From assembly GCA_003599275.1 (NCBI GenBank), contig QZJG01000057.1, forward strand, positions 6,556-70,555: a DNA stretch of 64,000 bases. Reading direction: 5' to 3'. Origin of the DNA: Nitrospiraceae bacterium. Its GTDB lineage: Bacteria; Nitrospirota; Thermodesulfovibrionia; UBA6902. Below are positions 1 through 64,000 of the stretch, piece by piece. Position numbers and translations under genes: made by a program. The notes below the pieces were generated by a model. The model had not been told where the DNA came from. It did not search any database and saw only the letters and a program-made list of their open reading frames with translations. Numbering within the stretch: position 1 is the first letter of the stretch; each line of letters starts with the position of its first letter.

Positions 1-1678
1 CATAAGAGAGCAGGGCAATAAGAAAAGAACAGCGGTCAATGAAATCACTTTTGGCATTAAGGTATTTTCAAACTGGGACTTTGCCAGGGCCGCGGGTCTC
101 GCCATTGAGTTAAAGGGATTGGAGAAGCGCCGCACTTCCTTTGTTGTCCGCAGGCTGGATGACAGCGGCAAACCCGATACCGCTTATCTGAAGACCGAAC
201 CCGTTGATCTTGCGAAGGCCGCGCCAATGCCGCCATCGCCGCTTGGGTTCAGGGCCGAAGCTGAAAAGAGCGGAATAGAACTCTACTGGCGACTTGCGCG
301 TAATCCTTTGCCGGTGTTCGCCTACGTAGTGGAGCGGGAGTATAAAGGAGAGCTTCGCACTCTTACAGATAGTCCCCTGGTCCTCGGCAGCAACTGGCCG
401 GAGAAGTCTCCGGCATTTGTCGATAAACAGCCTCCGCTGGAGAGCGACGTGGTCTATATTGTCCGGGCCGTGGATGCTCTGGGCCGTCGTTCCAATCCTG
501 TTGCGACGGGTATCTTTTCTCCTGATCTCTTCGCCCTGGACGCACCCATGGACGTGAAGGCAGATGCAGTGAAAACGAATACAGCGGAAGTATCCTGGAA
601 GGCAAACAGCAGTTCCAATACAGCCGGATATCTGGTAGAGCGTTCCTATCAGCTCTCCGGTCCCTTCGAGATTTTGACGCCGGAAGGGGTGACCCCCGGC
701 ACAACGAGTTATAAGGACAAAGGGCTCCGTCCGGGTACTACCTACTTTTACCGTGTGCGGGCCATTGGAGCAAGGGGTGATACAGGACCTCCAGGTCCTG
801 CAGTAATGGCCGTAGTCCGGGGTGAACCGGTACCCGCGCCGGAAAATCTCACAGCGGAAGCAGGGCAGACACGTGTTCGTCTGACCTGGGAAGCAGTGGC
901 TGCTGCGTCCGGCTACCACGTGGAACGGCGCACCGGGAATGAGCGCCCGTGGAGCCGCTTGACCGGTATGCCCGTGCCTGATATGCTTTATGACGACCAT
1001 ACAGGCTATAGCCCTGGCGGCCGTTTCGAGTATCGTGTGCTTGCAGCAGGCTATGATGGTCAGGATGGAAAGCCATCCCGGCCGGTTGAGGTAATGCTGC
1101 AGGACACTGTATCTCCTGCACCGCCTCGTTTTATCGAAGCCAGCGGGGAGGGAGGAAAGGTATGGCTTACGTTTGCCCCCGCTGCTCCTGAAGAAGACAC
1201 GAGTCAGGTACTGGTATTGCGGGCTGATCAGCCTGATCAGCAGGGGCTGGTAATCGGTGACCCCCTGTCCGGACGGGGAAGACAGTTTGAGGACAGATGG
1301 GTGGAGCCGGGACGTCGCTACTATTACCGTCTTGTTGCGGTGGATGCGAGCGGCAACCGCAGCGACCCCGGCGAAGCGGTGGGTGTACTGGTGGGGCATG
1401 AATCTCTGCCGAGACCTGATGCGCCCGAGGCTGTCTATGCGGGCAGTCCATTCCCGCACGTGCGCCTGAGTTTTGATGAACCGCCCAAAGGGCTCCGGGT
1501 ACTCGTAGAGGCACAGACCGGGACAGGGGCATGGCTCTACGTAGCGGGGCCGGTCACAGGCAGAGAGGCGATAGACCTCAATCCCGGCAAAGAGGCAAAA
1601 CGTTATCGCCTGCGTTACCAGGATGCAGGAGGCGCCGCAGGCCCGGCCTCTAAAGAGGCTGTTTTTTCCGGGCATTGA
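1..1678 (+). CDS. Fibronectin type III repeat protein; 5' end lies outside the window
   Basis: The reading frame is open from base 2 to the TGA at 1676-1678, with no stop upstream of the track's TTG at 119. It contains repeated ~90-aa modules ending in Fn3-like strands (VYIVRAVDALGRRS, YFYRVRAIGARGD, FEYRVLAAGYDGQDG, YYYRLVAVDASGNRS). Confidence 0.7.
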   Translation, partial: IREQGNKKRTAVNEITFGIKVFSNWDFARAAGLAIELKGLEKRRTSFVVRRLDDSGKPDTAYLKTEPVDLAKAAPMPPSPLGFRAEAEKSGIELYWRLARNPLPVFAYVVEREYKGELRTLTDSPLVLGSNWPEKSPAFVDKQPPLESDVVYIVRAVDALGRRSNPVATGIFSPDLFALDAPMDVKADAVKTNTAEVSWKANSSSNTAGYLVERSYQLSGPFEILTPEGVTPGTTSYKDKGLRPGTTYFYRVRAIGARGDTGPPGPAVMAVVRGEPVPAPENLTAEAGQTRVRLTWEAVAAASGYHVERRTGNERPWSRLTGMPVPDMLYDDHTGYSPGGRFEYRVLAAGYDGQDGKPSRPVEVMLQDTVSPAPPRFIEASGEGGKVWLTFAPAAPEEDTSQVLVLRADQPDQQGLVIGDPLSGRGRQFEDRWVEPGRRYYYRLVAVDASGNRSDPGEAVGVLVGHESLPRPDAPEAVYAGSPFPHVRLSFDEPPKGLRVLVEAQTGTGAWLYVAGPVTGREAIDLNPGKEAKRYRLRYQDAGGAAGPASKEAVFSGH

Positions 1679-1710
1679 ACTTATAATTTATTCCGGATCA
1701 GGGAGATAAA

Positions 1711-3723
1711 ATGAGAAATTATTTTTTGGCTGTTGTTCTTTGTCTTGCTGTAGCTGTTTCTGCTTTTGGCGGTGAGTTGTCTCAGAATGAGGTTATCCGT
1801 GTAGTCACACCACAAAATGCCTCTGAAGTGATCGGGAAAAAGCCTGAGATCAGGATCGAGTTCACTGTTCCTGTTGACCCGTCGAGTATTGTCTTGCTCC
1901 TCGACGGCACGGACCTGACCCAATTGGGGACAAAAGATGAGAAATCTTTTACCTGCACATCGTTTGGCATATTACCCTCAGGCCCTCACAGCCTGACTGT
2001 TATTGCGAAGGACCCGGACGGAAATTCTTATCAGGTAAATAGTTCGTTCACAAGCCGCCACACTGCTGCTTTCGAGGAAGCATACAGTAATAACGAAGCT
2101 GCGGCGATTTACGAATCGGCCCTTGCGAAACCGGAGCGGGCGGTCAGCACCCCCTACTCAAAATTCGAAGGGAACATCAATACTGATTCGAAACTCAAGA
2201 ACAGGGAATATGAGGCGGGATTCACGGCAAATCTGAGATATTTCGATCAGAGCCTTCCAGTGCTCTCTACGGTGCTCTCCTCCGGGATAGATACTTCCGT
2301 TCAGGACCTGTCCCTTCTCGAAAAGGGTTTCAGCCTCGCCAATTTTCTCTTCACCGGCAGGTATATTAAAGATCCTTTTATGATGACGGCTGAAATAGGC
2401 GATGTCCTGGTAAGCGAGACGCAAAACACCGTTTCCGGCCTTGCACGACGCGGAGGCAAGTTGATGTTCGAATACGAAGACGCAACATTGAACACCTTTC
2501 TCGTGAAGGGCGAGCGAGTTTTCGGGTTCAACGGAGGCCTCGGTATTAATGGGTCGGGCGATGACCATATATTCGGCGCTTCGGCCGGGTTGAAGCTGCC
2601 GGACAGGAAGATGGAGTTAAAAACAGTCTACGTCAGAGGCGGTGAACCGCCCTCTTCCGTTGGTACGGCAACTTCGGCAAACATCCCTGAATCCACCCCG
2701 GGCCTTGTTAAGGACGGCGCTCACACAAAAGGCGACGTAATCGGACTGCAGCTTGTTACGGACTTCTTCGAGAACCGCTTCAGGACCGAGATGGAATTTG
2801 ACTCGTCGAGGTTCGACTTTGACCTGGATGACGATGAGGGCAAGGAAAGCGATGTTTCCTATCGAGCAAAGGGAGGCGGCGCTCTCGGCCGGTACATTTA
2901 CGAGGCGGGATATGAGTTTTACGGCAGGGATTATGCAGTGATCGGAAACCAGGGAGCGATGAAGGACGCCGAGATATTCAGTTTTATGAACGGGCTGACA
3001 CTCGAAGGGCACAGCATGACGCTCGCACTTTCACGGACGAACGATAATGTGCGGAAAGAAAAAGCACTCCCCCGGATTGTGAAGCATGACGGGACGGTCA
3101 CATACAGTTTCATGAAAATCCCTCAACTGCCTGTCACTTTTATTTACCAAAAAAGCCTGCAGGACAGCACGCGTGAGCCGGATGGCATGAACGAGATCGA
3201 GATCGATACAGATACCGCGACAGGTTCGGTAAGCTATGTGGACGGAGGCTTCAGCACTTCATTCACGGCGGTATACTCCTTTTTGAATGACAGGACTTCA
3301 ACGGGCGCAGACACCAGGACGGTCACTTATGTGCTTGTCCCGTCATATGCTGCGCCTGTCTTCTCGATATTACCCATGGCGTCCTGGAACAGGACAAAGG
3401 ACACTCTCAGCGATATCAAAACGGATACCTATACCGGCGGACTGAATTTTTACAGCAAGTTCTTTGACGACCGGATGGCCTTTGACGCAGGTGGGACATA
3501 TACGGCAGTCCGGAACAGCGACGATACGGTGAAAACGAATGACTTCAACAGCACCGTGCGTGTCGGTTACAATATGAGGCATCTTGTGAATTGGCTTGTT
3601 GATCCGACGATCTCTCTGAAGGGCCAATATGTGCGGCATAAGGACGATGTTGACGATTCAAACGACTCGGATGAGTTCCTGCTCTTTCTGGTGCTCTCAA
3701 CTATAATGCCGGTTTCTTTATAG
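1711..3723 (+). CDS. Secreted beta-rich protein with an N-terminal Ig-like domain; possibly outer membrane; function unknown
   Basis: It has a signal peptide (MRNYFLAVVLCLAVAVSAFG). An Ig-like/SbsA-type segment follows (IRIEFTVPVDPSSIVLLLDG...HSLTVIAKDPDGN). The rest is a long region of alternating polar and hydrophobic residues. The gene starts 32 nt after the Fn3 gene. The C-terminus (MPVSL) is not a canonical OMP signature, so a barrel assignment is tentative. Confidence 0.6.
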   Translation: MRNYFLAVVLCLAVAVSAFGGELSQNEVIRVVTPQNASEVIGKKPEIRIEFTVPVDPSSIVLLLDGTDLTQLGTKDEKSFTCTSFGILPSGPHSLTVIAKDPDGNSYQVNSSFTSRHTAAFEEAYSNNEAAAIYESALAKPERAVSTPYSKFEGNINTDSKLKNREYEAGFTANLRYFDQSLPVLSTVLSSGIDTSVQDLSLLEKGFSLANFLFTGRYIKDPFMMTAEIGDVLVSETQNTVSGLARRGGKLMFEYEDATLNTFLVKGERVFGFNGGLGINGSGDDHIFGASAGLKLPDRKMELKTVYVRGGEPPSSVGTATSANIPESTPGLVKDGAHTKGDVIGLQLVTDFFENRFRTEMEFDSSRFDFDLDDDEGKESDVSYRAKGGGALGRYIYEAGYEFYGRDYAVIGNQGAMKDAEIFSFMNGLTLEGHSMTLALSRTNDNVRKEKALPRIVKHDGTVTYSFMKIPQLPVTFIYQKSLQDSTREPDGMNEIEIDTDTATGSVSYVDGGFSTSFTAVYSFLNDRTSTGADTRTVTYVLVPSYAAPVFSILPMASWNRTKDTLSDIKTDTYTGGLNFYSKFFDDRMAFDAGGTYTAVRNSDDTVKTNDFNSTVRVGYNMRHLVNWLVDPTISLKGQYVRHKDDVDDSNDSDEFLLFLVLSTIMPVSL

Positions 3724-3727
3724 GAGG

Positions 3728-4798
3728 ATGAAAATGAAAAAGATATACGCACTCATACTGACACTCATATTGTTCAGCACAGGATATTCGGAGGCCGCGG
3801 TGGGCACGGTTTCCCCTCCATCGATTTCAGTAACGAAGGGCGTCCCGTCAACAGCGACTCTGGTCTACCGGCTGAGCGACGTTGCAGCTACCAATTGCGA
3901 ATACAGGTCGAGCAAGGGCAGCTTCATCGGGGGAACGAGTCCGCTGCTCGAAGAAAATCCGGTTGCGCTCACGGTTGTCATCCCTTCCACGATCAACAGC
4001 GGCTCGGCAACCGAAACGCTCAGGGTCTCTGCAGGCCTTATCGAGAAGGCACTGCGCCGGGATATCCGCACGTTTACGTACACGCGTGTATTTGAGTCTG
4101 TTACTTGTGATGATATTGCAGTAACGATGAATGTGACGATCACGGTCAAGGGTGAGGCATCCGCGGAATTCGGAATAACCCGCATGGAGCTCTACTTCGA
4201 AAACCGGAGGCCCGAAATCACAATCGGGAGAAACACGCCGGACCTGAAGGCCTTTGCCGACGTCCGTTTTGCAGGTTCGGGTCTTCTGGAGGGATACTGG
4301 GAGGTTGATGGAAGGCTCATCAGCCGTGAGTTCCGCCATCTCATATACGGACGGAGCGTTACGCTCCAGTCGCCGCAGGTCCCCGGCCTGCCGACTTTTG
4401 ATGAAGGCTCTCATGTCGTTCGTTTTGTGATTACCAAACCTGTTTCGGACATTGCCACGCCTTTCATCGTCTATTTCGTCACACCGAAGGAGATGAAGGT
4501 CCGGCAGGCCCCGCTTCTGCTTCTCGTTCCTGTCGAAGGGGGAAGCGCCAAAGCGGAGACGAAATTCTCCTGGGAGAAGCCTGAGGGAGCAAACATTTTC
4601 CTCATTTCCTTTTATGAGGACCGCGGGGGAACGCCTATCTTCTCGGCATATACGCGGGAGCCGTTCTATTCGCTTCCCGGACCTGTGGCAAGCAGGGTCT
4701 TTACGGCTGAAAGGCAGTATTTCTGGAAGGTGGTCGGATTCGATGCAGAGAATCAGGAGACGAGCGAGAGCGACAAGAGGGCTTTCATTATTAATTGA
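3728..4798 (+). CDS. Secreted hypothetical protein, third gene of the Fn3 cluster
   Basis: It has a signal peptide (KKIYALILTLILFSTGYSEA). The gene starts 4 nt after the previous stop and ends 3 nt before uvrB. I recognise no motifs. Confidence 0.6.
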   Translation: MKMKKIYALILTLILFSTGYSEAAVGTVSPPSISVTKGVPSTATLVYRLSDVAATNCEYRSSKGSFIGGTSPLLEENPVALTVVIPSTINSGSATETLRVSAGLIEKALRRDIRTFTYTRVFESVTCDDIAVTMNVTITVKGEASAEFGITRMELYFENRRPEITIGRNTPDLKAFADVRFAGSGLLEGYWEVDGRLISREFRHLIYGRSVTLQSPQVPGLPTFDEGSHVVRFVITKPVSDIATPFIVYFVTPKEMKVRQAPLLLLVPVEGGSAKAETKFSWEKPEGANIFLISFYEDRGGTPIFSAYTREPFYSLPGPVASRVFTAERQYFWKVVGFDAENQETSESDKRAFIIN

Positions 4799-4801
4799 AC
4801 A

Positions 4802-6811
4802 ATGAAAAGGGACAATAAGGCCACGGGCGCATTCAAATTGATCTCCGGCTTCAGGCCAACCGGCGATCAGCCGAAGGCCATTGAACGGCTTACGGAAGGT
4901 GTTCTAAATAAAACGGGGCATCAGGTCCTCTTGGGCGTTACCGGCTCCGGCAAGACCTTTACCATTGCCAATGTCATAGCGAATATAAATAAACCGGCGC
5001 TTGTCATTGCGCACAACAAGACCCTTGCGGCACAATTATACGGCGAATTCAAGTCCTTCTTCCCTGAGAACGCGGTGGAATATTTTGTGAGTTTCTACGA
5101 CTACTATCAGCCTGAAGCGTACCTCCCGTCCACCGACACGTATATTGAAAAAGACTCCATGATAAACGAAGACATTGACAGGCTGAGGCACGCGGCGACA
5201 CGCTCTGTGCTTGAAAGAAACGATACCGTTATCGTGGCCTCGGTCTCGTGCATCTACGGCATCGGATCGCCTGAGGATTATTCAGACATGCATCTGAGTA
5301 TAGAGAAAGGGATGCGGACGGAGAGGGACGCATTCCTGAGAAAGCTTGTTGATATGCTTTATGAGCGCACGGAAGACTTCAAAAGGGGCACGTTCAGGGT
5401 GAGGGGCGATATCGTGGAGATATTCCCTTCTTTTTCAGGCGACAACGCGATAAGGGTTGAATTCTTCGGAGATGACATAGACGGGCTGTATGAGTTTGAT
5501 TCTCTCTCCGGCAAGGTAATCAGGCGTATTGAAAAAATCGATCTTTATCCCAACAGCCACTGGATCACGCCGAGGCCGAGGATCGAAAGGGCGCTCTCTA
5601 CTATTAATGAAGAGCTCGGAGAGAGGTTGAATTTTTTCCTGAGGCAGGGCAGGGAGCTTGAGGCAAAGAGACTTGAGCAGAGGACGCGCTTCGATATGGA
5701 GATGCTCAAAGAATTCGGATACTGCCACGGTATAGAAAACTACTCGAGGCATTTAAACGGCAGGATGCCGGGAGAGCCGCCGTACTGCCTCATAGATTAT
5801 TTCCCGGAGGATTTTCTCGTTATCATCGACGAGTCCCACGCAACGGTCCCGCAGATAGGGGGCATGTACGAGGGAGACCGGTCGAGAAAACAGACGCTCA
5901 TTGACTTCGGCTTCAGGCTTCCGTCCGCGCTCGATAACCGCCCGCTCAGGTTTAATGAGTTTGAGCACAGGGTGCGGGAGGCGATTTATGTCTCCGCGAC
6001 ACCCTCGGAATATGAGCTTAACAAATCCGGCCGCCGCATTGTGGAGCAGATTGTCCGGCCCACGGGGCTGATGGACCCGGTTATTGAAGTGCGGCCTGTT
6101 GCCGGGCAGCTTGATGATCTCCTCGGAGAGATCAGGAAGAGGGCAGAAGGCGGGGAAAGGGTGCTGGTTACGACCCTTACAAAAAAAATGGCGGAGGATA
6201 TCACGGAGTACTATACGGAATTGGGGACCAGGGCACGGTATCTGCACTCCGATATCGATACCCTTGAGAGGATCGAGATCCTGCGCGACCTGAGACTCGG
6301 CAAATTCGACGCGCTCATCGGAGTGAACCTGTTGAGGGAAGGGCTGGACCTTCCGGAGGTGTCGCTTGTTGCGATATTCGATGCCGACAAAGAGGGCTTC
6401 CTGCGATCGGGCCGCTCCCTTATCCAGACCTCGGGAAGGGCCGCGAGGAATGTGAACGGCATTGTCATATTCTATGCCGACAAAATAACCGGCTCGATGA
6501 AGACCGCCATCGATGAGACAACCAGGAGACGGAAGATCCAGGAAGCTTACAATAAAAAGCACAAGATAACCCCGACATCGATCAAAAAGGAGATAACGAA
6601 TATCCTCAGCTCCATTTATGAAGCGGACTACTGGACGGTGCAGGCGGTGGCTGAGGAAAAGGTCGAATACGGCGACGAGTCCGTAATCATAAAACTCGAA
6701 GAGGAAATGAAAGAAGCCGCCAAGCGACTCGATTTTGAAAAGGCCGCGGAGATAAGAGACCGCATCAGGGCGATAAAGAATAAACAGATCGAGGTAGGGA
6801 TCAAGGTGTAG
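4802..6811 (+). CDS. uvrB: Excinuclease ABC subunit B
   Basis: Walker [10 protein letters not shown] is present, along with the YDYYQPEAY beta-hairpin region and helicase motifs. The C-terminal UVR domain is present ([24 protein letters not shown]). Confidence 0.97.
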
Positions 6812-6902
6812 AAGACTGCACAAATCAATGCCCCGGCTATATCTCTTCTCAGCATTCTTGCTCCGGTTTTATGATATGCGGGTTAATGCTTCACAAGGAG
6901 AT

Positions 6903-8297
6903 TCAACTATCCCCGGGAAGTTTTTGTAGGAGCCTCTTTCTGTCAGCACGAACCCCTTTTGTATTTATAAGCACATATGTTGTGCCGTTGTCCACAGCCA
7001 ATTGCACCCTGTACCAGGAACCAAAACTTATAACAAAGAGCCCTATAACAATGAACCCGCACGCAAAACTTATAAATACGAACCCAGGGTCTTTTTTGAA
7101 CCCGAACAAACACGTCCGGTTGTATTCCAGGAGCCTGACAGGGGCCCCTTTAAACAGGACTGCCTCGCCAAGGCGGATATCCCCGATCTTTTCTTTCTTT
7201 TGAGGCAGGGCCGGAGGGATATAATACAATGACATCGGAGGCAACAAACCTTTATTGTTTTCAATTATCGTGTTATCTTTTCTAAAAACTATCTCAGGGT
7301 GTTTAGGGTAGTCGACAACAAATTTTCCTTCAAAGTTCTTCACCTGAAACAATTCGCCTGATTTAATATTGACAGTTTCGTCAGCTACATTGAACTTTAA
7401 AGAAGCGGAGGGTTCTATTAAATAGACACTTATGTCATCTATTTCGAGAGGCTCATTGGGTTGCATTACTACATCCAGTATATCGTCATTTTTATTGTTC
7501 GTAATTTCAAGTCTCGCAAGCCACCTTTTCTGGACATAAGAAAAATTATCCTTCAGATATTCTATTTTTTGCAGCCCTGTGCCAAGAAGGAATCTTTTGA
7601 TCTTGTCATCCGGGAACTTGATTAACGGCACCTTATAAGTTTCCTTGGTGATCTCCTTGAGTTTTATCGTGTACCTGGCGTCTTCTTTACCGGCATGATT
7701 GAACCCTATTTTCCCCAGGAAATCCTCGAATTTTGTTTTTTTGGTTTCGAAGCTTACAATCTCCGGTTTTCCTTCGTAAAGGAAAGGGAAAACTTCTTTC
7801 GTAAATAACCCGGCTGCCAAAAACCCAAGGATAGCCAGGATGACCCCTATATGGTAAAACCATGAGACCCAAGATAAGGAAACACCTTTCTCATATGTTT
7901 TTATAATTGAATTGTCTTTTTGTTTATTAGGGGTGAACCCTTCTTCTTTGAGCAGCTGATCGACTTTATCGCTTTTAAGGGCAATGACCCCCTGATAATT
8001 CCTGAATTCTTCAAAAGAAATTTCTCCTTTCTTTCTGAATGCCTTATACCGGTTAAAGCTGCATACGGTCAGGCTCACAATCAGGAGAATGATAACAACA
8101 ATAAAAAGAAAAAAAACAACGGAATCAAAAATATTGAAAACCGGCATCACGCTGTCGCTTCCTGAAAACAGCCTTTTAACCGTGTTTTCCTTATTGTTGT
8201 GTTCCTGAAAGAAAATCGTGCCCAGTACCAATATTATTACCAGGGAAAAAAGAAGAAAAACGGCTGTCTTTACTGATGAGAACAATTTATTTATCAT
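6903..8297 (-). CDS. ccsB: Cytochrome c biogenesis protein, system II, ResB/Ccs1 family
   Basis: The N-terminus has TM helices, followed by a large soluble loop and a C-terminal KKDPGFVFISFACGFIVIGL segment typical of ResB. It lies immediately downstream of ccsA. Confidence 0.8.
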   Translation of the reverse strand: MINKLFSSVKTAVFLLFSLVIILVLGTIFFQEHNNKENTVKRLFSGSDSVMPVFNIFDSVVFFLFIVVIILLIVSLTVCSFNRYKAFRKKGEISFEEFRNYQGVIALKSDKVDQLLKEEGFTPNKQKDNSIIKTYEKGVSLSWVSWFYHIGVILAILGFLAAGLFTKEVFPFLYEGKPEIVSFETKKTKFEDFLGKIGFNHAGKEDARYTIKLKEITKETYKVPLIKFPDDKIKRFLLGTGLQKIEYLKDNFSYVQKRWLARLEITNNKNDDILDVVMQPNEPLEIDDISVYLIEPSASLKFNVADETVNIKSGELFQVKNFEGKFVVDYPKHPEIVFRKDNTIIENNKGLLPPMSLYYIPPALPQKKEKIGDIRLGEAVLFKGAPVRLLEYNRTCLFGFKKDPGFVFISFACGFIVIGLFVISFGSWYRVQLAVDNGTTYVLINTKGVRADRKRLLQKLPGDS

Positions 8298-8336
8298 AAT
8301 TTTTCTTTACGGAGAACTTAATAGCTCCCCGCCCTC

Positions 8337-9203
8337 CTATAGTGATAGATGACATTTTTTAATAGTGCCCAATAAAACGACCAGCCATTCAGCTCCCAAA
8401 AAGGCCATGAGCATCGAGCTGAACCCTAAAAAATTAAACGCCGAGGCCGGCCTTTCCTTCCATTTTCCAATGGAACGGGCGTGTAAATAAATTGCATAGG
8501 TTATCCACATTATCAATGTCCATATCAGCTTAGGTTCCCAAATCCAGTATAGTCCCCATAACTCATGTGCCCACAACATTCCCACATAAATAGAGAACGT
8601 CAGGGAACTAAAACCGATTACTATAAGCCTGTGCCGCAACTCATAAAACTGTTTGTCAGCGGTGACGAGAACTTTGCTTAGATGCTTACTGCCGGATGCA
8701 ATATAACAAAGTTCTATTGCAAAACTGACGGTAAACAGGGCGTACGACAGAAAGGCTGTGCAGGTATGAAGTTCGAACCATTTGCTTTGGAATTTCAAAA
8801 AGGCAGTAAACGCAATCGGATTACGGTCCAGTAAATTATACAAAGAAAAGAGAAAGGCAATTCCGGATATTGCGACCCCGGGCAGATGTACTTTGTCCCA
8901 CTTTTTTTGAATATAGAGGCAGATAAAAACGGTCAACAGCACATATAATGAGATGGCTTCATAAATTGTCTGAAGCGGCAGTCTCCGGACCTCGTACGCC
9001 CTGAAAATTACGAGGAAGACATGCATCACGGCGGTAATCTTCAAACCGAGAGTTAACGCCTTGCCGGTCCTCTCTTTTAAAGACAAAATATATGCGATGC
9101 CTGCAAAAAAACACGCCCCGTAAAACAATGCAACTGTCCAGTAAAGCCTGATATCAACTCCCAGCAAAAACACATCTCTTGAAAACATCTCTTCCGTTGT
9201 CAT
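8337..9203 (-). CDS. ccsA: Cytochrome c assembly protein CcsA/ResC (haem exporter/lyase)
   Basis: It is a polytopic membrane protein with the Trp-rich WAHELWGLYWIWEPKLIWTLIMW...YLHAR motif (WGxxWxW[DE]xK type). The AGGAGGAATA Shine-Dalgarno sequence sits upstream. Confidence 0.85.
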   Translation of the reverse strand: MTTEEMFSRDVFLLGVDIRLYWTVALFYGACFFAGIAYILSLKERTGKALTLGLKITAVMHVFLVIFRAYEVRRLPLQTIYEAISLYVLLTVFICLYIQKKWDKVHLPGVAISGIAFLFSLYNLLDRNPIAFTAFLKFQSKWFELHTCTAFLSYALFTVSFAIELCYIASGSKHLSKVLVTADKQFYELRHRLIVIGFSSLTFSIYVGMLWAHELWGLYWIWEPKLIWTLIMWITYAIYLHARSIGKWKERPASAFNFLGFSSMLMAFLGAEWLVVLLGTIKKCHLSL

Positions 9204-9276
9204 TATTCCTCCTGTCCTGTCCGGTTTGCGGACGAAGTATCACTTGAAATTAAAACTAAACAGACATTATTCTTTC

Positions 9277-10338
9277 TCATAAAAAGTAATGCCATGTCAT
9301 AGGATTGAAAATGAGGTTGCATATCATGGAACACTCAAATGTACATGAACAGCTTCTCGCTATTTCTCGGCGAAAATGATCTGCGGCTTTGCTGTTGCAA
9401 ATATCAATCAGCCGTTCCGTGTTCCCGACAAATCCGATTGTCGACTTCCCTGTCACTTTTGCCATTTCACACCCGATGACCGGACCGTCGGGAAGTATCT
9501 CAACCAGCCGCCCCCCGGCATGGCAGGATGATGACTGCCGGCCACCTTTAATGCTGTTCAATATGCTGTTGTAAAGGGCATGAAACATCCTGCCTTCGGG
9601 AGAATTCCTGATTTGCTGCCTGCCCGCTATTTTCCCGTATGCATCAATAAGGGAAGCATATGAAATGCTATGTCCGTTATCGATGTCACGAGGGAAGATT
9701 ATCTCGTGAAAATCTACCGGCAGGGCTTCAGAGTCGTTAAAGAACGACATCAGTATCCCGGCATTCTCCGGCACAAGCAGGGACTGGATTCTTACTTTTA
9801 GATTGGAAAAATTCTTTTTGAGAAGGCTTAATCCGGTAATTGTATCAAAGGCCGCAGATGCGGCGCCTCTTTTATTCCTTAGCATGTCATGTATTTCCGG
9901 AGGACCGTCAAGTGATATTGCAATGGTCAAATGAATGCCGGGTAATGCGGTCAAAATATTTTCTGCCGTTTCGCAAATTCGTCCGGTGAAATAACCGTTT
10001 GTATTTATGCTTACATCTGGGACGCCCGAAGATTGGACCATAGCCAATATCAGTTCATCAATATCCTGCCGCATGAAAGGTTCGCCGCCGGTAATCGTCA
10101 GATGAATTAATGCCCCGGTATTTCTTACAGCATCTGCCCATTTATATGGGGCCATTTCTTCGGATTCTTTAATTGATCGGGCGATATTACAACAATAAGT
10201 ACAGTCCATATTGCAACGCCCGGTAACAAAAGCTATCAAATAGTTCGGCATCTGATTAAAAAGCATGGCCCGCCCTAATCGGGCGCAGACCGCATGTTTT
10301 CGTGATATGAATTGTCCGGTTTTTTGAAGTGTCAGCAT
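9277..10338 (-). CDS. Radical SAM protein with a Cys-rich C-terminal (SPASM/twitch-like) region
   Basis: The CNMDCTYCC (CxxxCxxC) cluster and the GGEPF SAM motif are present. The C-terminus carries CHAGG...GCE...CSCTFECSMIC cysteines. It is the first gene of an apparent rSAM-ccsA-ccsB operon. Confidence 0.8.
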   Translation of the reverse strand: MLTLQKTGQFISRKHAVCARLGRAMLFNQMPNYLIAFVTGRCNMDCTYCCNIARSIKESEEMAPYKWADAVRNTGALIHLTITGGEPFMRQDIDELILAMVQSSGVPDVSINTNGYFTGRICETAENILTALPGIHLTIAISLDGPPEIHDMLRNKRGAASAAFDTITGLSLLKKNFSNLKVRIQSLLVPENAGILMSFFNDSEALPVDFHEIIFPRDIDNGHSISYASLIDAYGKIAGRQQIRNSPEGRMFHALYNSILNSIKGGRQSSSCHAGGRLVEILPDGPVIGCEMAKVTGKSTIGFVGNTERLIDICNSKAADHFRREIARSCSCTFECSMICNLIFNPMTWHYFL

Positions 10339-10476
10339 ATAGCTATGGATGCAACAGAAAATGTCTCCCTTACAGATAAAAGGGACAGCAAACTTTACGC
10401 CAGGCGAGAGTGAATTTATTTTTATACTTAAAGATCAACAGGTTGGTTGCTTTATTAAGACTATGGGGGCTCCCCC

Positions 10477-10594
10477 AAAGGGGTGCAACTTTTGATGACA
10501 TGAAATTGCGTGAATTAAACTAATCTCCCTGATTGTTCAGGGAAAAAAACTGGTGCAACTTTTGTCTCAAAGTAAACAAATGTCGCACCCCTTT
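10477..10594. repeat. 118-bp element with imperfect terminal inverted repeats AAAGGGGTGC(A/G)AC
   Basis: AAAGGGGTGCAAC (10477-10489) pairs with GTCGCACCCCTTT (10582-10594). Inside are two direct copies of GGTGCAACTTTTG (10482-10494 and 10552-10564) and a perfect hairpin TCCCTGA-ttgt-TCAGGGA (10526-10543). It lies between the QC gene stop and the rSAM gene start. Confidence 0.4.
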
Positions 10595-11396
10595 AATCCG
10601 GATTGCTGCTTTCAGCGGGGACAGGTTTTATTTCATAAATATACGGCCATAATTTACCGGTGACGAAGAGCCGGTCGCCCTTTTCATCATAGGCTATACC
10701 GTTGAGGGCCTTTCTGTTGTCGTAGTCATTGACAGGCGGGAGACCGTCGAGATTTATCCATTCCGTTACACGCCCGGTTTTGGGATCAATCTTTGCTATC
10801 CTGTTTGTCGGCCATACATTGGCATAAATTTCGCCCCGGACATATTCAAGTTCATTGAGCCTGATTACAAATCCCCTCTCATCAAAAACCCGGACCCGTC
10901 TGATTTCCTTAAAGGTTTCGGGATCGAGAAAATAGAGATTTTCGGTGCCGTCGCTCATTACGAGATGCCTTCCGGTATAAGTGACGCCCCACCCTTCCGT
11001 GGGATAGTCGAATTTATCCAGCAGCCTGAAGCTGTCTTTGTCGTAGACAAAAGCGGTATGCGAGCGCCACGTCAGTTGTATTATCCTGTTCCCCAGAGCG
11101 GTTATGCCTTCTCCGAAAAACTCCTGGGGCAGCTTCACGGTCTTCAGGACGGCGCCGCTTTCCAGTTTTATTTTGCGCAGTGCGGACTCTCCGTGGAGGC
11201 CTGTTCCTTCATAAAGGATGCCGTCTTCAAAAAACAGTCCCTGCGTGAACGCCTTACGGTCATGAGGATAGACGCTGACGACCCTGTATGAAAAGACGGG
11301 GACGGAGGATGGACCCTGTCCCAATGCGTCAGGCCGGATGAAACAAAAGACAATCAGTCCCGCGGTCAGCCCCTTTATAAAATTTTTGCTGCGCAT
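10593..11396 (-). CDS. Glutaminyl-peptide cyclotransferase (beta-propeller, plant/bacterial type)
   Basis: I recognise the family from HDRKAFTQGL..EGTGL.GES.L..., GEGIT...TW, GWG(VT) and GEIYANVW...I.KIDP.TG.V. I chose the start at MRSKNF (ATG at 11396) because it gives an N-terminal hydrophobic anchor. The longer track ORF (to 11573) would run through the argG start. Confidence 0.8.
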   Translation of the reverse strand: MRSKNFIKGLTAGLIVFCFIRPDALGQGPSSVPVFSYRVVSVYPHDRKAFTQGLFFEDGILYEGTGLHGESALRKIKLESGAVLKTVKLPQEFFGEGITALGNRIIQLTWRSHTAFVYDKDSFRLLDKFDYPTEGWGVTYTGRHLVMSDGTENLYFLDPETFKEIRRVRVFDERGFVIRLNELEYVRGEIYANVWPTNRIAKIDPKTGRVTEWINLDGLPPVNDYDNRKALNGIAYDEKGDRLFVTGKLWPYIYEIKPVPAESSNPD

Positions 11397-11511
11397 ATGA
11401 TTAATAATTGTAACCCGATGTTCCCGCAGATTACTACTTTTCTTTTGAAGGTCCATTTTACATTTTTCATGGGCTTGTGATATGGTTATAAAATTTGAAG
11501 GAGAAAAATAA

Positions 11512-12699
11512 ATGAAGGTGAAAAAAGTAATACTCGCATACTCCGGCGGACTCGACACGTCCGTTATCATCAAGTGGCTGAAAGAGAATTATCATTGCGA
11601 GGTCATCGCATTTTGTGCCGACCTGGGGCAGGGAGAAGATCTCAAGGCCGTTAAGAACAAGGCCCTGAAGACAGGGGCCTCAAAGGCATACGTCGTGGAT
11701 TTACGGGAAGAGTTTGTAAGGGATTATGTCTTCCCGATGCTGCGGGCGAATGCGGTCTATGAAGGGGCCTACCTCATGGGCACATCCATAGCCCGTCCTC
11801 TCATTGCCAAAAAACAGATAGAGATAGCCAGGAAGGAAAGGGCGGATGCGGTCGCACACGGCGCAACCGGTAAGGGCAATGATCAGGTCCGGTTTGAATT
11901 GACGTATTATGCCCTGAAGCCCGATATCAAGGTTATCGCCCCGTGGAGGGAGTGGATTTTTAATTCACGGGAGTCATTGATAAATTACGCAAGGAAAAAC
12001 GGCATCCCCGTTCCGGTGACGAAAAAGAAACCATACAGCTCCGACATGAACCTCTTTCACATAAGTTATGAAGGGGGGATTTTGGAAGACCCGTGGGCCG
12101 AGCCTCCCGCTGACATGTTTACAATGAGTGTATCTCCGGAGAAGGCCCCGGCAAAACCCCAGTATATCGAGATCGGATATGTGGATGGAAACCCCGTCTT
12201 TGTTGACGGGAAAAAACACTCGCCCGCAAACCTTCTGAAAAAACTCAATGACATCGCAGGAAGACACGGAATCGGAAGGCTCGACATGGTTGAAAACAGA
12301 TATGTAGGGATAAAATCCAGGGGCGTCTATGAGACACCGGGCGGGACAGTGCTTCACATCGCCCATCGCGCAATGGAATCAATCACACTCGACCGGGAGG
12401 TCATGCATTTGAAGGACGCCCTGATGCCGAAATATGCGGAGCTTATCTACAATGGCTTCTGGTTTTCTCCTGAAAGACTTGCATTACAGAGTCTCATGGA
12501 TGAGGCGCAGAAGGGAGTTACCGGCACCGTGAGATTGAAACTCTACAAAGGCAATTGCATCGTAGCCGGAAGAAAATCTCCTGTATCATTATACAATCCG
12601 CAGCTTGCGACATTCGAGGCCGAGACTGTTTACAACCAGCAGGATGCGGAAGGGTTTATAAAACTGAATGCGCTGCGGCTGAAGATGCAGAGTTTATAA
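11512..12699 (+). CDS. argG: Argininosuccinate synthase
   Basis: The [11 protein letters not shown]-loop is present, as are the [13 protein letters not shown] and YSSDMNL..IS.EGG motifs. Confidence 0.97.
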
Positions 12700-12702
12700 A
12701 CT

Positions 12703-13800
12703 ATGTCCGACCTGAAATATTATCTTGCCCTGAATTTCATTCCCGACGTCGGTCCTGTGACCGCGGGACGGCTGCTTGCCGCGTTCGGAAAGCCCGGGAA
12801 CATCTTTCAGGCATCAGCGCACGAGCTGAAACAGGTTGAAGACATAGGCGAAAACAGGGCGGGGAATATCACCGGTTTTAACCAGTGGGACATAGTGCAG
12901 AAGGAAATTGAAAAAGCGGAAAAGAACAAAGTACGGTTGATTGCGAGAAATGACCCTGCATACCCCGAAACGCTTAAACGCATTCACGGCGCGCCGATGG
13001 TCTTATATGTAAAAGGCGGGTTGAAAGACGACGACAGGTATGCTATAGCAATGGTAGGGTCGAGGACTTCGACCCATTACGGGATGCAGATGGCGGAGAA
13101 GATGAGTCATAAACTTGCGTCGTCCGGGCTGACCGTTGTTAGCGGTATGGCAAGGGGAATAGACAGCGCTTCACACAGGGGAGCGCTGAAGGCAGGCGGA
13201 AGGACCGTGGCGGTTTTAGGCTCGGGAATTGACGTTCCGTATCCGCCGGAGAATAAAAAACTTGTGGATGACATTGCATCTTCCGGAGCGGTTGTAAGTG
13301 AATTCCCGTTAGGCGCCTTGCCCAACAGGGAAAATTTTCCCCGGAGGAACAGGATCATCAGCGGGTTGTCGCTGGGGGTCATTGTCATCGAGGCCACGCT
13401 TGACAGCGGCTCTCTCATTACAGTAGCCTATGCCCTCGAACAGGGGAAGGACGTCTTCGCGGTCCCGGGGAATGTTACTTCGAGGACTTCAAAAGGGACG
13501 AATGACCTTATTAAAAAGGGCGCAAAGCTTGTCGAGAGCGCTGAAGAGGTCCTGGACGAACTCCGGCCCCAGATAAAAGGTTTTCTCCGGGAAGAAAAAA
13601 TAAACACTGCAAAACCTCTGCCTGCAATGAGCGCCGAGGAGCAGACGGTTTATCATTCTTTAAGCAATGAACCGAAACACATAGATTCGATTATAAGAGA
13701 AATAAACATACCTACAAACAGGGCGTTGTCGGTCCTGTTGGGTCTTGAGCTGAAGGGAGTAGTAAGACAGTTGCAGGGGAAGAACTTTTCACTGAATTAA
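12703..13800 (+). CDS. dprA: DNA-processing protein DprA (Smf)
   Basis: An N-terminal SAM-like region is followed by a Rossmann core (VVSGMARGIDSASHRGAL...TVAVLGSGID) and a C-terminal winged-helix region. Confidence 0.93.
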   Translation: MSDLKYYLALNFIPDVGPVTAGRLLAAFGKPGNIFQASAHELKQVEDIGENRAGNITGFNQWDIVQKEIEKAEKNKVRLIARNDPAYPETLKRIHGAPMVLYVKGGLKDDDRYAIAMVGSRTSTHYGMQMAEKMSHKLASSGLTVVSGMARGIDSASHRGALKAGGRTVAVLGSGIDVPYPPENKKLVDDIASSGAVVSEFPLGALPNRENFPRRNRIISGLSLGVIVIEATLDSGSLITVAYALEQGKDVFAVPGNVTSRTSKGTNDLIKKGAKLVESAEEVLDELRPQIKGFLREEKINTAKPLPAMSAEEQTVYHSLSNEPKHIDSIIREINIPTNRALSVLLGLELKGVVRQLQGKNFSLN

Positions 13801-13817
13801 TGCGGTATTAAGAGGAT

Positions 13818-13898
13818 GTCATTGCGAGGAGTGAAACGACGAAGCAATCTCGCAGTCATAAATAGATTGCCACGCTCCCGTTGGTCGCTCGCAATGAC
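13818..13898. repeat. Palindromic repeat, GTCATTGCGAG family, copy 1
   Basis: The sequence is GTCATTGCGAGGAGTGAAACGACGAAGCAATCTCG...AGATTGCCACGCTCCCGTTGGTCGCTCGCAATGAC. It lies between dprA and topA. Confidence 0.9.
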
Positions 13899-14077
13899 AA
13901 GAAAGCCGCAGTAAAGGTTTCCCTTGAACTGCCGATTAAATGAACAGCGAGCGAATCTAATAAAAAGAATTCCTTACATTAGATTTCCTGACGGTTTCTG
14001 CCGCAGGAAAGATCAAATAGGCGGCACAGGCATCGCGGTCAGCGTGCGGTATTTTTGACAGACAGAGGTATTATTAA

Positions 14078-16342
14078 ATGAAATCACTTTTAATCGTAGA
14101 ATCTCCGGCCAAGGTGAAGACACTGAGCAAGTTCTTAGGCAAGGACTTTACCATCAAGGCGTCAATCGGTCATGTCAAAGACCTTCCCAAAAAAGATATA
14201 GGCGTTGATGTTGAGAACAACTTTGCCCCCACATATGTCGTGATAGAGGGGAAAGAGAAGGTAATGAAGGATTTGAAGAAGGCGGCAAAGGCGGCCGATC
14301 AAATTTTTCTCGGTCCCGACCCTGACAGAGAGGGAGAGGCCATAGCATGGCACATTGCCGAAGAGCTGAACGGCGATTCCGGGAAACTCTTCAGGGTAGA
14401 GTTCAATGAAATAACTGAGAAGGCCGTTACCGAGGCCATCAGGCATCCGAGGAAAATCAACTCGAATCTTTTTGATGCCCAACAGGCCCGAAGGGTCCTT
14501 GACAGGCTCGTCGGTTACAAACTTTCACCGCTTTTGTGGCGCAAGGTGCGCCGGGGTCTCAGCGCCGGGAGGGTCCAGTCCGTTGCGGTCAGGCTTGTCG
14601 TTGACAGAGAGCGTGAGATAGAGGCGTTCAAGTCGCAGGAATACTGGAGCATCACTGCGACATTGGAAGGCAAAGAGCCGCCTCAGTTTGACGCAAGACT
14701 CTTTCAGATATCCGGGCAGAAGGCGGACATTAATAATGAAGAGCAGGCAAAGGGGATTGTTGAAGATCTACAGGGCAGGAGTTTTATTGTCACCGGGACA
14801 GAAAAGAAAAAGAGAAAACGCTCGCCCTCACCTCCTTTTATCACAAGCACACTTCAGCAGGATGCCGCAAGGAAGTTCAGGTTTACCGCCAAAAAGACGA
14901 TGCTTATCGCACAAAAGCTCTATGAGGGAATCGAACTCGGTGAAGAAGGGCCGACCGGCCTTATAACATACATGAGGACCGATTCAGTGCGGGTCGCATC
15001 AGAAGCGCAGCACGAGGCAAGGGAATTCATCGTAAAAAAATACGGCACGGATTATGCTCCGCCAAAACCTCCGGTTTACAAAAGCAAGAAATCAGCGCAG
15101 GAGGCGCATGAGGCAATCAGGCCTACATCCGTTTACAGGGACCCCGCCGACATTAAGAAGTTCCTGGAACCGGACCAGCACAAACTCTATAAACTTGTCT
15201 GGGAGCGGTTCGTCGCAAGCCAGATGGAGTCGGCGCAGCTTGAGCAGACCTCAATTGATATAGGCGCGGACAAATACACTTTCAGGGCGACCGGCACGGT
15301 CGTGACATTCCCCGGATTTATGACGCTGTATATTGAAAGCACGGACAACGGAAAAGAAGAAGAAGGACTTCTGCCTTCATTATCGGAGAATGAGGTCCTG
15401 AAGTCTCTCGGCATTGACCCAAAACAGCATTTCACCCAGCCTCCTCCAAGATACACGGAGGCTTCGCTTGTAAAAGAGCTCGAGGCCAAGGGTATCGGAA
15501 GGCCGAGCACATACGCCTCCATACTTTCTACTATCCAGGACAGGAAATACGCGGAAAAGGCCGAAGGCAAATTCAAGCCGACGGAACTCGGGGTTGTTGT
15601 AAGCGACCTGCTTGTTGAAAGGTTCGCTGATATCATGGACTATAACTTTACTGCGAACATGGAGGACAATCTCGACAAGATAGAAGAAGGCGGCTTTAAG
15701 TGGGTCGATGTTGTGAATGATTTTTACAAGCCTTTTGACAAGGACCTCGCAGAGGCGATGTCGAGCCTCGGCAGGGTAAAGCCCCAGGACATCCCTACTG
15801 ACGAGACCTGTGAAAAATGCGGCGGGCCCATGGTAATAAAATGGGGCCGGTTCGGCAGGTTCATGGCCTGCTCAAAATACCCGGAATGCAAGACCACAAA
15901 GCAGTTGATCAACGCGCAGGGGGGCGAACAAAAACCCCAGCCGCCTGACGATCCCACGGATGAGGTATGCGGCAAATGCGGCTCCCCTATGGTGATTAAA
16001 TCAGGCCGGTTCGGCAGGTTCATAGCCTGTTCAAAATATCCCGAATGCAAGACTACAAAGGCCATCGGCACGGGCGTCAAGTGCCCCGAAGACGGCGGAG
16101 AGATCGTTGAGAGAAGGACGAAAAAGGGCAAGGTGTTCTTCAGCTGCGGCAATTATCCCAAATGCAAATTCGCAACGTGGTATAAGCCAGTGGACAAACC
16201 GTGCCCCAAATGCGGCGCAAGTATTTTAATAGAGAAAAAGACGAAGAAAGAAGAAGTCCTTGCCTGCCTGAAAAAAGAGTGCGGGTATAAGGAAGAGCTT
16301 GAAAAAACCCCGGAAGAAGCAACCAACGACGTACGGGAATAA
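14078..16342 (+). CDS. topA: DNA topoisomerase I
   Basis: It has a Toprim N-terminus (LLIVESPAKVKTL, DPDREGE), the type IA core, and C-terminal C4 zinc ribbons (CEKCGGPM...CSKYPEC and CGKCGSPM...CSKYPEC). Confidence 0.97.
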   Translation: MKSLLIVESPAKVKTLSKFLGKDFTIKASIGHVKDLPKKDIGVDVENNFAPTYVVIEGKEKVMKDLKKAAKAADQIFLGPDPDREGEAIAWHIAEELNGDSGKLFRVEFNEITEKAVTEAIRHPRKINSNLFDAQQARRVLDRLVGYKLSPLLWRKVRRGLSAGRVQSVAVRLVVDREREIEAFKSQEYWSITATLEGKEPPQFDARLFQISGQKADINNEEQAKGIVEDLQGRSFIVTGTEKKKRKRSPSPPFITSTLQQDAARKFRFTAKKTMLIAQKLYEGIELGEEGPTGLITYMRTDSVRVASEAQHEAREFIVKKYGTDYAPPKPPVYKSKKSAQEAHEAIRPTSVYRDPADIKKFLEPDQHKLYKLVWERFVASQMESAQLEQTSIDIGADKYTFRATGTVVTFPGFMTLYIESTDNGKEEEGLLPSLSENEVLKSLGIDPKQHFTQPPPRYTEASLVKELEAKGIGRPSTYASILSTIQDRKYAEKAEGKFKPTELGVVVSDLLVERFADIMDYNFTANMEDNLDKIEEGGFKWVDVVNDFYKPFDKDLAEAMSSLGRVKPQDIPTDETCEKCGGPMVIKWGRFGRFMACSKYPECKTTKQLINAQGGEQKPQPPDDPTDEVCGKCGSPMVIKSGRFGRFIACSKYPECKTTKAIGTGVKCPEDGGEIVERRTKKGKVFFSCGNYPKCKFATWYKPVDKPCPKCGASILIEKKTKKEEVLACLKKECGYKEELEKTPEEATNDVRE

Positions 16343-16373
16343 TTTATTTATTGCTTAAAGACGTCATAGCTCC

Positions 16374-17399
16374 TCATGACGGGTATAAAGTTATCTTCCC
16401 TGCCGAATTCAGGTTGCCCTCAAGCTGATATCGCATCTTCAAAAACTTTTCGATCACCCACAGGTTTGTGACCAGATGCTGTGTTATGCGTGTTGTGAAG
16501 GTTGATTCCTCCCGGGAAAGGCTGAGGTAAATAACCATCTGATCGGCAAGATGCGGGTCCAGACATATTGGGGCATCATGAAAGTCTTTGAACAGCGCTG
16601 CCGCCTCTCTGCCGACTTCCTCGGCGGGTTTCCCCCTTGCACCGAGGGCAGAAAAACCGGTCAGGGAGTTTTCATACTCTCCCCTGAGAAAGACAAAGGT
16701 CCCCTGTCCCGGAGAAGGGACGTCGATGACATCGATATCTGCATGCAGGGGAGAAAGACTTTGCATTACAGCGCTTTTTTGCCTCTCCGCTATATGCCGC
16801 GGAAGGTTTGAGACAGCGGAATATCCGGCAATGGAAAGCAGCCTGCCTTTTGAAACCGCGTTCACCCCTTTGATCTTCCCTATGGGATGGATATTGAAAC
16901 GGACCTCTCCTCCCCCTTTGGGATAAAAACCGTAGATGCTTATGGAAGGCCCGATTTTCACACCGAGCCGGTCGAGCATGGGAACAAAAATTTCCGCTAT
17001 ATAATGGTAGGACGGACTTAAGGGCACATGGGTGCCTCCCCTGATCGTGACATGAGAAGGCTGGTCGGCGAAGAGAAGCGGCGGAAGGACCGTCTGAAAT
17101 ACGAGGGAGCTTGAGCCTGCGGTTTTGATATCAAAGAAGAAACTGCCGTGCCTTACCCTCCCCGGAACAAAACTGAGCTCTGTCGAGCCGGTCCCGTTTC
17201 CCGAAACACGGGCATTGCAGATCCCGGAGGCCGCGTTTACGCAGGTCATGTGCTGCGGCATGAGCCCCGGTTTTTTCCTTTCCTTTCTGATATTGAAAAT
17301 CCTGAACTCTTTTCCTGTAACGCAGCTCAGTCCCAGGGCGGTCCTCAAAATCTGCCCCCCGCCTTCGCCGAAGCTGCCGTCAATCTCAACGGTCTCCAT
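16374..17399 (-). CDS. rtcA: RNA 3'-terminal phosphate cyclase
   Basis: It has the IDGSFGEGGGQILRTALGLS N-terminal signature and the typical length of about 340 aa. No rtcB lies nearby. Confidence 0.9.
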   Translation of the reverse strand: METVEIDGSFGEGGGQILRTALGLSCVTGKEFRIFNIRKERKKPGLMPQHMTCVNAASGICNARVSGNGTGSTELSFVPGRVRHGSFFFDIKTAGSSSLVFQTVLPPLLFADQPSHVTIRGGTHVPLSPSYHYIAEIFVPMLDRLGVKIGPSISIYGFYPKGGGEVRFNIHPIGKIKGVNAVSKGRLLSIAGYSAVSNLPRHIAERQKSAVMQSLSPLHADIDVIDVPSPGQGTFVFLRGEYENSLTGFSALGARGKPAEEVGREAAALFKDFHDAPICLDPHLADQMVIYLSLSREESTFTTRITQHLVTNLWVIEKFLKMRYQLEGNLNSAGKITLYPS

Positions 17400-17430
17400 C
17401 GCGGCCTCTCTTATTTTTTATTCTAATAAA

Positions 17431-17586
17431 AGTACTTGTCCACAGATTACGCAGATTATCACAGATTTTTTAAAAAGGTAACTAATTTTTGCTGTTCACC
17501 TTTTGGGTGAATATACAATATATGTCCATCTCATTATATCATTGTCTTTATCTGTGGAATCTGTGGATATAACTGCCGTTTTCAGG
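17431..17586. repeat. Hairpin repeat, CACAGAT 9-mer family
   Basis: The left arm is AGTACTTGTCCACAGATTACGCAGATTATCACAGATT. The right arm is ATCTGTGGAATCTGTGGATATAACTGCCGTTTTCAGG. The left arm recurs almost identically at 46278-46315. Confidence 0.8.
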
Positions 17587-17692
17587 ATTATCATTTCCGC
17601 AAAAAATCCGCCATCCCCTGACTCGATCAATTCATATCTCCCAACCCTTGACCATCAACAGGGCTTTAATATACCTTATTCAGGAGGCCTGA

Positions 17693-19189
17693 ATGAAACA
17701 TACCCTGAGAATCTTTTCACTCTTATTAGGACTGGCAATCGTTCTATGCTGGGCCATCCCCCGGCAACCTGAAGAAGGCGGCATCGCGAAGATAAAGGAG
17801 AGAGGTTTTCTGTTGTGGGGTTCGGATGCGGAGGGCGGCGCGCCTTATGTATTTCCCTCTCCGGACGATCCTTCAAAACTCATCGGCTTTGAAGTGGACC
17901 TCGCCGGGGCGATCGCAAGGGAGCTGGGCGTTAAGGCGAGGCAGTCGCAAAACGCATGGGACAGCCTGGTCCCCGCTCTGCAGCGGGGAGACTTTGACTT
18001 CGCGATGAACGGCATCGAGATAACCCCTCAGAGAAAACAGGAGATACTGTTTTCGGCGCCTTATTACATTTATACGGAACAGCTTACCGTCAGAAAAGAT
18101 GAAGGCGTCATACAGAGCATTGAAGACCTTAAAGGCAAAAAGGTAGGGACGCTTTCAGGCGCTGCTGCCCAGGATATCCTCGAAGATATCGGCGGGGTGG
18201 ATATAAAGATCTACTCCGGACAGGTAGAGCCTTATGAAGACCTCGCATTGGGCAGGCTTGATGCGGTGCTGCTGGACCTCCCTATAGCTGCTTATTATGC
18301 AAAGCCCAATCCAATGTTGAAATATGCGGGGCCTCCTGCCGGTGAAGGCTTCTACGGCATTGCCATAAGAAAAGGGGACGATGAGCTCAAGAGGGCTGTC
18401 GATGAAATCCTGCTGAGACTACTGAAATCCGGGGAGTTAAAAAGCATATATCAAAAATGGGACCTGTGGAACGAGAAACAGGAAGGACTCCTTTTAAATC
18501 TTGGCGGCCCCGCCGGGGGCGCAAGGCTCGAAGAAAGCAGGAATGCGCCCTTGCACACCTTCTTCCCCATGCTCCTGAAGGGCGCGGGTATAACAATATT
18601 CATATCCACTGCGTCTATGGCGCTTGCGATTTCGCTCGGACTGGCGCTGACGGTCCTGAGACTCTACGGCAGGCCGCCGTTAAGCTCTCTTGCCACAGCA
18701 TACATAGAACTTTACAGGGGCACGCCCCTGCTGATACAACTTTATATTCTCTATTACGGCCTCCCGAATATCGGTATCTCTTTAAGTCCCGTGGTGGCCG
18801 CCTTTCTGGGATTGGGGATGAACTATGCCGCGTATGAGGCCGAGATTTACAGGGCAGGGATCATGTCGGTCCCAAAGGGCCAGACAGAGGCCGCCTTTTC
18901 CCTCGGGATGACGCAGACCGTCGCGCTCAGGAGGGTCGTCCTTCCGCAGGCCCTGAGGATAGCCACACCCGGAATAACCAATGACTTCATCGCCCTGTTT
19001 AAGGACTCATCTCTTGTATCGGTCATCGCGATGGTGGAGCTTACAAAGACCTACGGCATACTCGCGGCCTCCACGCTGCGGTTTTTTGAGTTAGGGCTTA
19101 TCGTGGCGCTCCTCTATCTTGCGATGAGCTACCCGCTGTCTGTTTTTGCAAGGAGACTGGAAGACAGGCTGAAAGGGGTAAAGGGATGA
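17693..19189 (+). CDS. Amino-acid ABC transporter, fused periplasmic binding domain and permease
   Basis: A signal peptide is followed by a family-3 solute-binding domain ([15 protein letters not shown]...). A GlnP/HisM-type permease follows with an EAA-like loop ([22 protein letters not shown]). An AGGAGG Shine-Dalgarno sequence is present. Confidence 0.9.
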
Positions 19190-19941
19190 TACGGATAAGC
19201 GGCCTGCATAAATACTTCGGCGACCAGGTCCTTTTCAGTGGCGTGGACCTCGATATTCAAAAGGGAGAAGTCGTTGTACTCATTGGCCCGTCGGGAAGCG
19301 GCAAGAGCACTTTTTTGAGATGCATCAACGGCCTTGAATATTTTCAGAAAGGCGAGATCCATGTCGATGGCATTGAGTTGCATTCCATAAACAGGACAAG
19401 ACCGGGGAAAAAAGACCTTGAAGCCATAAGAAACGTCAGGCTGAAAGTCGGTATGGTCTTTCAGCAATTCAATCTGTTTCCTCACATGACTGCGCTGGGA
19501 AATATTATCGAAGGCCCCGTGACGGTGCTCGGCATTGATAAGGCCTCGGCAGTTGACAATGCGGTAGCATTGCTGAAACGAATAAATCTGGAAGGGAAAG
19601 TGGACTGCCGTCCGGAAGAGCTTTCAGGGGGCGAGCAGCAGCGGGTCGCAATCGCGAGGGCCCTCGCAATGAAACCGGGGACGATGCTTTTTGACGAACC
19701 GACATCTTCGCTGGACCCCGAGATGGTCGGAGAGGTCCTGTCGGTAATAAAAGACCTTGTCAACGATGGAATGACCACGATCATCGCCACTCATGAGATG
19801 GCCTTTGCAAGGGAGGTCGCCCACAGGGTGATCGTCTTTGACAAAGGGGAGATAATAGAGACAGGTCCGCCTGAGGAGATATTTACAAATCCGAAGGCAG
19901 AGCGGACCAGGACCTTCCTGCGCAGGATACTGAAAGACTGA
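19186..19941 (+). CDS. Amino-acid ABC transporter ATP-binding protein
   Basis: Walker [10 protein letters not shown], the signature [15 protein letters not shown] and Walker [12 protein letters not shown] are present. The start overlaps the permease stop by 4 nt. Confidence 0.95.
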
Positions 19942-19992
19942 CTGGAATGAGGGTGGATTGAATTTCTCAACCCACCCTCACAAACGCATTGA

Positions 19993-20118
19993 TTATTTCT
20001 TCTTCGTGAGCAGACTACAACCGCAGTCGCAGCCGCAGGAGCTTTTTGAACCGCTCTTGATTTCAGCGTTCTTTTCTGCAGGATCTGTTTTCGACTCTTT
20101 TTTAATGTCTTTTGCCAT
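19993..20118 (-). CDS. 41-aa Lys- and Cys-rich peptide (MAKDIKKESKTDPAEKNAEIKSGSKSSCGCDCGCSLLTKKK), not in the ORF track
   Basis: The Shine-Dalgarno context is strong (GAAAGGAGGTGATCAAGG-ATG). It lies 68 nt downstream of arsR on the same strand. The SCGCDCGCS cluster looks metallothionein-like. Confidence 0.45.
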   Translation of the reverse strand: MAKDIKKESKTDPAEKNAEIKSGSKSSCGCDCGCSLLTKKK

Positions 20119-20154
20119 CCTTGATCACCTCCTTTCAATTTAAGTTTATGCTCA

Positions 20155-20176
20155 TTTACTTATTTAAATAAGTAAA
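20155..20176. promoter_or_regulatory. Perfect 22-bp palindrome TTTACTTATTT|AAATAAGTAAA between arsR and the Cys-rich peptide gene
   Basis: The palindrome is seen directly in the sequence. It is composed only of A and T, so it is more likely a protein operator than a terminator. Confidence 0.4.
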
Positions 20177-20186
20177 AAAATATCCC

Positions 20187-20519
20187 CTATTTTGGCTTGG
20201 CAATTCCTTTATGCATTTGTTTTATCTTCACGTGCCCCCCTAAACAGCCACAAGTACAAATACGGTTAAGTCTTTCCCTGCATTTTTCGAGGGTGTCTCG
20301 ATTTAGAGAATAATAAATCCAGTAACCCTTCCTCTCGTCCTTCACAAGTCCCGCGCTTTTAAGAACTCTAAGATGCTGGGATACCGCTGACTGTGTTATT
20401 CCCAATGCATCAGCTAACGCATTGACACTCATGGGATCTTTTTTCAGTAATTCTATAATTTCTATTCGCTTATCAACTGAAAGGAGTTTAAATAATTCCG
20501 CGGATTCTTTCATAATCAT
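20187..20519 (-). CDS. ArsR/SmtB family metal-responsive transcriptional repressor
   Basis: It has a winged HTH (MSVNALADALGITQSAVSQHLRVLKSAGLV...G.W.YY.L) and a C-terminal CTCGC cysteine cluster. Confidence 0.9.
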   Translation of the reverse strand: MIMKESAELFKLLSVDKRIEIIELLKKDPMSVNALADALGITQSAVSQHLRVLKSAGLVKDERKGYWIYYSLNRDTLEKCRERLNRICTCGCLGGHVKIKQMHKGIAKPK

Positions 20520-20534
20520 CTCTCGGCTATAAGT

Positions 20535-20554
20535 ATATTAGTATGAACTAATAT
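20535..20554. promoter_or_regulatory. 8-4-8 inverted repeat ATATTAGT-atga-ACTAATAT, candidate ArsR operator
   Basis: The site lies 16-35 nt upstream of the arsR ATG. Its half-site ACTAAT resembles the ACTTAT half-site of the 20155-20176 palindrome. Confidence 0.45.
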
Positions 20555-20575
20555 TAACCCGGTGGGATTATATTG

Positions 20576-21016
20576 TCAAGCAATTTCTTTGAAGAAGTTC
20601 CGGTAGTAAACCAGGCTCGACAGGAGCATTGCGCCGCCGAATCCGATGTAGACAACGGCAAGCCAGGGTTTCGGCACGGGCGAATGTCTCAGGCCTGCTC
20701 CCATTCCGATCATAATCAGAATAGTCAGATAACTCTTCCACGGCTGAAAGGCAAAGATACAGACTTTTCCCTCTTTCGAGAGGATACGCCCGATATTTTT
20801 GTGGACCAGTTTTGTAAAACCGAAATGGTATATAAGAAACGCAAGGACCAGGCCTGTTGCACCCGGGCCGACGGCATTTTGCCCGTTCACCTGAGACAGC
20901 CAGTGAACAGCGAGCCTGCAAAGCATAATCCCGACAACACTCCACAATATTCCTGAAAGTAAAATTAAAAACTTCCTGTCTACCGCCGGATCAAACTTCC
21001 TGAAAGTTGTGCGCAT
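20576..21016 (-). CDS. Small integral membrane protein of unknown function (about 4 TM helices)
   Basis: The hydrophobic helices are clear (FLILLSGILWSVVGIML, LVLAFLIYHFGF, YLTILIMIGMGAGL, LAVVYIGFGGAMLLSSLVY). The two competing ORFs on this span look like shadow frames. Confidence 0.6.
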   Translation of the reverse strand: MRTTFRKFDPAVDRKFLILLSGILWSVVGIMLCRLAVHWLSQVNGQNAVGPGATGLVLAFLIYHFGFTKLVHKNIGRILSKEGKVCIFAFQPWKSYLTILIMIGMGAGLRHSPVPKPWLAVVYIGFGGAMLLSSLVYYRNFFKEIA

Positions 21017-21025
21017 GGCTTTCCT

Positions 21026-21724
21026 TTATAAAAATACCTTAAAGAGCAGAAAGGTCACTATCGCGCCGAGCAGCCCGCCTAAAATCACTTCAATAGGCCT
21101 GTGGATGCCCGTGCTTATCCTGCTCTGTGCTATCAGGACAGCCATAAGCACGGCGAGCACGGACGCCATAAAACTTTCGCTGATAAAGGTCACGGCGACC
21201 CACATCGAAAAGGCGACCGCTGAATGGCCGCTCGGCATCCCGCCTCTCAGTGGCTGCCCTTTCCCGAAAAAGGATTTCGACAATACAACGAGTATCAGCA
21301 CAACGATCAGCGCAACGACTGCCACATCGGAGCCGTTGTGTTTCGCGATCCTCAACCCGCTGTAAAAGAAATTTTTTAAGGGCTCGTAAAGAATGATATA
21401 ACCTATAATCGCCGCGCCCAGCGCCGTTATGAGGACCGCCCCTGCGGCCATGTCCTTTATCTGTTTGGCCCTCAGGTCATATTCCTTAAAGAGTATGTCC
21501 GTAATCGACTCGACCGCGCTGTTTAGCATCTCTACCGACAGGACGATGATGGAGAGAGTAATAAGTATTACAAATTCAAACCAGCTTACGCCGATGGTGA
21601 AACTGATGACGAACAGCAATATCGCCGCGTAAAAATGATACCGCATATGCCGCTCCGTTTTTGCGGCATGAAGCACGCCCTCGATGGCGTGGTTGGCGCT
21701 TTCAATCCATTTCCTTAACGGCAT
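21026..21724 (-). CDS. Diacylglycerol/undecaprenol kinase (DgkA) fused to a PAP2 lipid phosphatase
   Basis: The N-terminus is DgkA-like (SANHAIEGVLHAAKTERHMRYHF...EMLNSAVE). The C-terminus carries PAP2 motifs (PSGHS and SRISTGIHRPIEV). Confidence 0.8.
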   Translation of the reverse strand: MPLRKWIESANHAIEGVLHAAKTERHMRYHFYAAILLFVISFTIGVSWFEFVILITLSIIVLSVEMLNSAVESITDILFKEYDLRAKQIKDMAAGAVLITALGAAIIGYIILYEPLKNFFYSGLRIAKHNGSDVAVVALIVVLILVVLSKSFFGKGQPLRGGMPSGHSAVAFSMWVAVTFISESFMASVLAVLMAVLIAQSRISTGIHRPIEVILGGLLGAIVTFLLFKVFL

Positions 21725-22154
21725 TGAATATCTCCCTCTCCTTTTTTATCATCACCTTCGCCCGATGTGCCGACCCCTCATGGTCGTGTCCCAGCAGATG
21801 CAGTATGCCGTGGGCCAGGAGGCGGCAGATTTCGTCGTAAAAGCCCAGACCGTACAGCTTTGCCTGTGATTCCGCCCTGGAAACATTTATGACGATGTCG
21901 CCCAACACATGGTTTGCAGCACATTTTACAGGTATTGCGGCTTCAAATGAAAGTACGTCGGTGGTTTTATTTATCCCCCTGTAAGCGGCGTTGAGCTGCT
22001 TCATCCTTATGTCCCCGACAAAAAAGAGGCTTACCTCCGCCTCCGGCTGCTTTAAAATGGAAAGTATTTTGCGGCCTGCTTTATTGACCCTGGCCTTATT
22101 TAAGGATCTGTGCCTTTGACGGTCTCTTATAAGTATCTTCATCGTCCATTTCAA
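21702..22154 (-). CDS. ybeY: rRNA maturation endoribonuclease YbeY
   Basis: The HGILHLLGHDH zinc motif is present. The start may be the MKILIRD methionine at 22142. The gene overlaps both of its neighbours. Confidence 0.9.
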   Translation of the reverse strand: MKWTMKILIRDRQRHRSLNKARVNKAGRKILSILKQPEAEVSLFFVGDIRMKQLNAAYRGINKTTDVLSFEAAIPVKCAANHVLGDIVINVSRAESQAKLYGLGFYDEICRLLAHGILHLLGHDHEGSAHRAKVMIKKEREIFNAVKEMD

Positions 22155-23589
22155 AGCCGGGATAATTTATTCGCTTGTGGTACATGCTGCTCAGGAGATA
22201 GACAAAGTGGGTCTTGATCTCACGGATATCTTTAAATGTCAATTCGCAATTGTCCAATTGGCCGTCTATGAAACAGTGATTGATGATCCTGTCGACAAGC
22301 ATGGATACACGCGCAGGCGACGTGTCCGAAAGCACCCTTGAGGCCGCTTCAACCGCATCGGCCATGAGCACCAGGGCCGCGACGCGGTTCTGCGGTTTCG
22401 GGCCGGGATACCTGAAATCCTCCTCTGTGACAGGCGTAAGACTGTCGTGCTGCTCCCTCGCTTTCTGGTAAAAAAATGTCTGCACGGAAGTGCCGTGGTG
22501 CTGCTGAATGATATCGACCACCTCCGGAGGGAGTTTATGTTTTTTTGCTAATTCGACCCCTTCCTTCACATGGGACAGCAGTACCAGACTGCTCATGCGG
22601 GGTGTAAGCTTGTCATGCTTGCTCAAAGAGGCTATCTGATTTTCGATAAAATATTCCGGCATCTTGATCTTGCCGATGTCATGGTAGTAGGCGCTCACCC
22701 TCGCAAGCAGCGGGTTTACCCCTACGGTCTCTGCTGCTGCCTCGGCCAGACTCCCCACTATAATGCTGTGGTGATATGTGCCGGGGGCCTCCACCAGGAG
22801 CTCGCGCATAAGCGGCTGGTTGAGATCAAGGAGTTCGAGAAGACTGATATCGGTCGTCAGTTTAAACAGATACTCGAAAAGTGGAAGGAGCGCCGAGACC
22901 AGTATAGCGACTATGAAGCCGTTGGAAAAAGCAGAACCGGCGACCGTCAGACTGCCTGCATCAAACAACTGCTCCCTGAAAAGAGATATGACCAGCGCGG
23001 TAGACAGGCTGACCAGGCTGACATATAAACCTGCCCGCCAGATGGCAGAGCGTTTTTTACACCGTATCACCCCGAAAGCGCCGGCGAGACCCGAGGCAAA
23101 TACAAAGATGGAATAAAGAGGGTCGTTCAGCCACAACCCGGAAAGAAGGCTCGTTATGACCGTAAAGACGATTGCGGTATGGATATCTATCAGCAGCGCG
23201 GCAAGCATCGAGCCCGTAGCAAAAGGCACCGCATAAGCCGCAAACAAAGGGTCAACCGTGCCGACAAATTTAATAAAACCCTGGATAAAGTAGAAGAAGG
23301 TGCGGCAAATTATAATGTTGCCGGACAAAAGTGTCCCGATGAGGAGCAGCAGTTTGTAGTCATGTTTTATCTGGGGCTTGTATCTGATGAAATCCTTATA
23401 GAGTATGAGAAGGAGAAGGGCGCTGATTAAAAAGGTGCCGGTTATCGTCTCAGCAGGCACGGGATTTCCGAGCACCAAAGCGGCGCCAAGGACGGCTGAA
23501 AACGCGACGAGCAATAAAACCTTAAGCAGGACCTCTTTGTCCAGGAACTGTTTTTTCCCGATAGCGAGTTTGTCCTTATCCGCTTTCAT
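22096..23589 (-). CDS. Membrane HD-domain phosphohydrolase (7TM-HD, PgpH-like)
   Basis: Multiple TM helices are followed by an HD domain (HHSIIVGSLAEAAA...YYHDIGK...HH). Its position in a phoH-HD-ybeY-dgkA cluster is typical. Confidence 0.85.
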   Translation of the reverse strand: MKADKDKLAIGKKQFLDKEVLLKVLLLVAFSAVLGAALVLGNPVPAETITGTFLISALLLLILYKDFIRYKPQIKHDYKLLLLIGTLLSGNIIICRTFFYFIQGFIKFVGTVDPLFAAYAVPFATGSMLAALLIDIHTAIVFTVITSLLSGLWLNDPLYSIFVFASGLAGAFGVIRCKKRSAIWRAGLYVSLVSLSTALVISLFREQLFDAGSLTVAGSAFSNGFIVAILVSALLPLFEYLFKLTTDISLLELLDLNQPLMRELLVEAPGTYHHSIIVGSLAEAAAETVGVNPLLARVSAYYHDIGKIKMPEYFIENQIASLSKHDKLTPRMSSLVLLSHVKEGVELAKKHKLPPEVVDIIQQHHGTSVQTFFYQKAREQHDSLTPVTEEDFRYPGPKPQNRVAALVLMADAVEAASRVLSDTSPARVSMLVDRIINHCFIDGQLDNCELTFKDIREIKTHFVYLLSSMYHKRINYPGFEMDDEDTYKRPSKAQILK

Positions 23590-24533
23590 TGCCTATCAAT
23601 ACGGCTTTTTCCAAATTTTTCATAAGCCCTTATGATCTCCTGGACCAGCCTGTGCCTCACCACGTCCTTTTCGGAAAAATAGACGATACTCAGGCCCGTT
23701 ATGTCCTTGAGTATCTTTTCAGCTTCGACAAGACCCGATACCTTTCCAAAAGGAAGATCGATCTGCGTGATGTCCCCGGTAATGACTGTCTTTGAGTTGA
23801 AACCCAGTCTTGTGAGGTACATCTTCATCTGCTCCGAGGTCGTATTCTGCGCCTCATCGAGGATAATGAATGAGTCATTTAGCGTTCTGCCCCTCATGAA
23901 GGCCAGAGGCGCTATCTCAATGACCCCTTTCTCGATCAGCCGGGAGGCCTTTTCAGTCTCCATCATATCAAACAGCGCGTCGTAGAGAGGCCGGAGGTAG
24001 GGATTAATCTTCTCATATAAATCGCCCGGCAGGAAACCAAGTTTCTCCCCGGCCTCGACCGCGGGCCTTGCGAGGATTATCCTGCTTACCTGTTTGTTAA
24101 GCAGCGCGTTTATCGCCATGGCCATGGCCAGATATGTCTTGCCCGTGCCGGCAGGGCCGATGCCGATGACCATATCATACTGTTTTATCGCCTCGATATA
24201 TTTTTTCTGGGCCTCAGATCTCGGTACGATGAATTTCTTTTTCGACGCCACGGGAATGTTGTGTGCAAAAAAATCCTTGAGGGACGACTCGGGTTGGTCC
24301 TTCAGGTCTTTACCGGGGCCGTTCTTCCGGGGTGCAGGAGGAGCGCCCAAATCCGTATCTTCGAGGGCTTTCAGGGCAAATTTAATGTCTTCACGGCTTA
24401 TGCTGTAGCCGCCGGAATTTATCAGGTAAAATTCCCTGATAAACTTTTCAGCCTTGCCGACAGCCCCCGCGTCACCATGCAGAAATATCCTGTTTCCCCT
24501 GATCGAGGCCTTAATGCCAAGCTCCTCTTCCAT
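23586..24533 (-). CDS. phoH: PhoH-like ATPase
   Basis: Walker [14 protein letters not shown] and the ILDEAQN and [11 protein letters not shown] motifs are present. Confidence 0.93.
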
Positions 24534-24704
24534 GAGTTTCAGGGTACTCTCAAGACTTCCATATATGGATGAAAGATCTTTTTCTTCGCCAAGATCCAGT
24601 TCGTGCTTTACCGTAAGCTCTCTCCTTGTTGCGTTATTCCATAGATATTATAGATGAAAATATCCAGAAATCAAATGGCTGTACAAAACAGGTACAAAGT
24701 TCCT

Positions 24705-24813
24705 GTCATTGCGAGCCAAAGGCGAAGCAATCTCTTTTTATCGCTCGGGATAAACTCCACAAGCTCAAGCTGTTACAAGGAGATTGCCACGGTCGTATCG
24801 ACCTCGCAATGAC
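24705..24813. repeat. Palindromic repeat, GTCATTGCGAG family, copy 2
   Basis: The sequence is GTCATTGCGAGCCAAAGGCGAAGCAATC...GAGATTGCCACGGTCGTATCGACCTCGCAATGAC. Its loop (CTCTTTTTATCGCTCGGGATAAACTCC..) is shared with copy 5. Confidence 0.9.
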
Positions 24814-24913
24814 ATCAAAGAATCGCGCAATTTAGGTAATATAAATTCTTTTATCTCTGTGTTCTCGGTGTACTCTGTGGTTAATTGCCGTTTTTAGGTT
24901 GGACCTTTGCGCA

Positions 24914-25993
24914 TTATAAAATCAGCATAGCATCGCCGTATGAAAAAAACCTGTACCCGGTGCTCTGTGCCCCGGTATAGACGTCTTTCAGAAGCTCAAG
25001 CCCGGCAAAGGCGGAGGCGAGCATCACCGGTGTCGACATAGGCTGGTGAAAGTTTGTGACGAGGGCGTCAATGATTTTAAATCTGTAACCGGGGTAGATG
25101 AATATCGATGCTGTCCCGGGACCGGAGGTAACCCCATTTTTCGTAGGGGCAACCCTCTGTGGTTGCCCTTGTATTGGGCGGGTACAGGGACCTGCCCCTG
25201 CCGCCGACTCAAGCGCCCGTGTGGCGGTAGTGCCGACTGCGATCACCCTTCTCCCTTCGGCCTTCGCACGATTGACCGCATAGGCCGCGGCTTCGGGTAT
25301 CTCAAAGAATTCTTCGTCCATCCTGTGCTCACTTATGTCCGTGACAGTCACGGGCTTAAACGTGCCGTAACCTACGTAAAGGGTGATCGTCTTGATCTCC
25401 ACTTCTTTGTCCCTTATGAGACTCAGGAGTCCCTCCGTAAAGTGCAGGCCCGCCGTGGGCGCTGCAACAGCCCCTTCTTTTTTTGAATAGACTGTCTGGT
25501 AATGTTCGCGGTCTGCCCGGGTGGATTCTCTTTTTATATAAGGAGGCAGGGGCATTACGCCGATTCGGTTTATTACATCTTTGATATTGGTGTTAAGCGT
25601 ACCTGGAGAGTTAATGTCAAATACTACCTTTGCCATGGTCCCGCTCAACCGGGACACCTTTGCAGTGATATCTCTTTCAATGATGACCTCGCCCTCATGT
25701 ATTCCCTTGACGAGCGCCTCATAGGTGTTTTTCCCAAGCTCTTTCAGGAGCGTTATCTCAGCCTTGCCCCCGGAAGGTTTAATGCCGTAAAGCCGGACCG
25801 GCGTCACCCTGACGTCATTGAGGATGAGCACGTCTCCGGGCCTGAAATAGTCGATGATGTCTCTGAAAAACCTGTGCTCAAGCTTTCCTGCTTGCCTGTC
25901 GAGTATAAGCAGTCTTGAGGAATCTCTCTCCGGCAGGGGGTGCTGCGCTATATTTTCTTGTGACAACTGATAATCGAAATCGGAAAGCTTCAT
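24914..25993 (-). CDS. queA: S-adenosylmethionine:tRNA ribosyltransferase-isomerase
   Basis: I recognise MKLSDFDY.L....IAQ.P...RD.SRLL, GLHFT, VGTT..R.LES, IFIYPGY.F...DAL.TNFH.P.S and the FSYGDAM end. Confidence 0.93.
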   Translation of the reverse strand: MKLSDFDYQLSQENIAQHPLPERDSSRLLILDRQAGKLEHRFFRDIIDYFRPGDVLILNDVRVTPVRLYGIKPSGGKAEITLLKELGKNTYEALVKGIHEGEVIIERDITAKVSRLSGTMAKVVFDINSPGTLNTNIKDVINRIGVMPLPPYIKRESTRADREHYQTVYSKKEGAVAAPTAGLHFTEGLLSLIRDKEVEIKTITLYVGYGTFKPVTVTDISEHRMDEEFFEIPEAAAYAVNRAKAEGRRVIAVGTTATRALESAAGAGPCTRPIQGQPQRVAPTKNGVTSGPGTASIFIYPGYRFKIIDALVTNFHQPMSTPVMLASAFAGLELLKDVYTGAQSTGYRFFSYGDAMLIL

Positions 25994-25997
25994 AACC

Positions 25998-27125
25998 TTA
26001 TGGTATATTGCGGGAACTTAACTCCTCAGTATTCTTTATCGTTGTGCCGGGGTAAAAGTGTTCGAGTATTTCCCTGTAATTTCTCCCCTCTTTTGCCATT
26101 TCAAGCGCGCCCCACTGGCTAAGTCCAACGCCGTGGCCATAACCTTTCCCGTCAAAGATAATCTCCGTATCGGTCTTTTTGATTGAAAAGTCGGTGCTGG
26201 GCAATTCCTTGTATCCAAGCGCTCTCCGGAGCTCCGTCGCGATCACTTCCTTCACTTCATTGGTTTCGGTAAGGAGCTTGAGCGTCCGTGCGCGGCCAGT
26301 TGCCGTATAAGAGGCAATATATATGTCCTTAAGTCCGGTTATGCCGAGGGCCCTGCTGATTTCCTCAGGCGAAAAACGCCTCTGCCAGCTCTCGTAAGGG
26401 GCGTTCTTGCAATTGCACTCCACTGACTTGAGATAAGGGAAACTTTCCTTCCAGACCTCTTCGGGAAGCTCTGTCCTGCCTTCACACGTCGCGTGATAAA
26501 AGGCCTTTACCGGGTCCCTTCCGTACATCAGTATCTCTCCTTTTGTAGCGTTCACCGCCCTTTTAACCGCAGGCTCGACATCCTCGCCCTCCTTATAAAG
26601 CTGATGAAGCACGCTTGACGTCAGATGGAACCGGTCCCCTGAATTGATGTTTTTGTAAAGCAAAGCATAAGTCCTCGATATGACTGCCTGCGCCTTCATG
26701 GCCTCTATCTCCCAATCCTTGCCCAGCTCCGAGGCAACAACCCCCTCGATATACTTCTCAAAGGGCAGGTTATTAATGACATGAAGTCCGTTTTTGTCCC
26801 GCAGGATTTCAAACGAGCCCGAATAAGATTGACCGCTAAAAAAAATCTTGCCCGTTAACCCTTCGACTTTCTCCGCATCTGCCGAAGGTAATGGTTGGCC
26901 GGGGGATTCGAGCATGAGGACCTTGATGGTGTCGTCGGCAAAAGTTACAACTGCGGAAAGGGAAGACAGGACCAGCGTTGCAGTCATTGCGAGGACCCGA
27001 AGGGTCCGTGGCAATCTGGCACGGACCGCCATGTTACACAAAGCAATGAATCTTGCGAGATTGCTTCGGTCGTATCGACCTCGCAATGACAGCTCTCCGG
27101 CAAAGGGATTGCAATAATTTGTCAT
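25998..27125 (-). CDS. SpoIID/LytB domain protein; start uncertain (27125 or 26987)
   Basis: The SpoIID core is present (AQAVISRTYAL, FYHATCEGRTE, GHGVGLSQWGA). Residues 13-48 of the track ORF are a translated GTCATTGCGAG-family repeat. MTATLVLSSLSAVVTFA (ATG at 26987) would be a normal signal peptide. Confidence 0.85.
   Translation of the reverse strand: MTNYCNPFAGELSLRGRYDRSNLARFIALCNMAVRARLPRTLRVLAMTATLVLSSLSAVVTFADDTIKVLMLESPGQPLPSADAEKVEGLTGKIFFSGQSYSGSFEILRDKNGLHVINNLPFEKYIEGVVASELGKDWEIEAMKAQAVISRTYALLYKNINSGDRFHLTSSVLHQLYKEGEDVEPAVKRAVNATKGEILMYGRDPVKAFYHATCEGRTELPEEVWKESFPYLKSVECNCKNAPYESWQRRFSPEEISRALGITGLKDIYIASYTATGRARTLKLLTETNEVKEVIATELRRALGYKELPSTDFSIKKTDTEIIFDGKGYGHGVGLSQWGALEMAKEGRNYREILEHFYPGTTIKNTEELSSRNIP
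26983..27090. repeat. Palindromic repeat, GTCATTGCGAG family, copy 3, inside the 5' end of the spoIID ORF
   Basis: The sequence is GTCATTGCGAGGACCCGAAGGGTCCGTGGCAATC...GAGATTGCTTCGGTCGTATCGACCTCGCAATGAC. Confidence 0.9.
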
Positions 27126-27128
27126 ATG

Positions 27129-27344
27129 TTACTTCCTTCCCAAAAAATAAAATATCAGACTCAGGATTATGCTCAGTAGAATACTCGTCGCCAGGGGAAA
27201 ATAGAAGGTAAAGTTCTTTCTCTGGATAACGATATCACCAGGAAGCTTTCCCCCAAAAGGAATGTTCCTGAACAAAAGCAGAAAAGCGCCGATGGCAGCG
27301 ATTATGAGACCCGTTACAAGTAGAAATTTTCCTATATCCGACAT
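27129..27344 (-). CDS. DUF2905-like small membrane protein
   Basis: The sequence MSDIGKFLLVTGLIIAAIGAFLLLF...GKLPGDI..... has two TM helices. I chose the ATG at 27344, just after the queH stop. Confidence 0.7.
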   Translation of the reverse strand: MSDIGKFLLVTGLIIAAIGAFLLLFRNIPFGGKLPGDIVIQRKNFTFYFPLATSILLSIILSLIFYFLGRK

Positions 27345-27352
27345 AGTCTCAT

Positions 27353-27997
27353 TTACTCCCTTGTTCTCCTGCTCAGTTCTTTGGCCTTTACCTCCTCCTC
27401 TCTTTCCTGTCTGCTGTAAACGCACCCGCAATACTTTTGTCTGTAAAGGCCGAGTTCTTTCGAAAGGGCTATCGCGTCCCTGAAATGCGGCCTGAAGTCC
27501 TTCTCGTAGAAAGCGACCTTATGCTTTTCAGAGAGCTCCTTACCGGTAGTTACAATCCGGTCATAGTCCTGATAAGGGCTGATGAGCAGCGTTGTAGAAA
27601 AGGCATCAAAGCCCTCATCACTTGCCGACCTGGCGGTCTTTTCAAGTCTGAGCCGGTAGCATGATTTACACCGTTCGGGGAAAGGAGGTGCATTGTCATT
27701 GCGAGCCGTAGGCGAAGCAATCACATTCTCAGGAGATTGCTTCGTCGTTTCACTCCTCGCAATGACATATCGGACATGTTCAAAATATTCTTCCGGCTTG
27801 TATTCATTCTCATAAATCATTTCAACATGCCATATGTCAGACAGTTTTTTCAGAGAGTTAAGCCTCAATTGATACTCTTCATGCGGGTGAATATTGGGGT
27901 TATACCAAAAGCCGGTGAAGTCGTGCCCGTCTGAACGCGACAGTTTAATGGGGTAAAGGGCACAATTGCCGCAACATATGTGGAAAAGGATTTTCAT
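27353..27997 (-). CDS. queH: Epoxyqueuosine reductase QueH (DUF208), carrying a 24-codon in-frame repeat insertion
   Basis: It has the N-terminal HICCGNC motif, NIHP..EY, and ERC.SCY.LRLE.TA. Codons VIARSETTKQSPENVIASPTARND correspond exactly to repeat copy 4. Confidence 0.85.
   Translation of the reverse strand: MKILFHICCGNCALYPIKLSRSDGHDFTGFWYNPNIHPHEEYQLRLNSLKKLSDIWHVEMIYENEYKPEEYFEHVRYVIARSETTKQSPENVIASPTARNDNAPPFPERCKSCYRLRLEKTARSASDEGFDAFSTTLLISPYQDYDRIVTTGKELSEKHKVAFYEKDFRPHFRDAIALSKELGLYRQKYCGCVYSRQEREEEVKAKELSRRTRE
27695..27766. repeat. Palindromic repeat, GTCATTGCGAG family, copy 4 (72 bp, inside queH)
   Basis: The sequence is GTCATTGCGAGCCGTAGGCGAAGCAATCACATTCTCAGGAGATTGCTTCGTCGTTTCACTCCTCGCAATGAC. 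Its length is a multiple of 3 and it has no stop codon in the queH frame. Confidence 0.9.
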
Positions 27998-28021
27998 GGT
28001 TGATTACATATACATGGTACT

Positions 28022-28158
28022 GTCATTGCGAGCAGGTCCCTCGCTTCGTCATTGCGGGCCAAAGGCGAATCAAGCTCTTTTTATTGCTCGGGATAAACTC
28101 CGCAATCTCAACCTGCTTTCAAAGATTGCTTCGGGGACTTTTGTCCCCTCGCAATGAC
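28022..28158. repeat. Palindromic repeat, GTCATTGCGAG family, copy 5 (composite, two left arms)
   Basis: GTCATTGCGAG sits at 28022, GTCATTGCGGG at 28048, and the right arm ends in CCCCTCGCAATGAC at 28158. It lies between queH and ruvB. Confidence 0.9.
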
Positions 28159-28183
28159 ATTTGCAAGCAGCCTTCTTTTAAAC

Positions 28184-29200
28184 TCAAAACAAATCTTCGC
28201 CTTTCTTTAACCCGAAATGCTCATACGCCCGTTTCGTTGCGACCCTGCCCCTCGGCGTCCTTTCGAGGAACCCTTCCTGCAAAAGGAACGGCTCATACAC
28301 GTCCTCGATCGTGTCCCTTTCTTCCCTTATCGAAGCGGCAAGCGTCTCAAGCCCGACCGGGCCGCCGCTGTATTTTTCTATAATCGCGAGAAGGAGTTTC
28401 CTGTCCATCTCATCGAAACCCATAATATCGACGTCCATTGCGTGAAGGGCTTCCTTTGTAATTCCCAGTTCAATCACCCCCGTGCCTTTTACCTGCGCAA
28501 AATCCCTTGTGCGCCGGAGAAGGCGGTTTGCTATCCTCGGCGTCCCCCTTGACCTTCCGGCGATCTCGGCTGCCGCATCGCCTTTGATCTCCGAATTCAG
28601 AATTATTGCAGAACGAAGAAGTATCCGCTCGAGGTCTTTGGGCACATAAAAATCCAGTCGGTTAATTATTCCAAACCGGTCTCTCAACGGTGAGGTCAGC
28701 AGGCCGGTCCTCGTTGTAGCGCCGATTAACGTAAATCGGGGCAGGTTCAATTTAAGAGACCGGGCGCTCGGTCCCTGTCCTATAATGATATCAAGCTGAT
28801 AATCCTCCATTGCGGGGTAGAGGATTTCTTCCGCCATCCTCGGGAGCCTGTGGATCTCATCAATGAAGAGGATGTCTTTTTCGCCAAGGTTCGTGAGTAT
28901 GGCCGCGAGGTCCCCCGGCCTCTCAAGCACCGGACCGGAAGTCACCTTAATCTCCGCCCCGATTTCAAGAGCGATTATGTGGGCCAGTGTTGTCTTGCCA
29001 AGACCCGGAGGCCCGCAGAACAGAACGTGATCAAGCGCCTCGTTCCGCTGCTTCGCAGCCTGAATGAAGACTTTGAGGTTCTCTTTAATCTTGTCCTGTC
29101 CGACAAAGTCATCAAATGTCCTCGGTCTTACGCTCAGCTCAAAGTTTATGTCGTCCGGGATGACTTCGGGTGCAATGCTTCTTTGCGGTATGTCTTTCAT
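28184..29200 (-). CDS. ruvB: Holliday junction branch migration helicase RuvB
   Basis: Walker [12 protein letters not shown] and the [14 protein letters not shown] and RFG motifs are present. The ATG is only 5 nt from the repeat arm at 29206. Confidence 0.97.
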
Positions 29201-29205
29201 GGATT

Positions 29206-29565
29206 GTCATTGCGAGGGGACGAAGTCACCGAAGCAATCTCATAAGGTTTCATACAAATCATTCCACTCAGGATTTAATTTATTAATTATTGCAATCTTT
29301 TTAGCCCTTGATCCAGCCTTGATTTGTTTTTCTCTAACAATAGCATTCTCAACATCTCTACAAATTTCATAGAAAACCAATTTATTAATATTGTATCTTT
29401 TGGTAAAGCCTTCAACTATTTTTTCTTTATGCTCACAAGCCCTTCTCTTTAAGTCGTTGGTTATGCCGGTGTATATTACGTTATGATCCTTATTTGTCAT
29501 TAAATAAATATAGTATTGTTTTTCTCTCATTGAGATTGCTTCGTCGCTTCGCTCCTCGCAATGAC
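29206..29565. mobile_element. GTCATTGCGAG-family element (copy 6) with a GIY-YIG nuclease ORF between its arms
   Basis: The left arm is GTCATTGCGAGGGGACGAAGTCACCGAAGCAATCTCA (29206-29242). The right arm is TGAGATTGCTTCGTCGCTTCGCTCCTCGCAATGAC (29531-29565). The outer 12 nt and inner 12 nt are perfectly complementary. The ORF fills the loop. Confidence 0.7.
29240..29530 (-). CDS. Small stand-alone GIY-YIG (URI-domain) nuclease family protein
   Basis: The sequence is KQYYIYLMTNKDHNVIYTGITNDLKRRACEHK...GFTKRYNINKLVFYE...A..REKQIK......K...I...NPEW.DL. This is the GIY...YIG pattern with conserved R and E residues and resembles COG2827/UPF0213. Confidence 0.85.
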   Translation of the reverse strand: MREKQYYIYLMTNKDHNVIYTGITNDLKRRACEHKEKIVEGFTKRYNINKLVFYEICRDVENAIVREKQIKAGSRAKKIAIINKLNPEWNDLYETL

Positions 29566-29571
29566 AGCTAT

Positions 29572-30159
29572 TTACTTATCCGTCAGATATTTTAATGCTT
29601 CCCGAATTATAACTTCAATAGTGGTTACGCCGTTTTTAACGGCTTTCTCGACTGCCTTTTCAGATGGCGGTTTTTTATAACCGAGATTAATAAGGGCTGA
29701 TACAGCGTCTTCGGCAGCGCTTTTCTCTCGTGAAGAAAACGCACCCACGGCATTCAGGGCAGGCAGTTTACCTTTGAGCTCGAGGACGAGCCTTGCCGAG
29801 GTCTTCTGTCCGAGCCCGGGGATGGTAGAGAGAAGTGAAACGTCTCCGCTGTCTATCGCCTCAATAAATCTCTGCACATGCATCCCGGACAGGATAGCGA
29901 GGCCGAGCTTGGGCCCTACGCCGTTGATCCCGAGAAGGACAGTGAATACCTTCCGTTCTTCTTCCGTTAAGAACCCGAAAAGCTGAAGCGCGTCTTCTCT
30001 TACGTGCGTGTAGGTGTGAAGGAATACGGTTTCGCCCTGTTCGGGGATATCACAAAGGCTGCACAGAGGGACGCATACATGATACCCGACACCGTTGACG
30101 TCTACGATTACGCCCTCGGGTTTTTTGCTGAGGATTATGCCTTTAAGAGATGCAATCAT
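29572..30159 (-). CDS. ruvA: Holliday junction DNA-binding protein RuvA
   Basis: The MIASLKG N-terminus is followed by HhH motifs (LLGINGVGPKLGLAILS and IPGLGQKTSARLVLELK) and a C-terminal domain III. Confidence 0.93.
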   Translation of the reverse strand: MIASLKGIILSKKPEGVIVDVNGVGYHVCVPLCSLCDIPEQGETVFLHTYTHVREDALQLFGFLTEEERKVFTVLLGINGVGPKLGLAILSGMHVQRFIEAIDSGDVSLLSTIPGLGQKTSARLVLELKGKLPALNAVGAFSSREKSAAEDAVSALINLGYKKPPSEKAVEKAVKNGVTTIEVIIREALKYLTDK

Positions 30160-30170
30160 ATTTTTTGTTC

Positions 30171-30233
30171 AGGCACAAAGATTCAAAGGCACAGAGGCAC
30201 TAATTCCTTTTTTCACTCTGTGCCTTTGTGCCT
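30171..30233. repeat. Hairpin repeat, CACAGAG family (short form), between ruvC and ruvA
   Basis: The sequence is AGGCACAAAGATTCAAAGGCACAGAGGCAC...CACTCTGTGCCTTTGTGCCT. Confidence 0.8.
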
Positions 30234-30244
30234 CATTTTGCAAT

Positions 30245-30769
30245 CTATTTTACCCTAACTGATGAATTTATGTGGCATATGCACAGCGCCAGCGCATCCG
30301 TGCTGTCTTCGCTGCGGGCCGCAGAACCAAGGTTGAGAATGACCTTCACCATCTGCTGTACCTGGCTTTTTTCGGCCCTTCCGTAGCCTGTGAGCGCCAT
30401 TTTCAACTCGGTCGAATTGTATTCAAAAACGGGAAGATCGTTTTGAGCGGCAAGGAGCAGGACGACTCCGCGAGTGCAACCGAGAACAAGGGCCGAACGG
30501 ATGCTTTTGTGGTAGAAGATCTTCTCAATACAGAGCTGGGACGGCCTGTATTCATTAATGATTGTCTTGAGAGAGTCGTACAAAAGGTTCAGACGTTCAG
30601 GCAGTGGGTCTTTTTGCTTCATCCTGACCTCGCCTGAGGCAACGTGATAGAGTTTTGAATTATGAGTTATGACTTTAGAATTAGCATGTTGCGCTAAACT
30701 CTTAACCCCTGACTCAACAATTCCGTAGCCGCAGCAGATAGTCCCCGGATCAATGCCGATGATGCGCAT
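30245..30769 (-). CDS. ruvC: Crossover junction endodeoxyribonuclease RuvC
   Basis: It starts MRIIGIDPG....GYGI and carries the later catalytic E and D/H motifs (EKIF, SEDSTDALALCICH). The beta-hairpin after GYGIVE is about 10 aa longer than I expect and resembles a repeat fragment. Confidence 0.9.
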   Translation of the reverse strand: MRIIGIDPGTICCGYGIVESGVKSLAQHANSKVITHNSKLYHVASGEVRMKQKDPLPERLNLLYDSLKTIINEYRPSQLCIEKIFYHKSIRSALVLGCTRGVVLLLAAQNDLPVFEYNSTELKMALTGYGRAEKSQVQQMVKVILNLGSAARSEDSTDALALCICHINSSVRVK

Positions 30770-31521
30770 CAGCTTATCTTTGCCATTATCTCATCGGGGA
30801 TATCAAAGTTTGCGTAGACATTCTGTATGTCGTCGTGTTCTTCAAGCGCTTCCATTAATTTAAGCATCTTCTCGGCGTCGCGGGCATCGAGTTTTACATA
30901 ATTTTTGGGAACTAAAGTGACCTCGGACAGGCCGAGCCGGATATTCTTTTTCACAAGGAATTCCTTGACCTTATTTAAATCTTCCGGCGCTGTTATGACT
31001 TCATAATTCTCTTCATCGGGATCGTTCTTGAAGTCCTCCGCGCCTGCATCAAGCGCATTTGACATTATGGTGTCTTCATCAAGGGTCTTCTTGTCCACAA
31101 GGATATAACCCTTCTTGTCGAACACCCATGCAACACTGCCTGTCTCACCCATATTCCCGCCGTGCTTGGAGAGGATGTGCCTGATCTCGGCGACAGTCCT
31201 TGTTCTATTGTCCGTCATGACTTCCATCATTAACGCTACCCCTCCTGGGCCGTAGCCCTCATACAATATCTCTTCGTAATGAACGCCGGGGAGTTCTCCG
31301 GTGCCTTTCTTTACCGCCCTTTTGATATTGTCTGCAGGCATATTTACTTCACGCGCCTTTTCTATTACAAGCCTGAGGCGCGCATTCATGTCCGGGTTCC
31401 CGCCGCCAAGCCTTGCGGCAACGCTTATTTCTTTTGAAAGCTTTGAAAAGGTCTTTCCCTTTCTTGCGTCGACAATTGCTTTTTTATGCTTGATTCCCGC
31501 CCACTTCGAATGTCCTGACAT
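30769..31521 (-). CDS. yebC: YebC/PmpR family DNA-binding regulator
   Basis: It starts [25 protein letters not shown], and the family match runs the full length. Confidence 0.95.
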
Positions 31522-31554
31522 AGTGTGTGTAAGTCTCCTTGTTTAATTTGTGTT

Positions 31555-31654
31555 GTCATTGCGGAGCCTGTTCCGAGCCTATCCTGAGATTGCTTCGTCC
31601 CGATGTTTCGGGACTCGCAATGACAGGAGAGGAATCTCTGCTCCTTGCAATGAC
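31555..31654. repeat. Palindromic repeat, GTCATTGCGAG family, copy 7 (one left arm, two right arms)
   Basis: The sequence is GTCATTGCGGAG...GAGATTGCTTCGTCCCGATGTTTCGGGACTCGCAATGAC, followed by GAGGAATCTCTGCTCCTTGCAATGAC. The second arm matches copy 8. Confidence 0.85.
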
Positions 31655-31866
31655 ATTTATAGTTCAGCCTAAAAATTATAAGTAATGGATTTACTGAAAG
31701 GCAATAGCGAGAAGAAATTTAGTTGGGATTTGTTCATTTATTTTAATGATGATGCGTATGTTTTTTTTCTGAAAGGTAAAAGTACAAGCCGGCTCCAAGC
31801 CCTATTAAAACTACTGCTATAAAAACAATACGAGGCTCTTGCAAAAGTCCCTGCAAAATGACTTGT

Positions 31867-31950
31867 GTCGTCATACCCGTGAAAACGGGTATCCAGAAGG
31901 CTTTGTTTTTCAACGAAACTGGATTCCCGATTACTACCTCGGGAATGACG
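31867..31950. repeat. Palindromic repeat, GTCGTCATACCCG...GGGAATGACG family, copy 1
   Basis: The sequence is GTCGTCATACCCGTGAAAACGGGTATCCAG...CTGGATTCCCGATTACTACCTCGGGAATGACG. It is near-identical to the copy at 60763-60838. Confidence 0.85.
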
Positions 31951-32010
31951 AATAAATACTTTTGCAAGAGCCTCATATGAAAAGATATTTCTGTTAAAAA
32001 GATATTGCAA

Positions 32011-32050
32011 AACAAAAGAGGCGCTCCGGAAAACCCGGAACGCCTCTTTG
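32011..32050 (-). terminator. Rho-independent terminator of the porin gene
   Basis: The minus-strand sequence is AAAGAGGCGTTCCGG-gtttt-CCGGAGCGCCTCTTT followed by TGTTTT. It begins about 40 nt after the porin stop. Confidence 0.75.
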
Positions 32051-32089
32051 AAGAGCATCAGCTCGCTGTCAAAGTGAGCCAGTCGAACT

Positions 32090-33508
32090 TTAGAACTTTA
32101 AGAGCAGGCCGTGTCTGACGCCATAAGCATTGTCAGGATCTTCGTTGCCTGCAGTTACATTCTTGTAGAAATCGCCGGCGAAGAGATAACCGCCCTCAAC
32201 ATAATAGGCCAGATTGGTGTCGATCTGGTACTCGACTTTTCCGTCAAGCTCGAAACCTATTGCCTTTGAATCCAGGTCATTTGTATCGCTTACTTTCTTG
32301 GAGGCCCTGAGATAGTAGGCATCTGCCGAAACCTTCAGGTCTGTTGCCGGCTTTGCAGTGACTCCGGCATTGATGTACCAGGTGTTGTTAAGACCGGTGC
32401 CTGTTGCTCCCGCATATGCGCCGCCTGTAAGCGATGTCTGGGCTGCTGTAGGCGCCCTGTATTCATAAATATATGTGTAGCGCTGGTCCGCTCCGAGAGA
32501 GGTCACAAAACCTTCGTATTTTTCTCCGGTGTCGGTCTTGTCGCCGCTTCCGTATGCAACGTTGCCTCTTACTGTTACAGGGCCGGCATCAGCTTCTACG
32601 CCTGCCATAACTGCCAGGCCTCTGAATTTCAGGTCGTCTCCATTGCTTGCGCCACTTTTCTGTTTACCTGTCTGAAGCTCTACATCTCCTTTTACCCTTA
32701 CGACCTTCAGGTCTGCATTGGCCCTTAAGCCTAAGTTGTAAAGGTTGAGCTCCTTATGAGCGGTACCATTGTCATCTACCCAAGTCAGGTCGCCGCTTAC
32801 GCTGATGTCGCCAATAGCCGATTCGGCAGCGAGAACAAAGGCATTCTGATCATCGTGTATGACGTTGCTGTTTTCAGTGAGTTTTAAGGCCGAAAGAGAT
32901 ATCTCGGTCTTGTCGGCAGGCGATATCCAGAACACGATCGCATCATCGCCGAATTTGGAATGGTCATAGAACATGTTGTTGCCGAGAGCCATCAGCATAT
33001 GGCCTGCCTTGATCCCGGAAAGTACGCCGAGGCCTTTGCCCTGATGTGCGATGTATAACTGACGAACTCGCAGATCGCCGCGTTTGCTGTTGCTTTCCTG
33101 ATAAATCCCGGTTGCCCCTTCGGTAGTGGATCCCCAAGCTGGTCCGTCAGCAGTGTCCCCAGCAGTAGTGTCAAGATCGTTGCCGTTTTCAAGCTCTACA
33201 AAGCCCATTGTGTTCGGAGACACTGTTGCTTTGAGGTTTAATCTTACCCTCTGGTCATAAAATGCCTGACGGTCCCTTGGATTCGCAGCGCCGTCTGTAC
33301 CATCTTCGTCTGTATTTTCGAAGTCTGTGGTGTTATTTCTGAATTCACCTCTTACTCTCAACTCTCCGCCGAGAGTTATCTGTGCTTTAGCCGCCTTCAC
33401 TACTGAAGGGGTATATTCTGTTGCTGTTACCTGATGAAGTGCGAAGGCTGCGGTTGTAAAAACCATCAGGACAATCACACTCAGTAATGCTATTAACGAC
33501 TTTTTCAT
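32090..33508 (-). CDS. Major outer-membrane beta-barrel porin
   Basis: It has a signal peptide (ALLSVIVLMVFTTAAFA), amphipathic beta-strand periodicity, Asp/Gly/Thr-rich loops, and a terminal ...GLLLKF (aromatic C-terminus). It has a strong Shine-Dalgarno sequence (AAAGGAGGAATTGA), its own promoter and its own terminator. Confidence 0.75.
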   Translation of the reverse strand: MKKSLIALLSVIVLMVFTTAAFALHQVTATEYTPSVVKAAKAQITLGGELRVRGEFRNNTTDFENTDEDGTDGAANPRDRQAFYDQRVRLNLKATVSPNTMGFVELENGNDLDTTAGDTADGPAWGSTTEGATGIYQESNSKRGDLRVRQLYIAHQGKGLGVLSGIKAGHMLMALGNNMFYDHSKFGDDAIVFWISPADKTEISLSALKLTENSNVIHDDQNAFVLAAESAIGDISVSGDLTWVDDNGTAHKELNLYNLGLRANADLKVVRVKGDVELQTGKQKSGASNGDDLKFRGLAVMAGVEADAGPVTVRGNVAYGSGDKTDTGEKYEGFVTSLGADQRYTYIYEYRAPTAAQTSLTGGAYAGATGTGLNNTWYINAGVTAKPATDLKVSADAYYLRASKKVSDTNDLDSKAIGFELDGKVEYQIDTNLAYYVEGGYLFAGDFYKNVTAGNEDPDNAYGVRHGLLLKF

Positions 33509-33711
33509 TCAATTCCTCCTTTTTTGGGTTTGTTCTGCAGGGCTTGCTTATTCAGGCTCCTGCATTTTTAATATTTGTATACAATAAAATCCTTGTCCCG
33601 GTTTTACGGGATAAAGACGCTTGTTTTTCCCCTTCAATCACCCCCTTTAATTTTTATAGTCCAAGCTTGCGCAAGGATGTTAATTATAAGGTCTCCCGTT
33701 TGATGAGAATG

Positions 33712-33741
33712 TTTATATCATTCATACCAAATCTTTGTCAA
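33712..33741 (-). promoter_or_regulatory. Sigma-70-type promoter of the porin gene
   Basis: On the minus strand I read TTGACA (33741-33736), an 18-nt spacer, then TATAAA (33717-33712). This predicts a 5' UTR of about 195 nt containing several hairpins. Confidence 0.55.
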
Positions 33742-33800
33742 GCAAAAAACTCATGAGAAAGAACAATGACTATATTAATAGCAAATCTCATGCTAAAGAA

Positions 33801-33878
33801 GGGAGTAGCGTGTAGCGTGTAGCGTGTAGCGTGTAAAAACAAAGAGTTATGCTATCTTACCCCCTACTCCCTACTCCA
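33801..33878. repeat. Tandem-heptamer hairpin element (GTAGCGT x3 ... CTACTCC x2)
   Basis: The sequence is GGGAGTAGCGTGTAGCGTGTAGCGTGTA-loop-CCCCCTACTCCCTACTCCATACCCC. GGGAGTAG is complementary to CTACTCCC. Confidence 0.8.
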
Positions 33879-34020
33879 TACCCCCTGTCTTTAATTGTGG
33901 TGTTAGTGCAATTGGCATGATGTAAAAAGGACACGGAAAGGCTGGAAAACCACAGTATCCACAGATTTCACAGATGTCACAGATTTTTTTAATTTTATCT
34001 AAATTGAGTGATTTCTGGTT

Positions 34021-34054
34021 GTCATTGCGAGCAGCAGAGATTCCTCGCAATGAC
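34021..34054. repeat. Palindromic repeat, GTCATTGCGAG family, copy 8 (minimal 34-bp form)
   Basis: The sequence is GTCATTGCGAG-cagcagagattc-CTCGCAATGAC, with perfect 11-bp arms. Confidence 0.9.
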
Positions 34055-34177
34055 AGAGAGAATAAGTGGTTATGTGTAACATAGCTCAATTTAACTTTTA
34101 TTTTCTTTAATCTGTGTAATCTGCGGATTAATCATTTTTTCTCCATGCCTCTGTGTCTCTGTGTTTTATTTTCCATT

Positions 34178-34699
34178 TTATATTTTTTCAACGTCTGAAG
34201 CATTGATCGTCAGCGCTACTCCCTGACGCAGGACGTCCACGGAAAGCACGAGGATGTGTTTGTCGAGCTTCTCCACGAGAATTCCCTCTACGCCGCTTAG
34301 AGGACCTTTGACGATTCTCACCCTTTGTCCTTCATTTAAATATGGATAGGGATCGAGAAGCTCTTTGTTTTCCATAAGACGCTGCAAGGACACTATCTGT
34401 TCGTCCGGTATCGGTGTAGGCTCTCCCGGTATTGTGCATAACATCCTGACTACGCCTTTAACTTTCAGGACGCTTAACAGGCTGTTGGAATCTTTTGCGA
34501 TATGCACAAAGATATAACCCGGGAACAGAGGGAAGGCGACCAGTTTTTTCCTGTCCTTCCATTTCCTGAGCCGTTCAACTGCGGGGAGAAAGGCCTCCAC
34601 GCCTTTAAGTTTCAGTCTGTCATGGACCTGAAATTCATGGCGCGAGCGGGTGTTTACGGCGTACCAGTTTGTCTGTAACTTATCGTTTGTCGATTGCAT
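34178..34699 (-). CDS. NusG paralogue (UpxY/LoaP-like specialised antiterminator family)
   Basis: The NGN domain is present (WYAVNTRSRHEFQV...LFPGYIFV), as is the KOW motif (GQRVRIVKGPLSGVEGILVE). The protein is 173 aa and is not next to secE or rplK. Confidence 0.8.
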   Translation of the reverse strand: MQSTNDKLQTNWYAVNTRSRHEFQVHDRLKLKGVEAFLPAVERLRKWKDRKKLVAFPLFPGYIFVHIAKDSNSLLSVLKVKGVVRMLCTIPGEPTPIPDEQIVSLQRLMENKELLDPYPYLNEGQRVRIVKGPLSGVEGILVEKLDKHILVLSVDVLRQGVALTINASDVEKI

Positions 34700-34713
34700 A
34701 TTGAATAAAAATT

Positions 34714-34860
34714 AACCACTGAGGCACAGAGTCACAGAGATTAGGATTAAGAGTCAAGAATATTGGATTTAAATAGTCTGTAAATATCTTTAAACATAAT
34801 TCATGACTCAAAACTCTATACTCTTTATTGTCTTCCTCCGTACCCCTGTGTCTCTGTGTT
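34714..34860. repeat. CACAGAG-family element, long form, copy A (empty site)
   Basis: The sequence is AACCACTGAGGCACAGAGTCACAGAG...TAGTCTGTAAATATCTTTAAAC...CCCCTGTGTCTCTGTGTT. Apart from a 144-bp insertion, it is collinear with copy B. Confidence 0.85.
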
Positions 34861-34873
34861 TTAAAATTTTCTT

Positions 34874-35026
34874 TTACGCATTCGCCTGCGGAGCTTGCGC
34901 GGCCTCTTCGCCTTTGTCTTTGTAAATCTCCGTAATGCTCGTGACTTTTATCCCGGCGGCCTGTAATGCCTTTTGAATGTCTACAGCCTTTGCATCCTGG
35001 ACCTTAAGCATATAATTGATATCCAT
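34874..35026 (-). CDS. 50-aa hypothetical protein (MDINYMLKVQDAKAVDIQKALQAAGIKVTSITEIYKDKGEEAAQAPQANA), not in the ORF track
   Basis: The Shine-Dalgarno sequence is strong (AAAGGGAGGTCAT-ATG). The gene is flanked by repeat copies A and B. I recognise no family. Confidence 0.4.
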   Translation of the reverse strand: MDINYMLKVQDAKAVDIQKALQAAGIKVTSITEIYKDKGEEAAQAPQANA

Positions 35027-35068
35027 ATGACCTCCCTTTTAATAAATTCGAATAATTTTTTTGTGTAT

Positions 35069-35344
35069 TACCACAGAGGCACAGAGATTTAGAATTAAGA
35101 GTCAAGCATATTGGATTTAAATAGTCTGTAATTCCACTTTGCAATCAAGATGACGCCTTTGTTATTCCGGTCAGAGATTCGTACCGAACTTGTCCGGAAT
35201 CTTTCTTTGTTTTCAGAAGGATTCCCGACGCGCTCCGCTTGCGGGAATGACAACTTAAACACTTAATGGAATAAGATCTTTAAACATATCTCATAACTCT
35301 ATACTCTTTATTGTCTTCCTCCGTGCCTCTGTGTCTCAGTGGTT
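35069..35344. repeat. CACAGAG-family element, long form, copy B (carries a nested insertion)
   Basis: The sequence is TACCACAGAGGCACAGAG...TAGTCTGTAA[144 bp]ATCTTTAAAC...CCGTGCCTCTGTGTCTCAGTGGTT. Confidence 0.85.
35132..35275. mobile_element. 144-bp nested insertion in copy B, containing a GTTATTCCGG...GCGGGAATGAC palindromic element (35161-35251)
   Basis: The segment is absent from the otherwise collinear copy A. In copy A, TCTGTAA is followed after 2 nt by ATCTTTAAAC. Confidence 0.7.
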
Positions 35345-35359
35345 TTAATTATAACCCAA

Positions 35360-36178
35360 TCATTTTGATTCGGCAATTAATTCCGAGACCGGCACTACCG
35401 CAACTTCTTTATTGTCTTTCAGCTTCTTCCGTAAGAACTGAAGAGTATTTTTTCTTGGATGGGCCAACAGAATCGCATGACCTTTTTCATTTGCAATTTG
35501 AAGAAGCCTCTTCCACTCCGCCTCTATTGCCACCAAGTCGTCTTTGTCATCAAGAAATACGTCGCGGCTCAACGCCCTTACACCCAGCGTCTTTGCCGAC
35601 TTTTCGCCGACTGATTTTGACGATGTACGGCTGTCGAGAAAGAAAAGTTTCCTTTTTTTCAATTCTGAAATCAGTACGCGCATAGCCCTTTCATCCTGAG
35701 TAAAGGCGGAACCCATATGATTACTGATTCCCTGAGCGTGTGGCACTGTGCGAAGGTCGGCATCAAGCGTATCGAGAATTTCCTCATCGGTCATCCACGT
35801 ATATAATCCGCCCTTTCCCGGCCCATGGGCCTTTTCAGCCTCCATCGGGATATGGGCCATAATGTCATGCCCAAGCCTGTGACCTTCTCCCGCTATCCAT
35901 GAACTGTAAGGCTGTTGGGGAAGGATGGAGAGGACCAGTGGCGCTTTTATGTCAAGGACCGCAGTTGCGGTTGTTTTGTTTGGTCCCAGGTCGTCTATTA
36001 TAATTGCCACTGTCGGTTTTGAAGGAGAAGCTTTGGGTTTTTCTACGGGTGTCGTTGTCCGTGAGGGCGCCTTCGGCTTTTTTTCTTTCCCGAATTCTTC
36101 GTACAGGGAAAAGAGCGCGATGATGATAAAAAAAAGGATGAGAATGTAGTGGTGCTTTTTGTTTTTTGACTTTGCCAA
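35360..36178 (-). CDS. Divergent polysaccharide deacetylase family protein (YibQ-like)
   Basis: An N-terminal TM anchor is followed by VAIIIDDLG and HMP.E... and GISNHMGS motifs. Confidence 0.8.
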   Translation of the reverse strand: MAKSKNKKHHYILILFFIIIALFSLYEEFGKEKKPKAPSRTTTPVEKPKASPSKPTVAIIIDDLGPNKTTATAVLDIKAPLVLSILPQQPYSSWIAGEGHRLGHDIMAHIPMEAEKAHGPGKGGLYTWMTDEEILDTLDADLRTVPHAQGISNHMGSAFTQDERAMRVLISELKKRKLFFLDSRTSSKSVGEKSAKTLGVRALSRDVFLDDKDDLVAIEAEWKRLLQIANEKGHAILLAHPRKNTLQFLRKKLKDNKEVAVVPVSELIAESK

Positions 36179-36214
36179 GTTGTTTAACGTGTATAATTAA
36201 AACTTTGTTTTGAT

Positions 36215-36272
36215 GTCATTCCGGCTTGTCCGGAATCCTTATAAAAGAAGATTCCGGACAAGCCGGAATGAC
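36215..36272. repeat. Palindromic repeat, GTCATTCCGGC family (perfect 23-nt arms)
   Basis: The sequence is GTCATTCCGGCTTGTCCGGAATC-cttataaaagaa-GATTCCGGACAAGCCGGAATGAC. Confidence 0.9.
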
Positions 36273-36331
36273 GTAACCAGCGTTCCTTATTAATCCTGTC
36301 TTTTCTGCGTTCATCCGCATCCAATTCATTT

Positions 36332-36994
36332 TTACCGGTTCATGTCAAATACCTCAACTCCCGGAGGAGGCGCGAACTGAAAAAGCGCATCATCGAGTTT
36401 GGGATTAACTTCCACTCCGGCAAGTTCGATGGTAATTATATTGCCGTACATGTCAAATACCTTCAGTGTTTTCACCGGAAAACCTTTTGCGCCTGCCTTG
36501 AGAATTATTTCCTGAATGAAACCGAGCCGGTGTTTCGGCCTGAGCCTGAGAACATCTTTTTCTGCAAGAGCAATATCAAAATCGGTCCTGATATTTTCGA
36601 GGCTGTTCAGCAATGCAATCGGCACCTGACTGTACGCCTCTTTGCTGAATCCCGTCTTGATCGCCTGTTTTTCGGACTTTTTATAAACCCATGTCTCTGT
36701 CCCGTTTATAATGACCTTTTCATCCCGGGGGGTCTTGTATTCCCACATCAACTGCGAGGGTTTTTTGATAAAAAATGCGCCTGAATATTTTTCTTCCCTT
36801 TCAAGGTCTTTAAGATAGCTTGTCTGTGAAAAGGTCCCCTTGACCGATTGAATGCCAGAAAGCCTCGTCCGCAAGTCATTGACGACGTCATCAAGAGTAG
36901 CGGCGTGTAAAACAGTGACAAGTGACAAGTGACAAGTGAATAGTAAAAATATCCATAAAATTCGTAATTCGTAATCCGTAATTCGTAGTTTCAT
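36332..36994 (-). CDS. lolA: LolA-like outer-membrane lipoprotein carrier protein
   Basis: I recognise the family from F.Q..........G.F..KKP...W.Y..P and its length. The ATG at 36994 overlaps the ftsK stop (ATGA) and is preceded by GGAGGAAGAAGGG. The signal peptide is MKLRITDYELRILWIFLLFTCHLSLVTVLHA-A. Confidence 0.75.
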   Translation of the reverse strand: MKLRITDYELRILWIFLLFTCHLSLVTVLHAATLDDVVNDLRTRLSGIQSVKGTFSQTSYLKDLEREEKYSGAFFIKKPSQLMWEYKTPRDEKVIINGTETWVYKKSEKQAIKTGFSKEAYSQVPIALLNSLENIRTDFDIALAEKDVLRLRPKHRLGFIQEIILKAGAKGFPVKTLKVFDMYGNIITIELAGVEVNPKLDDALFQFAPPPGVEVFDMNR

Positions 36995-39177
36995 CCCTTC
37001 TTCCTCCACAATATTTCCCTCGGTTTTCCGGCCTCGCCGGGCGGGCCGACAATGCCTTCTTCCTCAAGTTTTTCCATTATCCTGGCAGCACGGTTATAGC
37101 CTATCTTCATCCTGCGCTGGATGTACGAAATAGAGGCCTGACCCGCGGAGATCACTATCTCTCTTGCCTGCAAATACAGTTCATCCGTGTCATCGGCAGA
37201 CATTGCCTCCGCCCGTTGTGATATGACTGTTATATCCTCGAACAGTGTATAGTCGGGGCCTGCCTGCGCCTTTATAAAATCTACGACATCCTTTATCTCT
37301 TCTTCGCTCACATACGCGCCGTGTATCCTTCTTATCTTCCTGCCCGGGCTGACAAACAGCATATCGCCCTTGCCCAACAACTGGTCTGCGCCGTATGTGT
37401 CGAGTATTATCCTCGAGTCCAGTTTCGACGAGACCTGAAAGGATATCCTCGACGGGAAGTTCGCCTTGATTATTCCGGTAATGACGTCAACCGAGGGTCT
37501 TTGCGTTGCGAGTATTAAATGTATCCCGGCGGCGCGCGCCATCTGCGCAAGCCGTGCGATGGAGTCCTCCGCCTCGTGGCCTGTTGCGAACATTAAATCT
37601 GCAAGCTCGTCAATGAATATAACGATATACGGCAGGGTGTCCCGCTGCACCGCGGAGCGCTCCGACCTGATTTTATGGTTGTAGGCCTCAATGTTTCTTG
37701 CGCCTGTTTCCGCAAGCATCCTGTACCTGCGCTCCATTTCAAACACCAGCATCTTGAGCGCGTTTGCAGCCTCTTTTGTCAGTGTGATGACCGGCATGAG
37801 CAGATGCGGAATGTCCTGGTATGCGGAGAGCTCCAGCATCTTGGGGTCTATCATGAGCATCTTCACTTCTTTGGGAGACGCCCTGAACAGGAGGCTGAGC
37901 ACAATGCTGTTCATGCCGACACTTTTTCCGGAGCCGGTCGCCCCCGCGATAAGTAGGTGCGGCATCTTGCTCAGATCGGCCGTGACCGGTGTGCCGAATA
38001 TGTCCTTGCCAAGGGCGATGGTGAGTTTGGAAGGGTGCTTCTGGAATGCGTCCGACAGGATAAGGTCTTTCAGATAGACATCTTCTCTCTCCTGATTAGG
38101 GACCTCTATTCCAAGCGTGGACCTGCCGTGAATCGGTGAAATGCGGATACTGCTGGCCTTCATCGCCATCGCAAGATCGTCTGAAAGTGACATTACCTTA
38201 TTTATCTTGATGCCGGGAGCAGGCTCGAATTCAAACATCGTAACAATAGGCCCCGGTGAAACATACGTTACCTTGCCCTCGATGGAATAATCCTGGAGCT
38301 TTTTTTCTAACAGCTCCGACTGCTGGAGCAGCTCGTCTTTTGTCGGCCTGTATTTGGATGGAGTGATGTCTTGCAGGAGATCGGCGCCGGGAAGCACGTA
38401 GTCGCCGCCGGCCTTTGATTTTTTAGCGGGTCTCTCCGACGTAACTGCTTCTGCGTCGAATTGTTCGAGAGGGAGCGCTTCCTGAATAGCCGGCATTACC
38501 TCTATCTCCGGTGTTTCCGCATCCTCTTCGGGAAGATTCAATATCTCCGGCTGACTCACTATCTCAGGCGCAACCGCCTCTTCTTTTATCTGCGGCTGTT
38601 CTTTGTCCTGATCTTTATCTTTCTTCCTCTCCTTCATCGCTGAGAGCGCCTGCCTGCCGAAAATTATCCTGCTCCTGGCGTTTCTTGCAAGATCCGCAAC
38701 CGAGAATTGGATAGTATACATGAGGGTAACAAGAGTCAATGTTCCGAAGAGAAGCAGGGAACCGATTGTTGAAATTATCCTGTTAGTAAATTCCGTAATC
38801 AAAACCCCGGCGGCCCCGCCGGAAGGCCCGCCTGAGAACATTGTCAAAAGGGAGGAGGTTGACACCATCAGAAGGACGCCCATGCCGATAAAGACAAAAG
38901 ACCTCCGGTTTATGGCCCGGCCCAAAACTTTTCTTGTACCGTAAAGCAGCAGGATTGCCGGGACAATATAAGATGAATACCCGACTGTCTGCAGAAGGAT
39001 GTCTGAAAGATTTGCCCCGAAGCGGCCGAGCCAGTTTTTCAATTCGAAAGAGTTATGCGTGAAAACAGACTGGTCCCAGGGGTTGTGACTTAAAAGACTG
39101 ATGATGACAATGAGACCGGCGACAATGGTCAGGATGCCGGCGATCTCCTCTTTTATCCTCCCGCTCTTTTCTTCCAT
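36991..39177 (-). CDS. ftsK: DNA translocase FtsK
   Basis: Four N-terminal TM helices and a linker precede the motor domain (Walker A GATGSGKSVGMN and DELADL). The gamma domain is present (ASISYIQRRMKIGYNRAARIMEKLEEEGIV). Confidence 0.95.
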   Translation of the reverse strand: MEEKSGRIKEEIAGILTIVAGLIVIISLLSHNPWDQSVFTHNSFELKNWLGRFGANLSDILLQTVGYSSYIVPAILLLYGTRKVLGRAINRRSFVFIGMGVLLMVSTSSLLTMFSGGPSGGAAGVLITEFTNRIISTIGSLLLFGTLTLVTLMYTIQFSVADLARNARSRIIFGRQALSAMKERKKDKDQDKEQPQIKEEAVAPEIVSQPEILNLPEEDAETPEIEVMPAIQEALPLEQFDAEAVTSERPAKKSKAGGDYVLPGADLLQDITPSKYRPTKDELLQQSELLEKKLQDYSIEGKVTYVSPGPIVTMFEFEPAPGIKINKVMSLSDDLAMAMKASSIRISPIHGRSTLGIEVPNQEREDVYLKDLILSDAFQKHPSKLTIALGKDIFGTPVTADLSKMPHLLIAGATGSGKSVGMNSIVLSLLFRASPKEVKMLMIDPKMLELSAYQDIPHLLMPVITLTKEAANALKMLVFEMERRYRMLAETGARNIEAYNHKIRSERSAVQRDTLPYIVIFIDELADLMFATGHEAEDSIARLAQMARAAGIHLILATQRPSVDVITGIIKANFPSRISFQVSSKLDSRIILDTYGADQLLGKGDMLFVSPGRKIRRIHGAYVSEEEIKDVVDFIKAQAGPDYTLFEDITVISQRAEAMSADDTDELYLQAREIVISAGQASISYIQRRMKIGYNRAARIMEKLEEEGIVGPPGEAGKPREILWRKKG

Positions 39178-39313
39178 GCTGACAATTTTAACATTTTGCC
39201 TACCTGTTTCGGTAAGGGGCCGGGCTTATGACATAAGTCATGGCTTCCTAGGTCATAACGATATAGACTTCAATGAGAAGACGGTAAATATTTTATAAAC
39301 AACAGGAGGAATT

Positions 39314-39628
39314 ATGGAGATACTGGACCTGAAGAAGCTGATTAAATATTATCCGGACAAAATATCCAGGGAAATGATTTCCGACAAGCCCGAAATGAGG
39401 ATTGCCCTCATGTGCCTTGAGCCGGGACAGAAACTGGACCCGCACAAAGCCCCGCTCAGGCTGCTTATGTATGTTGTGGAGGGCAAAGGGACTATTACTG
39501 TGGGTGACGAGTCCATCGAGGCCGATGAGAAGACATGCATCCCGTGCGACCCTATGGTGCCTCATGGCTTTAAAGCCGACAAAGGTGAAAGGCTCGTGGT
39601 CCTGGCAATTGTAACGCCGGTAGAGTGA
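39314..39628 (+). CDS. Cupin domain protein
   Basis: The 104-aa protein has the G.....H.H......Y...G.......P..PH pattern (PGQKLDPHKA...YVVEGKG...IPCDPMVPHGF). An AGGAGGAATT Shine-Dalgarno sequence is present. Confidence 0.7.
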   Translation: MEILDLKKLIKYYPDKISREMISDKPEMRIALMCLEPGQKLDPHKAPLRLLMYVVEGKGTITVGDESIEADEKTCIPCDPMVPHGFKADKGERLVVLAIVTPVE

Positions 39629-39712
39629 TTTTGAACAATACATGACCTTGAATCTTATCGGGGAATCCTGTATTCTTTCCTGAATATTCTTTTCTGCCTT
39701 TTGTTCGCGAAC

Positions 39713-40924
39713 ATGTTAAGACCTGAAGAACAGCTCAAAGTAATCAAAAGGGGAGCGGTCGAGATTCTGATCGAGAAGGAACTGATCGGAAAGCTTGAAC
39801 GTTCCTTTCAGACCGGCGTGTCCCTGAAGGTAAAGGCCGGGTTTGACCCTACTGCGCCCGATATTCACCTCGGACACACCGTGCTTCTCGAAAAGATGCG
39901 GCAGTTTCAGGACCTGGGGCATGAGGTCATTTTTATCATCGGTGATTTCACCGGGATGATAGGCGACCCCACAGGAAGGTCTGAAATCAGAAAGCCTCTG
40001 ACACGGGACGAAGTGCTGAAAAATGCCGAGAGCTACAAGGAGCAGGCCTTCAAAATCCTTGATCCCGGAAAGACCCGGATAAGCTTCAATAGTGAATGGC
40101 TGGGCACAATGAATACCATCGAATTTGCAAGGCTCGGCTCCATGCAGACTGTTGCGCGCATGCTTGAACGGGAAGACTTTAAAAAGAGATTCGAGAGCCG
40201 GCATGACATCAGCATACTCGAATTTTATTACCCCCTGCTTCAGGCATATGATTCTGTTTTCCTGAAGGCAGACGTGGAGCTTGGGGGGACCGACCAGAAG
40301 TTCAATCTGCTTATGGGACGCACCCTGCAAAAGAGAATGGGTGTCGAGGAACAGGTCGTTCTTACAATGCCCTTGCTTGAGGGGACCGACGGGGTAAATA
40401 AAATGAGTAAGAGCCTCGGGAATTATATCGGCATAACCGAAGAGCCCAAAGACATGTTCGGGAAAATAATGTCGATCAGCGATGAATTAATGCTCAGATA
40501 TTATGAGCTTCTCAGTCATGTTTCGATCGATGAATTGACCGCGATAAAAACGGGGACAAAGGATGGCAGCGTCCATCCGAAGAAGGCCAAGGAAGGTCTT
40601 GCGCTTGAGCTTGTCGAAAGATACCGGGGAAAAGACGCTTCGGTAAACGCGAAGGAAGAATTCGAGCATGTATTTAAGGACAAAGGATTGCCGGAAGATG
40701 TCCCTGTTTTTAAAACCCCGCATGACGAATCTGAAATCTGGCTCCCGAAAGTGATGAAGCTCTCAGGAATTGTGAAGAGCACCGGCGAAGGGATAAGGCT
40801 CATTAAACAGGGCGGCGTCACCGTTAATAATGAGAAGTGGAGCGACCCGGACAAAAAACTCCCGCAGGGAGAATATCTCCTCAAAGCCGGGAAGAGAAGG
40901 TTTCTGAAAATTGTCCCTGAATGA
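39713..40924 (+). CDS. tyrS: Tyrosine--tRNA ligase
   Basis: The HIGH-type motif (PDIHLGHTV), KMSKS, and a C-terminal S4 domain are present. I prefer the ATG at 39713 to the track's TTG at 39701. Confidence 0.95.
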
Positions 40925-40931
40925 AAGTGCG

Positions 40932-40948
40932 GCCGGCAGCCTGCCGGC
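40932..40948 (-). promoter_or_regulatory. SECIS-like hairpin 2 (GCCGGC-AGGCU-GCCGGC); could also serve as a tyrS/grx terminator
   Basis: This perfect 6-7-bp stem has the loop AGGCU, which starts 17 nt after UGA 2. It lies just beyond the TAA stop. Confidence 0.45.
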
Positions 40949-40950
40949 AA

Positions 40951-41166
40951 TTACACCCCTCAGGAGCCTTCGTAGCCTATTGTGACCTCACCGTCTCTGA
41001 CAATTACAGGTACCTTTCTCTGTCCCCCGGAAAGCCTTAGCATCTCATCCAGTTTTATTCTGTCTGCCTTGACATCATAATATTCCGCACCCCAGCCATA
41101 AGCCGACCTGGCCTTTTCCGTAAAGGGTCAGCCTGCCTTTCCAAAGATAATTACCCTGTCTGCCAT
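40951..41166 (-). CDS. Glutaredoxin-like protein with two in-frame UGA codons (probable selenoprotein), not in the ORF track
   Basis: The Shine-Dalgarno context is AAAGGAGGCGCTGTT-ATG. The translation is MADRVIIFGKAG-U-PFTEKARSAYGWGAEYYDVKADRIKLDEMLRLSGGQRKVPVIVRDGEVTIGYEGS-U-GV-stop. UGA 1 (41130-41128) replaces the first Cys of the Grx CPxC motif. UGA 2 (40962-40960) lies 3 codons before the TAA. The Grx core RKVPVIV.DG...IGY is present. Confidence 0.6.
41100..41114 (-). promoter_or_regulatory. SECIS-like hairpin 1 (AGGCC-AGGUC-GGCUU)
   Basis: This 5-bp stem (one G-U pair) has the loop AGGUC, which starts 18 nt after UGA 1. As I recall it, the E. coli fdhF SECIS apical region reads GCAGGUCUGC. 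Confidence 0.45.
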
Positions 41167-41472
41167 AACAGCGCCTCCTTTGTATAAGTTTATACGGCCC
41201 CCCCCATTCTGCACCTATCCGGCAACAAGATGCTCCTGTTGCCGCGAAGCATTGTAACTGTAAGCAGGGAGATTTTTAAAATATTATTTCATTATAACCA
41301 TAATGCCGGACGCGAACAAGCGCAAATACAAAATTTGCGGTTTTGACTTTTGAAGAACCCGACAATTACGCAAACCGGTTGCCGTTGACAAAAAAAGGGC
41401 AATTACGTACATTTGATGAGGATGATAAGCCATCATCTGTATAACTCTACAAATCAAGTATAAGGAGAGACT

Positions 41473-41892
41473 ATGCCGGACGCTAAGGTTGTTTTCGTCG
41501 AGGGGATGCAATTTATCGGCACTGCGGATTCAGGACATGCAGTGGTCATGGATGGACCGTCTTCAGTTGGCGGCAATAATACCGGTTCAAAGCCATCGGA
41601 GCTGCTGCTGATGGCATTTGGAGGTTGCTCAGGGATGGACGTGATTTCAATCTTGAGAAAGAAGAAGCTGGCTGTGACCAGATTTGAAATGAACGTAAAA
41701 GGCGAGATGGCCAAAGAGCATCCGCATATGTATACGTCGATGCATATAGAATATGTAGTCACGGGGAAGGACATCCCTGAGGACGCAGTGAAGCGGGCGA
41801 TTGATCTCTCGCTTGAAAAATACTGCTCGGTCGGCGCAACCCTGGGCAAGGCGGCAAAGATAACGCACTCGTATAAGATTGTTCAGGAATGA
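41473..41892 (+). CDS. OsmC/Ohr family peroxiredoxin-like protein
   Basis: The two conserved Cys contexts are present (AFGGCSGMDV and EKYCSVGATL). The protein is 139 aa. It is transcribed divergently from the Grx-like gene. Confidence 0.85.
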   Translation: MPDAKVVFVEGMQFIGTADSGHAVVMDGPSSVGGNNTGSKPSELLLMAFGGCSGMDVISILRKKKLAVTRFEMNVKGEMAKEHPHMYTSMHIEYVVTGKDIPEDAVKRAIDLSLEKYCSVGATLGKAAKITHSYKIVQE

Positions 41893-42395
41893 AAAAAATA
41901 GGGTCAAGGGTCAAGGGTCAAGGTGAAAACAAAATCCGGAATCCTGGCCCCTGGCTCCTTCTATCTAAATACATAGCAACCCTCGGCTTCATAGGATTTA
42001 TTCCATATGCACCGGGCACGTTTGGCTCGGCGGCCGGTCTTTTATTCGTAATATCAATCAAACCCGATGACGCACAGCTTCTTATCTTTTCTGCAGCTAC
42101 GTTTTTTATTGGATTGTTGACCTCGCATCAGGCTGAAAAACTTCTTGGCAAAGACAGCGGTCATATTGTCATAGACGAATTATGCGGATATCTGATATCT
42201 GTTATATTTATTCCCAGGTCCGCCGGTTACTTCATCGCGGCATTTGTCCTGTTCAGGATTTTCGATATCCTAAAGCCGCCGCCGGTCAGAAATGTGGAAA
42301 GGGCTGTTCCGGGTGGCGCGGGGGTCATGCTGGATGACGTATTGGCCGGGGTTTATACAAACGTTTGTTTGCAGTTATGGAGATATTCCCTGTAA
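41889..42395 (+). CDS. pgpA: Phosphatidylglycerophosphatase A
   Basis: The GFIGFIPYAPGTFGSAAG, VIDE and FRIFDILKP motifs are present. The start overlaps the osmC stop (ATGA). The first ~22 codons are tandem heptamers. Confidence 0.8.
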   Translation: MKKIGSRVKGQGENKIRNPGPWLLLSKYIATLGFIGFIPYAPGTFGSAAGLLFVISIKPDDAQLLIFSAATFFIGLLTSHQAEKLLGKDSGHIVIDELCGYLISVIFIPRSAGYFIAAFVLFRIFDILKPPPVRNVERAVPGGAGVMLDDVLAGVYTNVCLQLWRYSL

Positions 42396-42465
42396 TCAGG
42401 ACCGCTGCACATTTTTATTATCATATGGTAAGCTAAGTTGCGCAGAGGGGAACATCTTTAGAACC

Positions 42466-43023
42466 TTGAGAAGTTTTATTGCAATAGAGCTGCCTGAAAC
42501 AGTTAAATCCGCACTGTTGGAATTCCAGCAGGGACTTAAGAAGTGCGGAGCGGATGTAAGATGGGTAAGGCCCGACAGTATCCACCTGACATTAAAATTC
42601 CTTGGCGATATTAAGGAAAACGACGTTGACGGGATAGTAAAAATAATTGAGGGGGCATGCAGGAAGTATTCAGCTTTTGATGTCGAAGTCGGAGAGGCAG
42701 GTGCTTTTCCAAATAAAAAATCCCCCCGTGTTCTGTGGGTCGGCGTTCATGGTAACGAAGCTTTAATAAAATTGCAGGGTGAAATTGAAGACGGCATGGC
42801 TTTTCTCGGGTTCGAAAAAGAAGAAAGAAAATTCTCCCCTCATCTTACACTTGGCAGATTCAGGTCATTACGGGAAAAAGACGCCTTGATGGAAGAAATC
42901 GAATCATACAAAGACAACAGCTTCGGCTTAATGGAAGTTAAGTCAATATCTTTAATGAAAAGTGAATTAAGCCCGGCAGGGGCAAAGTATACGAGGGTGG
43001 CCGAGGTTGCGCTGGGAGGATGA
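42466..43023 (+). CDS. thpR: RNA 2',3'-cyclic phosphodiesterase (ThpR/LigT, 2H family)
   Basis: Two HxT/S motifs are present (IHLTLKFLG and PHLTLGRF). I chose the TTG at 42466, which gives MRSFIAIELP. The longer track ORF overlaps pgpA. Confidence 0.8.
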   Translation: MRSFIAIELPETVKSALLEFQQGLKKCGADVRWVRPDSIHLTLKFLGDIKENDVDGIVKIIEGACRKYSAFDVEVGEAGAFPNKKSPRVLWVGVHGNEALIKLQGEIEDGMAFLGFEKEERKFSPHLTLGRFRSLREKDALMEEIESYKDNSFGLMEVKSISLMKSELSPAGAKYTRVAEVALGG

Positions 43024-43030
43024 AAGGGAT

Positions 43031-43141
43031 GTCAGTGCGAGGTCGATACGACCGAAGCAATCTTTTTTTAGCTATTAATAAGAGCCGTAAGCTTTCAGCC
43101 AGAGACGAGATTGCTTCGTTGCTGAAGCTCCTTGCAATGAC
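43031..43141. repeat. Palindromic repeat, GTCATTGCGAG family, copy 9 (degenerate termini GTCAGTGCGAG / CCTTGCAATGAC)
   Basis: The sequence is GTCAGTGCGAGGTCGATACGACCGAAGCAATC...GAGATTGCTTCGTTGCTGAAGCTCCTTGCAATGAC. It lies between thpR and recA. Confidence 0.85.
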
Positions 43142-43197
43142 GTCAGCCCAAATATTTTCTAAAAACCAATAACGTTAAATTACAAGGAGGATTTATC

Positions 43198-44193
43198 ATG
43201 TCAGACAAGGACCGCTCAAAGGCGCTTGAGGTAGCCATATCGCAGATAGAAAAACAGTTCGGCAAGGGAGCGATAATGCGTCTCGGCTCCGACGGGATTA
43301 CGGAAATACAGGTCATCCCCTCAGGGTCAATAGGTTTGGACGCGGCGCTCGGTGTAGGCGGATATCCGAGGGGGCGGGTCATCGAGATTTACGGCCCTGA
43401 ATCATCGGGCAAAACGACCCTCGCGCTAAATGCAGTGGCGCAGGCCCAAAAGGCTGGCGGCAATGCCGCGTTTATCGACGCCGAACATGCGCTGGATGTC
43501 GCGTATGCTCAAAAACTCGGGGTCAATATTGACGACCTCCTTATAAGCCAGCCTGACACGGGCGAGCAGGCGCTTGAAGTTACGGAAACACTTGTGCGCA
43601 GCGGCGCTCTCGATATAATTGTAATCGACTCTGTCGCTGCACTCGTTCCACGCGCGGAGATTGAAGGCGAGATGGGGGACAGTCTTCCGGGGCTTCAGGC
43701 GAGGCTCATGAGCCAGGCGTTGAGGAAGCTGACTGCGGCGATAGCAAAAGGCCAGGCGACCGTCGTATTCATAAACCAGATAAGGATGAAGATCGGCGTC
43801 ATGTTCGGGAACCCCGAGACCACTACAGGCGGTAATGCGCTCAAGTTTTATGCGTCCGTCAGACTCGATATCAGGAAGATAGAAAACCTCAAGGACGCGC
43901 AGGAATCAGTCGGCAGCAGGGTGAGGGTGAAGGTGGTGAAAAACAAGGTCGCCCCGCCTTTCAAACAGGCGGAATTCGACATATATTTTAATGAAGGGAT
44001 TTCGAGGACCGGCGAGATCATAGATCTCGGCGTAGATAAAAACATTATCGAGAAATCAGGTGCATGGTATTCCTACGGCGGCAGTCGCATAGGACAGGGC
44101 AGGGAGAACTCCAGGCAATATCTTCTGTCTAATCCGCAAGTGGCCCAGGAGATTGAATCTAAGATATTAGAGGTTTATAATTTCAAGAAATAA
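43198..44193 (+). CDS. recA: Recombinase RecA
   Basis: [12 protein letters not shown], the L1/L2 loops, and [15 protein letters not shown] are present. Confidence 0.98.
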
Positions 44194-44264
44194 GAAGAGA
44201 AAACCGAATAATACTGCATATGATAAATCTTGAATCGGTATTACAGGCAGCTTAGAGACAGGCT

Positions 44265-45425
44265 ATGTCGATAGATATTAACGTTCTTCTCAAGAGGGCC
44301 GTCCAGATGAAGGCCTCCGACTTGCATATAAAGGCAGGCAACCAGCCGATTGTGCGCGTGGACGGAAAGATTTTACCCTTACAGGATGAAAAAAGACTGA
44401 CGGCGGAAGATACCGCACATTTAGCACGCTCGATTATGAGTGAAGTCCAGAGAGAACAGTTTGAAAAGACCTGTGACATAGACATAGGTTATGGAGTCCC
44501 CGGACTGGCAAGGTTCAGATGCAACTGTTTTGTGCAGAGAGGCACAGTGGGTATTGTATTCAGGATTGTATCCATGGATATTCTGGATATAGAAGAACTG
44601 ATGCTGCCGGTTGTCTTGAAGAAGATCGCTCTCGAACCAAGAGGTCTTGTCCTTGTCACAGGGACCACGGGAAGCGGGAAATCGACTGCGCTGGCATCCA
44701 TGATCGAACATATTAATATCAACAAGACACTTAATATTATAACAATCGAAGATCCGATTGAATTTGCATACAGAGACAAGAAGAGCATCATAAGCCAGAG
44801 GGAAATCGGCAATGATACAGAGTCGTTCAGCAAGGCGTTAAGGGCCGCGTTAAGACAGGATCCCGATGTCATCCTTGTCGGCGAGATGCGCGATTTTGAA
44901 ACCATCCAGACGGCGTTGGTTGCTGCGGAAACCGGGCATTTGGTTTTGAGCACCCTGCATACCACCGACGCCGCTGAGACGATAAACCGGATCATCTCGG
45001 TTTTCCCGCCATATCAGCATAAACAAGTGAGGAGGCAGCTCGCATCTGTTCTCAAGGCAATCATTTCGATGAGACTTGTTCCGAGGGCCGATGAAAAAGG
45101 GAGGGTGCCGGCTATCGAGGTGCTTGTGGCTACTACCACTATAAAGGGTTGCATAGAAGACCCTGACAAGACCAGGCTCATCTCCGATTATATAGCGGAA
45201 GGTTTCAGCCAGTACGGCATGCAGACATTCGATCAGGCCCTTATGATTCTTTACCAGCGCGGGATTATAACTTATGATGACGCAGCAAGCAGGGCCACCA
45301 ACCGTGATGACTTTGCACTCAAGGTCAAAGGCATCATGACCACAAAGGACGTGTGGGACGCGGGCGAAGCGGCGCCTAAAACTAAGCCGAAAAAAGGACC
45401 TGACATTGAGAGGTTCTCGCGCTGA
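44265..45425 (+). CDS. pilT: Type IV pilus retraction ATPase, PilT family
   Basis: ASDLHI, Walker A GTTGSGKST, the Asp box, Walker B ILVGEMRD, and the His box TGHLVLSTLHT are present. The C-terminal tail is Lys-rich. Confidence 0.9.
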   Translation: MSIDINVLLKRAVQMKASDLHIKAGNQPIVRVDGKILPLQDEKRLTAEDTAHLARSIMSEVQREQFEKTCDIDIGYGVPGLARFRCNCFVQRGTVGIVFRIVSMDILDIEELMLPVVLKKIALEPRGLVLVTGTTGSGKSTALASMIEHININKTLNIITIEDPIEFAYRDKKSIISQREIGNDTESFSKALRAALRQDPDVILVGEMRDFETIQTALVAAETGHLVLSTLHTTDAAETINRIISVFPPYQHKQVRRQLASVLKAIISMRLVPRADEKGRVPAIEVLVATTTIKGCIEDPDKTRLISDYIAEGFSQYGMQTFDQALMILYQRGIITYDDAASRATNRDDFALKVKGIMTTKDVWDAGEAAPKTKPKKGPDIERFSR

Positions 45426-45873
45426 CGCCAAAACCTGCGCCCTGAAGCTTCTCGGTTACCGCTCCAGAAGCAAAAAGGAAATGCTCGAGCGCCTGAAGAG
45501 AAAAGGCTTCAGCAGCGAGCAGATAAACGATACCATCCGTTTTCTTGAGAAATCCGGCTTAATCAGTGACGAAAGCCTCGCATCTGAACTCTTAAGATAT
45601 TCAACAGAAAGAAAGCCTCTTGGGAAAAAAGGTATTGAGGCGTTTCTTGCCAGACGCGGCATTGATAAGGAGCTTATCGGCAGGACGCTGTCAACCCACA
45701 CAAAAGATATGGAAGAAGAATCCGCCAGGATATTGCTGGAAAAGAAAGCGAAAAGCCTGAGAAACTGTCCTGAGGACATTGCCAAACGCAGACTATGGGG
45801 AATACTCCGGCGACGGGGATTTTCAATGGATGTGATCAATAGAGCAGTTAAGTCAGTTATGTATTCAGAATGA
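45406..45873 (+). CDS. recX: Recombination regulator RecX
   Basis: Three repeated helical modules are present (ALKLLGYRSRSKKEMLERLKRKGF...). The gene overlaps the pilT 3' end by 20 nt. Confidence 0.85.
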   Translation: MRGSRADAKTCALKLLGYRSRSKKEMLERLKRKGFSSEQINDTIRFLEKSGLISDESLASELLRYSTERKPLGKKGIEAFLARRGIDKELIGRTLSTHTKDMEEESARILLEKKAKSLRNCPEDIAKRRLWGILRRRGFSMDVINRAVKSVMYSE

Positions 45874-45900
45874 GCTATCTCCTCCAACCTTAAAAAAGCA

Positions 45901-46046
45901 GTTAACCACCGGAGACACGGAGGCACCGAGTTGAAAAATAGAAGCAAAAGACCAAAACTTATCCTTCACCAACATGGGTGACACAACATTTTCCCGGAAT
46001 CCCTTTGTTTTCTCTGTGGCTCTGCGGTAAATGAACGTGCTTTTCA
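45901..46046. repeat. ~146-bp element, copy C (GTTAACCACCGGAGACACGGAGGCACCGAG...CTCTGTGGCTCTGCGGTAAATGAACGTGCTTTTCAG)
   Basis: By eye it is about 85% identical to copy D, which lies 433 bp downstream in the same orientation. Confidence 0.85.
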
Positions 46047-46333
46047 GTAAAAATACATTAAATCAATAAGTTACACATGCGGTAAATTCATATAACGTTC
46101 CTCGTGGAACATTTATTGGATTGGTCACTGGAAATAAACAATGCCTGCGCGTGCCAATGATTGACAAATTCTCGTTGACATTATTAAGACATTATTAACA
46201 CCTGTGGATATCTTTTCTCGTTGCCGCCTACGTGGGGAAGTGGGCTCCCGCTGTCCCTTGTTAATCAACCTGAACAAAGTACTTGTCCACAGATTGCGCA
46301 GATTATTACAGATTTATTAACCTAAAAAAAACA

Positions 46334-46478
46334 GTTAACCACGGAGATGCTGAGGCGCCGAGTTGAAAATAGTAAAAGACCAAAACTTATCCTTCGCCAC
46401 GGGGGGGTGACACAGCACTTTCCAGTACCCCCTTGTTTTCTCCGTGTCTCTGTGGTAAATGAATTGCCGTTTTTAGGT
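46334..46478. repeat. ~145-bp element, copy D, preceded by a CACAGAT-family arm (46278-46315)
   Basis: The sequence is GTTAACCACGGAGATGCTGAGGCGCCGAG...CTCCGTGTCTCTGTGGTAAATGAATTGCCGTTTTTAGGT. The right end also matches 24848-24897. Confidence 0.85.
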
Positions 46479-46643
46479 ATATTGGTTAACAGGCTCGCTA
46501 AGTGCGTCCCTCGCGATGTTCCACGGGGAACACTTATCTCAATGCCACCATTGAGATAAGTGAGAAAATTCACGGGTATTGATTGACTATATCTGTCTTG
46601 TTATACTACAACTGTCTTTATTAAGTTTCTCATTGAGGATAAG

Positions 46644-47645
46644 ATGCTGATTTTAGGAATAGATACGTCTTGTGATGATACTGCTGCCTCCGTTGTTGAG
46701 GATGGAAGCCGAATAATTTCGAATGTGGTCTCAAGCCAAAATGAAATCCACAAGAAACACGGGGGGATAGTCCCAGAACTGGCTTCAAGGAGACATCTTG
46801 AGATGATATTGCCTGTAGTTGATGAAGCACTTGCGAGGACAGGGATGCAGCTTGGTGATATTTCAGCCATTGCAGTGACTCGCGGTCCGGGACTTATAGG
46901 CTCTCTCCTCGTCGGGGTCTGTTTTGCCAAGGCCTTGTCTTTTATACATAGAATCCCGCTTGTGTCAGTCAACCACATCGAAGGCCATATATTTTCCATA
47001 TTTCTTGAGTCAGGGCCGGAATTCCCCTTTCTTGCACTTGTTGTATCCGGCGGGCATACAAGTATTTATAGAATAGACGGATTTCGGGAATACGTTGAGA
47101 TAGGCAGGACGAGAGATGACGCAGCAGGAGAAGCATATGATAAAGTTGCGAAGCTCCTCGGTTTTGGGTATCCGGGAGGTCCTGTCATTGATGCCTTGGC
47201 AGCGGATGGTAATCCGGGTGCTATCGCTTTCCCAAGAAAGGTTATACAGGGGAGTTTCGATTTCAGTTTTAGCGGATTAAAAACATCGGTATTGACTCAC
47301 CTTAAAAAATATCCTCATTCAAAAAAAGAAGATGTTGCGGCAAGCTTTCAATCTGCAGTGGTTGAAATTCTGTCAAAAAGGTTGATGGAAGTTGCCAAAG
47401 CGGAGGGGATAAAAAGGATAGTTCTCTCAGGCGGTGTGTCTGCAAACAGCAGCTTGAGAAGTTATGTAAAACAGAAGGCTTTGGACGAAGGAATCGAGGT
47501 TTATTTGCCATCGCTGAACTTGTGCACCGATAATGCAGCTATGATAGCGGCAGCGGGTTATGTTCACTTCATAAATGGGGACATGGCAGATTTCACTTTA
47601 AATCCGCAAGCATATATGCCACTTGGTGGGTCAGCCCACGGCTGA
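46644..47645 (+). CDS. tsaD: tRNA N6-adenosine threonylcarbamoyltransferase TsaD
   Basis: MLILGIDTSCDDTAA, the metal site VNHIEGH, SGGHT, and GGVSAN are present. Confidence 0.95.
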   Translation: MLILGIDTSCDDTAASVVEDGSRIISNVVSSQNEIHKKHGGIVPELASRRHLEMILPVVDEALARTGMQLGDISAIAVTRGPGLIGSLLVGVCFAKALSFIHRIPLVSVNHIEGHIFSIFLESGPEFPFLALVVSGGHTSIYRIDGFREYVEIGRTRDDAAGEAYDKVAKLLGFGYPGGPVIDALAADGNPGAIAFPRKVIQGSFDFSFSGLKTSVLTHLKKYPHSKKEDVAASFQSAVVEILSKRLMEVAKAEGIKRIVLSGGVSANSSLRSYVKQKALDEGIEVYLPSLNLCTDNAAMIAAAGYVHFINGDMADFTLNPQAYMPLGGSAHG

Positions 47646-47656
47646 TCTCGTAACTA

Positions 47657-47839
47657 TCACGTGCAATGCTTTTTAAAATGGGAACTGAGTTTAGCCACCC
47701 CCCGAAAGACTTCCCTGCATAAAGGACATATTAATTGTTTTTCTCTCAATTTGTTAGCATGTTTCTTAAAAAAGCATTTAAGCTTTGACGTCCCCTCTGT
47801 TTGTTGTTGGTCAGTGACTGTGTTATGTGCGCTTTTCAT
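47657..47839 (-). CDS. 60-aa protein with a classical C2H2 zinc-finger pattern
   Basis: CPLCREVFRGVAKLSSHFKKH fits C-X2-C-X3-F-X5-L-X2-H-X3-H exactly. The AAGGA Shine-Dalgarno sequence lies 7 nt upstream. The gene is 61 nt downstream of lspA on the same strand. Confidence 0.4.
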   Translation of the reverse strand: MKSAHNTVTDQQQTEGTSKLKCFFKKHANKLREKQLICPLCREVFRGVAKLSSHFKKHCT

Positions 47840-47900
47840 TTCTTATCCTTAAAAATAAATTTATTCATTAGTTATTAATCGGAACATTGCCTATTTTTCT

Positions 47901-48386
47901 TTAGGCTTTGCGGATATTAAAATTAGACCAAATGAATATTGCTATCCCGACTGTCAAGGCGGAATCAGCAACGTTGAAAGAAGGCCAATGCCACTTGCCT
48001 ATATAAAAATCTATAAAATCTATAACCTTACCTGAAATGAACCTGTCTATCAGATTTCCGGTTGCCCCGCCCAAAATAAGTGATAACGCATAAATCTCGG
48101 TTCCTTTTGCAGCTTTGTATGCATAAATCAGAATAGTCGTTATAGCGATAATTGAGATCGCTATGAAAAATCTGTTGTCAAGATTAGACATAATACCAAA
48201 GGCCGCGCCTTTATTCTCAACATGCACGATTCTCAAAAAAGGCAATACATCAATGTGTTCAAAGGGCGTTACGTTACTGACAATAAGCCTCTTTGTAATG
48301 TAATCGAAGAACACTACTGCCAAAGAGATAAAAGGTGTGATTATGTTTTTTTTCAATCGGTTAGCACGCTGCAACATTTTTTGCAC
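47901..48386 (-). CDS. lspA: Signal peptidase II (lipoprotein signal peptidase)
   Basis: There are four TM helices. The motifs N.GAAFG (NKGAAFG), GGA.GNL.DR and VVDFI-type (VIDFIDF), and FN.AD, are present. Confidence 0.9.
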   Translation of the reverse strand: MQKMLQRANRLKKNIITPFISLAVVFFDYITKRLIVSNVTPFEHIDVLPFLRIVHVENKGAAFGIMSNLDNRFFIAISIIAITTILIYAYKAAKGTEIYALSLILGGATGNLIDRFISGKVIDFIDFYIGKWHWPSFNVADSALTVGIAIFIWSNFNIRKA

Positions 48387-51160
48387 AACTCAGGGAACTG
48401 TTCAAATCTTCCAACACTGACATCCCAATTCCAGCATCTCTGACATTTGCTGCCCTCTGCCTTCTCTACAAAAATCGCAACTCCTTCAAGCTCCGCACTT
48501 CTAAATGCGGATTCGGGGACATCCGGACTTTTTGAGATATTTGCGGAAGAAACTATCAATAGTGTCGATAAAAAATCAATATATTTTTCAAGCAGATTAT
48601 AGGTTTCACCGCCAGTGAAAATGGTCACTTTGGACTCAAGTGCATTTCCGATAAATTTTTCCCGGCGTTTTATCTCCAGTGCCCTGTTCACCTCTTCGCG
48701 AATCTTTGCCAAATCTCCCCATCTTTTTTCCAGGTCCTTATCAATTAAATCTGAATTGGCCTCCGGAAAGCTGGACAGGAATATGCTTTCCTCTGACTTG
48801 CCGGGGATATGCCTCCATATCTCTTCCGCAGTAAAAGAAAGGATAGGCGCTACCATTTTCGTCAATGATATCAAAATATTATGTAAAACAAGCTGTGCGG
48901 CCCTTCTTTCTTTTGAATCGGGCTTAAATGTATAAAGCCGGTCCTTGAGAATGTCAAGATAAAAGGCGCTCATATCTGTCACGCAAAATCTATATACGGA
49001 ATGGAAGACATCATGAAATGCAAATGTTTCATATGCAATGCTGACCCTTTCAATCAGCCCTTGCAATATGCTGAGGGCATATCGGTCTATCTCGAGAAGG
49101 TCTTCATGCCTTAACTTGCCGGATCTTTCAATTCCGGGATCAAAATCATTTATATTGCCAAGCATAAATCTGCATGTGTTTCGTATCTTGCGATATGCCT
49201 CAACAAGACGATCCATGATTTCACCGGAAATTCGCATATCCTCCCTGTAGTCAGCAGATGAGGACCATAACCTCAGGATTTCAGCTCCATGTTTTTTCGT
49301 TATTTCCTGGGGAGATATGACATTTCCCAGGGATTTGGACATTTTTTTGCCCTGGCCGTCAACAACAAAGCCATGAGTAAGGACAGCTTTGTACGGTGCC
49401 CTGTCTCTGGTCCCAACTGAAGCAAGGAGAGAGCTCTGAAACCACCCTCTGTGTTGATCGCTGCCTTCAAGATAAAGGTCTGCAGGACTTGATAACCTTT
49501 GATCTGCCTCTAAAACCGCCGCAAAACTTACCCCGGAATCAAACCATACGTCTAATATGTCAATTTCTTTTTCAAACTCATTAGAACCGCACTTGGGACA
49601 TTTAAAATTTTCCGGGAGCAGTTCTGCCACCGTTTTCTCAAACCAGACATCGGCACCGGATGTAGCAACCTCATATTCTATCTTCTCCATTGCAGCCTTA
49701 TCAGTTACAAAGTCATTACACTTCGTGCATTTAAACAACGCTATGGGCACACCCCAGGAACGCTGTCTCGAAATACACCAGTCAGGCCTGTTCTCGACCA
49801 TGCCGTAAATCCTGTCCAGCCCCCATTTAGGGACCCATACTGTTTTTTTGATCTCTTCCAGAGCATTGCGTCTGAGATCATTTTTTTCCATCGAGATAAA
49901 CCATTGTTCCGTGGCCCTGAAGATCACTGGTTTTTTGCATCTCCAACAGTGAGGATAGGAATGGGTAATATTTTCAGGAGAGCCGAGTAGAGCGTTTAAC
50001 CCTTTGAGTTTATTGATTATTTCTATGTTTGCCTTAAATACATATTGTCCTGCAAATCCCGCGACATCTTCCGTAAAAATGCCCCGTTTATCAACAGGCG
50101 CATAGACCTCGATCCCATATTTCAAGCCAATTTCATAATCTTCTTCGCCATGCCCCGGCGCAGTATGAACTATTCCGGTTCCCTGCTCTAATGTTACGTG
50201 TTCGCCAAGAATGGTCCTGGATTCGCGATCGATCCATGGATGGACGCAGATAATGCCTTCAAGCTCAGAGCCTGACCATGCGTTTTCGGTAATTTTATAA
50301 TCGCCTTCGTTATAACCCATTTTTTCCATACAGGCCTTAATTAAATCCTGTGCAAGAACCAAATCTCCAACCGGTGTCTGAACAAGCCTGTAAATATATT
50401 GCGGATGTAATGCTAATGCCATATTGGCAGGTAGCGTCCAGGGAGTTGTTGTCCAGATGACGAAGTACGTGCCCGAAACGGCATTAAGCGTAAATTTCCC
50501 TCTCGGATCTTTGACCCTGAATTTCACATAAATCGAAGGAGATTCTTTATCGGCATATTCGACCTCTGCCTCAGCAAGGGCCGTAATACAGCTTGGACAC
50601 CAATGCACGGGCTTTTTACCTTTATAAACATAGCCTTTCCTTACAAAATTGTTGAATTCCCTGACGATAGATGCCTCATACGGAAAAGCCATTGTAATAT
50701 AAGGATTGTCCCAGTCGCCAAAGACCCCGAGGCGCTTAAATTCCTCGCGCTGAATATCCACAAATTTTGCAGCATATTCCCTGCATAACTTTCTCTTCTC
50801 GATTGTGGATGTTGTCTCTTTCTTTGAGCCGAGGTTTTTATCGACCTGATGCTCTATCGGCAACCCGTGGCAATCCCAACCGGGTACAAATGGCGAATAG
50901 GACCCTTTCATCGCTTTATATTTGATGATCATGTCCTTGAGAATTTTATTTAGCGCATGTCCCAGGTGGATATTGCCGTTAGCATATGGCGGCCCGTCAT
51001 GAAGGATGTAACTCTTTGTTTTATTTATATTTTGCATCTTGGGATAAATTTCATTTTTATCCCAAAAGGCAAGAAGCTCCAGCTCTTTTTGTGCCAGATT
51101 TGCCTTCATGGGGAAAGCGGTATCAGGGAGATTTAAAGTTGTCTTGTAATCGGTTGCCAT
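48353..51160 (-). CDS. ileS: Isoleucine--tRNA ligase
   Basis: I chose the start at MATDYKTTLNLPDTAFPMKANL (ATG at 51160). The HIGH motif (PYANGNIHLGH), KMSKS, and C-terminal zinc-binding cysteines (CQRCWNW...CKKC) are present. Confidence 0.97.
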   Translation of the reverse strand: MATDYKTTLNLPDTAFPMKANLAQKELELLAFWDKNEIYPKMQNINKTKSYILHDGPPYANGNIHLGHALNKILKDMIIKYKAMKGSYSPFVPGWDCHGLPIEHQVDKNLGSKKETTSTIEKRKLCREYAAKFVDIQREEFKRLGVFGDWDNPYITMAFPYEASIVREFNNFVRKGYVYKGKKPVHWCPSCITALAEAEVEYADKESPSIYVKFRVKDPRGKFTLNAVSGTYFVIWTTTPWTLPANMALALHPQYIYRLVQTPVGDLVLAQDLIKACMEKMGYNEGDYKITENAWSGSELEGIICVHPWIDRESRTILGEHVTLEQGTGIVHTAPGHGEEDYEIGLKYGIEVYAPVDKRGIFTEDVAGFAGQYVFKANIEIINKLKGLNALLGSPENITHSYPHCWRCKKPVIFRATEQWFISMEKNDLRRNALEEIKKTVWVPKWGLDRIYGMVENRPDWCISRQRSWGVPIALFKCTKCNDFVTDKAAMEKIEYEVATSGADVWFEKTVAELLPENFKCPKCGSNEFEKEIDILDVWFDSGVSFAAVLEADQRLSSPADLYLEGSDQHRGWFQSSLLASVGTRDRAPYKAVLTHGFVVDGQGKKMSKSLGNVISPQEITKKHGAEILRLWSSSADYREDMRISGEIMDRLVEAYRKIRNTCRFMLGNINDFDPGIERSGKLRHEDLLEIDRYALSILQGLIERVSIAYETFAFHDVFHSVYRFCVTDMSAFYLDILKDRLYTFKPDSKERRAAQLVLHNILISLTKMVAPILSFTAEEIWRHIPGKSEESIFLSSFPEANSDLIDKDLEKRWGDLAKIREEVNRALEIKRREKFIGNALESKVTIFTGGETYNLLEKYIDFLSTLLIVSSANISKSPDVPESAFRSAELEGVAIFVEKAEGSKCQRCWNWDVSVGRFEQFPELCKKCCSVLTD

Positions 51161-51486
51161 TTTATTTTTATCCAAAAGAAGAAATTTAATTATACCATTA
51201 TTATTTTTTAACGATATCGATAATTCCTTGAGCCTCCGGATCGTTCTAAATTGTATCATTGAAAAGAGAGATTCTGTTAACGGACTCAAAATTTAACATC
51301 ATTACTGCGTATGTGTCAAGAATTCGCTTAGCAATGCAAGACGACAACGCAAAGACTCCATTGATTTTTCATTTCATTTGGCTTACTCTTATATACGGAA
51401 TAAATTCCGGCTACACCGGATTATTTAATCGGAGCAGACATGGTCCAAAGACATCATATTATTGTGAACCGTGACCGGGTAACTAA

Positions 51487-52776
<1,290 letters not shown>

Positions 52777-52831
52777 GTTTAAAGAGTTATTGTGGTTGCG
52801 AGTAAACAGTTAATTCGTAAAACTTAAATTT

Positions 52832-52917
52832 GGAGGGGTGGCCGAGTGGTCGATGGCGGCGGTCTTGAAAACCGCAGGATGAAAGTCCCGTGGGTTCGAA
52901 TCCTACCCCCTCCGCCA
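52832..52917 (+). tRNA. tRNA-Ser (anticodon UGA), with encoded CCA
   Basis: The sequence is GGAGGGGTGGCCGAGTGGTCGATGGCGGCGGTCTTGAAAACCGCAGGATGAAAGTCCCGTGGGTTCGAATCCTACCCCCTCCGCCA. The acceptor stem GGAGGGG/CCCCTCC, the long variable arm, the T-loop GGTTCGAATCC, and the anticodon loop CT-TGA-AA are all present. Confidence 0.92.
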
Positions 52918-52934
52918 CTAAACTCTGTTTCGTA

Positions 52935-53252
52935 TCAGGCGTAGGAATTTACGTGAGATCCCTTTTCAAGGGTGTACTGGACTATCTCCCCTTTATGGTC
53001 ATATGTTTTTTCCACTCCGGACGGAGCAGGAAGATAGGTCTCCTTGCGAAGATCCGGAAGCTGAAATGACGGGCGTTTATTTTCAGACAAGGCCCTGCTG
53101 TATGGGGTCACATCAATGATCTCTTCCTGTTTTTGGGCATAATCCGGTCTTCCGTTGTCGGAATATTGGGCGTATGACCGAATATTATACGCTGTATGGC
53201 TGTTGCTCAGTTTGAAGAAATTTAAAAAATTAAAGTTGATTACTGTGGTCAT
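52935..53252 (-). CDS. Hypothetical protein (105 aa); weak call
   Basis: This is the only sizeable ORF in the 580-bp gap after tRNA-Ser. It has no convincing Shine-Dalgarno sequence and no motif I recognise. Confidence 0.3.
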   Translation of the reverse strand: MTTVINFNFLNFFKLSNSHTAYNIRSYAQYSDNGRPDYAQKQEEIIDVTPYSRALSENKRPSFQLPDLRKETYLPAPSGVEKTYDHKGEIVQYTLEKGSHVNSYA

Positions 53253-53500
53253 AATTTCTCAACTATGGCGTCAAACCAAGAGCCTATTAATGTGTCGTGA
53301 CCGGACACGAGAGGATGCAGCAAAGGTAATCTTTCTTTTAGCGAATTGCCGGAATGTAAATATCGTTTTCTCAGAGGTCATTTTTTCGTGTCCCGTTTTA
53401 ATGTCCTCCAGCCGAATACCAAAATAGTATACCAAGTTGCGGTAAAGAAATGAAACAGGAGAACGCCAAAATTGCATTTGAACAATTTTCTGTGGGATAA

Positions 53501-55993
53501 TTGAAAATGTCTTTAAACCTTGCTCGTTTTAAGAAACCCGCCAGATATGCAGGCAATGAAATCAATATAGTCAGAAAAGAAGACGCTTCTTCAGGAATTA
53601 AAGTGGCCCTTTGTTTTCCCGACGCGTATGAGATCGGGATGTCACACCTGGGGCTTAAGATACTTTATTCAATTATAAACAGCGTCCCTCAGGCCTCTGC
53701 CGAGCGTGTCTATGCGCCATGGGCGGACCTTGAAGCTTATCTCAGGAAAAATAACTTGCCGCTTACATCTCTTGAAAATAAGAGGCCGTTAAAGGACTTC
53801 GATATCGTCGGTTTCACACTTCAGTACGAACTATCGTATACCAATATCCTTAATATGCTTGATATGGGCGGCATTCCCTTAAAGGCCCGGGACCGTGGAG
53901 ACACTCATCCCCTTGTTATAGCGGGAGGCCCCTGCTCGGTAAACCCGCTTGCCCTCGAGCCTTTTATCGACGCGTTTGTTATAGGCGACGGAGAAGAAGT
54001 CATGTTAGAGATTATTGAAGCGGTCGGCGCTGAACGGTCGGCGATCGGGAAAAGGGAGGACCTGTTACAGGGTCTTTCAAAAATTGAAGGCGTTTATGTC
54101 CCCTTAGTCCACGGCGCCGGCAGGCAGAAAATAAAAAGAAGAATTGTTGAAGACCTCGACAAGGCCCCATATCCGGACGCGCCGGTTGTCCCCTTTGCCT
54201 CAATCGTGCATGACCGCGCGGCGATTGAGATAGCGAGAGGATGCACGAGGGGATGCCGTTTTTGCCAGGCCGGAATGATCTACAGACCCCGGCGAGAGAG
54301 GTCCCTCCAAAATGTCCTGTCATTGGCCGGGAGGTCCATCTCAAATACCGGCTATGAAGAAGTCTCTTTTACATCTCTGAGCACAGGTGATTACAGCGGT
54401 CTTTTGCCTCTAATCAGGGATTTCAACCGGATGTGCTCGGGCTCCCGCATTTCTGTTTCTCTTCCTTCGTTACGCGTAGGCTCGATAAACTCGGATGTGC
54501 TGAAAGAAATAAAAAGCGTCAGGAAGACCGGTTTCACCATTGCGCCGGAGGCAGGGACGGAAAGGCTCCGCTCCGTAATAAACAAAGATTTTACGGACGG
54601 AGAGTACGAAGAGACCTTGAAAAAGCTTTTTACCGCAGGGTGGAGGAATATAAAACTCTACTTTATGATCGGGCTTCCATCGGAGACCCTGGCAGACCTT
54701 GACGGAATCATCGATATGGCTGTAAGGGCGTCAAGAAGAGGCAGGGAAATCACCGGACGGGTCGTGAACGTCAATGTAGGGATCTCGGCCTTTGTGCCGA
54801 AACCGCATACCCCTTTTCAGTGGACCGGACAGTGCCGGACGGAAGAACTGCGGGAAAAGCAGGATTACCTTAAGAAGGCCTTCAAAAAAAGAAGGATCAA
54901 TTTCAAGGGGCAGCACGTCGAGCACAGCCTCCTTGAGGCGGTATTTTCGAGGGCAGGCATGGAATGCTCGCGGCTGTTAGAGGAGGCATGGAGGACAGGG
55001 TGTATTTTTGACGGGTGGTCCGAGATGTTTGATTTCGGGAAATGGCTTGCCGCTGCGGAAAAAACCGGCATCGATCTTTATGAATATGCATCCCGAAGTT
55101 TTTCCCTTGAAGAAGACCTGCCGTGGGATTTTATAGACACGGGCATAACAAGAGACTTTTTGAAACTGGAATATCAAAGGGCGTTAGATCAGAAGATCAC
55201 ATCTGACTGCCACAATGTCTGTCACGGCTGCGGACTGGAATGCAGAGATAGGGCAGAGGGCAGAGGGCAGAGGGCAGAAGGGGCCAGGGATGTGTCTCCC
55301 CCTTTGAAAAAAGGGGATGAAGGGGGATTTTTTCACAAAATCAATGTCCCCTCCAGCATGAGGGTCAGGTTTTCAAAGACGGGCGGGATGCGCTACCTTT
55401 CTCATCAGGAGCTGATGACAGCCATTTTACGGGCATTGAGACGGGCAGGGGCCCCCCTTGCCTACTCAGAGGGATTCCACCCTCACCCCAAAATCTCATT
55501 CGGCCCTGCCCTTGCCGCGGGCATTGAGGGCCTGAGCGAATATTTTGATATTGAGATGACCGTCCTGATGGATTCAACGGATTTCCTGGAAAGGTTAAAT
55601 TTCAAACTGCCTGAAGGGATAACGGCGCTGAATGCCGTCTTAATTTCCCCTAAGGAGCGGTCTTTAAATGACCTTGTTTCGCGCTATGAATATGAGATAA
55701 ATATTGACGGGGAATCCGGCGGCCCGATAGATTCATTTATGAAGCAGGAGAATTGCCTTGTACAGAGAGACGAGGCTGCAGTGGACATTCGGCCGATGGT
55801 GGAAAAGGCCGTTATCAGAAACAACGTCCTGCACCTTCAGCTTGTCGATACGGACAAGGTAAAGGTGAGATTGTATGAGATATTGAAGGGGATGCTTCAG
55901 AAGCCCGTTGAAGAAATACAGGAGTGCATGATAAAAAGGGTCGGCCTTTATGGTTATAATAGAGGTGCATGGACTGAACCGATTGAAAAATAG
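53501..55993 (+). CDS. B12-binding-domain radical SAM protein fused to a DUF2344-type radical-SAM-linked domain
   Basis: The N-terminal portion resembles what I recall as the TIGR03960 type (CTRGCRFCQAG cluster). The C-terminal ~210 aa starts at MRVRFSKTGGMRYLSHQELM...GFHPHPKISF, which resembles the TIGR03936/DUF2344 type. The two parts are joined by a 38-aa repeat-derived linker. The ATG at 53507 is a possible true start. Confidence 0.85.
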   Translation: MKMSLNLARFKKPARYAGNEINIVRKEDASSGIKVALCFPDAYEIGMSHLGLKILYSIINSVPQASAERVYAPWADLEAYLRKNNLPLTSLENKRPLKDFDIVGFTLQYELSYTNILNMLDMGGIPLKARDRGDTHPLVIAGGPCSVNPLALEPFIDAFVIGDGEEVMLEIIEAVGAERSAIGKREDLLQGLSKIEGVYVPLVHGAGRQKIKRRIVEDLDKAPYPDAPVVPFASIVHDRAAIEIARGCTRGCRFCQAGMIYRPRRERSLQNVLSLAGRSISNTGYEEVSFTSLSTGDYSGLLPLIRDFNRMCSGSRISVSLPSLRVGSINSDVLKEIKSVRKTGFTIAPEAGTERLRSVINKDFTDGEYEETLKKLFTAGWRNIKLYFMIGLPSETLADLDGIIDMAVRASRRGREITGRVVNVNVGISAFVPKPHTPFQWTGQCRTEELREKQDYLKKAFKKRRINFKGQHVEHSLLEAVFSRAGMECSRLLEEAWRTGCIFDGWSEMFDFGKWLAAAEKTGIDLYEYASRSFSLEEDLPWDFIDTGITRDFLKLEYQRALDQKITSDCHNVCHGCGLECRDRAEGRGQRAEGARDVSPPLKKGDEGGFFHKINVPSSMRVRFSKTGGMRYLSHQELMTAILRALRRAGAPLAYSEGFHPHPKISFGPALAAGIEGLSEYFDIEMTVLMDSTDFLERLNFKLPEGITALNAVLISPKERSLNDLVSRYEYEINIDGESGGPIDSFMKQENCLVQRDEAAVDIRPMVEKAVIRNNVLHLQLVDTDKVKVRLYEILKGMLQKPVEEIQECMIKRVGLYGYNRGAWTEPIEK

Positions 55994-56000
55994 AACGCAT

Positions 56001-56102
56001 TACCACAGAGGTCACAGAGAGAAAAGAACAGGGAGTGAGAAGTCGGGAATCATCAAGCTTTTTATTTTTCACTTCTTTTTACTCTGTGTTCTCTGTGGTT
56101 AA
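56001..56102. repeat. Hairpin repeat, CACAGAG family
   Basis: The sequence is TACCACAGAGGTCACAGAGAG...ACTCTGTGTTCTCTGTGGTTAA. It lies between the rSAM fusion gene and rng. Confidence 0.85.
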
Positions 56103-56119
56103 ATAAAGAAAAGTACATA

Positions 56120-57601
56120 ATGGCTGGAAAGATAATAATCAACACAACTCCGGAGCAGACGCGCGTAGCACTGCTTGAAAACAGTACGCAGCTTTCAGAG
56201 CTTTACATCGAGAGGAAAAAAGACCTCAGCCTTGTGGGCAATGTTTATAAGGGGAAGGTGGTCAAGATACTTCCCGGCATGCAGTCCGCTTTTGTGGATA
56301 TAGGGCTCGAAAAGGCGGCCTTTTTGCATGCAGCCGACGTAGTGTCCGGCTTTGACTATTCCATTTTTGGCGAAGACATAGAGGACACGGTGCCTCTGCA
56401 TCTGCCGATTGAAGACCTGCTCAGGGAGGGAGAGGAGGTCTTTGTCCAGGTTTCGAAGGATTCCATAGGCTCCAAAGGCGCAAGGATCACATCTTATATA
56501 ACCCTTCCCGGCAGATACCTCGTTTTCATGCCTGGGGTTGACCATATCGGAATTTCCAGAAAGATAGTTGACGAAGGAGAAAGGACGAGGCTGAAAAACC
56601 TCATTACCGAGCTTAAACCCAAAAACGTCGGCTTTATCATCAGAACGGCAAGCGAGGGATGCACGGAGGAGGAGCTGAAAAAAGATGTAGATTACCTTAT
56701 GCTGCTTTGGGAGAACATCCGGAAGAAAAAGGAAAAGGTAAATCCGCCACAGCTCCTTTACAGCGATCTGAACCTTGCGTTGAGGAGCGTGCGTGACCTC
56801 CTCAGTCATGAAATCGACGAGGTACTCATCGATTCAAAGGAAGAGCATAAGAAACTGACGGATTTTGTGAACACCTATTTCCCGAAATTAATATCCAAAA
56901 TAAAGCTGTATGAGGGGACGGAGCCGATCTTCGACGCCTATGGCATCGAGCTTGAAATACCGAAGGCATTGGGGAAGAGGGTATGGCTCAAGTCTGGCGG
57001 CTACATCGTAATAGACCAGACAGAGGCATTGACATCGATAGATGTCAATACAGGAAAATTCGTGGGCAAAGCCTCGCTTGAAGACACTATCTTTAAGACA
57101 AACATTGAGGCCGTCAAGGAGATCGCCTACCAGATCAGGCTCAGAAATCTCGGCGGCATTATTATTATCGATTTTATAGACATGGAAAAAGAGGAAAACA
57201 GACAAAAGCTTTTTTCCGTCTTCCAGGAGGCGATGAGCAAAGACAGGGCGAAGTGCACAATCCTGGAGGTCTCGGAGCTCGGCCTCATACAGATGACGAG
57301 AAAACGGGTGAGGGAAAGCCTCGAGCAGGTATTGTGTGAACCATGCCATTACTGTGACGGGAAGGGGTTTGTAAAGTCTCCCACGACGGTGTGCTATGAA
57401 ATATTTATGGAGCTGAGAAGGATTGCCTTAAAGAAGAAAAACTGCAAGATAATGGTCACGACGCATCCTTATGTGGCAGACCTTATATTCGAAGACGAAC
57501 GGGAGGGGCTGGAGTCTCTTGAAAAGGAAAACGGGTTCAAGATAATACTTAAAGCCGACAACACCTTCCATCAGGAATTCTACGAAGTTGCGACGCTGTA
57601 G
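56120..57601 (+). CDS. rng: Rne/Rng family ribonuclease (RNase G-like)
   Basis: The S1 domain (GNVYKGKVVKILPGMQSAFVDIG), the catalytic core (IDVNTGKF and GGIIIIDFIDM), and a CPxCxGxG-type zinc link (CEPCHYCDGKG) are present. Confidence 0.9.
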   Translation: MAGKIIINTTPEQTRVALLENSTQLSELYIERKKDLSLVGNVYKGKVVKILPGMQSAFVDIGLEKAAFLHAADVVSGFDYSIFGEDIEDTVPLHLPIEDLLREGEEVFVQVSKDSIGSKGARITSYITLPGRYLVFMPGVDHIGISRKIVDEGERTRLKNLITELKPKNVGFIIRTASEGCTEEELKKDVDYLMLLWENIRKKKEKVNPPQLLYSDLNLALRSVRDLLSHEIDEVLIDSKEEHKKLTDFVNTYFPKLISKIKLYEGTEPIFDAYGIELEIPKALGKRVWLKSGGYIVIDQTEALTSIDVNTGKFVGKASLEDTIFKTNIEAVKEIAYQIRLRNLGGIIIIDFIDMEKEENRQKLFSVFQEAMSKDRAKCTILEVSELGLIQMTRKRVRESLEQVLCEPCHYCDGKGFVKSPTTVCYEIFMELRRIALKKKNCKIMVTTHPYVADLIFEDEREGLESLEKENGFKIILKADNTFHQEFYEVATL

Positions 57602-57639
57602 GAAGTGAGAGTAGTGAATTATTTATAAATTGCTGATTC

Positions 57640-57670
57640 GTCATTCCGGCTTAAAGATTGCCGGAATGAC
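57640..57670. repeat. Palindromic repeat, GTCATTCCGGC family (minimal form)
   Basis: The sequence is GTCATTCCGGC-ttaaagatt-GCCGGAATGAC. Confidence 0.85.
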
Positions 57671-57703
57671 AAAAAAAGAATTTCTTACTTCCCACTTTAC
57701 GAT

Positions 57704-58516
57704 ATGACACTCAACGACAAATTCACCACCCTTAAAGAGACACTGAAGGCGATGGACAGGGTGATCATCGCATATTCGGGCGGCGTTGACAGCGCCTTTC
57801 TTCTGAAGGCTGCCTCCTTGTCCGGACTCGGCGAGGTCCTCGCGGTAACGGGAATATCCGGAAGCCTCCCGCAGGAGGAACTGTCTTCTGCGAAGGACAT
57901 CGCATTGTCGCTCGATGTAAAACACAGGACAATAATAACGGAAGAGCTTGCAGATGAAAATTATGCGAACAATCCTCCCGACAGGTGCTATTTCTGCAAG
58001 AAAGACCTCTTCGGGAGGCTCAGGAAAATAGCAGATGCGGAGAAAATTCCGTTCATCCTCGACGGCACCAATGCGGATGACGCAAAGGAGTGGCGGCCCG
58101 GCAGACGCGCAGCCGCTGAAGAAGGGGTCCACAGTCCCCTGTTAGACGCCGGCCTGAGTAAAAATGAGATCAGGGAGCTTTCGCGGACCCTCGGTTTGCC
58201 TACCTGGGACAAGCCTGCGACCCCCTGCCTTTCTTCACGCTTCCCTTATGGGCAGAGGATCACGGCAGAGGCCCTTGCGAGGGTAAGCCGCGCAGAGAGT
58301 TTTATAAAAAAATTCGGGACAAGAGAACTGCGGGTCAGGGACCATGCGGAGATGGCGCGAATTGAGGTCCGTCCCGAAGATTTCTCCATATTGACCAACG
58401 ATGATGCAAGAAATAAAATTGTAGAATTTCTGAAATCCCTCGGTTATAAATACGTCACCCTGGACCTTCAGGGCTTCAGGAGTGGAAGCTTGAATGAACG
58501 AAACCACATATCATAA
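57704..58516 (+). CDS. larE: PP-loop ATP-utilising enzyme, LarE-like sulfur transferase family
   Basis: The SGGVDS PP-loop is present. A conserved Cys context (PATPCLSSRFPYG) resembles the LarE sacrificial-Cys motif. I saw no larB or larC in the window. Confidence 0.7.
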   Translation: MTLNDKFTTLKETLKAMDRVIIAYSGGVDSAFLLKAASLSGLGEVLAVTGISGSLPQEELSSAKDIALSLDVKHRTIITEELADENYANNPPDRCYFCKKDLFGRLRKIADAEKIPFILDGTNADDAKEWRPGRRAAAEEGVHSPLLDAGLSKNEIRELSRTLGLPTWDKPATPCLSSRFPYGQRITAEALARVSRAESFIKKFGTRELRVRDHAEMARIEVRPEDFSILTNDDARNKIVEFLKSLGYKYVTLDLQGFRSGSLNERNHIS

Positions 58517-59684
58517 AGAACTTTCAAAATGCGTCCGGTGCGGCGCATGCAAATCATTATGCCCGACGTATTTAACGACACTGAATGAAACGATGGGGGC
58601 CAGGGGCAGGGTGGCCATGCTGGGTGAGCTCGAAGAGGACCGCCTTTCGCCTACAAAGGGGCTTGCCGAAAAGATATTCAGTTGCATGCTCTGCGGGGCC
58701 TGCAAGAACCTCTGCCCTACCGGGATCGATATCCAGGAGGTCATATATCAGGGAAGGGCCAGGCTGAAAAAATCCTTCGGGCGCGGCCTCCTGCTGCGGA
58801 CCGCCCTGAAATACTCGGCATCGAGGATGGACCCGGCTTTTTCCATATTACGTGGATTGCAGTCGGTATTTTACGGGCCGCTCTTCAACGCGGGCCTTCT
58901 GCCTTACATTCCGGAGATAGCCGCGCGGCCTTTTAACAACAGCAGCCAGGTTTATAAAAATATAAAAAAGATCGGCAGGATGGCGATCTTTGCCGGATGC
59001 AGCGTGAATTATTTTTATCCGTATCTGGGGAAAGCCCTGTCGAACATATTGCTCAAAAAGGGATACGAAGTCGTCGTGTTTAAAGGTGAGTCCTGCTGCG
59101 GTGCGCCATTGAGGTCTGCGGGACTTGAACAGGAGGCATTATCTCTCGCAAAAAAAAATACAGAGCACTTCAGGAAGGTGCGGGCCGAGGCGATAATCAG
59201 CATGTGCCCTACGTGCACCTCGGTAATACGCGGGCAATATCCGCTTCTGACCGGAGACACGATCCCTAATTTCCTGGACGTAAATGAATTCATCGTCAAA
59301 TACGGCATCGCGGAAGGTCTTGAAACGGGCCCGGAGGTCGTTACCTACCACGATCCCTGCCATCTCAACTACGGACTTGGGACCAGGAAAGAACCCCGTC
59401 AGATCCTCAAAGGCATCCGGGGCGTTGAATTTGTGGAGATGCAGAACGCGGACGAATGCTGCGGGTTTGCGGGTTTCTTCAGCCTGTATTTTAAAGGCAT
59501 ATCAAAAAGTCTCGGAAGAAAAAAGATGGACAGCATAATCAACTCAAAAGCCGGTACGGTAGTCACTTCATGCCCCGGATGCATCATGCAGCTGGAGAGT
59601 CTGAAAATAGAGACTGACGCAAAAGTTGATGTCAGGCATATCGTTGAGATAATTGATGAAGCTATGGGCGCTGGGGTAAAATAA
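58494..59684 (+). CDS. (Fe-S)-binding protein with two ferredoxin-type clusters and two CCG domains (GlcF/HdrD-like)
   Basis: [24 protein letters not shown], and two Cys-rich CCG regions (ESCCGAP and ECCGFAG) are present. Confidence 0.85.
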
Positions 59685-59724
59685 ACGCGGTATCCGCGGA
59701 TTAATACAAAGGAGAGAGAACCTA

Positions 59725-60369
59725 ATGAAATTTTTTATTGACACGGCAAACACAAAGGAAATCAAAGAGGCGTATTCACTGGGAGTCATAGACGGCGTGA
59801 CTACTAATCCCTCTCTAATGGCAAAAGAGGGCAAAGAGCCGATGAAGCTGCTTAAGGAGATTTGCGCGATAGTTGACGGCCCGGTAAGCGCGGAGGTAAT
59901 CAGCCTCGAGGCTGAAGGGATGGTGAAAGAAGCAAAGAAGCTGGCAAAAATTCACAAGAACATCGTAATTAAGGTCCCGATGACCAAAGACGGGCTCAAG
60001 GCGACAAAGACACTCTCAGGGCTCAAGATAAAAACAAACGTCACACTGATGTTTTCACCGAACCAGGCATTGCTTGCCGCCAAGGCGGGCGCGACTTATG
60101 TAAGCCCGTTTGTGGGGAGGCTCGACGACATAACCCATTACGGCATGGAGCTTGTAAGCCAGATACTTGAAATCTATGACAACTACTCGTTTAACACGGA
60201 GGTCATCGTAGCGAGTATCCGCAACCCGCTTCATGTGCTTGATGCAGCAAGGATAGGCGCCCATGTCGCGACCATCCCCTTTTCGGTCATTGAACAGCTT
60301 TCAAGACATCCGCTTACGGACATCGGAATTGAAAAGTTTCTAAAGGACTGGGAAAAGGTACCGAAGTAA
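59725..60369 (+). CDS. tal: Transaldolase/fructose-6-phosphate aldolase (short, type 3B)
   Basis: [11 protein letters not shown]......G...GVTTNPSL, the Schiff-base Lys in IKVPMT, and [10 protein letters not shown] are present. It resembles the Bacillus-type 212-aa Tal over its full length. Confidence 0.9.
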
Positions 60370-60385
60370 ATTAAGATTGTGTGAT

Positions 60386-60474
60386 GTCATTGCGAGGAGC
60401 ATTAGCGACGAAGCAATCTCACTGGATATAACCGGGCCGAGATTGCCACGCACCCTTCGGGCGCTCGCAATGAC
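60386..60474. repeat. Palindromic repeat, GTCATTGCGAG family, copy 10
   Basis: The sequence is GTCATTGCGAGGAGCATTAGCGACGAAGCAATCTC...GAGATTGCCACGCACCCTTCGGGCGCTCGCAATGAC. Confidence 0.9.
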
Positions 60475-60502
60475 GGTTTGCATGACAATTGGAGGTCAAC
60501 AA

Positions 60503-60721
60503 ATGCCTGTTTACGAATATAAGTGCAATGACTGCAACGAGAACTTTGAAAAGCTTGTCTCCGGGGCAAACCCGGACGTTTCATGCCCGAAATGCAGCTC
60601 GAAAAATATCACGAAGAAGTTTTCCCTGTTCGGCATGAGCGGCGTTGAAAAGCCGGTCACCTCGGCAGGCGGCTCAGGGTGCTCTTCGTGCACCTCTTCC
60701 AAATGTAAAAGCTGCCATTAA
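60503..60721 (+). CDS. FmdB-family zinc-ribbon protein with a Cys-rich tail
   Basis: The sequence MPVYEYKCNDCNENFE...CPKCSS is preceded by GGAGG. The tail is GGSGCSSCTSSKCKSCH. The upstream part of the track's 114-aa ORF is repeat copy 10. Confidence 0.8.
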   Translation: MPVYEYKCNDCNENFEKLVSGANPDVSCPKCSSKNITKKFSLFGMSGVEKPVTSAGGSGCSSCTSSKCKSCH

Positions 60722-60762
60722 AGAGGCTAACAGGCTGCTGAAAAAGTCTGTTGCAATGCCAA

Positions 60763-60838
60763 GTCGTCATACCCGCGAAGGCGGGTATCCATGTCATAAC
60801 ATGGAAGTGGATTCCCGATTACTACCTCGGGAGTGACG
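60763..60838. repeat. Palindromic repeat, GTCGTCATACCCG...GGGAGTGACG family, copy 2
   Basis: The sequence is GTCGTCATACCCGCGAAGGCGGGTATCCATG...GTGGATTCCCGATTACTACCTCGGGAGTGACG. Confidence 0.85.
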
Positions 60839-60887
60839 AACTTCTCGAATTTCAGCAATGACGAATAAAAGGCATGTCCCCAACCCC

Positions 60888-62216
60888 TTAATACTGATAC
60901 TCCATCGCCATCTGGCTAAGGGAGTCTTTGCGAAGGAGGTACTGGACCTTGTCCTCGGCGATCATCCTGAATGCCTGTTTGATAATCTCTTTATAGAATT
61001 CGCAGAACGCCGCCTTTTGGTACATGTTGCCTCTTGCGTGCATTTCAGCCGGGCACGGCGAGCCGCAGATGTGTCTGAAGTCGCAGGTATCGCATTCCTC
61101 GATCTTCTCAACCATCCTCTCGCGGATCTGTTTGAACGGTTTTGACTTCATCGCTGTGTCAATCGACGTCTTGAAGATATTGCCTCCCGAGAATTCCTTG
61201 AATCCGATGAACTCCCCGCACGGGACCATCTCCCCGTCTGCCGTGACAGTGAGGAAGGTCCTTCCGCCGCCGCATGGGGAGATATCGCACATCATGCGTC
61301 TTGCAGTGGGCGCAATAATAGCCAGAATGACGTTTGCGAAATTGCCGATGACGATCTGGTGCTTTGTCTTTTGTGAAAGCTCCATTGCAGTCTCAACCGC
61401 CTTCATCATGTTTTTGGCAAATACCATGTCGTCCGGCTTCAGGCTCCAGGAGCGTTTCTGTGTGAGACGCACCGGGTTTAAAAGCATGCAGGGGACTTTC
61501 TTTTTGTGCAGGAATTTCACAAGCTCCGAGAGTTTATTTACATTGTATTTCGTGACCGTTGCGATAACATTCAGTCCCTCATAGCCCTTGAACCAGTCAA
61601 GCGCCTGCACGGCCTTTTTGAAATTGCCTTCGCCCTTTACAGACACGCGCGAGCGGTTGTTGACAGCAGCAGTAGCCGCGTCAAGGGAAATGCCGACGCC
61701 GACCCTGTATTTCATCATAAAGGCCGCGTCCTTTTTCTCAAGCAGAAGCGCATTGGTCTGGATGCCGAAGAGCATTTTATTGTGATATTTCTTTATCCCT
61801 TCAAAGATAATGTCTTTTGCAAGAAGCGGCTCGGCAGCGTGAAATACGATGACCGGTTTTTTCTTCATGCCGTTGAAATGCTCCGCGATTTTAGACAGTG
61901 TCATGTCCAACTGCTCCCATGTCATCTGTGTGCCGTGCCTTCTGATCTTTGCCGGGATGTAGCAGTAAGGGCAGTTTGCATTGCACCTGTCTGTGGGGTC
62001 AATGTAGACGCAGTTCAGCGGCTCATTGAACCTGAAGTTTTTCATCTCCGTGTCGAGGTGTTCGCGCTCTTTGTTGTAGAGCTTGATCAGATCATCGGGA
62101 AGCATGAATTCCCCGTTGTTACGAGGCAGCAGGCCCCAGAAGACATTCTCCGGATCCAGCGCCAACTTCCATTCTGTATCAATGTTTGAAAACGAAATTC
62201 CGCGTGTGTTGTTCAT
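60888..62216 (-). CDS. Radical SAM/SPASM peptide-maturase-like enzyme (CbpB-like)
   Basis: The CNANCPYC cluster is present. The C-terminal SPASM cysteines are CDISPCGGG...CGEF...CDTCDFRHICGSPCPAE...C. The protein is 442 aa. Confidence 0.85.
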   Translation of the reverse strand: MNNTRGISFSNIDTEWKLALDPENVFWGLLPRNNGEFMLPDDLIKLYNKEREHLDTEMKNFRFNEPLNCVYIDPTDRCNANCPYCYIPAKIRRHGTQMTWEQLDMTLSKIAEHFNGMKKKPVIVFHAAEPLLAKDIIFEGIKKYHNKMLFGIQTNALLLEKKDAAFMMKYRVGVGISLDAATAAVNNRSRVSVKGEGNFKKAVQALDWFKGYEGLNVIATVTKYNVNKLSELVKFLHKKKVPCMLLNPVRLTQKRSWSLKPDDMVFAKNMMKAVETAMELSQKTKHQIVIGNFANVILAIIAPTARRMMCDISPCGGGRTFLTVTADGEMVPCGEFIGFKEFSGGNIFKTSIDTAMKSKPFKQIRERMVEKIEECDTCDFRHICGSPCPAEMHARGNMYQKAAFCEFYKEIIKQAFRMIAEDKVQYLLRKDSLSQMAMEYQY

Positions 62217-62266
62217 TTTGTGTTGCTCTCCTTTTTCATGGTTATATCTGTTACGTAAATACAGCC

Positions 62267-62325
62267 GTCATTGCGGCTTGTCCGCAATCCTTCTTAAAGA
62301 AAGATTCCAGGCAAGCTGGAATGAC
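62267..62325. repeat. Palindromic repeat, hybrid GTCATTGCGGC...GCTGGAATGAC
   Basis: The sequence is GTCATTGCGGCTTGTCCGCAATCC-ttcttaaagaaa-GATTCCAGGCAAGCTGGAATGAC. It lies directly upstream of the rSAM gene. Confidence 0.85.
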
Positions 62326-62378
62326 AATAACAATATGAATACTACCTCGAAATTAAATGACGGACACGACAGTGAATG

Positions 62379-62441
62379 ACCACTGAGGCACTGAGACGCC
62401 GGGGTTTTATTTTTCCTCTGTGCCTCTGTGCCTCTGTGGTT
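62379..62441. repeat. Hairpin repeat, CACAGAG family, 14 nt downstream of the peptide ORF
   Basis: The sequence is ACCACTGAGGCACTGAGACGCCGGGGTTTTATTTTTCCTCTGTGCCTCTGTGCCTCTGTGGTT. Confidence 0.85.
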
Positions 62442-62454
62442 TGCTTATTTTCTG

Positions 62455-62589
62455 TTACAATGGCATCTTCTTCTTCGGCACGTCGCCGTACATTACGAAG
62501 TGCGTAAGGCCGTTTGCTGTCTTGGCGCATTTCATATGAAATGAAATTGCGGCCTTTGTCTTCTTCTCAGCCTTCTTTGCCTTGTTCAT
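62455..62589 (-). CDS. 44-aa candidate precursor peptide (MNKAKKAEKKTKAAISFHMKCAKTANGLTHFVMYGDVPKKKMPL), not in the ORF track (CbpA-like)
   Basis: The Shine-Dalgarno sequence is very strong (AAAGGAGGTGAGGAGTA-ATG). It lies on the same strand between cbiO and the rSAM/SPASM gene. The track's overlapping 62-aa ORF is in a different frame and has no Shine-Dalgarno sequence. Confidence 0.55.
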   Translation of the reverse strand: MNKAKKAEKKTKAAISFHMKCAKTANGLTHFVMYGDVPKKKMPL

Positions 62590-62640
62590 TACTCCTCACC
62601 TCCTTTCTGTCCTTAGCGGTTGCTCAAAAAGTTTGTAATT

Positions 62641-62722
62641 GTCATTGCGAGGAGCGGTTTCAGCGACGAAGCAATCTGTAATTTATTGAAAAGTGAGATT
62701 GCTTTGCTTCGCTCGCAAAGAC
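62641..62722. repeat. Palindromic repeat, GTCATTGCGAG family, copy 11
   Basis: The sequence is GTCATTGCGAGGAGCGGTTTCAGCGACGAAGCAATC...GAGATTGCTTTGCTTCGCTCGCAAAGAC. Confidence 0.85.
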
Positions 62723-62740
62723 GGCAAAAATACTTTTTCA

Positions 62741-63658
62741 TTAGTCTGTATTCTGTGCTCTGTGTTCTTTGTTCTCCATCGCCTTCAGTATCTCTCTTCT
62801 TGCCTCACCGATGGTGAGTGGAATGCGGTCAAAATTTATCTTGTCCTCGTGCTTTAATTTGTAAAGCAGCTCCGCTATATGCGGCAGCCTGAGCTTTATA
62901 TTCGCCATGTCTTCCGGCGCATCAAAGACCTCTTCCGGCGTGCCGCCTCTCGTGATTCTACCCTTGCTCAGGATATAAAGACTGTCAAGAAACACCGGCA
63001 CAAGGTCCACGCTGTGAGTTGCCATTATAACAGTCACGCCGCTTTCCTTGTTCAATTTCCGAAGCAGTTTCATCATCCTGTATTCGCCCATGGGATCGAG
63101 CCCGGCAGTGGGCTCATCAAGAAGGAGCGTTTCATGCCCCATTGCCAAAAGCCCGGCGATGCACGCGCGCTTTTTCTGCCCGAAGCTCAGGTTGTGCACG
63201 GACTTTTTCTCAAGCCCTGAAAGCTCAACCTCCTCCAATGCATTCAGCACACGCCTCTCAACTTCCTTTGCATTAAAGCCCATATTCATCGGGCCGAATG
63301 CCACGTCTTCAAAGAGCGTAGGCGCAAAGAGCTGATCATCCGGACTTTGAAATACAAGCCCGACCTTTTTATATATCTCCTTTGGCGACAGGGTGCTGAT
63401 ATCAATCCCGCTTAAATGGATATTGCCTTCAACCCCCCTTAGCAGCTTGTCCATGGCCCGAAGCAGGGTTGTCTTGCCGGAGCCATTGGCCCCCAGCAGT
63501 CCGACAAACGTACCCTTTTTCACCTCAAGATTTATATCTGAAAGCGCATGCGTTCCATCCGGATATTTGTAGGACACATTTATGACCGAATACATCAGAT
63601 CATTCGTTTCCGTCTGTGCTCTGTGCTCTTTGTTCTGTGTTCTTCTTAAATCATCCAT
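62741..63658 (-). CDS. cbiO: ECF/cobalt-type ABC transporter ATP-binding protein (CbiO/EcfA)
   Basis: Walker A GANGSGKTT, the signature LSFGQKKRACIAGLL, and Walker B LLLDEPTAGLD are present. The ATG at 63658 has GGAGGAGCGGT upstream. Both protein ends contain NKEHRAQ, which is encoded by a repeat. Confidence 0.9.
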   Translation of the reverse strand: MDDLRRTQNKEHRAQTETNDLMYSVINVSYKYPDGTHALSDINLEVKKGTFVGLLGANGSGKTTLLRAMDKLLRGVEGNIHLSGIDISTLSPKEIYKKVGLVFQSPDDQLFAPTLFEDVAFGPMNMGFNAKEVERRVLNALEEVELSGLEKKSVHNLSFGQKKRACIAGLLAMGHETLLLDEPTAGLDPMGEYRMMKLLRKLNKESGVTVIMATHSVDLVPVFLDSLYILSKGRITRGGTPEEVFDAPEDMANIKLRLPHIAELLYKLKHEDKINFDRIPLTIGEARREILKAMENKEHRAQNTD

Positions 63659-64000
63659 ACCGCTCCTCCGATAACTACTACTATAAAGGCAACGGCAAGC
63701 TCTGCGGCCTTTAAGGGCCGGCTCTTTAACAGAGGCATATCACCTGTGTAGCCCCTCTGGATCATCGCATCTGCTGTTTTCTGGCTCTGCTCAAAGCCGC
63801 GCAAGACCAGTGAGCCCGTCAGTACTCCGAATGAATTCAGGCCCCTTCGGAGCCCGGCGTATCCAAGCCGGTTCTTCTGGGCGCTGTAGATGGTAGAGGC
63901 GTCCTCAAGAAAGACAAACAAATACCTGTAGGCAAACATCATGATCTCAATAAAAGGCCGCGGCACGCGCAGCCATGAAAGCGCTGCAACAAACTCGATA
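63646..64000 (-). CDS. cbiQ: ECF transporter transmembrane component CbiQ/EcfT; 5' end lies outside the window
   Basis: The frame is open to the right window edge. The sequence AYRYLFVFLEDASTIYSAQKNR is typical of CbiQ. The gene overlaps the cbiO start by 13 nt. Confidence 0.8.
   Translation of the reverse strand, partial: IEFVAALSWLRVPRPFIEIMMFAYRYLFVFLEDASTIYSAQKNRLGYAGLRRGLNSFGVLTGSLVLRGFEQSQKTADAMIQRGYTGDMPLLKSRPLKAAELAVAFIVVVIGGAVWMI

Follow-up and report, generated by a model that had tools for sequence, protein, structure and literature searches.

Nested palindromic repeat elements on either side of a conserved small gene in an operon of a Nitrospiraceae bacterium

Introduction

Very small repeats that lie inside MITE-like or tandem-heptamer hosts have reportedly been found in cyanobacteria, where mobility is said to have been inferred from copies with the insert and copies without it. 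Another class of small hairpin repeats, NTS and SRM, is associated with Ssn GIY-YIG single-strand nucleases, and mobility of SRMs was not demonstrated in that study (Chenal et al. 2025, PMC11893778). The consensus for NTS given there is CGTCATTCCCGCG..GCGGGAATC.

Here we describe two neighbouring palindromic elements, copies A and B, in a 64-kb stretch of DNA (the window; 64,000 nucleotides) from an uncultured Nitrospirota lineage. They occupy the two spacers on either side of a 50-aa gene, the deacetylase-to-small-gene spacer (gap 1, the copy B site) and the small-gene-to-upxY spacer (gap 2, the copy A site). The features of the locus are as follows.

33948 to 34166, no strand: another element with array arms, which follows the UpxY stop directly and has a central GTCATTGCGAG...CTCGCAATGAC hairpin (34021-34054)
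34178 to 34699, minus strand: UpxY-family NusG paralogue (NGN/KOW; PF02357 at 3e-21), directly downstream of copy A in the operon sense
34714 to 34860, no strand: copy A, a 147-bp gene-less palindromic element, 'empty' form
34874 to 35026, minus strand: resident small gene, 50 aa, encoding a conserved small protein
35069 to 35344, no strand: copy B, the same element as A with a nested module in the apical loop, 'filled' form
35131 to 35272, no strand: nested module, 142 bp, delimited by alignment and folds
35161 to 35251, no strand: module core, a two-hairpin compound of the GTCAT...ATGAC family
35360 to 36178, minus strand: divergent polysaccharide deacetylase (YibQ-like; PF04748 at 4.9e-69), upstream of copy B in the operon sense

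In being short, gene-less and intergenic, with inverted ends and hairpin folds, A and B resemble MITEs and REP/REPIN-type repeats such as Correia elements and REPINs (PMC3116915). The likeness extends to the existence of subfamilies, to filled and empty sites between relatives, and to internal-deletion derivatives of gene-bearing relatives (locus L002 versus L004; L numbers denote loci of related genomes). Unlike MITEs and REPINs, however, the octamer-armed elements end in tandem octamer arrays instead of a unique inverted repeat, the gene-bearing relatives of A and B carry GxxExxY or four-helix-bundle genes instead of a recognised transposase, and the A/B subfamily is seen solely as a local pair. 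Close to the elements of the 64-kb window, no RAYT gene was seen. The difference from the cyanobacterial nested repeats lies in the phylum, in the sequences and in the nested unit, which is larger here (142 bp) and itself composite. Modules combine into mosaics, as in the dRS3/NIME mosaics of Neisseria (PMC1797815). Finally, the octamer arms and other heptamer arrays of relatives form long inverted arms around the genes of 23S rRNA intervening-sequence-type cassettes (TIGR02436, TIGR04256); loci with array arms around four-helix-bundle or GxxExxY genes are L004, L015, L008, L029, L001, L009 and L019. In contrast to those cassettes, A and B are gene-less, contain no detectable gene remnant and lie in operon spacers, not in rRNA.

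The reading that we favour, with a probability of roughly 0.58, is that A and B are paralogous gene-less palindromic (MITE/REP-like) elements at an operon hotspot, and that B later received the module.

Structure of copies A and B

MAFFT and a repeat finder upheld the claim of an earlier note on this DNA that A and B align end to end as direct repeats. In the pairwise alignment which that note had proposed, the two copies run collinearly with about 93% identity (a divergence of about 6-7%, with two small indels in addition), and B has one large extra block. In BLAST they share one block of 60 nt (93.3% identity) and another of 48 nt (93.8%). Exactly two occurrences in the window were counted for the 33-mer GAGTCAAGNATATTGGATTTAAATAGTCTGTAA, and likewise for the 28-mer CTCTATACTCTTTATTGTCTTCCTCCGT, compared with 0 expected from 100 shuffles. 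The outer arms of copy A consist of tandem CACNGAG(N) octamers (34717-34739 and 34836-34858), which enclose an inner hairpin, GAGTCAAGAATATTGGATTTAAA / TTTAAACATAATTCATGACTC, whose apical loop spans 15 nt (34774-34788). The host parts of copy B are found at 35069-35130 and 35273-35344. Copy A has an additional octamer in its left arm and an additional GACTCAA in its right interior, and its inner hairpin is better preserved than that of B, which has been eroded through the loss of 7 nt.

As is typical of MITEs, inverted repeats are present at the termini of both elements. The best inverted pair is formed by the outermost ends, A-left (34714-34739) and B-right (35319-35344), which are 88% complementary over 26 nt according to the repeat finder, while the two arms of copy B itself reach 77% complementarity over 31 nt. 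Folded as DNA, A has a z-score of -1.9 and B one of -3.3. The sequence next to the elements is rich in A/T and shows TTAA-like motifs at most ends, and no clean, unambiguous target-site duplication can be seen for A, B or the nested module. The interior of A and B gave no tblastn or HMM signal that would point to a decayed GxxExxY or four-helix-bundle gene, and Rfam contained no family matching the elements, the only hits being spurious miRNA-type matches on the hairpin at 36215-36272.

By exact match, the A/B core 21-mer is absent from 185,579 species genomes, and the core 24-mer and 21-mer are absent from JGI metagenomes; both collections leave out the window's own genome, and the absence only shows that the A/B subfamily is not common to other sampled species. 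Only the two neighbouring copies are visible, and a dispersed A/B family is therefore putative.

The nested module and its likeness to Ssn-associated hairpins

The extra block in B measures 142-144 bp. The earlier note had described a 144-bp insert at 35132-35275; the block is real, but MAFFT places it in another register, at 35131-35272 (142 nt), at the cost of one flank substitution. In this register the module has inverted ends (ATTCCAC...ATGGAAT) and weak 24-nt inverted sub-terminal arms. Within the host's inner hairpin it is placed in the 15-nt apical loop, 4 nt from the centre of the element, and short A / TAA microhomology borders it.

The core comprises hairpin 1, ATTCCGG..CCGGAAT (35164-35200), and hairpin 2, ATTCCCG..CGGGAAT (35221-35248). 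An embedded member of the GTCAT..ATGAC group is present at 35161-35251, as the note had stated, but its left end has degenerated and begins with GTTAT, not GTCAT. On the minus strand, 35221-35254 reads TGTCATTCCCGC-AAGCGGAGCGC-GTCGGGAATC, a GTCAT-led hairpin with a stem of the ATTCCCG/CGGGAAT type, and hairpin 2 in this orientation (TGTCATTCCCGC...GGGAATC) resembles Neisseria NTS. The same family occurs independently of copy B: standalone modules aligning with the core are found at 31870-31949 and 36215-36272 of the window and in L004 and gap 1 of L010, and strict GTCAT...ATGAC modules number 12 in the window versus about 0.2 in shuffles. A GTCAT hairpin is also central in array-armed elements at 33948-34133 and in gap 1 of L005. 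A global test for GTCAT modules at the tips of larger palindromes was not significant (Mann-Whitney p = 0.10), although there is a clear subset, 5 of 22 modules having strongly complementary flanks compared with 1.1 expected (binomial p = 0.004). These comparisons support the view that the extra block is a discrete palindromic module with a core from an independent repeat family. The note took nesting as direct evidence of movement; nesting alone, however, does not prove the direction of change, as tip differences arise both ways in this superfamily.

A 96-aa GIY-YIG ORF (29240-29530; PF01541 at 2.6e-16) lies 5.5 kb away. It is bordered at distance 0 by GTCATTGCGAGG.../...CCTCGCAATGAC, and has the arrangement of an Ssn-type gene with its repeats. 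The core of the module resembles the NTS/SRM hairpins that Ssn nucleases recognise and may be related to them: its nested stems ATTCCCG...CGGGAAT and ATTCCGG...CCGGAAT and its GTCAT/ATGAC ends are of this kind, and a small GIY-YIG gene has such hairpins beside it in the same window. Different from NTS/SRM, the loops of the nested core are 11-23 nt long and exceed what the published SRM pattern permits, one end of the core is GTTAT, and the module is placed within another repeat. The strict pattern, HGTCWYN(0-2)YYVSBRHN(0-5)WNVSBRGN(0-2)RNCYNB (Chenal et al. 2025, PMC11893778), matches the window three times (17966, 31869 and 60765), never in the insert, and relaxing its loop limit to 25 added no match in the region.

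The small gene and its operon

The 50-aa gene has a GGGAGG Shine-Dalgarno sequence 5 nt before its ATG, which agrees with the strong ribosome-binding site that the earlier note had seen, and the NGN/KOW protein immediately downstream of it confirms the NusG paralogue named there. The latter reaches 132 bits for NF033644 (UpxY; cut-off 100), and its closest homologue beyond the window's own genome is 86% identical. The conservation search that the note had proposed for the small ORF yielded 141 homologues with up to 92% identity. In 33 of the 38 closest loci (67 loci were fetched) the small gene lies upstream of the NusG paralogue, and about 33 related species keep the gene order deacetylase, small gene, UpxY-type NusG paralogue, porin. 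Sixteen pairwise comparisons of the first 40 codons gave, in total, 267 synonymous and 74 non-synonymous codon differences. The protein matches no Pfam or NCBIfam family, and its AlphaFold model is of low confidence (pLDDT 66). The gene is a resident of the operon, under purifying selection in conserved synteny, and not a cargo of the repeats.

Empty and filled spacers in related genomes

Among relatives, the deacetylase-to-small-gene spacer varies from 48 to 1247 nt and the small-gene-to-upxY spacer from -2 to 1131 nt; in the window they measure 333 nt (the 276 nt of B plus 57) and 174 nt (the 147 nt of A plus 27). Empty sites exist for both elements, as is seen for MITEs. The copy A site is compact in several relatives, with 4 nt or less in L004, L010 and L030 and 24-30 nt in L012, L014 and L016, and the copy B site spans 48-78 nt in L034, L019 and L008. 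Other spacers contain octamer-armed elements, GTCAT modules, a GIY-YIG gene or a four-helix-bundle gene, which are unrelated among species. In L006, the copy B site holds an arms-only hairpin that has in common with B a 16-nt flank plus the arm start, TTATAATTAAAACCAC, and aligns with B over 37 nt at 94.6% identity, including that flank. Because the spacers of relatives are either short or filled with unrelated hairpin elements, both copies are best seen as insertions into a hotspot. Judged from these sequence comparisons, the operon spacers appear to be a recurrent landing zone for hairpin elements in the Thermodesulfovibrionia clade.

A superfamily of octamer-armed palindromes

Thermodesulfovibrionia (Nitrospirota) harbour a superfamily of palindromic elements of which A and B are members, and in which arms of 2-3 tandem CACNGAG(N) octamers are capped by (TT)AACCAC...GTGGTT(AA). 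The window contains 18 occurrences of the GAGGCACAGAG motif, where 0.7 are expected, and a scan for octamer arms in the window and its relatives gave 25 candidate pairs with interiors of 4-384 nt. Arms-only hairpins are present in the window at 30190-30230 and 62381-62438, and a second subfamily again forms only a close direct pair (45905-46030 and 46340-46454; 88% identity). One subfamily is common to two species (L001 and L006). Octamer arms are also found between unrelated genes, for example ruvA-ruvC and recX-tsaD.

Where the same arms enclose a gene, its product is a GxxExxY protein (TIGR04256, 1.5e-44) or one of the four-helix-bundle type (TIGR02436, 2e-40), and no transposase-encoding partner with these arms was recognised in about 650 kb of relatives. 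The nusG-proximal arm of the element at 33948-34166 is orthologous to an arm of the GxxExxY-gene cassette in L004. Shortened derivatives occur as well: L002 6533-6717 is an internal-deletion remnant of the gene-bearing L004 GxxExxY element and lacks about 237 nt, while gap 2 of L006 holds a central-deletion form of L006 8572-8695 without about 58 central nt. The arms are about 95% identical between species with heavily diverged synonymous sites, which hints at either selection on the arms or recent spread.

Origin of the two copies and alternative explanations

The difference between A and B probably reflects an insertion into B and not a loss from A. The opposite course, in which B is the ancestral longer form and the central 142 bp were deleted from A at the hairpin tip, by replication slippage or in the processing of a cruciform or hairpin, seems unlikely, yet it retains some weight because tip-centred deletions also occur in the superfamily, as the shortened forms in L006 gap 2 and L002 demonstrate. 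The symmetric position of the block suits tip loss as well as insertion, and the microhomology at its edges is also compatible with a deletion. Nevertheless, the boundaries of the block are exactly the module's own inverted ends (ATTCCA...TGGAAT), the core family exists by itself at many other places, and it is the supposedly shortened copy A that has kept the better inner hairpin. Even under the deletion model the module is a discrete unit. The direct repeats bracketing the small ORF, together with their well-matched outermost ends, also call to mind a composite transposon with the 50-aa gene as cargo. This candidate is so improbable that we reject it: the small gene keeps its place between the deacetylase and upxY in 33 relatives, the majority of which do not have these elements, it abuts upxY in some of them, and it is under purifying selection along with its neighbours.

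Whole-element transposition would be unnecessary if arms-only hairpins had pre-existed in both spacers and an interior of about 95 bp had been copied between them by gene conversion or template switching. Octamer-armed short hairpins do occupy both spacers of L006, the one in gap 1 being that which matches B; arms-only hairpins exist elsewhere in the window, the second subfamily is likewise only a close direct pair, and arms are alike between species while interiors are wholly different. However, arms of about 25 nt are short for recombination, those of A and B differ by a whole octamer, and independent insertions with an A/T-rich target preference account for the same data, so that interior copying is doubtful, more so than a deletion in A. 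Less probable again is that the host keeps the elements as cis-acting operon structures, be it mRNA-stabilising or processing hairpins, a promoter, or a recruitment or pause site for the UpxY antiterminator. Such a role would fit the recurrence of octamer-armed elements beside the small gene and upxY (window, L001, L003, L005, L006 and L068) and directly after the upxY stop (window, L002, L004 and L008), as well as arms that are far better conserved than expected of neutral DNA. A promoter-like TTGCCG-17-TATAAT adjoins B and a TTTACA-16-TATTCT lies within A, but such sites are no commoner than in shuffles (6 versus 5.7). Moreover, in L004, L010 and L030 the elements are missing and the small gene and upxY are coupled, the same arms stand between unrelated genes, and the elements have no Rfam match.

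Under the favoured reading of paralogous elements at a hotspot, the second outer copy would have arisen by a local jump. After A and B had separated, the 142-bp palindromic module would have entered copy B at the apical loop of its inner hairpin, where the DNA is single-stranded, and movement may have proceeded via hairpin or single-stranded DNA intermediates. Effects on the operon would be a by-product; possible ones are an uncoupling of the small gene from upxY, or mRNA hairpins.

A broader and rather speculative idea, which we consider unlikely at present, is that the array-armed hairpins of Thermodesulfovibrionia represent a class of long-lived 'Russian-doll' elements that is as yet undescribed, and that their interiors are turned over at the hairpin tip. 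In such elements the arms may persist at the same operon spacers across species, while the tips may receive GTCAT/SRM modules, array-armed hairpins or small genes (GxxExxY, four-helix-bundle, Ssn) and may also undergo deletions. Copy B may then have four layers and its sibling, copy A, three, and the process may be driven by single-stranded-DNA- or hairpin-specific machinery, e.g. the Ssn nuclease.

Conclusions

Copies A and B represent selfish repeat DNA of an ordinary sort, in a groundwater bacterium rich in repeats, and not a new machine. They provide a tidy case of a palindromic repeat nested within a second one, from an uncultured Nitrospirota lineage. For annotation, their recognition prevents spurious ORF calls across the elements, helps to recognise the real 50-aa gene, and accounts for the varying lengths of the operon spacers. 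More interesting is the wider pattern, in which array arms are conserved and their interiors change freely, GTCAT/SRM modules occupy the hairpin tips, and small genes of the intervening-sequence type lie within the same arms. If confirmed genome-wide, this pattern would offer a concrete system for studying how Ssn-linked hairpin repeats move and where they land.

Copies A and B and the extra block

The two paralogous, gene-less palindromic repeats, copy A and copy B, flank a 50-aa ORF upstream of a NusG paralogue.

Features of the region (window coordinates)
35360-36178, minus: divergent polysaccharide deacetylase (PF04748)
35069-35344: copy B, 276 nt
35161-35251: core of the extra block in B, 91 nt, two hairpins, bounds GTTAT and ATGAC
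35164-35200: core hairpin 1 (ATTCCGG..CCGGAAT)
35221-35248: core hairpin 2 (ATTCCCG..CGGGAAT)
34874-35026, minus: 50-aa ORF
34714-34860: copy A, 147 nt
34178-34699, minus: UpxY-family NusG paralogue (NF033644, 132 bits, cut-off 100)
32090-33508, minus: porin-like protein
29240-29530: GIY-YIG gene, 96 aa (PF01541, 2.6e-16)

The earlier note had described A and B as aligning end to end, and pairwise alignment with MAFFT and BLAST confirmed this observation. The copies are collinear and in direct orientation, with a left part of 60 nt (93.3% identity, BLAST), a right part of 48 nt (93.8%, BLAST) and a single large extra block in B. This block, initially placed at 35132-35275 (144 nt), spans 142 nt (35131-35272) in the MAFFT register and needs a single flanking substitution. 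Two smaller differences between the copies are one octamer of the left arm and 7 nt (GACTCAA) of the right interior. In the whole window there are exactly two occurrences of the central 33-mer and two of the right-hand 28-mer, with none expected from 100 dinucleotide-preserving shuffles.

Both copies end in inverted repeats of tandem CACNGAG(N) octamers with the caps AACCAC...GTGGTT. In the single-stranded DNA fold of copy A, the octamer arms form an outer stem, accompanied by an inner hairpin (GAGTCAAGAATATTGGATTTAAA / TTTAAACATAATTCATGACTC) whose 15-nt loop is located at 34774-34788 (z = -1.9); copy B folds similarly, built around the extra block (z = -3.3). In kind, A/B is a MITE/REP-type palindromic repeat with nesting, and the Thermodesulfovibrionia genome that carries it is rich in repeats.

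The extra block starts within the 15-nt loop, 4 nt off the geometric centre of the element, and in the MAFFT register carries its own inverted ends, ATTCCAC and ATGGAAT. Inwards follow weak 24-nt sub-terminal arms and the 91-nt core. Of the GTCAT..ATGAC repeat reported inside the block, the core and its ATGAC end were recovered, while the other end is GTTAT, a degenerate GTCAT. Read on the minus strand, hairpin 2 is TGTCATTCCCGC...GTCGGGAATC; it closely resembles the NTS of Neisseria, CGTCATTCCCGCG-MAV-GCGGGAATCYRG, to which the single-strand nuclease SsnA binds (PMC11893778). The degenerate SRM pattern as published has no match in the extra block, because the loops of the block are too long. 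With this pattern failing, the core appears NTS/SRM-like, i.e., similar to the hairpin repeats linked to Ssn GIY-YIG nucleases, short of SRM membership.

GTCAT modules

A strict search revealed 12 palindromic GTCAT...ATGAC modules in the window versus approximately 0.2 in shuffles. The two-hairpin layout of the B core recurs in two of these modules (31870-31949 and 36215-36272), which align with it, as do standalone modules in two relatives (loci L004 and L010). Judged from these alignments, the nested core is a member of an independent repeat family.

A larger palindrome (31831-31975) with perfect 17-nt arms, GAGGCTCTTGCAAAAGT / ACTTTTGCAAGAGCCTC, holds the module 31870-31949 in its tip, which makes this another nested case. 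At 36209-36276, Rfam returned only sub-threshold matches to plant and animal miRNA precursors (mir-3167, 36.8 bits versus a gathering score of 86); these were put down to coincidental similarity with the long GTCATTCCGG...CCGGAATGAC hairpin. On its two sides, the GIY-YIG gene directly adjoins GTCATTGCGAGG... and ...CCTCGCAATGAC, at zero distance.

A superfamily of array-armed elements

The window has 18 occurrences of the arm motif GAGGCACAGAG, with at most one mismatch allowed, versus 0.7 expected. Scanning for paired octamer arms across the window and relatives gave 25 candidates, whose interiors measure 4 to 384 nt; at least one of them (L033 3429-3587) looks coincidental and not like a real array. 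Arms-only hairpins without interior are found at 30190-30230 and 62381-62438, and in the deacetylase-small gene spacer of L006, the copy B site, which shares TTATAATTAAAACCAC and the arm (37 nt, 94.6% identity).

An octamer arm directly after the upxY stop is common to four species (window 33948-34166, L004 6534-6955, L002 6533-6717, L008 6534-6584). In L004 the arms surround a gene for a GxxExxY protein (TIGR04256, 1.5e-44); L002, 17 nt past the stop at the orthologous site, is a clean internal-deletion derivative of this type, and the window has the same arm with a different interior again. There, the arms enclose CACAGATT arrays with a GTCATTGCGAG hairpin at the centre. Among the three copies of a subfamily common to L001 and L006, the differences are central: an addition of 26 nt and a deletion of about 58 nt. 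By these comparisons, the elements normally vary by length changes centred on the hairpin tip, gains as well as losses.

In L015 (2602-3031), octamer arms surround a gene for a four-helix-bundle protein (TIGR02436, 2e-40). Such IVS-type genes in relatives each lie between inverted tandem heptamer or octamer arrays of varying unit sequence (also L008 10163-10510, L068 13880-14104, L029 6530-6874, L001 6664-6999, L001 4752-5262 in the deacetylase-small gene spacer, L009 3795-4112, L019 6811-7131 and L033 6553-6666), with several of them at two shared positions, one following upxY and one between yebC and ruvC. To our knowledge, this cassette design has not been described.

Direction of the difference between A and B

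We consider the extra block an insertion into B, with a probability of roughly three in four. Its limits are its own inverted ends, its core belongs to a family with standalone copies, and the inner hairpin is better kept in copy A. GTCAT hairpins are also central in other array-armed elements, namely at 33948-34133 (element centre 34040, hairpin 34021-34054) and in the deacetylase-small gene spacer of L005. Strongly complementary flanks were found in 5 of 22 modules versus 1.1 expected (p = 0.004); the global test over modules was not significant (p = 0.10). The alternative, that B is the longer original form and copy A lost the block by deletion, draws on the tip deletions documented for L002 versus L004 and in the L001/L006 subfamily. 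That the block is placed symmetrically says nothing about direction. The earlier note took the nesting as direct evidence of movement; this interpretation is partly supported, as insertion is favoured but tip deletions are known in the superfamily. Whichever direction applies, the block behaves as a discrete unit that only one of the two paralogues has.

The 50-aa gene and its surroundings

A NusG-paralogue scan of species-representative genomes provided 67 loci of relatives. The closest 38 or so come from Nitrospirota/Thermodesulfovibrionia MAGs, mainly from groundwater and the deep subsurface, with at most 86% identity in the paralogue; no strain-level relative was present in the protein collection. 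The small ORF, correctly noted earlier as bracketed by A and B and adjoining the NusG paralogue, precedes the paralogue in 33 of these closest loci, usually flanked by the deacetylase and porin genes, and the wider order ftsK-lolA-deacetylase-small-upxY-porin...yebC-ruvCAB-queH is likewise conserved. Its conservation, which had been proposed for checking, is borne out by 141 homologues (identity up to 92%) with near-invariant residues 1-38 and a variable acidic tail, and by 267 synonymous versus 74 non-synonymous codon differences (first 40 codons, sum of 16 pairwise comparisons). By these data, the small ORF is a real, resident gene. It is always just upstream of a UpxY-type paralogue, abutting or overlapping it in L004, L010 and L030. 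That it is cargo of the A/B repeats was ruled out by conservation and synteny in relatives.

No family in Pfam or NCBIfam matched the 50-aa protein, for which AlphaFold gave a model of low confidence. The protein collection contained a 100% match for the product of the neighbouring gene but none for the 50-aa protein, whose gene may therefore be unannotated in the source assembly. A near-consensus promoter (TTGATT-17 nt-TAGAAT) is conserved about 40-75 nt 5' of the small-gene ATG in the deacetylase-small gene spacer of L002, L003, L004, L007 and L010, and was not found in the window, L001, L005, L006 and L008. In the window and L006, TATAAT directly adjoins the octamer arm in its place.

Empty sites and variable spacers

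The deacetylase-small gene spacer measures 333 nt in the window (copy B, 276, plus 57) and 48-1247 nt in relatives, with 48-78 nt in L034, L019 and L008. The small gene-upxY spacer measures 174 nt (copy A, 147, plus 27) and ranges from -2 to 1131 nt, with at most 4 nt in L004, L010 and L030 and 24-30 nt in L012, L014 and L016. Judged from these short spacers, both A and B are additions to a compact ancestral arrangement.

The spacers are a hotspot, and in relatives the long ones contain octamer-armed hairpins with unrelated interiors (L001, L003, L005, L006, L068), GTCAT modules (L002, L004, L010), cassettes with a GIY-YIG gene (L002) or a four-helix-bundle gene (L001), or an EF-Tu-domain-2-like ORF (L001, L068). 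The latter, 86 aa long (L001 ~5575-5835, L068 9741-10001, L069 2095-2355), occupies the small gene-upxY spacer of some lineages and has weak, below-cut-off similarity to EF-Tu domain 2 (PF03144, 3.7e-4); in L001 an octamer-armed element stands on either side. The interiors of A and B had no match across approximately 650 kb of relatives, where the arms alone match.

Origin and significance

Only two copies of the A/B subfamily are visible in the window, 348 nt apart. A second octamer-armed subfamily is likewise seen as only one close direct pair (45905-46030 and 46340-46454, 88% identity, about 310 nt apart), located in the recX-tsaD spacer, which suggests that new copies arise locally. Together, the two close pairs suggest that the second outer copy arose by local jumping or by interior copying between pre-existing arms; L006 has arms in both spacers. 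Arm identity is about 95% between species with heavily diverged synonymous sites, so the arms either are under selection, serving mobility or the host, or have spread recently.

Nothing points to a dedicated host function: promoter-like and terminator-like matches are no commoner than in shuffles, Rfam has no match on the elements, and several relatives lack them entirely. The elements probably have side effects, in that the tight small gene-upxY junction of L004, L010 and L030 is lost and the operon transcript gains stable hairpins. The array-armed 'Russian-doll' pattern is broader than A/B and merits attention across the genome.

Follow-up and report, generated by a model that had tools for sequence, protein, structure and literature searches.

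UXX-star selenoproteins share a glutaredoxin (Grx)-like scaffold and a C-terminal U-x-x-stop end, where U is selenocysteine (Sec). The members of UXX-star selenoprotein family 1 are proteins of about 70 amino acids with two Sec residues, an N-terminal UP[FYH]T motif, a VPVI cis-Pro motif and the ending IGYGG[ST]-U-G-V-stop. With two Sec residues and the motif UxxT, family 1 is listed as "distant Grx-like protein 1" in a 2026 review, which places it under "predicted with high confidence" and credits it to Zhang & Gladyshev 2008 and Haft & Tolstoy 2025 (PMC13188914). The same scaffold and U-x-x-stop end are found in UXX-star families 2 and 3 and in the HUGP/GUXX-star fusion (NF041211, NF047338, NF045501). 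Outside these families, the Sec-containing glutaredoxin of Clostridium (Alkaliphilus) oremlandii combines a Grx fold with Sec as the first residue of its active-site motif, UPYC (Kim et al., 2011, cited in PMC13188914).

For Sec insertion in bacteria, the SECIS element of Escherichia coli fdhF is a useful point of comparison. It is a hairpin directly 3′ of the UGA with a GGUC-type apical loop, and its sequence was verified by comparison with 5,419 E. coli genomes, with the GGUC loop at nt 22–25. Arner and colleagues are said to have found in 1999, using engineered constructs for rat thioredoxin reductase in E. coli, that an untranslated bacterial SECIS can also work. Animal thioredoxin reductase itself carries a GCUG tail, with Sec near the end of a flexible C-terminal segment that probably moves back and forth between active site and substrate.

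Here we describe a gene on the minus strand of a 64-kb stretch of DNA (hereafter the window), the product of which was scored against family models with U replaced by C. [quoted passage not shown] The initial annotation had pointed, tentatively, to a glutaredoxin-like (seleno)protein family named for a U-x-x-stop arrangement; this family does exist, and the window protein passes the curated cut-offs of both NCBIfam models. The NCBI pipeline gives the name UXX-star family 1 to orthologues (e.g. P0022), and identity to public MAG orthologues is 83–87%. All of the family features given above are present, with no substantive difference in the window copy, the flanks of which (tyrS and osmC) are a context partly common to one relative, L005. 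Against NF041211, NF047338 and NF045501 the protein scores 40–43 bits, far under the cut-offs of 97–325, which makes these sister families. A classical dithiol glutaredoxin of the CPYC type was considered and rejected, as the NCBIfam Grx equivalogs gave 16–26 bits against cut-offs of 87–129, and neither the U-P-F-T motif nor the structural model of an orthologue, with no third helix after the GG motif, fits this class. Judged by sequence, the gene is therefore an ordinary member of an already catalogued family and is not new. We consider it highly probable that the gene is functional and encodes a two-Sec selenoprotein of 71 residues with a minimal glutaredoxin fold, an orthologue of NF041114, and that both UGAs are decoded by SelB and tRNA-Sec.

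Table 1. Features of the selenoprotein locus, given in window coordinates.
Feature	Position	Strand	Remarks
UXX-star family 1 glutaredoxin-like selenoprotein CDS	40951..41166	minus	71 residues + TAA; based on sequence, translation, HMM and orthologues
Shine-Dalgarno sequence AAAGGAGG	41174..41181	minus	7 nt 5′ of ATG at 41166
UGA 1 (codon 13), predicted Sec codon	41128..41130	minus	matches first Cys of glutaredoxin CPYC motif
UGA 2 (codon 69), predicted Sec codon three codons before stop	40960..40962	minus	translation; TGA in 81/81 sequences
SECIS 1 (predicted), in CDS: AGGCC-AGGUC-GGCUU, loop 41109-41105	41100..41114	minus	nt 17–31 from U of UGA 1
SECIS 2 (predicted), in 3′ UTR: GCCGGC-AGGCU-GCCGGC, loop 40942-40938	40932..40948	minus	nt 15–31 from U of UGA 2
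Candidate sigma-70-type promoter: TTTAAA, 18 nt, TACAAT	41251..41280	minus	weak consensus match (9/12), inferred
Likely intrinsic terminator of the selenoprotein gene: CTCCCTGCGGGAG then TTTTTTGTCC	40849..40871	minus	consensus scan, inferred

The coordinates of the gene and its associated elements are collected in Table 1. The span first proposed for the feature, 40932–41166, runs from the end of hairpin 2 to the start codon and is accurate. Both the strong Shine-Dalgarno sequence and the ATG of the initial annotation are present in the DNA, and the GGAGG of the former is unchanged in the six closest loci (6/6). Translation of the ORF gives MADRVIIFGKAG-UGA-PFTEKARSAYGWGAEYYDVKADRIKLDEMLRLSGGQRKVPVIVRDGEVTIGYEGS-UGA-GV-TAA, which reproduces the claimed reading frame with two in-frame UGAs, at codons 13 and 69, and an end of the UXX-stop type. 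U13-P-F-T forms the active-site motif, and the protein ends in U69-G-V-stop, the codons after UGA 2 being GGG, GUG and UAA (stop at 40953–40951). Upstream of the gene, an 11-bp inverted repeat in the leader (41220–41244) was compared with the closest loci and showed no conservation there. On the downstream side the putative terminator lies antisense inside the 3′ end of tyrS, 60 nt beyond hairpin 2.

Relatives of the gene were collected by a scan of one genome per species, which returned 205 relatives, and loci were fetched for 80 of these; counts over 81 sequences refer to the window and these 80 loci. Most loci come from Nitrospirota/Thermodesulfovibrionia, the highest amino-acid identity being 87%, and further hosts include Syntrophia, Desulfobacterales, Pelotomaculum, Ignavibacterium and Anaerolineales. 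At codon 69 every locus has TGA (80/80), after which there are always just two codons before the stop. At codon 13, 61 loci have TGA, 18 have a Cys codon (TGC or TGT) and one, L054, has TAA. UGA 1 had been placed at the first Cys of the CP[FY]C motif in the initial annotation, and the family profile search against solved glutaredoxins agrees, aligning U13 with this residue. Among homologues, the two positions hold TGA or a Cys codon, apart from the one TAA at codon 13. Rare, distant all-Cys proteins, ending in ...TCGV, ...YCGI or ...YCAV, were also recovered when 1.8 billion representatives were searched exhaustively with a profile, and Cys-x-x-stop is found at the codon-69 position in the distant relatives P0081, P0135 and P0202. 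The exchange of TGA for Cys codons at codon 13, together with the distant Cys-x-x-stop relatives, indicates that both positions are Sec/Cys pairs, and the aligned sequences show alternation of predicted Sec with Cys at both. Within family 1, the tail Sec is encoded by UGA in all 81 sequences, from several phyla, and the active-site Sec swaps freely with Cys.

These comparisons bear on the possibility that the in-frame UGAs arose from errors in sequencing or assembly, that the gene is a decaying pseudogene, or that the code is reassigned so that UGA is read as Trp or Gly. Several public gene calls do translate both UGAs as W under code 4, and the TAA at codon 13 of L054 could be taken as a sign of decay or error. 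However, the same two TGAs occur in assemblies made independently and spread over several phyla, strong purifying selection acts on the remainder of the ORF (59–87% amino-acid identity among relatives), and TGA alternates with Cys codons rather than with codons for Trp or Gly. Moreover, of 54 long non-overlapping ORFs in the window 22 end in TGA, tyrS, osmC and ftsK among them, and this use of TGA as an ordinary stop indicates the standard code and rules out codes 4 and 25. On this comparative evidence error, decay and reassignment are effectively refuted, and their probability can be regarded as negligible.

The codons that follow UGA 2 are informative as to where translation ends. Codon 70 is GGN in 78/81 sequences and codon 71 is GUN in 73/81, with Ile in six more (Val/Ile in 79/81), and at each of the two codons all four synonymous forms are used. 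The stop at codon 72 is TGA in 38 sequences, TAA in 33, as in the window copy, and TAG in nine, with one sequence ending at a contig end. Conservation of Gly-Val with free third positions implies that the ribosome reads through UGA 2 and that purifying selection acts on translated codons; by this measure, the comparison shows that the two codons after UGA 2 are translated. Gene calls recovered in the protein search fall into three types: proteins of 68 residues with Cys at 13 that end just before position 69, fragments of 42–47 residues that start after position 13 and end before position 69, and code-4 style read-throughs with W at 13 and 69 and often W at the stop. Together they form the pattern expected from mis-called UGA codons.

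It could still be argued that translation ends at UGA 2, giving 68 residues with at most one Sec, and that the hairpin beyond it is a terminator or an mRNA-stability element shared with tyrS. Most gene callers give the 68-residue ending, and hairpin 2 forms a perfect palindrome within the 27 nt that separate the two convergent genes. Against this stand the conserved Gly and Val/Ile codons, with their free third positions and a stop at codon 72, and the all-Cys relatives, which end in C-G-V-stop. The initial annotation had considered that homologues might simply end at one of the two UGAs; none does so, and Gly-Val and the fixed stop are conserved after UGA 2. A terminator role for hairpin 2 is further disfavoured by the presence of a better terminator candidate downstream and by the lack of a U-tract, without which the hairpin is not terminator-like. 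In addition, the hairpin keeps a fixed distance from UGA 2 although the downstream neighbours differ between loci. We therefore consider termination at UGA 2 very improbable, and read the gene as a 71-residue, two-Sec protein in what follows.

Each UGA is followed by a hairpin. The first (SECIS 1) is embedded in the codons K-A-R-S-A-Y, and its loop begins 18 nt after UGA 1. Across 55 distinct Sec-13 sequences, 96.7% of cells in its 5-bp stem are paired, with 28 compensatory cells and two covarying pairs (G-C to A-U, and C-G to U-A or A-U), and the compensatory changes fall largely at synonymous third positions. As a control the 3′ arm was slid by 1–3 nt, and pairing fell to 10–58%. The full stem is present in 49/58 Sec-13 forms vs 5/18 Cys-13 forms; this association between stem 1 and codon 13 (Fisher ~1e-5) is indicative only, since the Cys forms are phylogenetically clustered. 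The Cys-13 forms have lost the AGG loop, and their ARSA codons have drifted to ALSA or AISA. Taken at the level of aligned sequences, these data show that hairpin 1 is linked to the UGA at codon 13 and is largely lost in Cys-13 forms.

The second hairpin (SECIS 2) starts 2 nt past TAA and reaches to within 7 nt of the stop codon of tyrS, the convergent gene; its loop begins 17 nt after UGA 2. It lies wholly in the 3′ UTR because only two codons and a stop come after UGA 2. All distinct sequences (76/76) have a hairpin of 5 bp or more that begins 8–21 nt from the U of UGA 2 (shuffled sequences: mean 28, maximum 42), and across the family the start of the loop peaks at 17–18 nt after the UGA. 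The stems are wholly different between lineages (CCGGC, CCGAU, CUCAUC, UUCGAUC and others), and RNAalifold finds compensatory changes in 13–25 sequences for 4/4 consensus pairs. The AGGYY loop described behind UGA 2 in the initial annotation is present in the window but is not universal across the family, in which the loops are G-rich and mostly GGY or GUU. A G at about nt 22–23 from the U of the UGA is conserved.

The two hairpins are thus found exactly at the distances from the UGAs originally given for them, and their likeness to bacterial SECIS elements in spacing and G-rich loop is borne out by conservation with covariation in relatives and by the register of fdhF. Counted from the U of the UGA, the window loops occupy nt 22–26 (AGGUC) and nt 21–25 (AGGCU), and the equal spacing of both hairpins is the canonical SECIS register. 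Unlike the fdhF element, the conserved stems here are 5–7 bp with no evident bulged U, and SECIS 2 lies beyond the stop. Within the window, 11 hairpins on the two strands together combine an AGGYY pentaloop with a stem of 5 bp or more, a frequency of 8.6e-5 per nt. Of these, two sit at the given offsets behind in-frame UGAs, a coincidence that is indicative only, the motif having been defined post hoc. Folding of the single sequence was not significant when compared with shuffles (z = +0.8 for region 1 and about -1.1 for region 2), and support for hairpin function must therefore be comparative. Rfam detected no SECIS family, either in the whole window at gathering thresholds or at the locus at E up to 10; its matches were a tRNA-Ser and a chance match to Pseudomon-1, with no others.

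With regard to the decoding machinery, selA, selB, selC (tRNA-Sec) and selD were sought in the 64-kb window by annotation of the long ORFs with Pfam/NCBIfam and by Rfam, and none is located within it; the sole tRNA in the window is tRNA-Ser(UGA). A window-wide scan for ORFs interrupted solely by TGA gave no credible selenoprotein gene beyond this one. In that scan the in-frame pair 3728–4798 / 4802–6811 was examined as a TGA-interrupted gene and rejected, as it consists of two adjacent genes, the second of which is uvrB. Complete selABCD sets have been reported for Thermodesulfovibrio genomes (PMC5389517). We infer that Sec is inserted at both UGAs and that the source genome encodes selABCD. 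Both in-frame UGAs would then be read as Sec via the bacterial SelB/tRNA-Sec pathway, each being served by its own SECIS, with a G-containing apical loop ~22–25 nt from the U of the UGA.

An alternative is that Cys is inserted at the UGAs, in part or exclusively, by a SECIS-dependent selC* tRNA-Cys(UCA), acting via SelB or SelB*, for example when selenium is scarce. Mukai et al. reported selC* tRNA-Cys(UCA) genes in Thermodesulfovibrio, Smithella, Syntrophobacterales, Desulfobacterales and Clostridia, which are lineages that also carry this gene family, and showed opal suppression with Cys in a reporter (PMC5389517). Cys is, moreover, tolerated at codon 13 in 18 loci. On the other hand, genomes with selC* carry the complete Sec apparatus too (PMC5389517), and selC*, selB* and cysS* are all absent from the 64-kb window. 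TGA is also strictly kept at codon 69 (81/81), where TGY would be simpler if Cys were intended, which argues that Sec itself is selected there. Decoding as Cys is accordingly improbable as an account of the two UGAs, and Sec insertion at both is the reading we prefer. A conditional choice between Sec and Cys, guided by the same two SECIS elements, is conceivable though unlikely in lineages that have selC* tRNA-Cys.

The structure of the protein was approached through an AF2 model of an orthologue (P0011), made with W placeholders at the U positions. The model has a mean pLDDT of 81 and the order b1-a1-b2-a2-b3-b4, with no third helix, and residues 67–71 form a disordered tail of low confidence. 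Foldseek searches with this model gave glutaredoxins and NrdH-redoxins as best matches (TMq 0.65–0.74). A single-sequence search of the PDB gave no match at E <= 0.01, but the family profile did reach glutaredoxins. Among the structural matches are cGrx1 and cGrx2 (7c10, 4tr0, 4tr1), the Cys homologues of the C. oremlandii Sec-glutaredoxin, with TMq 0.67–0.74. The latter differs from the window protein in having a CxxC-type motif (UxxC), a C-terminal helix and a single Sec, whereas the window protein has UxxT, no third helix and a tail Sec. In the family Thr is invariant at the fourth motif position, where a dithiol Grx has its resolving Cys.

These features suggest how the protein might work. 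The active site would be of the monothiol Grx type, with U13 as nucleophile in a UPFT motif that has no resolving Cys. The resolving "swinging-arm" partner may be U69, carried on a flexible tail that departs from the GG loop next to this site. The U13–U69 pair would then form a diselenide, or a selenenylsulfide in Cys-13 forms. Such a tail would resemble that of animal thioredoxin reductase, as a functional analogy only: this enzyme has an unrelated fold, belongs to another domain of life and uses a eukaryotic SECIS. Binding of metals or metalloids by the two selenolates, as suggested in PMC13188914, is the main functional alternative. A more specific proposal, which we hold to be unlikely though worth stating, is that the tail Sec does chemistry beyond the reach of Cys, as a diselenide/selenenylsulfide swinging-arm reductant of unusually low potential or as a selenium or metalloid carrier, and that the protein is not a generic glutaredoxin.

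The genomic context offers little further indication of function. Downstream, the convergent neighbour is tyrS (39701–40924). The divergent neighbour is an OsmC-family gene (41473–41892), as noted in the initial annotation, which had pointed to OsmC as another thiol-peroxidase family with known Sec members. The gene is indeed there, but the suggested link is not upheld: the window OsmC is an ordinary Cys-type, YhfA-like protein that scores 33 bits vs 95 for the OsmC-related selenoprotein family and is not a member of it, and an OsmC homologue was found within about 3 kb in 0/80 loci. As the neighbour is of the Cys type and is not conserved, it provides no functional evidence, and the argument was dropped. 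PgpA, LigT, RecA and FtsK were likewise found as neighbours in 0/80 loci, and TyrS in L005 alone. Clustering of neighbours over the 80 loci revealed no dominant partner, the commonest being present in 15 loci. From its surroundings, the gene behaves as a stand-alone unit.

All of these findings are already implicit in the NCBIfam models and in the literature on selenoproteomes. For annotation, the locus illustrates very well how ORF finders can miss or shorten a real gene. A correct call adds a two-Sec protein to the selenoproteome of this genome and implies that the organism uses Sec. With SECIS 2, the family also provides a naturally occurring bacterial SECIS located entirely in the 3′ UTR. 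Since 38 of the 81 stops are themselves UGA, 9 nt after the Sec UGA and ahead of the same 3′-UTR hairpin, it offers a test case for the SECIS "ruler". Together, the comparative data on the tail Sec, the swap of Sec and Cys at codon 13, the loss of hairpin 1 and the 3′-UTR SECIS provide hypotheses for characterising the family.

[quoted passage not shown] Conservation of the repeat was sought in the six closest loci and was absent. The gene's divergent OsmC-family neighbour, a two-Cys, YhfA-like form (C52 and C118), was considered as an OsmC-related selenoprotein and rejected; it scores 137 bits against NF008009, slightly below the cut-off of 138. A tRNA gene directly following the seryl-tRNA synthetase gene was rejected as tRNA-Sec, being a tRNA-Ser with anticodon UGA rather than the UCA expected of tRNA-Sec.

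Elsewhere in the window, a CbpB-type peptide-modifying radical SAM/SPASM enzyme (508.8 bits against TIGR04163; cut-off 375) adjoins an ECF/cobalt-type ABC transporter ATPase, and the pair may represent a RiPP maturation cassette. Directly upstream of uvrB are four ORFs; the first two, each encoding about 520 aa, run in opposite directions over nearly the same stretch, and the 670-aa and 356-aa ORFs come after them. Pfam gave no match for the minus-strand member of this pair, the 670-aa ORF or the 356-aa ORF, and NCBIfam returned nothing above cut-off for the plus-strand member or, again, for the 670-aa and 356-aa ORFs.

Coordinates of features in the window
Feature	Position	Strand
ORF, about 520 aa	119-1678	+
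ORF, about 520 aa	110-1675	-
ORF, 670 aa	1711-3723	
ORF, 356 aa	3728-4798	
uvrB	4802-6811	
Inverted repeat, 11 bp	41220-41244	
OsmC-family gene	41473-41892	+
Seryl-tRNA synthetase	51499-52776	
tRNA-Ser(UGA)	52832-52917	
CbpB-type radical SAM/SPASM enzyme and ABC transporter ATPase	60888-63658	-

A single relative, from a Nitrospirae MAG (L054), has neither TGA nor TGY at codon 13; the codon is TAA (L054:3037-3039), and the hairpin downstream of it is also weaker (loop AGATC, 4/5 pairs). Gene decay or an error in sequencing probably accounts for this locus. The scaffold also occurs, rarely, in an all-Cys form, seen in three distant protein relatives (P0081, P0135 and P0202) whose termini read C-G-V, C-G-I or C-A-V before the stop. 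Because these rare versions end in C-x-x-stop, that ending is older than Sec use or independent of it.

U-G-V is followed by a second TGA, used as the stop, in 38 of 81 sequences (the window and 80 related loci), e.g. L001:862-873, such that one 3'-UTR hairpin serves two UGAs only 9 nt apart. Of these two, only the first is recoded. Public gene calls under code 4, which read UGA as Trp, run on past the stop TGA, and these extensions lack conservation. The double-UGA, single-hairpin arrangement is an illustration, in nature, of the SECIS spacing rule.

Follow-up and report, generated by a model that had tools for sequence, protein, structure and literature searches.

The cbpA-cbpB gene pair, encoding a short putative precursor peptide and a radical SAM/SPASM enzyme, is a two-gene module of the B12 regulon, and in the Nitrospirota lineage studied here it lies within the operon for anaerobic cobalamin synthesis (cbi), immediately downstream of the genes of a cobalt ECF transporter. 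The stretch of 64,000 nucleotides that was analysed, hereafter the window, carries the following features at this locus:

63646..>64000, minus strand: 3' part of cbiQ, T component of the ECF transporter (PF02361 CbiQ, E 2e-23; TIGR02454); the gene exits the window
62741..63658, minus strand: cbiO, ATPase of the ECF transporter (TIGR01166, 215.4 bits, cut-off 211.8)
62641..62722, no strand: REP-like inverted repeat, GTCATTGCGAG...CTCGCAAAGAC, in the cbiO-cbpA spacer
62594..62606, minus strand: Shine-Dalgarno sequence of cbpA, AAAGGAGGTGAGG, with the start codon at 62589
62455..62589, minus strand: cbpA, 44-aa precursor peptide, MNKAKKAEKKTKAAISFHMKCAKTANGLTHFVMYGDVPKKKMPL
62379..62440, minus strand: stem-loop 1, 14 nt past the cbpA stop, 21 bp, -29.1 kcal/mol, built from CACAGAGG repeats
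62267..62325, minus strand: stem-loop 2, inverted repeat GTCATTCCAGC...GCCGCAATGAC, a REP-like element
60888..62216, minus strand: cbpB, radical SAM/SPASM peptide maturase, 442 aa (TIGR04163; Pfam Radical_SAM and SPASM)

The coordinates and sequences previously given for the 44-aa ORF, its Shine-Dalgarno sequence, the 442-aa radical SAM ORF and both hairpins in a sequence-only reading of this DNA all match. The identities of cbiQ and cbiO are supported by both Pfam and NCBIfam. Family matches to the cbiO ORF start only at residue ~20-25, and CACAGAG-type repeats (copies at 63612-63643 and 62744-62775) lengthen this ORF at both ends; translation probably begins at the ATG at 63595. A second copy of the REP-like element of the cbiO-cbpA spacer lies at 60385-60419.

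The enzyme scored 508.8 bits against the curated model TIGR04163 (cut-off 375), with residues 16-426 aligned to model positions 11-426 of 428, and a 100% identical protein carries the NCBI name CbpB. PF04055 and PF13186 were both matched. The radical SAM cluster cysteines are C78, C82 and C85 (motif CNANCPYC), and the eight C-terminal SPASM cysteines that would ligate the auxiliary clusters (C310, C315, C333, C375, C378, C384, C388 and C405) are invariant across 40 homologues. Searching with Pfam at E<=1 revealed no PqqD/RRE domain in CbpB. In the window, cbpA is located 238 nt upstream of cbpB. The TIGR04163 match, the full SPASM cysteine set and the conserved upstream peptide support the proposal that the locus combines a small peptide with a SPASM maturase, and CbpB is very confidently predicted to modify the adjacent CbpA; which residue is modified and what the product does are, likewise, predictions from sequence. 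No paper on the CbpA/CbpB family was found in the literature searched, in agreement with the earlier statement that the pair has no known chemistry or function.

The strong Shine-Dalgarno sequence ascribed to the small ORF was confirmed; AAGGAGGTG occurs only 4 times in the 64-kb window as opposed to 0.6 expected occurrences, and a AAAGGAGGTGA motif is kept ahead of the start codon (often TTG) in bacterial cbpA homologues. Conservation of the ORF beside orthologous rSAM genes, on which the sequence-only reading had made its proposal depend, was evident: of 76 related loci, practically all those that have upstream DNA carry a cbpA homologue 0-430 nt ahead of the rSAM gene. Such homologues were seen in some 61 loci of bacteria and 5 of archaea. 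Among 59 distinct DNA copies of cbpA, variation falls mostly on third codon positions (column entropy of 0.39, 0.22 and 1.28 bits at positions 1, 2 and 3, respectively) and, judged from these sequences, cbpA is a real protein-coding gene under strong purifying selection. In the peptide, the conserved core (I15-D36) is flanked by a variable, Lys-rich N-terminus and by the tail VPKKKMPL; C21 (the single Cys), G27, L28 and H30 are invariant. Some variants have acidic instead of Lys-rich flanks, hence the flank charge is not essential. Neither a signal sequence nor a double-glycine leader is present in the CbpA sequence.

The curated CbpA model TIGR04164 (cut-off 35 bits) gave no match to the window peptide at E<=10. 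Its scores form a graded series, from 47.5 bits in Planctomycetota through 32.1 in Bathyarchaeia and 15.9 and 12.6 in Omnitrophota to none for the window peptide. The latter nevertheless occupies the position of canonical CbpA and keeps its invariant spacing, aromatic-x3-C-x5-G-L-[ST]-H-[FY], and profile-profile comparison (hhalign) aligned the window-clade and canonical peptides with 92% probability (E 6.6e-7, 25 columns). On these sequence grounds the window peptide is a divergent CbpA, and the CbpA family is wider than the curated model detects. The earlier CbpA/CbpB assignment stands for the enzyme by its curated model and for the peptide by homology, while TIGR04164 itself is blind to this clade, whose peptides in Nitrospirota and Omnitrophota are annotated only as "hypothetical protein" or remain uncalled. 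The window pair shares with canonical CbpA/CbpB (TIGR04164 "cobo_pep", TIGR04163 "rSAM_cobopep") an enzyme that passes the curated model, a short peptide encoded directly upstream and a cobalamin-related gene context. It differs in a longer peptide C-terminus (MYGDVPKKKMPL), in a structured spacer of 66-430 nt before cbpB instead of a stop/start overlap, and in its location inside a cbi operon and not behind a riboswitch of its own.

The sequences and folds closest to CbpB are CteB (thioether) and the anaerobic sulfatase maturases (anSME), followed by ChlB, TigE and SuiB. One rival reading is that the rSAM enzyme modifies a distant protein, as anSME do, with the small ORF being incidental. Although CteB ranks first by E-value, anSME gives the best superposition of the top fold matches (TM 0.84, target-length-normalised; rmsd 3.0 A), and CbpB resembles anSME in having all eight auxiliary cysteines, with both auxiliary clusters fully Cys-ligated; a further likeness would be leader-independent recognition of a short, local Cys-centred motif. 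However, CbpB scored 118.3 bits against the sulfatase maturase model TIGR03942 (cut-off 349.45), placing it outside the family that the sequence-only reading had named as an example that would speak against its proposal, and the sulfatase motif C/S-x-P/A-x-R is absent from CbpA. Moreover, CbpB has a dedicated putative substrate in the 44-aa product of the neighbouring gene, this gene is adjacent in five phyla and under strong purifying selection, and in a second clade of loci the cbpA stop overlaps the cbpB start. We consider a distant substrate highly improbable.

CbpB was also rejected as a SCIFF, ranthipeptide or sactipeptide maturase, with 87.4 bits against a cut-off of 425 (TIGR03974), 128.9 against 340 (NF047865) and 79.9 against 625 (NF045574), respectively; this class is disfavoured as well by the single Cys of CbpA, since a multi-Cys precursor is expected. 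The thioether-forming systems CteA/CteB (SCIFF) and PapA/PapB (ranthipeptide) are still among the closest known systems. Of the solved structures, that of CteB matches CbpB best in both sequence and fold, the NCBIfam model of PapB ranks second for CbpB, and the substrates of these systems are small Cys-containing peptides. CbpB is set apart from them by scores far below the model cut-offs, no detectable RRE and the complete set of auxiliary cysteines, and CbpA by having one Cys in place of six or of repeated Cys-X3-Asp/Glu motifs. In our own reading of published structures, CteB binds its substrate Cys at an open Aux-I site. Since all eight auxiliary-cluster cysteines are present in CbpB, as in anSME, such an open site may be missing there.

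The pair is kept together in Nitrospirota, Omnitrophota, Planctomycetota, Thermodesulfobacteriota/Syntrophales and Bathyarchaeia, and it is accompanied by cbi/cob genes in most of the 76 loci, with corrin methylases found in 51 of them and CbiO in 40. Its upstream neighbours include CbiO (33 loci), CobD aminotransferase (7), methylases (6) and CbiB (5), and its downstream neighbours CbiD (24), CobO (14) and CbiA (6). All nine second-clade loci (L077-L085), among them stand-alone loci with just cbpA and cbpB directly behind the riboswitch, have a cobalamin riboswitch (RF00174) some 90-140 nt ahead of cbpA, with scores of 54-78 bits against a gathering score of 31.5. L062 has one as well, at a distance of about 320 nt from cbpA on the upstream side. 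No cobalamin riboswitch was found in window positions 60000-64000, the 5' end of the operon falling outside the window. No cob gene was found within 6 kb in the five Bathyarchaeia loci or in Planctomycetota L070 and L071, and those of these loci that were scanned (L064, L066, L069, L070 and L071) showed no riboswitch either. The cobalt-transporter link proposed previously holds insofar as cbiQ-cbiO adjoin the pair, but the tie is to cobalamin biosynthesis and the B12 regulon overall and not to the ECF transporter specifically.

Riboswitch control would also suit scavenging, and the modified peptide might be exported to act outside the cell, where it could be a metallophore that scavenges cobalt or corrinoids, or else an antimicrobial RiPP. 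In some loci a TonB-dependent receptor and TonB are encoded just downstream of the pair, and in others BtuFCD-like and ABC-2 transporter genes are nearby. Yet these TonB receptors carry a separate riboswitch, as ordinary BtuB genes do, the 76+ loci show no recurrent exporter, leader peptidase or immunity gene alongside the pair, the stand-alone loci comprise two genes only, and the peptide lacks the export signals noted above; we regard export as quite unlikely. Alternatively, CbpA could be a sacrificial scaffold in which CbpB cross-links core residues, whose later excision would yield a small molecule for cobamide synthesis such as a ligand or a redox cofactor. The SPASM enzymes PqqE and MftC act on scaffold peptides in this way, residues of which are later excised to a small molecule. 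Such a role would fit the extreme conservation of the core across phyla and the embedding of the pair in a biosynthetic operon, and the PqqA/PqqE, MftA/MftC and QhpC/QhpD systems likewise join a small peptide to a SPASM enzyme for a housekeeping cofactor pathway and not for antibiosis. Unlike these systems, however, the pair has no conserved peptidase, chaperone (PqqD/MftB) or partner enzyme subunit, no further tailoring enzyme co-occurs with it, and the stand-alone two-gene units would have to rely on housekeeping enzymes for all later steps. Nor is the anaerobic cobalamin pathway known to lack a step, and we consider a scaffold role unlikely.

The spacer between cbpA and cbpB is highly structured in the window, with a fold of -76.8 kcal/mol (z = -4.8 vs shuffles). 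Stem-loop 1 is shared with L005 and L007 and is missing from the closest relative, L001; stem-loop 2 is shared with L005 only. Stem-loop 1 has no U-tract, its tail being CATTCACT, and was rejected as a Rho-independent terminator or attenuator, which is defined by a G+C-rich stem together with a U-tract. Across 61 bacterial loci a T-rich tail (>=5 T in 8 nt) follows the post-cbpA stem in 5%. In the same loci the 70 nt past the cbpA stop have a median fold of -30.5 kcal/mol, with 92% at or below -20, as compared with -5 to -18 kcal/mol after other genes of the same operons, where a strong stem is found in 0-38% of cases. The hairpin has 17 bp and starts 12 nt past the stop (medians), and is stronger than the upstream-spacer stem in a paired comparison (19 loci, p = 4e-5). 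Its position is constant, whereas its sequence differs between lineages and is replaced even among close relatives. The presence of a strong stem in nearly every window-clade locus together with this sequence turnover speaks for a function in stabilising the transcript or in attenuation.

The hairpins could instead be neutral insertions of genome-wide REP-like repeats in an available spacer, with no tuning of expression. Both stems consist of dispersed repeats whose families recur elsewhere in the window, in other spacers too, the spacer between cbiO and cbpA likewise carries a REP-like repeat, the stem sequences are unconserved even in comparison with the closest relative, and the second clade and the archaea do without any spacer. 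The enrichment of strong stems after cbpA, their strength relative to the upstream-spacer stems of the same loci and their constant position despite sequence change speak against neutrality, which we find doubtful although not negligible. Of the earlier suggestion that the hairpins are attenuators, the conserved structured spacer proved real in this clade, but the stems are REP-like and without U-tracts, and attenuation is one possible reading of them. In E. coli malE-malF, REP-type stem-loops make the upstream part of a polycistronic message more stable. Both these and the leaky terminators after RiPP precursors resemble the stem described here, a strong, repeat-built structure without a U-tract directly after the gene expected in excess, with the difference that the present stems belong to uncultivated Nitrospirota. 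The second clade without a spacer implies that a high peptide-to-enzyme ratio is not universally needed.

Altogether, we consider it probable that the pair forms a B12-regulon module in which the peptide, modified by CbpB at its core, acts in cobalt or corrinoid handling, and in which the stem-loop favours the peptide message. When B12 is scarce, cbpA-cbpB would be expressed; in the window clade the stem would most likely block 3'-5' decay or partly stop read-through, so that cbpA message outnumbers cbpB message, and in the second clade the stop/start overlap would couple the two genes instead. CbpB would recognise the conserved core and not a leader, because the N-terminus is unconserved and an RRE is undetectable. 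A 5'-deoxyadenosyl radical would then abstract a hydrogen, and the enzyme would install one modification involving the invariant Cys, most likely an intramolecular thioether that joins it to a residue within the G-L-S/T-H-F/Y block, the alternative being Cys oxidation. Since the pair is accompanied by neither a protease nor an exporter, the modified full-length peptide would most likely stay in the cell; its candidate ligands are His30 and the sulfur. More specifically, and only tentatively, modified CbpA may serve B12 supply as a small cofactor or chaperone of ribosomal origin, a cross-linked His/thioether peptide that is riboswitch-induced at low B12 and holds cobalt or a corrinoid intermediate.

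CbpA and CbpB had been catalogued as a named pair only. Direct riboswitch control in several phyla narrows the role of the pair to supplying cobalt or corrinoids when B12 is limiting, and the invariant Cys and the G-L-S/T-H-F/Y block are where the modification of CbpA should be sought. A product that does handle cobalt or corrinoids would be an extra part of a pathway regarded as completely mapped. Were the cofactor or chaperone reading true, the anaerobic pathway would have a component that had gone unrecognised, a RiPP with a housekeeping function in B12 metabolism whose conservation extends from Bathyarchaeia to both Nitrospirota and Planctomycetota.

The 44-aa ORF, its strong Shine-Dalgarno sequence, the 442-aa radical SAM enzyme, the cbiQ-cbiO genes on the same strand and the two hairpin repeats described by a sequence-only reading of the locus were all present in the window. 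We refer to the peptide and enzyme genes as cbpA and cbpB, after the catalogued precursor-maturase pair:

Upstream of cbpA, minus strand: 3' end of cbiQ
62741..63658, minus strand: cbiO, upstream of cbpA
62594-62606, minus strand: Shine-Dalgarno sequence AAAGGAGGTGAGG ahead of the cbpA ATG
62455..62589, minus strand: cbpA, 44-aa peptide ORF, translation MNKAKKAEKKTKAAISFHMKCAKTANGLTHFVMYGDVPKKKMPL
62379-62440: inverted repeat, first hairpin of the cbpA-cbpB spacer
62267-62325: inverted repeat, second hairpin of the spacer
60888..62216, minus strand: cbpB, 442-aa ORF with CNANCPYC and a SPASM domain
57704-60721, other strand than cbpB: LarE sulfur transferase (TIGR00268, 324 bits), CCG-domain Fe-S protein, fructose-6-phosphate aldolase and FmdB zinc-ribbon protein

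The Shine-Dalgarno core AAGGAGGTG is found 4 times in the 64-kb window, where 0.6 occurrences would be expected. The final gene of the cluster is cbpB; the genes past it are unrelated and divergent, and context beyond the window edge was taken from the close relatives L001 and L005.

The suggested identity of the enzyme as CbpB was borne out by the NCBIfam search, where it matched TIGR04163 (“peptide-modifying radical SAM enzyme CbpB”) with 508.8 bits (cut-off 375), while the runner-up models PapB (128.9), DynA (120.1) and anaerobic sulfatase maturase (118.3 bits) all scored far under their cut-offs. Furthermore, NCBI already lists under the name CbpB a Nitrospiraceae MAG protein that is 100% identical to it. 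In an alignment of 40 sequences the radical SAM cysteines C78/C82/C85 are invariant, as are C310, C315, C333, C375, C378, C384, C388 and C405, eight C-terminal cysteines that suffice to ligate two auxiliary clusters fully. By sequence, the solved structures closest to it are those of CteB (E 9e-19) and anSME. The AlphaFold2 model (pLDDT 78, pTM 0.82; N-terminal 65 residues of low confidence) matches CteB, anSME (TM 0.84 by target length), ChlB, TigE and SuiB, all of them SPASM enzymes that modify peptides or proteins and are alike in fold to the model. No PqqD-like recognition element was found in CbpB with Pfam (E<=1).

A tblastn search with the 44-aa sequence against 76 loci encoding CbpB relatives, originating from Nitrospirota/Thermodesulfovibrionia, Omnitrophota, Bathyarchaeia and Planctomycetota, revealed a CbpA homologue directly upstream of cbpB at essentially every locus with upstream DNA; the small ORF is thus kept beside orthologous radical SAM genes. 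In bacterial loci the start codon, frequently TTG, has a AAAGGAGGTGA motif ahead of it. Column entropy averages 0.39, 0.22 and 1.28 bits for the first, second and third codon position (59 distinct DNAs, last 30 codons), the signature by which sequence comparison marks cbpA as a translated gene under purifying selection. The suggested CbpA identity of the peptide stood by homology but not by the curated model: NCBIfam TIGR04164 (25 positions, cut-off 35 bits) gave no match to the window peptide, and scored 47.5 bits for a Planctomycetota peptide, 32.1 for one from Bathyarchaeia and 15.9 and 12.6 for two from Omnitrophota. The cores of the peptides from the window and these three groups nevertheless align gap-free, with C21, G27, L28 and H30 invariant, S/T at 29, F/Y at 31 and usually an aromatic residue at 17, and the profile of the window-clade peptide matches the canonical CbpA profile with 92% probability (E 6.6e-7). 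Judged by this homology, the window ORF is a divergent CbpA overlooked by the curated model.

In a large protein collection the CbpA family is present, always named “hypothetical protein”. The profile of the peptide alignment retrieved only 21 hits or clusters from 1.84 billion representatives, acidic-flank variants among them; one hit, the 1251-aa repetitive protein P0380, was discarded as a chance match. Several variants (P0369-P0372) carry acidic in place of Lys-rich flanks, and such variants make it less likely that CbpA depends on Lys-rich flanks, for instance for binding corrin carboxylates. The 102-aa protein P0373 has a CbpA-like core behind a 2Fe-2S-ferredoxin-like N-terminal stretch. 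At locus L060 (4833-5996) a long ORF lacking a stop for ~1.1 kb runs in frame into the core, and cbpB begins 1 nt later; either the core is fused to this ORF, or the assembly or a stop codon is at fault.

ORFs of the 76 loci were clustered and the clusters named by Pfam. Upstream of cbpA-cbpB we found CbiO (33 loci), CobD-type aminotransferase (7), corrin methylases (6) and CbiB (5), and downstream CbiD (24), CobO (14) and CbiA (6). CobT, CobS, CobC and CobQ also recur as neighbours, as do an HD-domain protein and a TonB receptor accompanied by TonB, and BtuFCD-like genes lie nearby in a few loci (L027, L032, L060). What the pair keeps company with throughout is therefore the cobalamin gene set and not the ECF transporter. 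No recurring exporter or peptidase was found among the neighbourhood clusters of the 76 loci. The HD-domain protein is conserved within cbi operons, between corrin methylase genes, in L001 (10721-11506) and 19 other loci.

The cbpA-cbpB genes show obligate adjacency across five phyla and are members of the B12 regulon. A second, large CbpB clade (~40-45% identical, also named CbpB by NCBI) occurs in Planctomycetota, Syntrophales and Thermodesulfobacteriota, with a cbpA of 33-47 aa whose stop overlaps the cbpB start. Each of the nine second-clade loci fetched has a cobalamin riboswitch (RF00174, 54-78 bits, gathering score 31.5) ahead of cbpA, in the same orientation and at a distance of ~90-140 nt, and three of these nine have no cob gene nearby. 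Two such riboswitches stand back to back on opposite strands in the second-clade loci L084 (5350-5799) and L085 (5266-5810), where by position one would control cobC-cobU-cobT-cobS and its divergent partner cbpA-cbpB. The Nitrospirota locus L062 also has a cobalamin riboswitch. The Planctomycetota loci L070 and L071 and the Bathyarchaeia loci have no cob neighbours, and no riboswitch was detected where scanned, in L071 even at E<=1. In three loci a cobalamin riboswitch lies directly downstream of cbpB (L023 7045-7304, L030 7313-7575, L044 7339-7614), followed in L023 and L030 by a TonB-dependent receptor and TonB, a BtuB-like unit. In the second-clade locus L077, a 38-aa gene call between cbiO and cbiD, considered as a second peptide, is the split-off CbiD N-terminus; some 5 kb upstream of its cbpAB unit, positions 2061-2735 match group II intron domains (RF02003, RF00029).

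The window cbpA-cbpB spacer folds at -76.8 kcal/mol (z = -4.8), far better than shuffles. In the Nitrospirota/Omnitrophota clade this spacer measures, with few exceptions, 66-430 nt, and the gene ahead of cbpA usually ends 0-40 nt away. Past the cbpA stop, the first 70 nt have a median folding energy of -30.5 kcal/mol (92% <= -20); behind the remaining genes of these operons, medians range from -5 to -18 kcal/mol and 0-38% reach -20. Among the 19 loci where both spacers are >=40 nt, the best 50-nt hairpin reaches -25.6 kcal/mol in the cbpA-cbpB spacer versus -12.6 in the upstream one (Wilcoxon p = 4e-5). The stem (median 17 bp) starts at a median of 12 nt past the stop with a T-rich tail in only 5% of loci; a canonical intrinsic terminator was rejected for want of U-tracts. 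Stem sequences are REP-like and vary by lineage (TGTAGGGGCG..., CACAGAGG..., GTCATTCC...): the two window stems are common to L005 and partly to L007, the closest relative L001 has unrelated ones, and the same repeat families recur elsewhere in the window. Structure and position are so kept while sequence turns over, which makes a function, either as a 3' decay barrier or as a partial read-through block, more likely than neutral insertion of the stems. An Rfam match of the first hairpin to mir-306 (29 bits, gathering score 52) is due to chance, and Rfam gave nothing else in 60000-64000. Repeats in the window are:

63612-63643: CACAGAG-type heptad repeat array
62744-62775: CACAGAG-type heptad repeat array
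62379-62440: CACAGAG-type heptad repeat array, making the first hairpin after cbpA
56004-56097: CACAGAG-type heptad repeat array
60385-60419, 62640-62677, also 34021-34054 and 57640-57670: REP-like palindromes (GTCATTGCGAGGAGC...AGCGACGAAGCAATCT and GTCATTSC...GSAATGAC)

The CACAGAG-type arrays flank cbiO and extend its ORF at both ends with NKEHRAQ-like residues; cbiO itself probably begins with the ATG at 63595. The palindromes are dispersed in intergenic spacers, and one gives the FmdB-type ORF at 60377 its spurious N-terminal extension.

We found no paper on the CbpA/CbpB family, which is already catalogued and uncharacterised; the window pair is hence a further member and not a new family, although its peptide clade falls outside the curated CbpA model. 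We propose that CbpB recognises the conserved CbpA core and introduces by radical chemistry a single modification in which the only Cys takes part, most likely, by analogy with the nearest relatives of the enzyme, a thioether. Since no exporter or protease travels with cbpAB, the modified CbpA would remain inside the cell, where it may serve cobalt or corrinoid handling at low B12.
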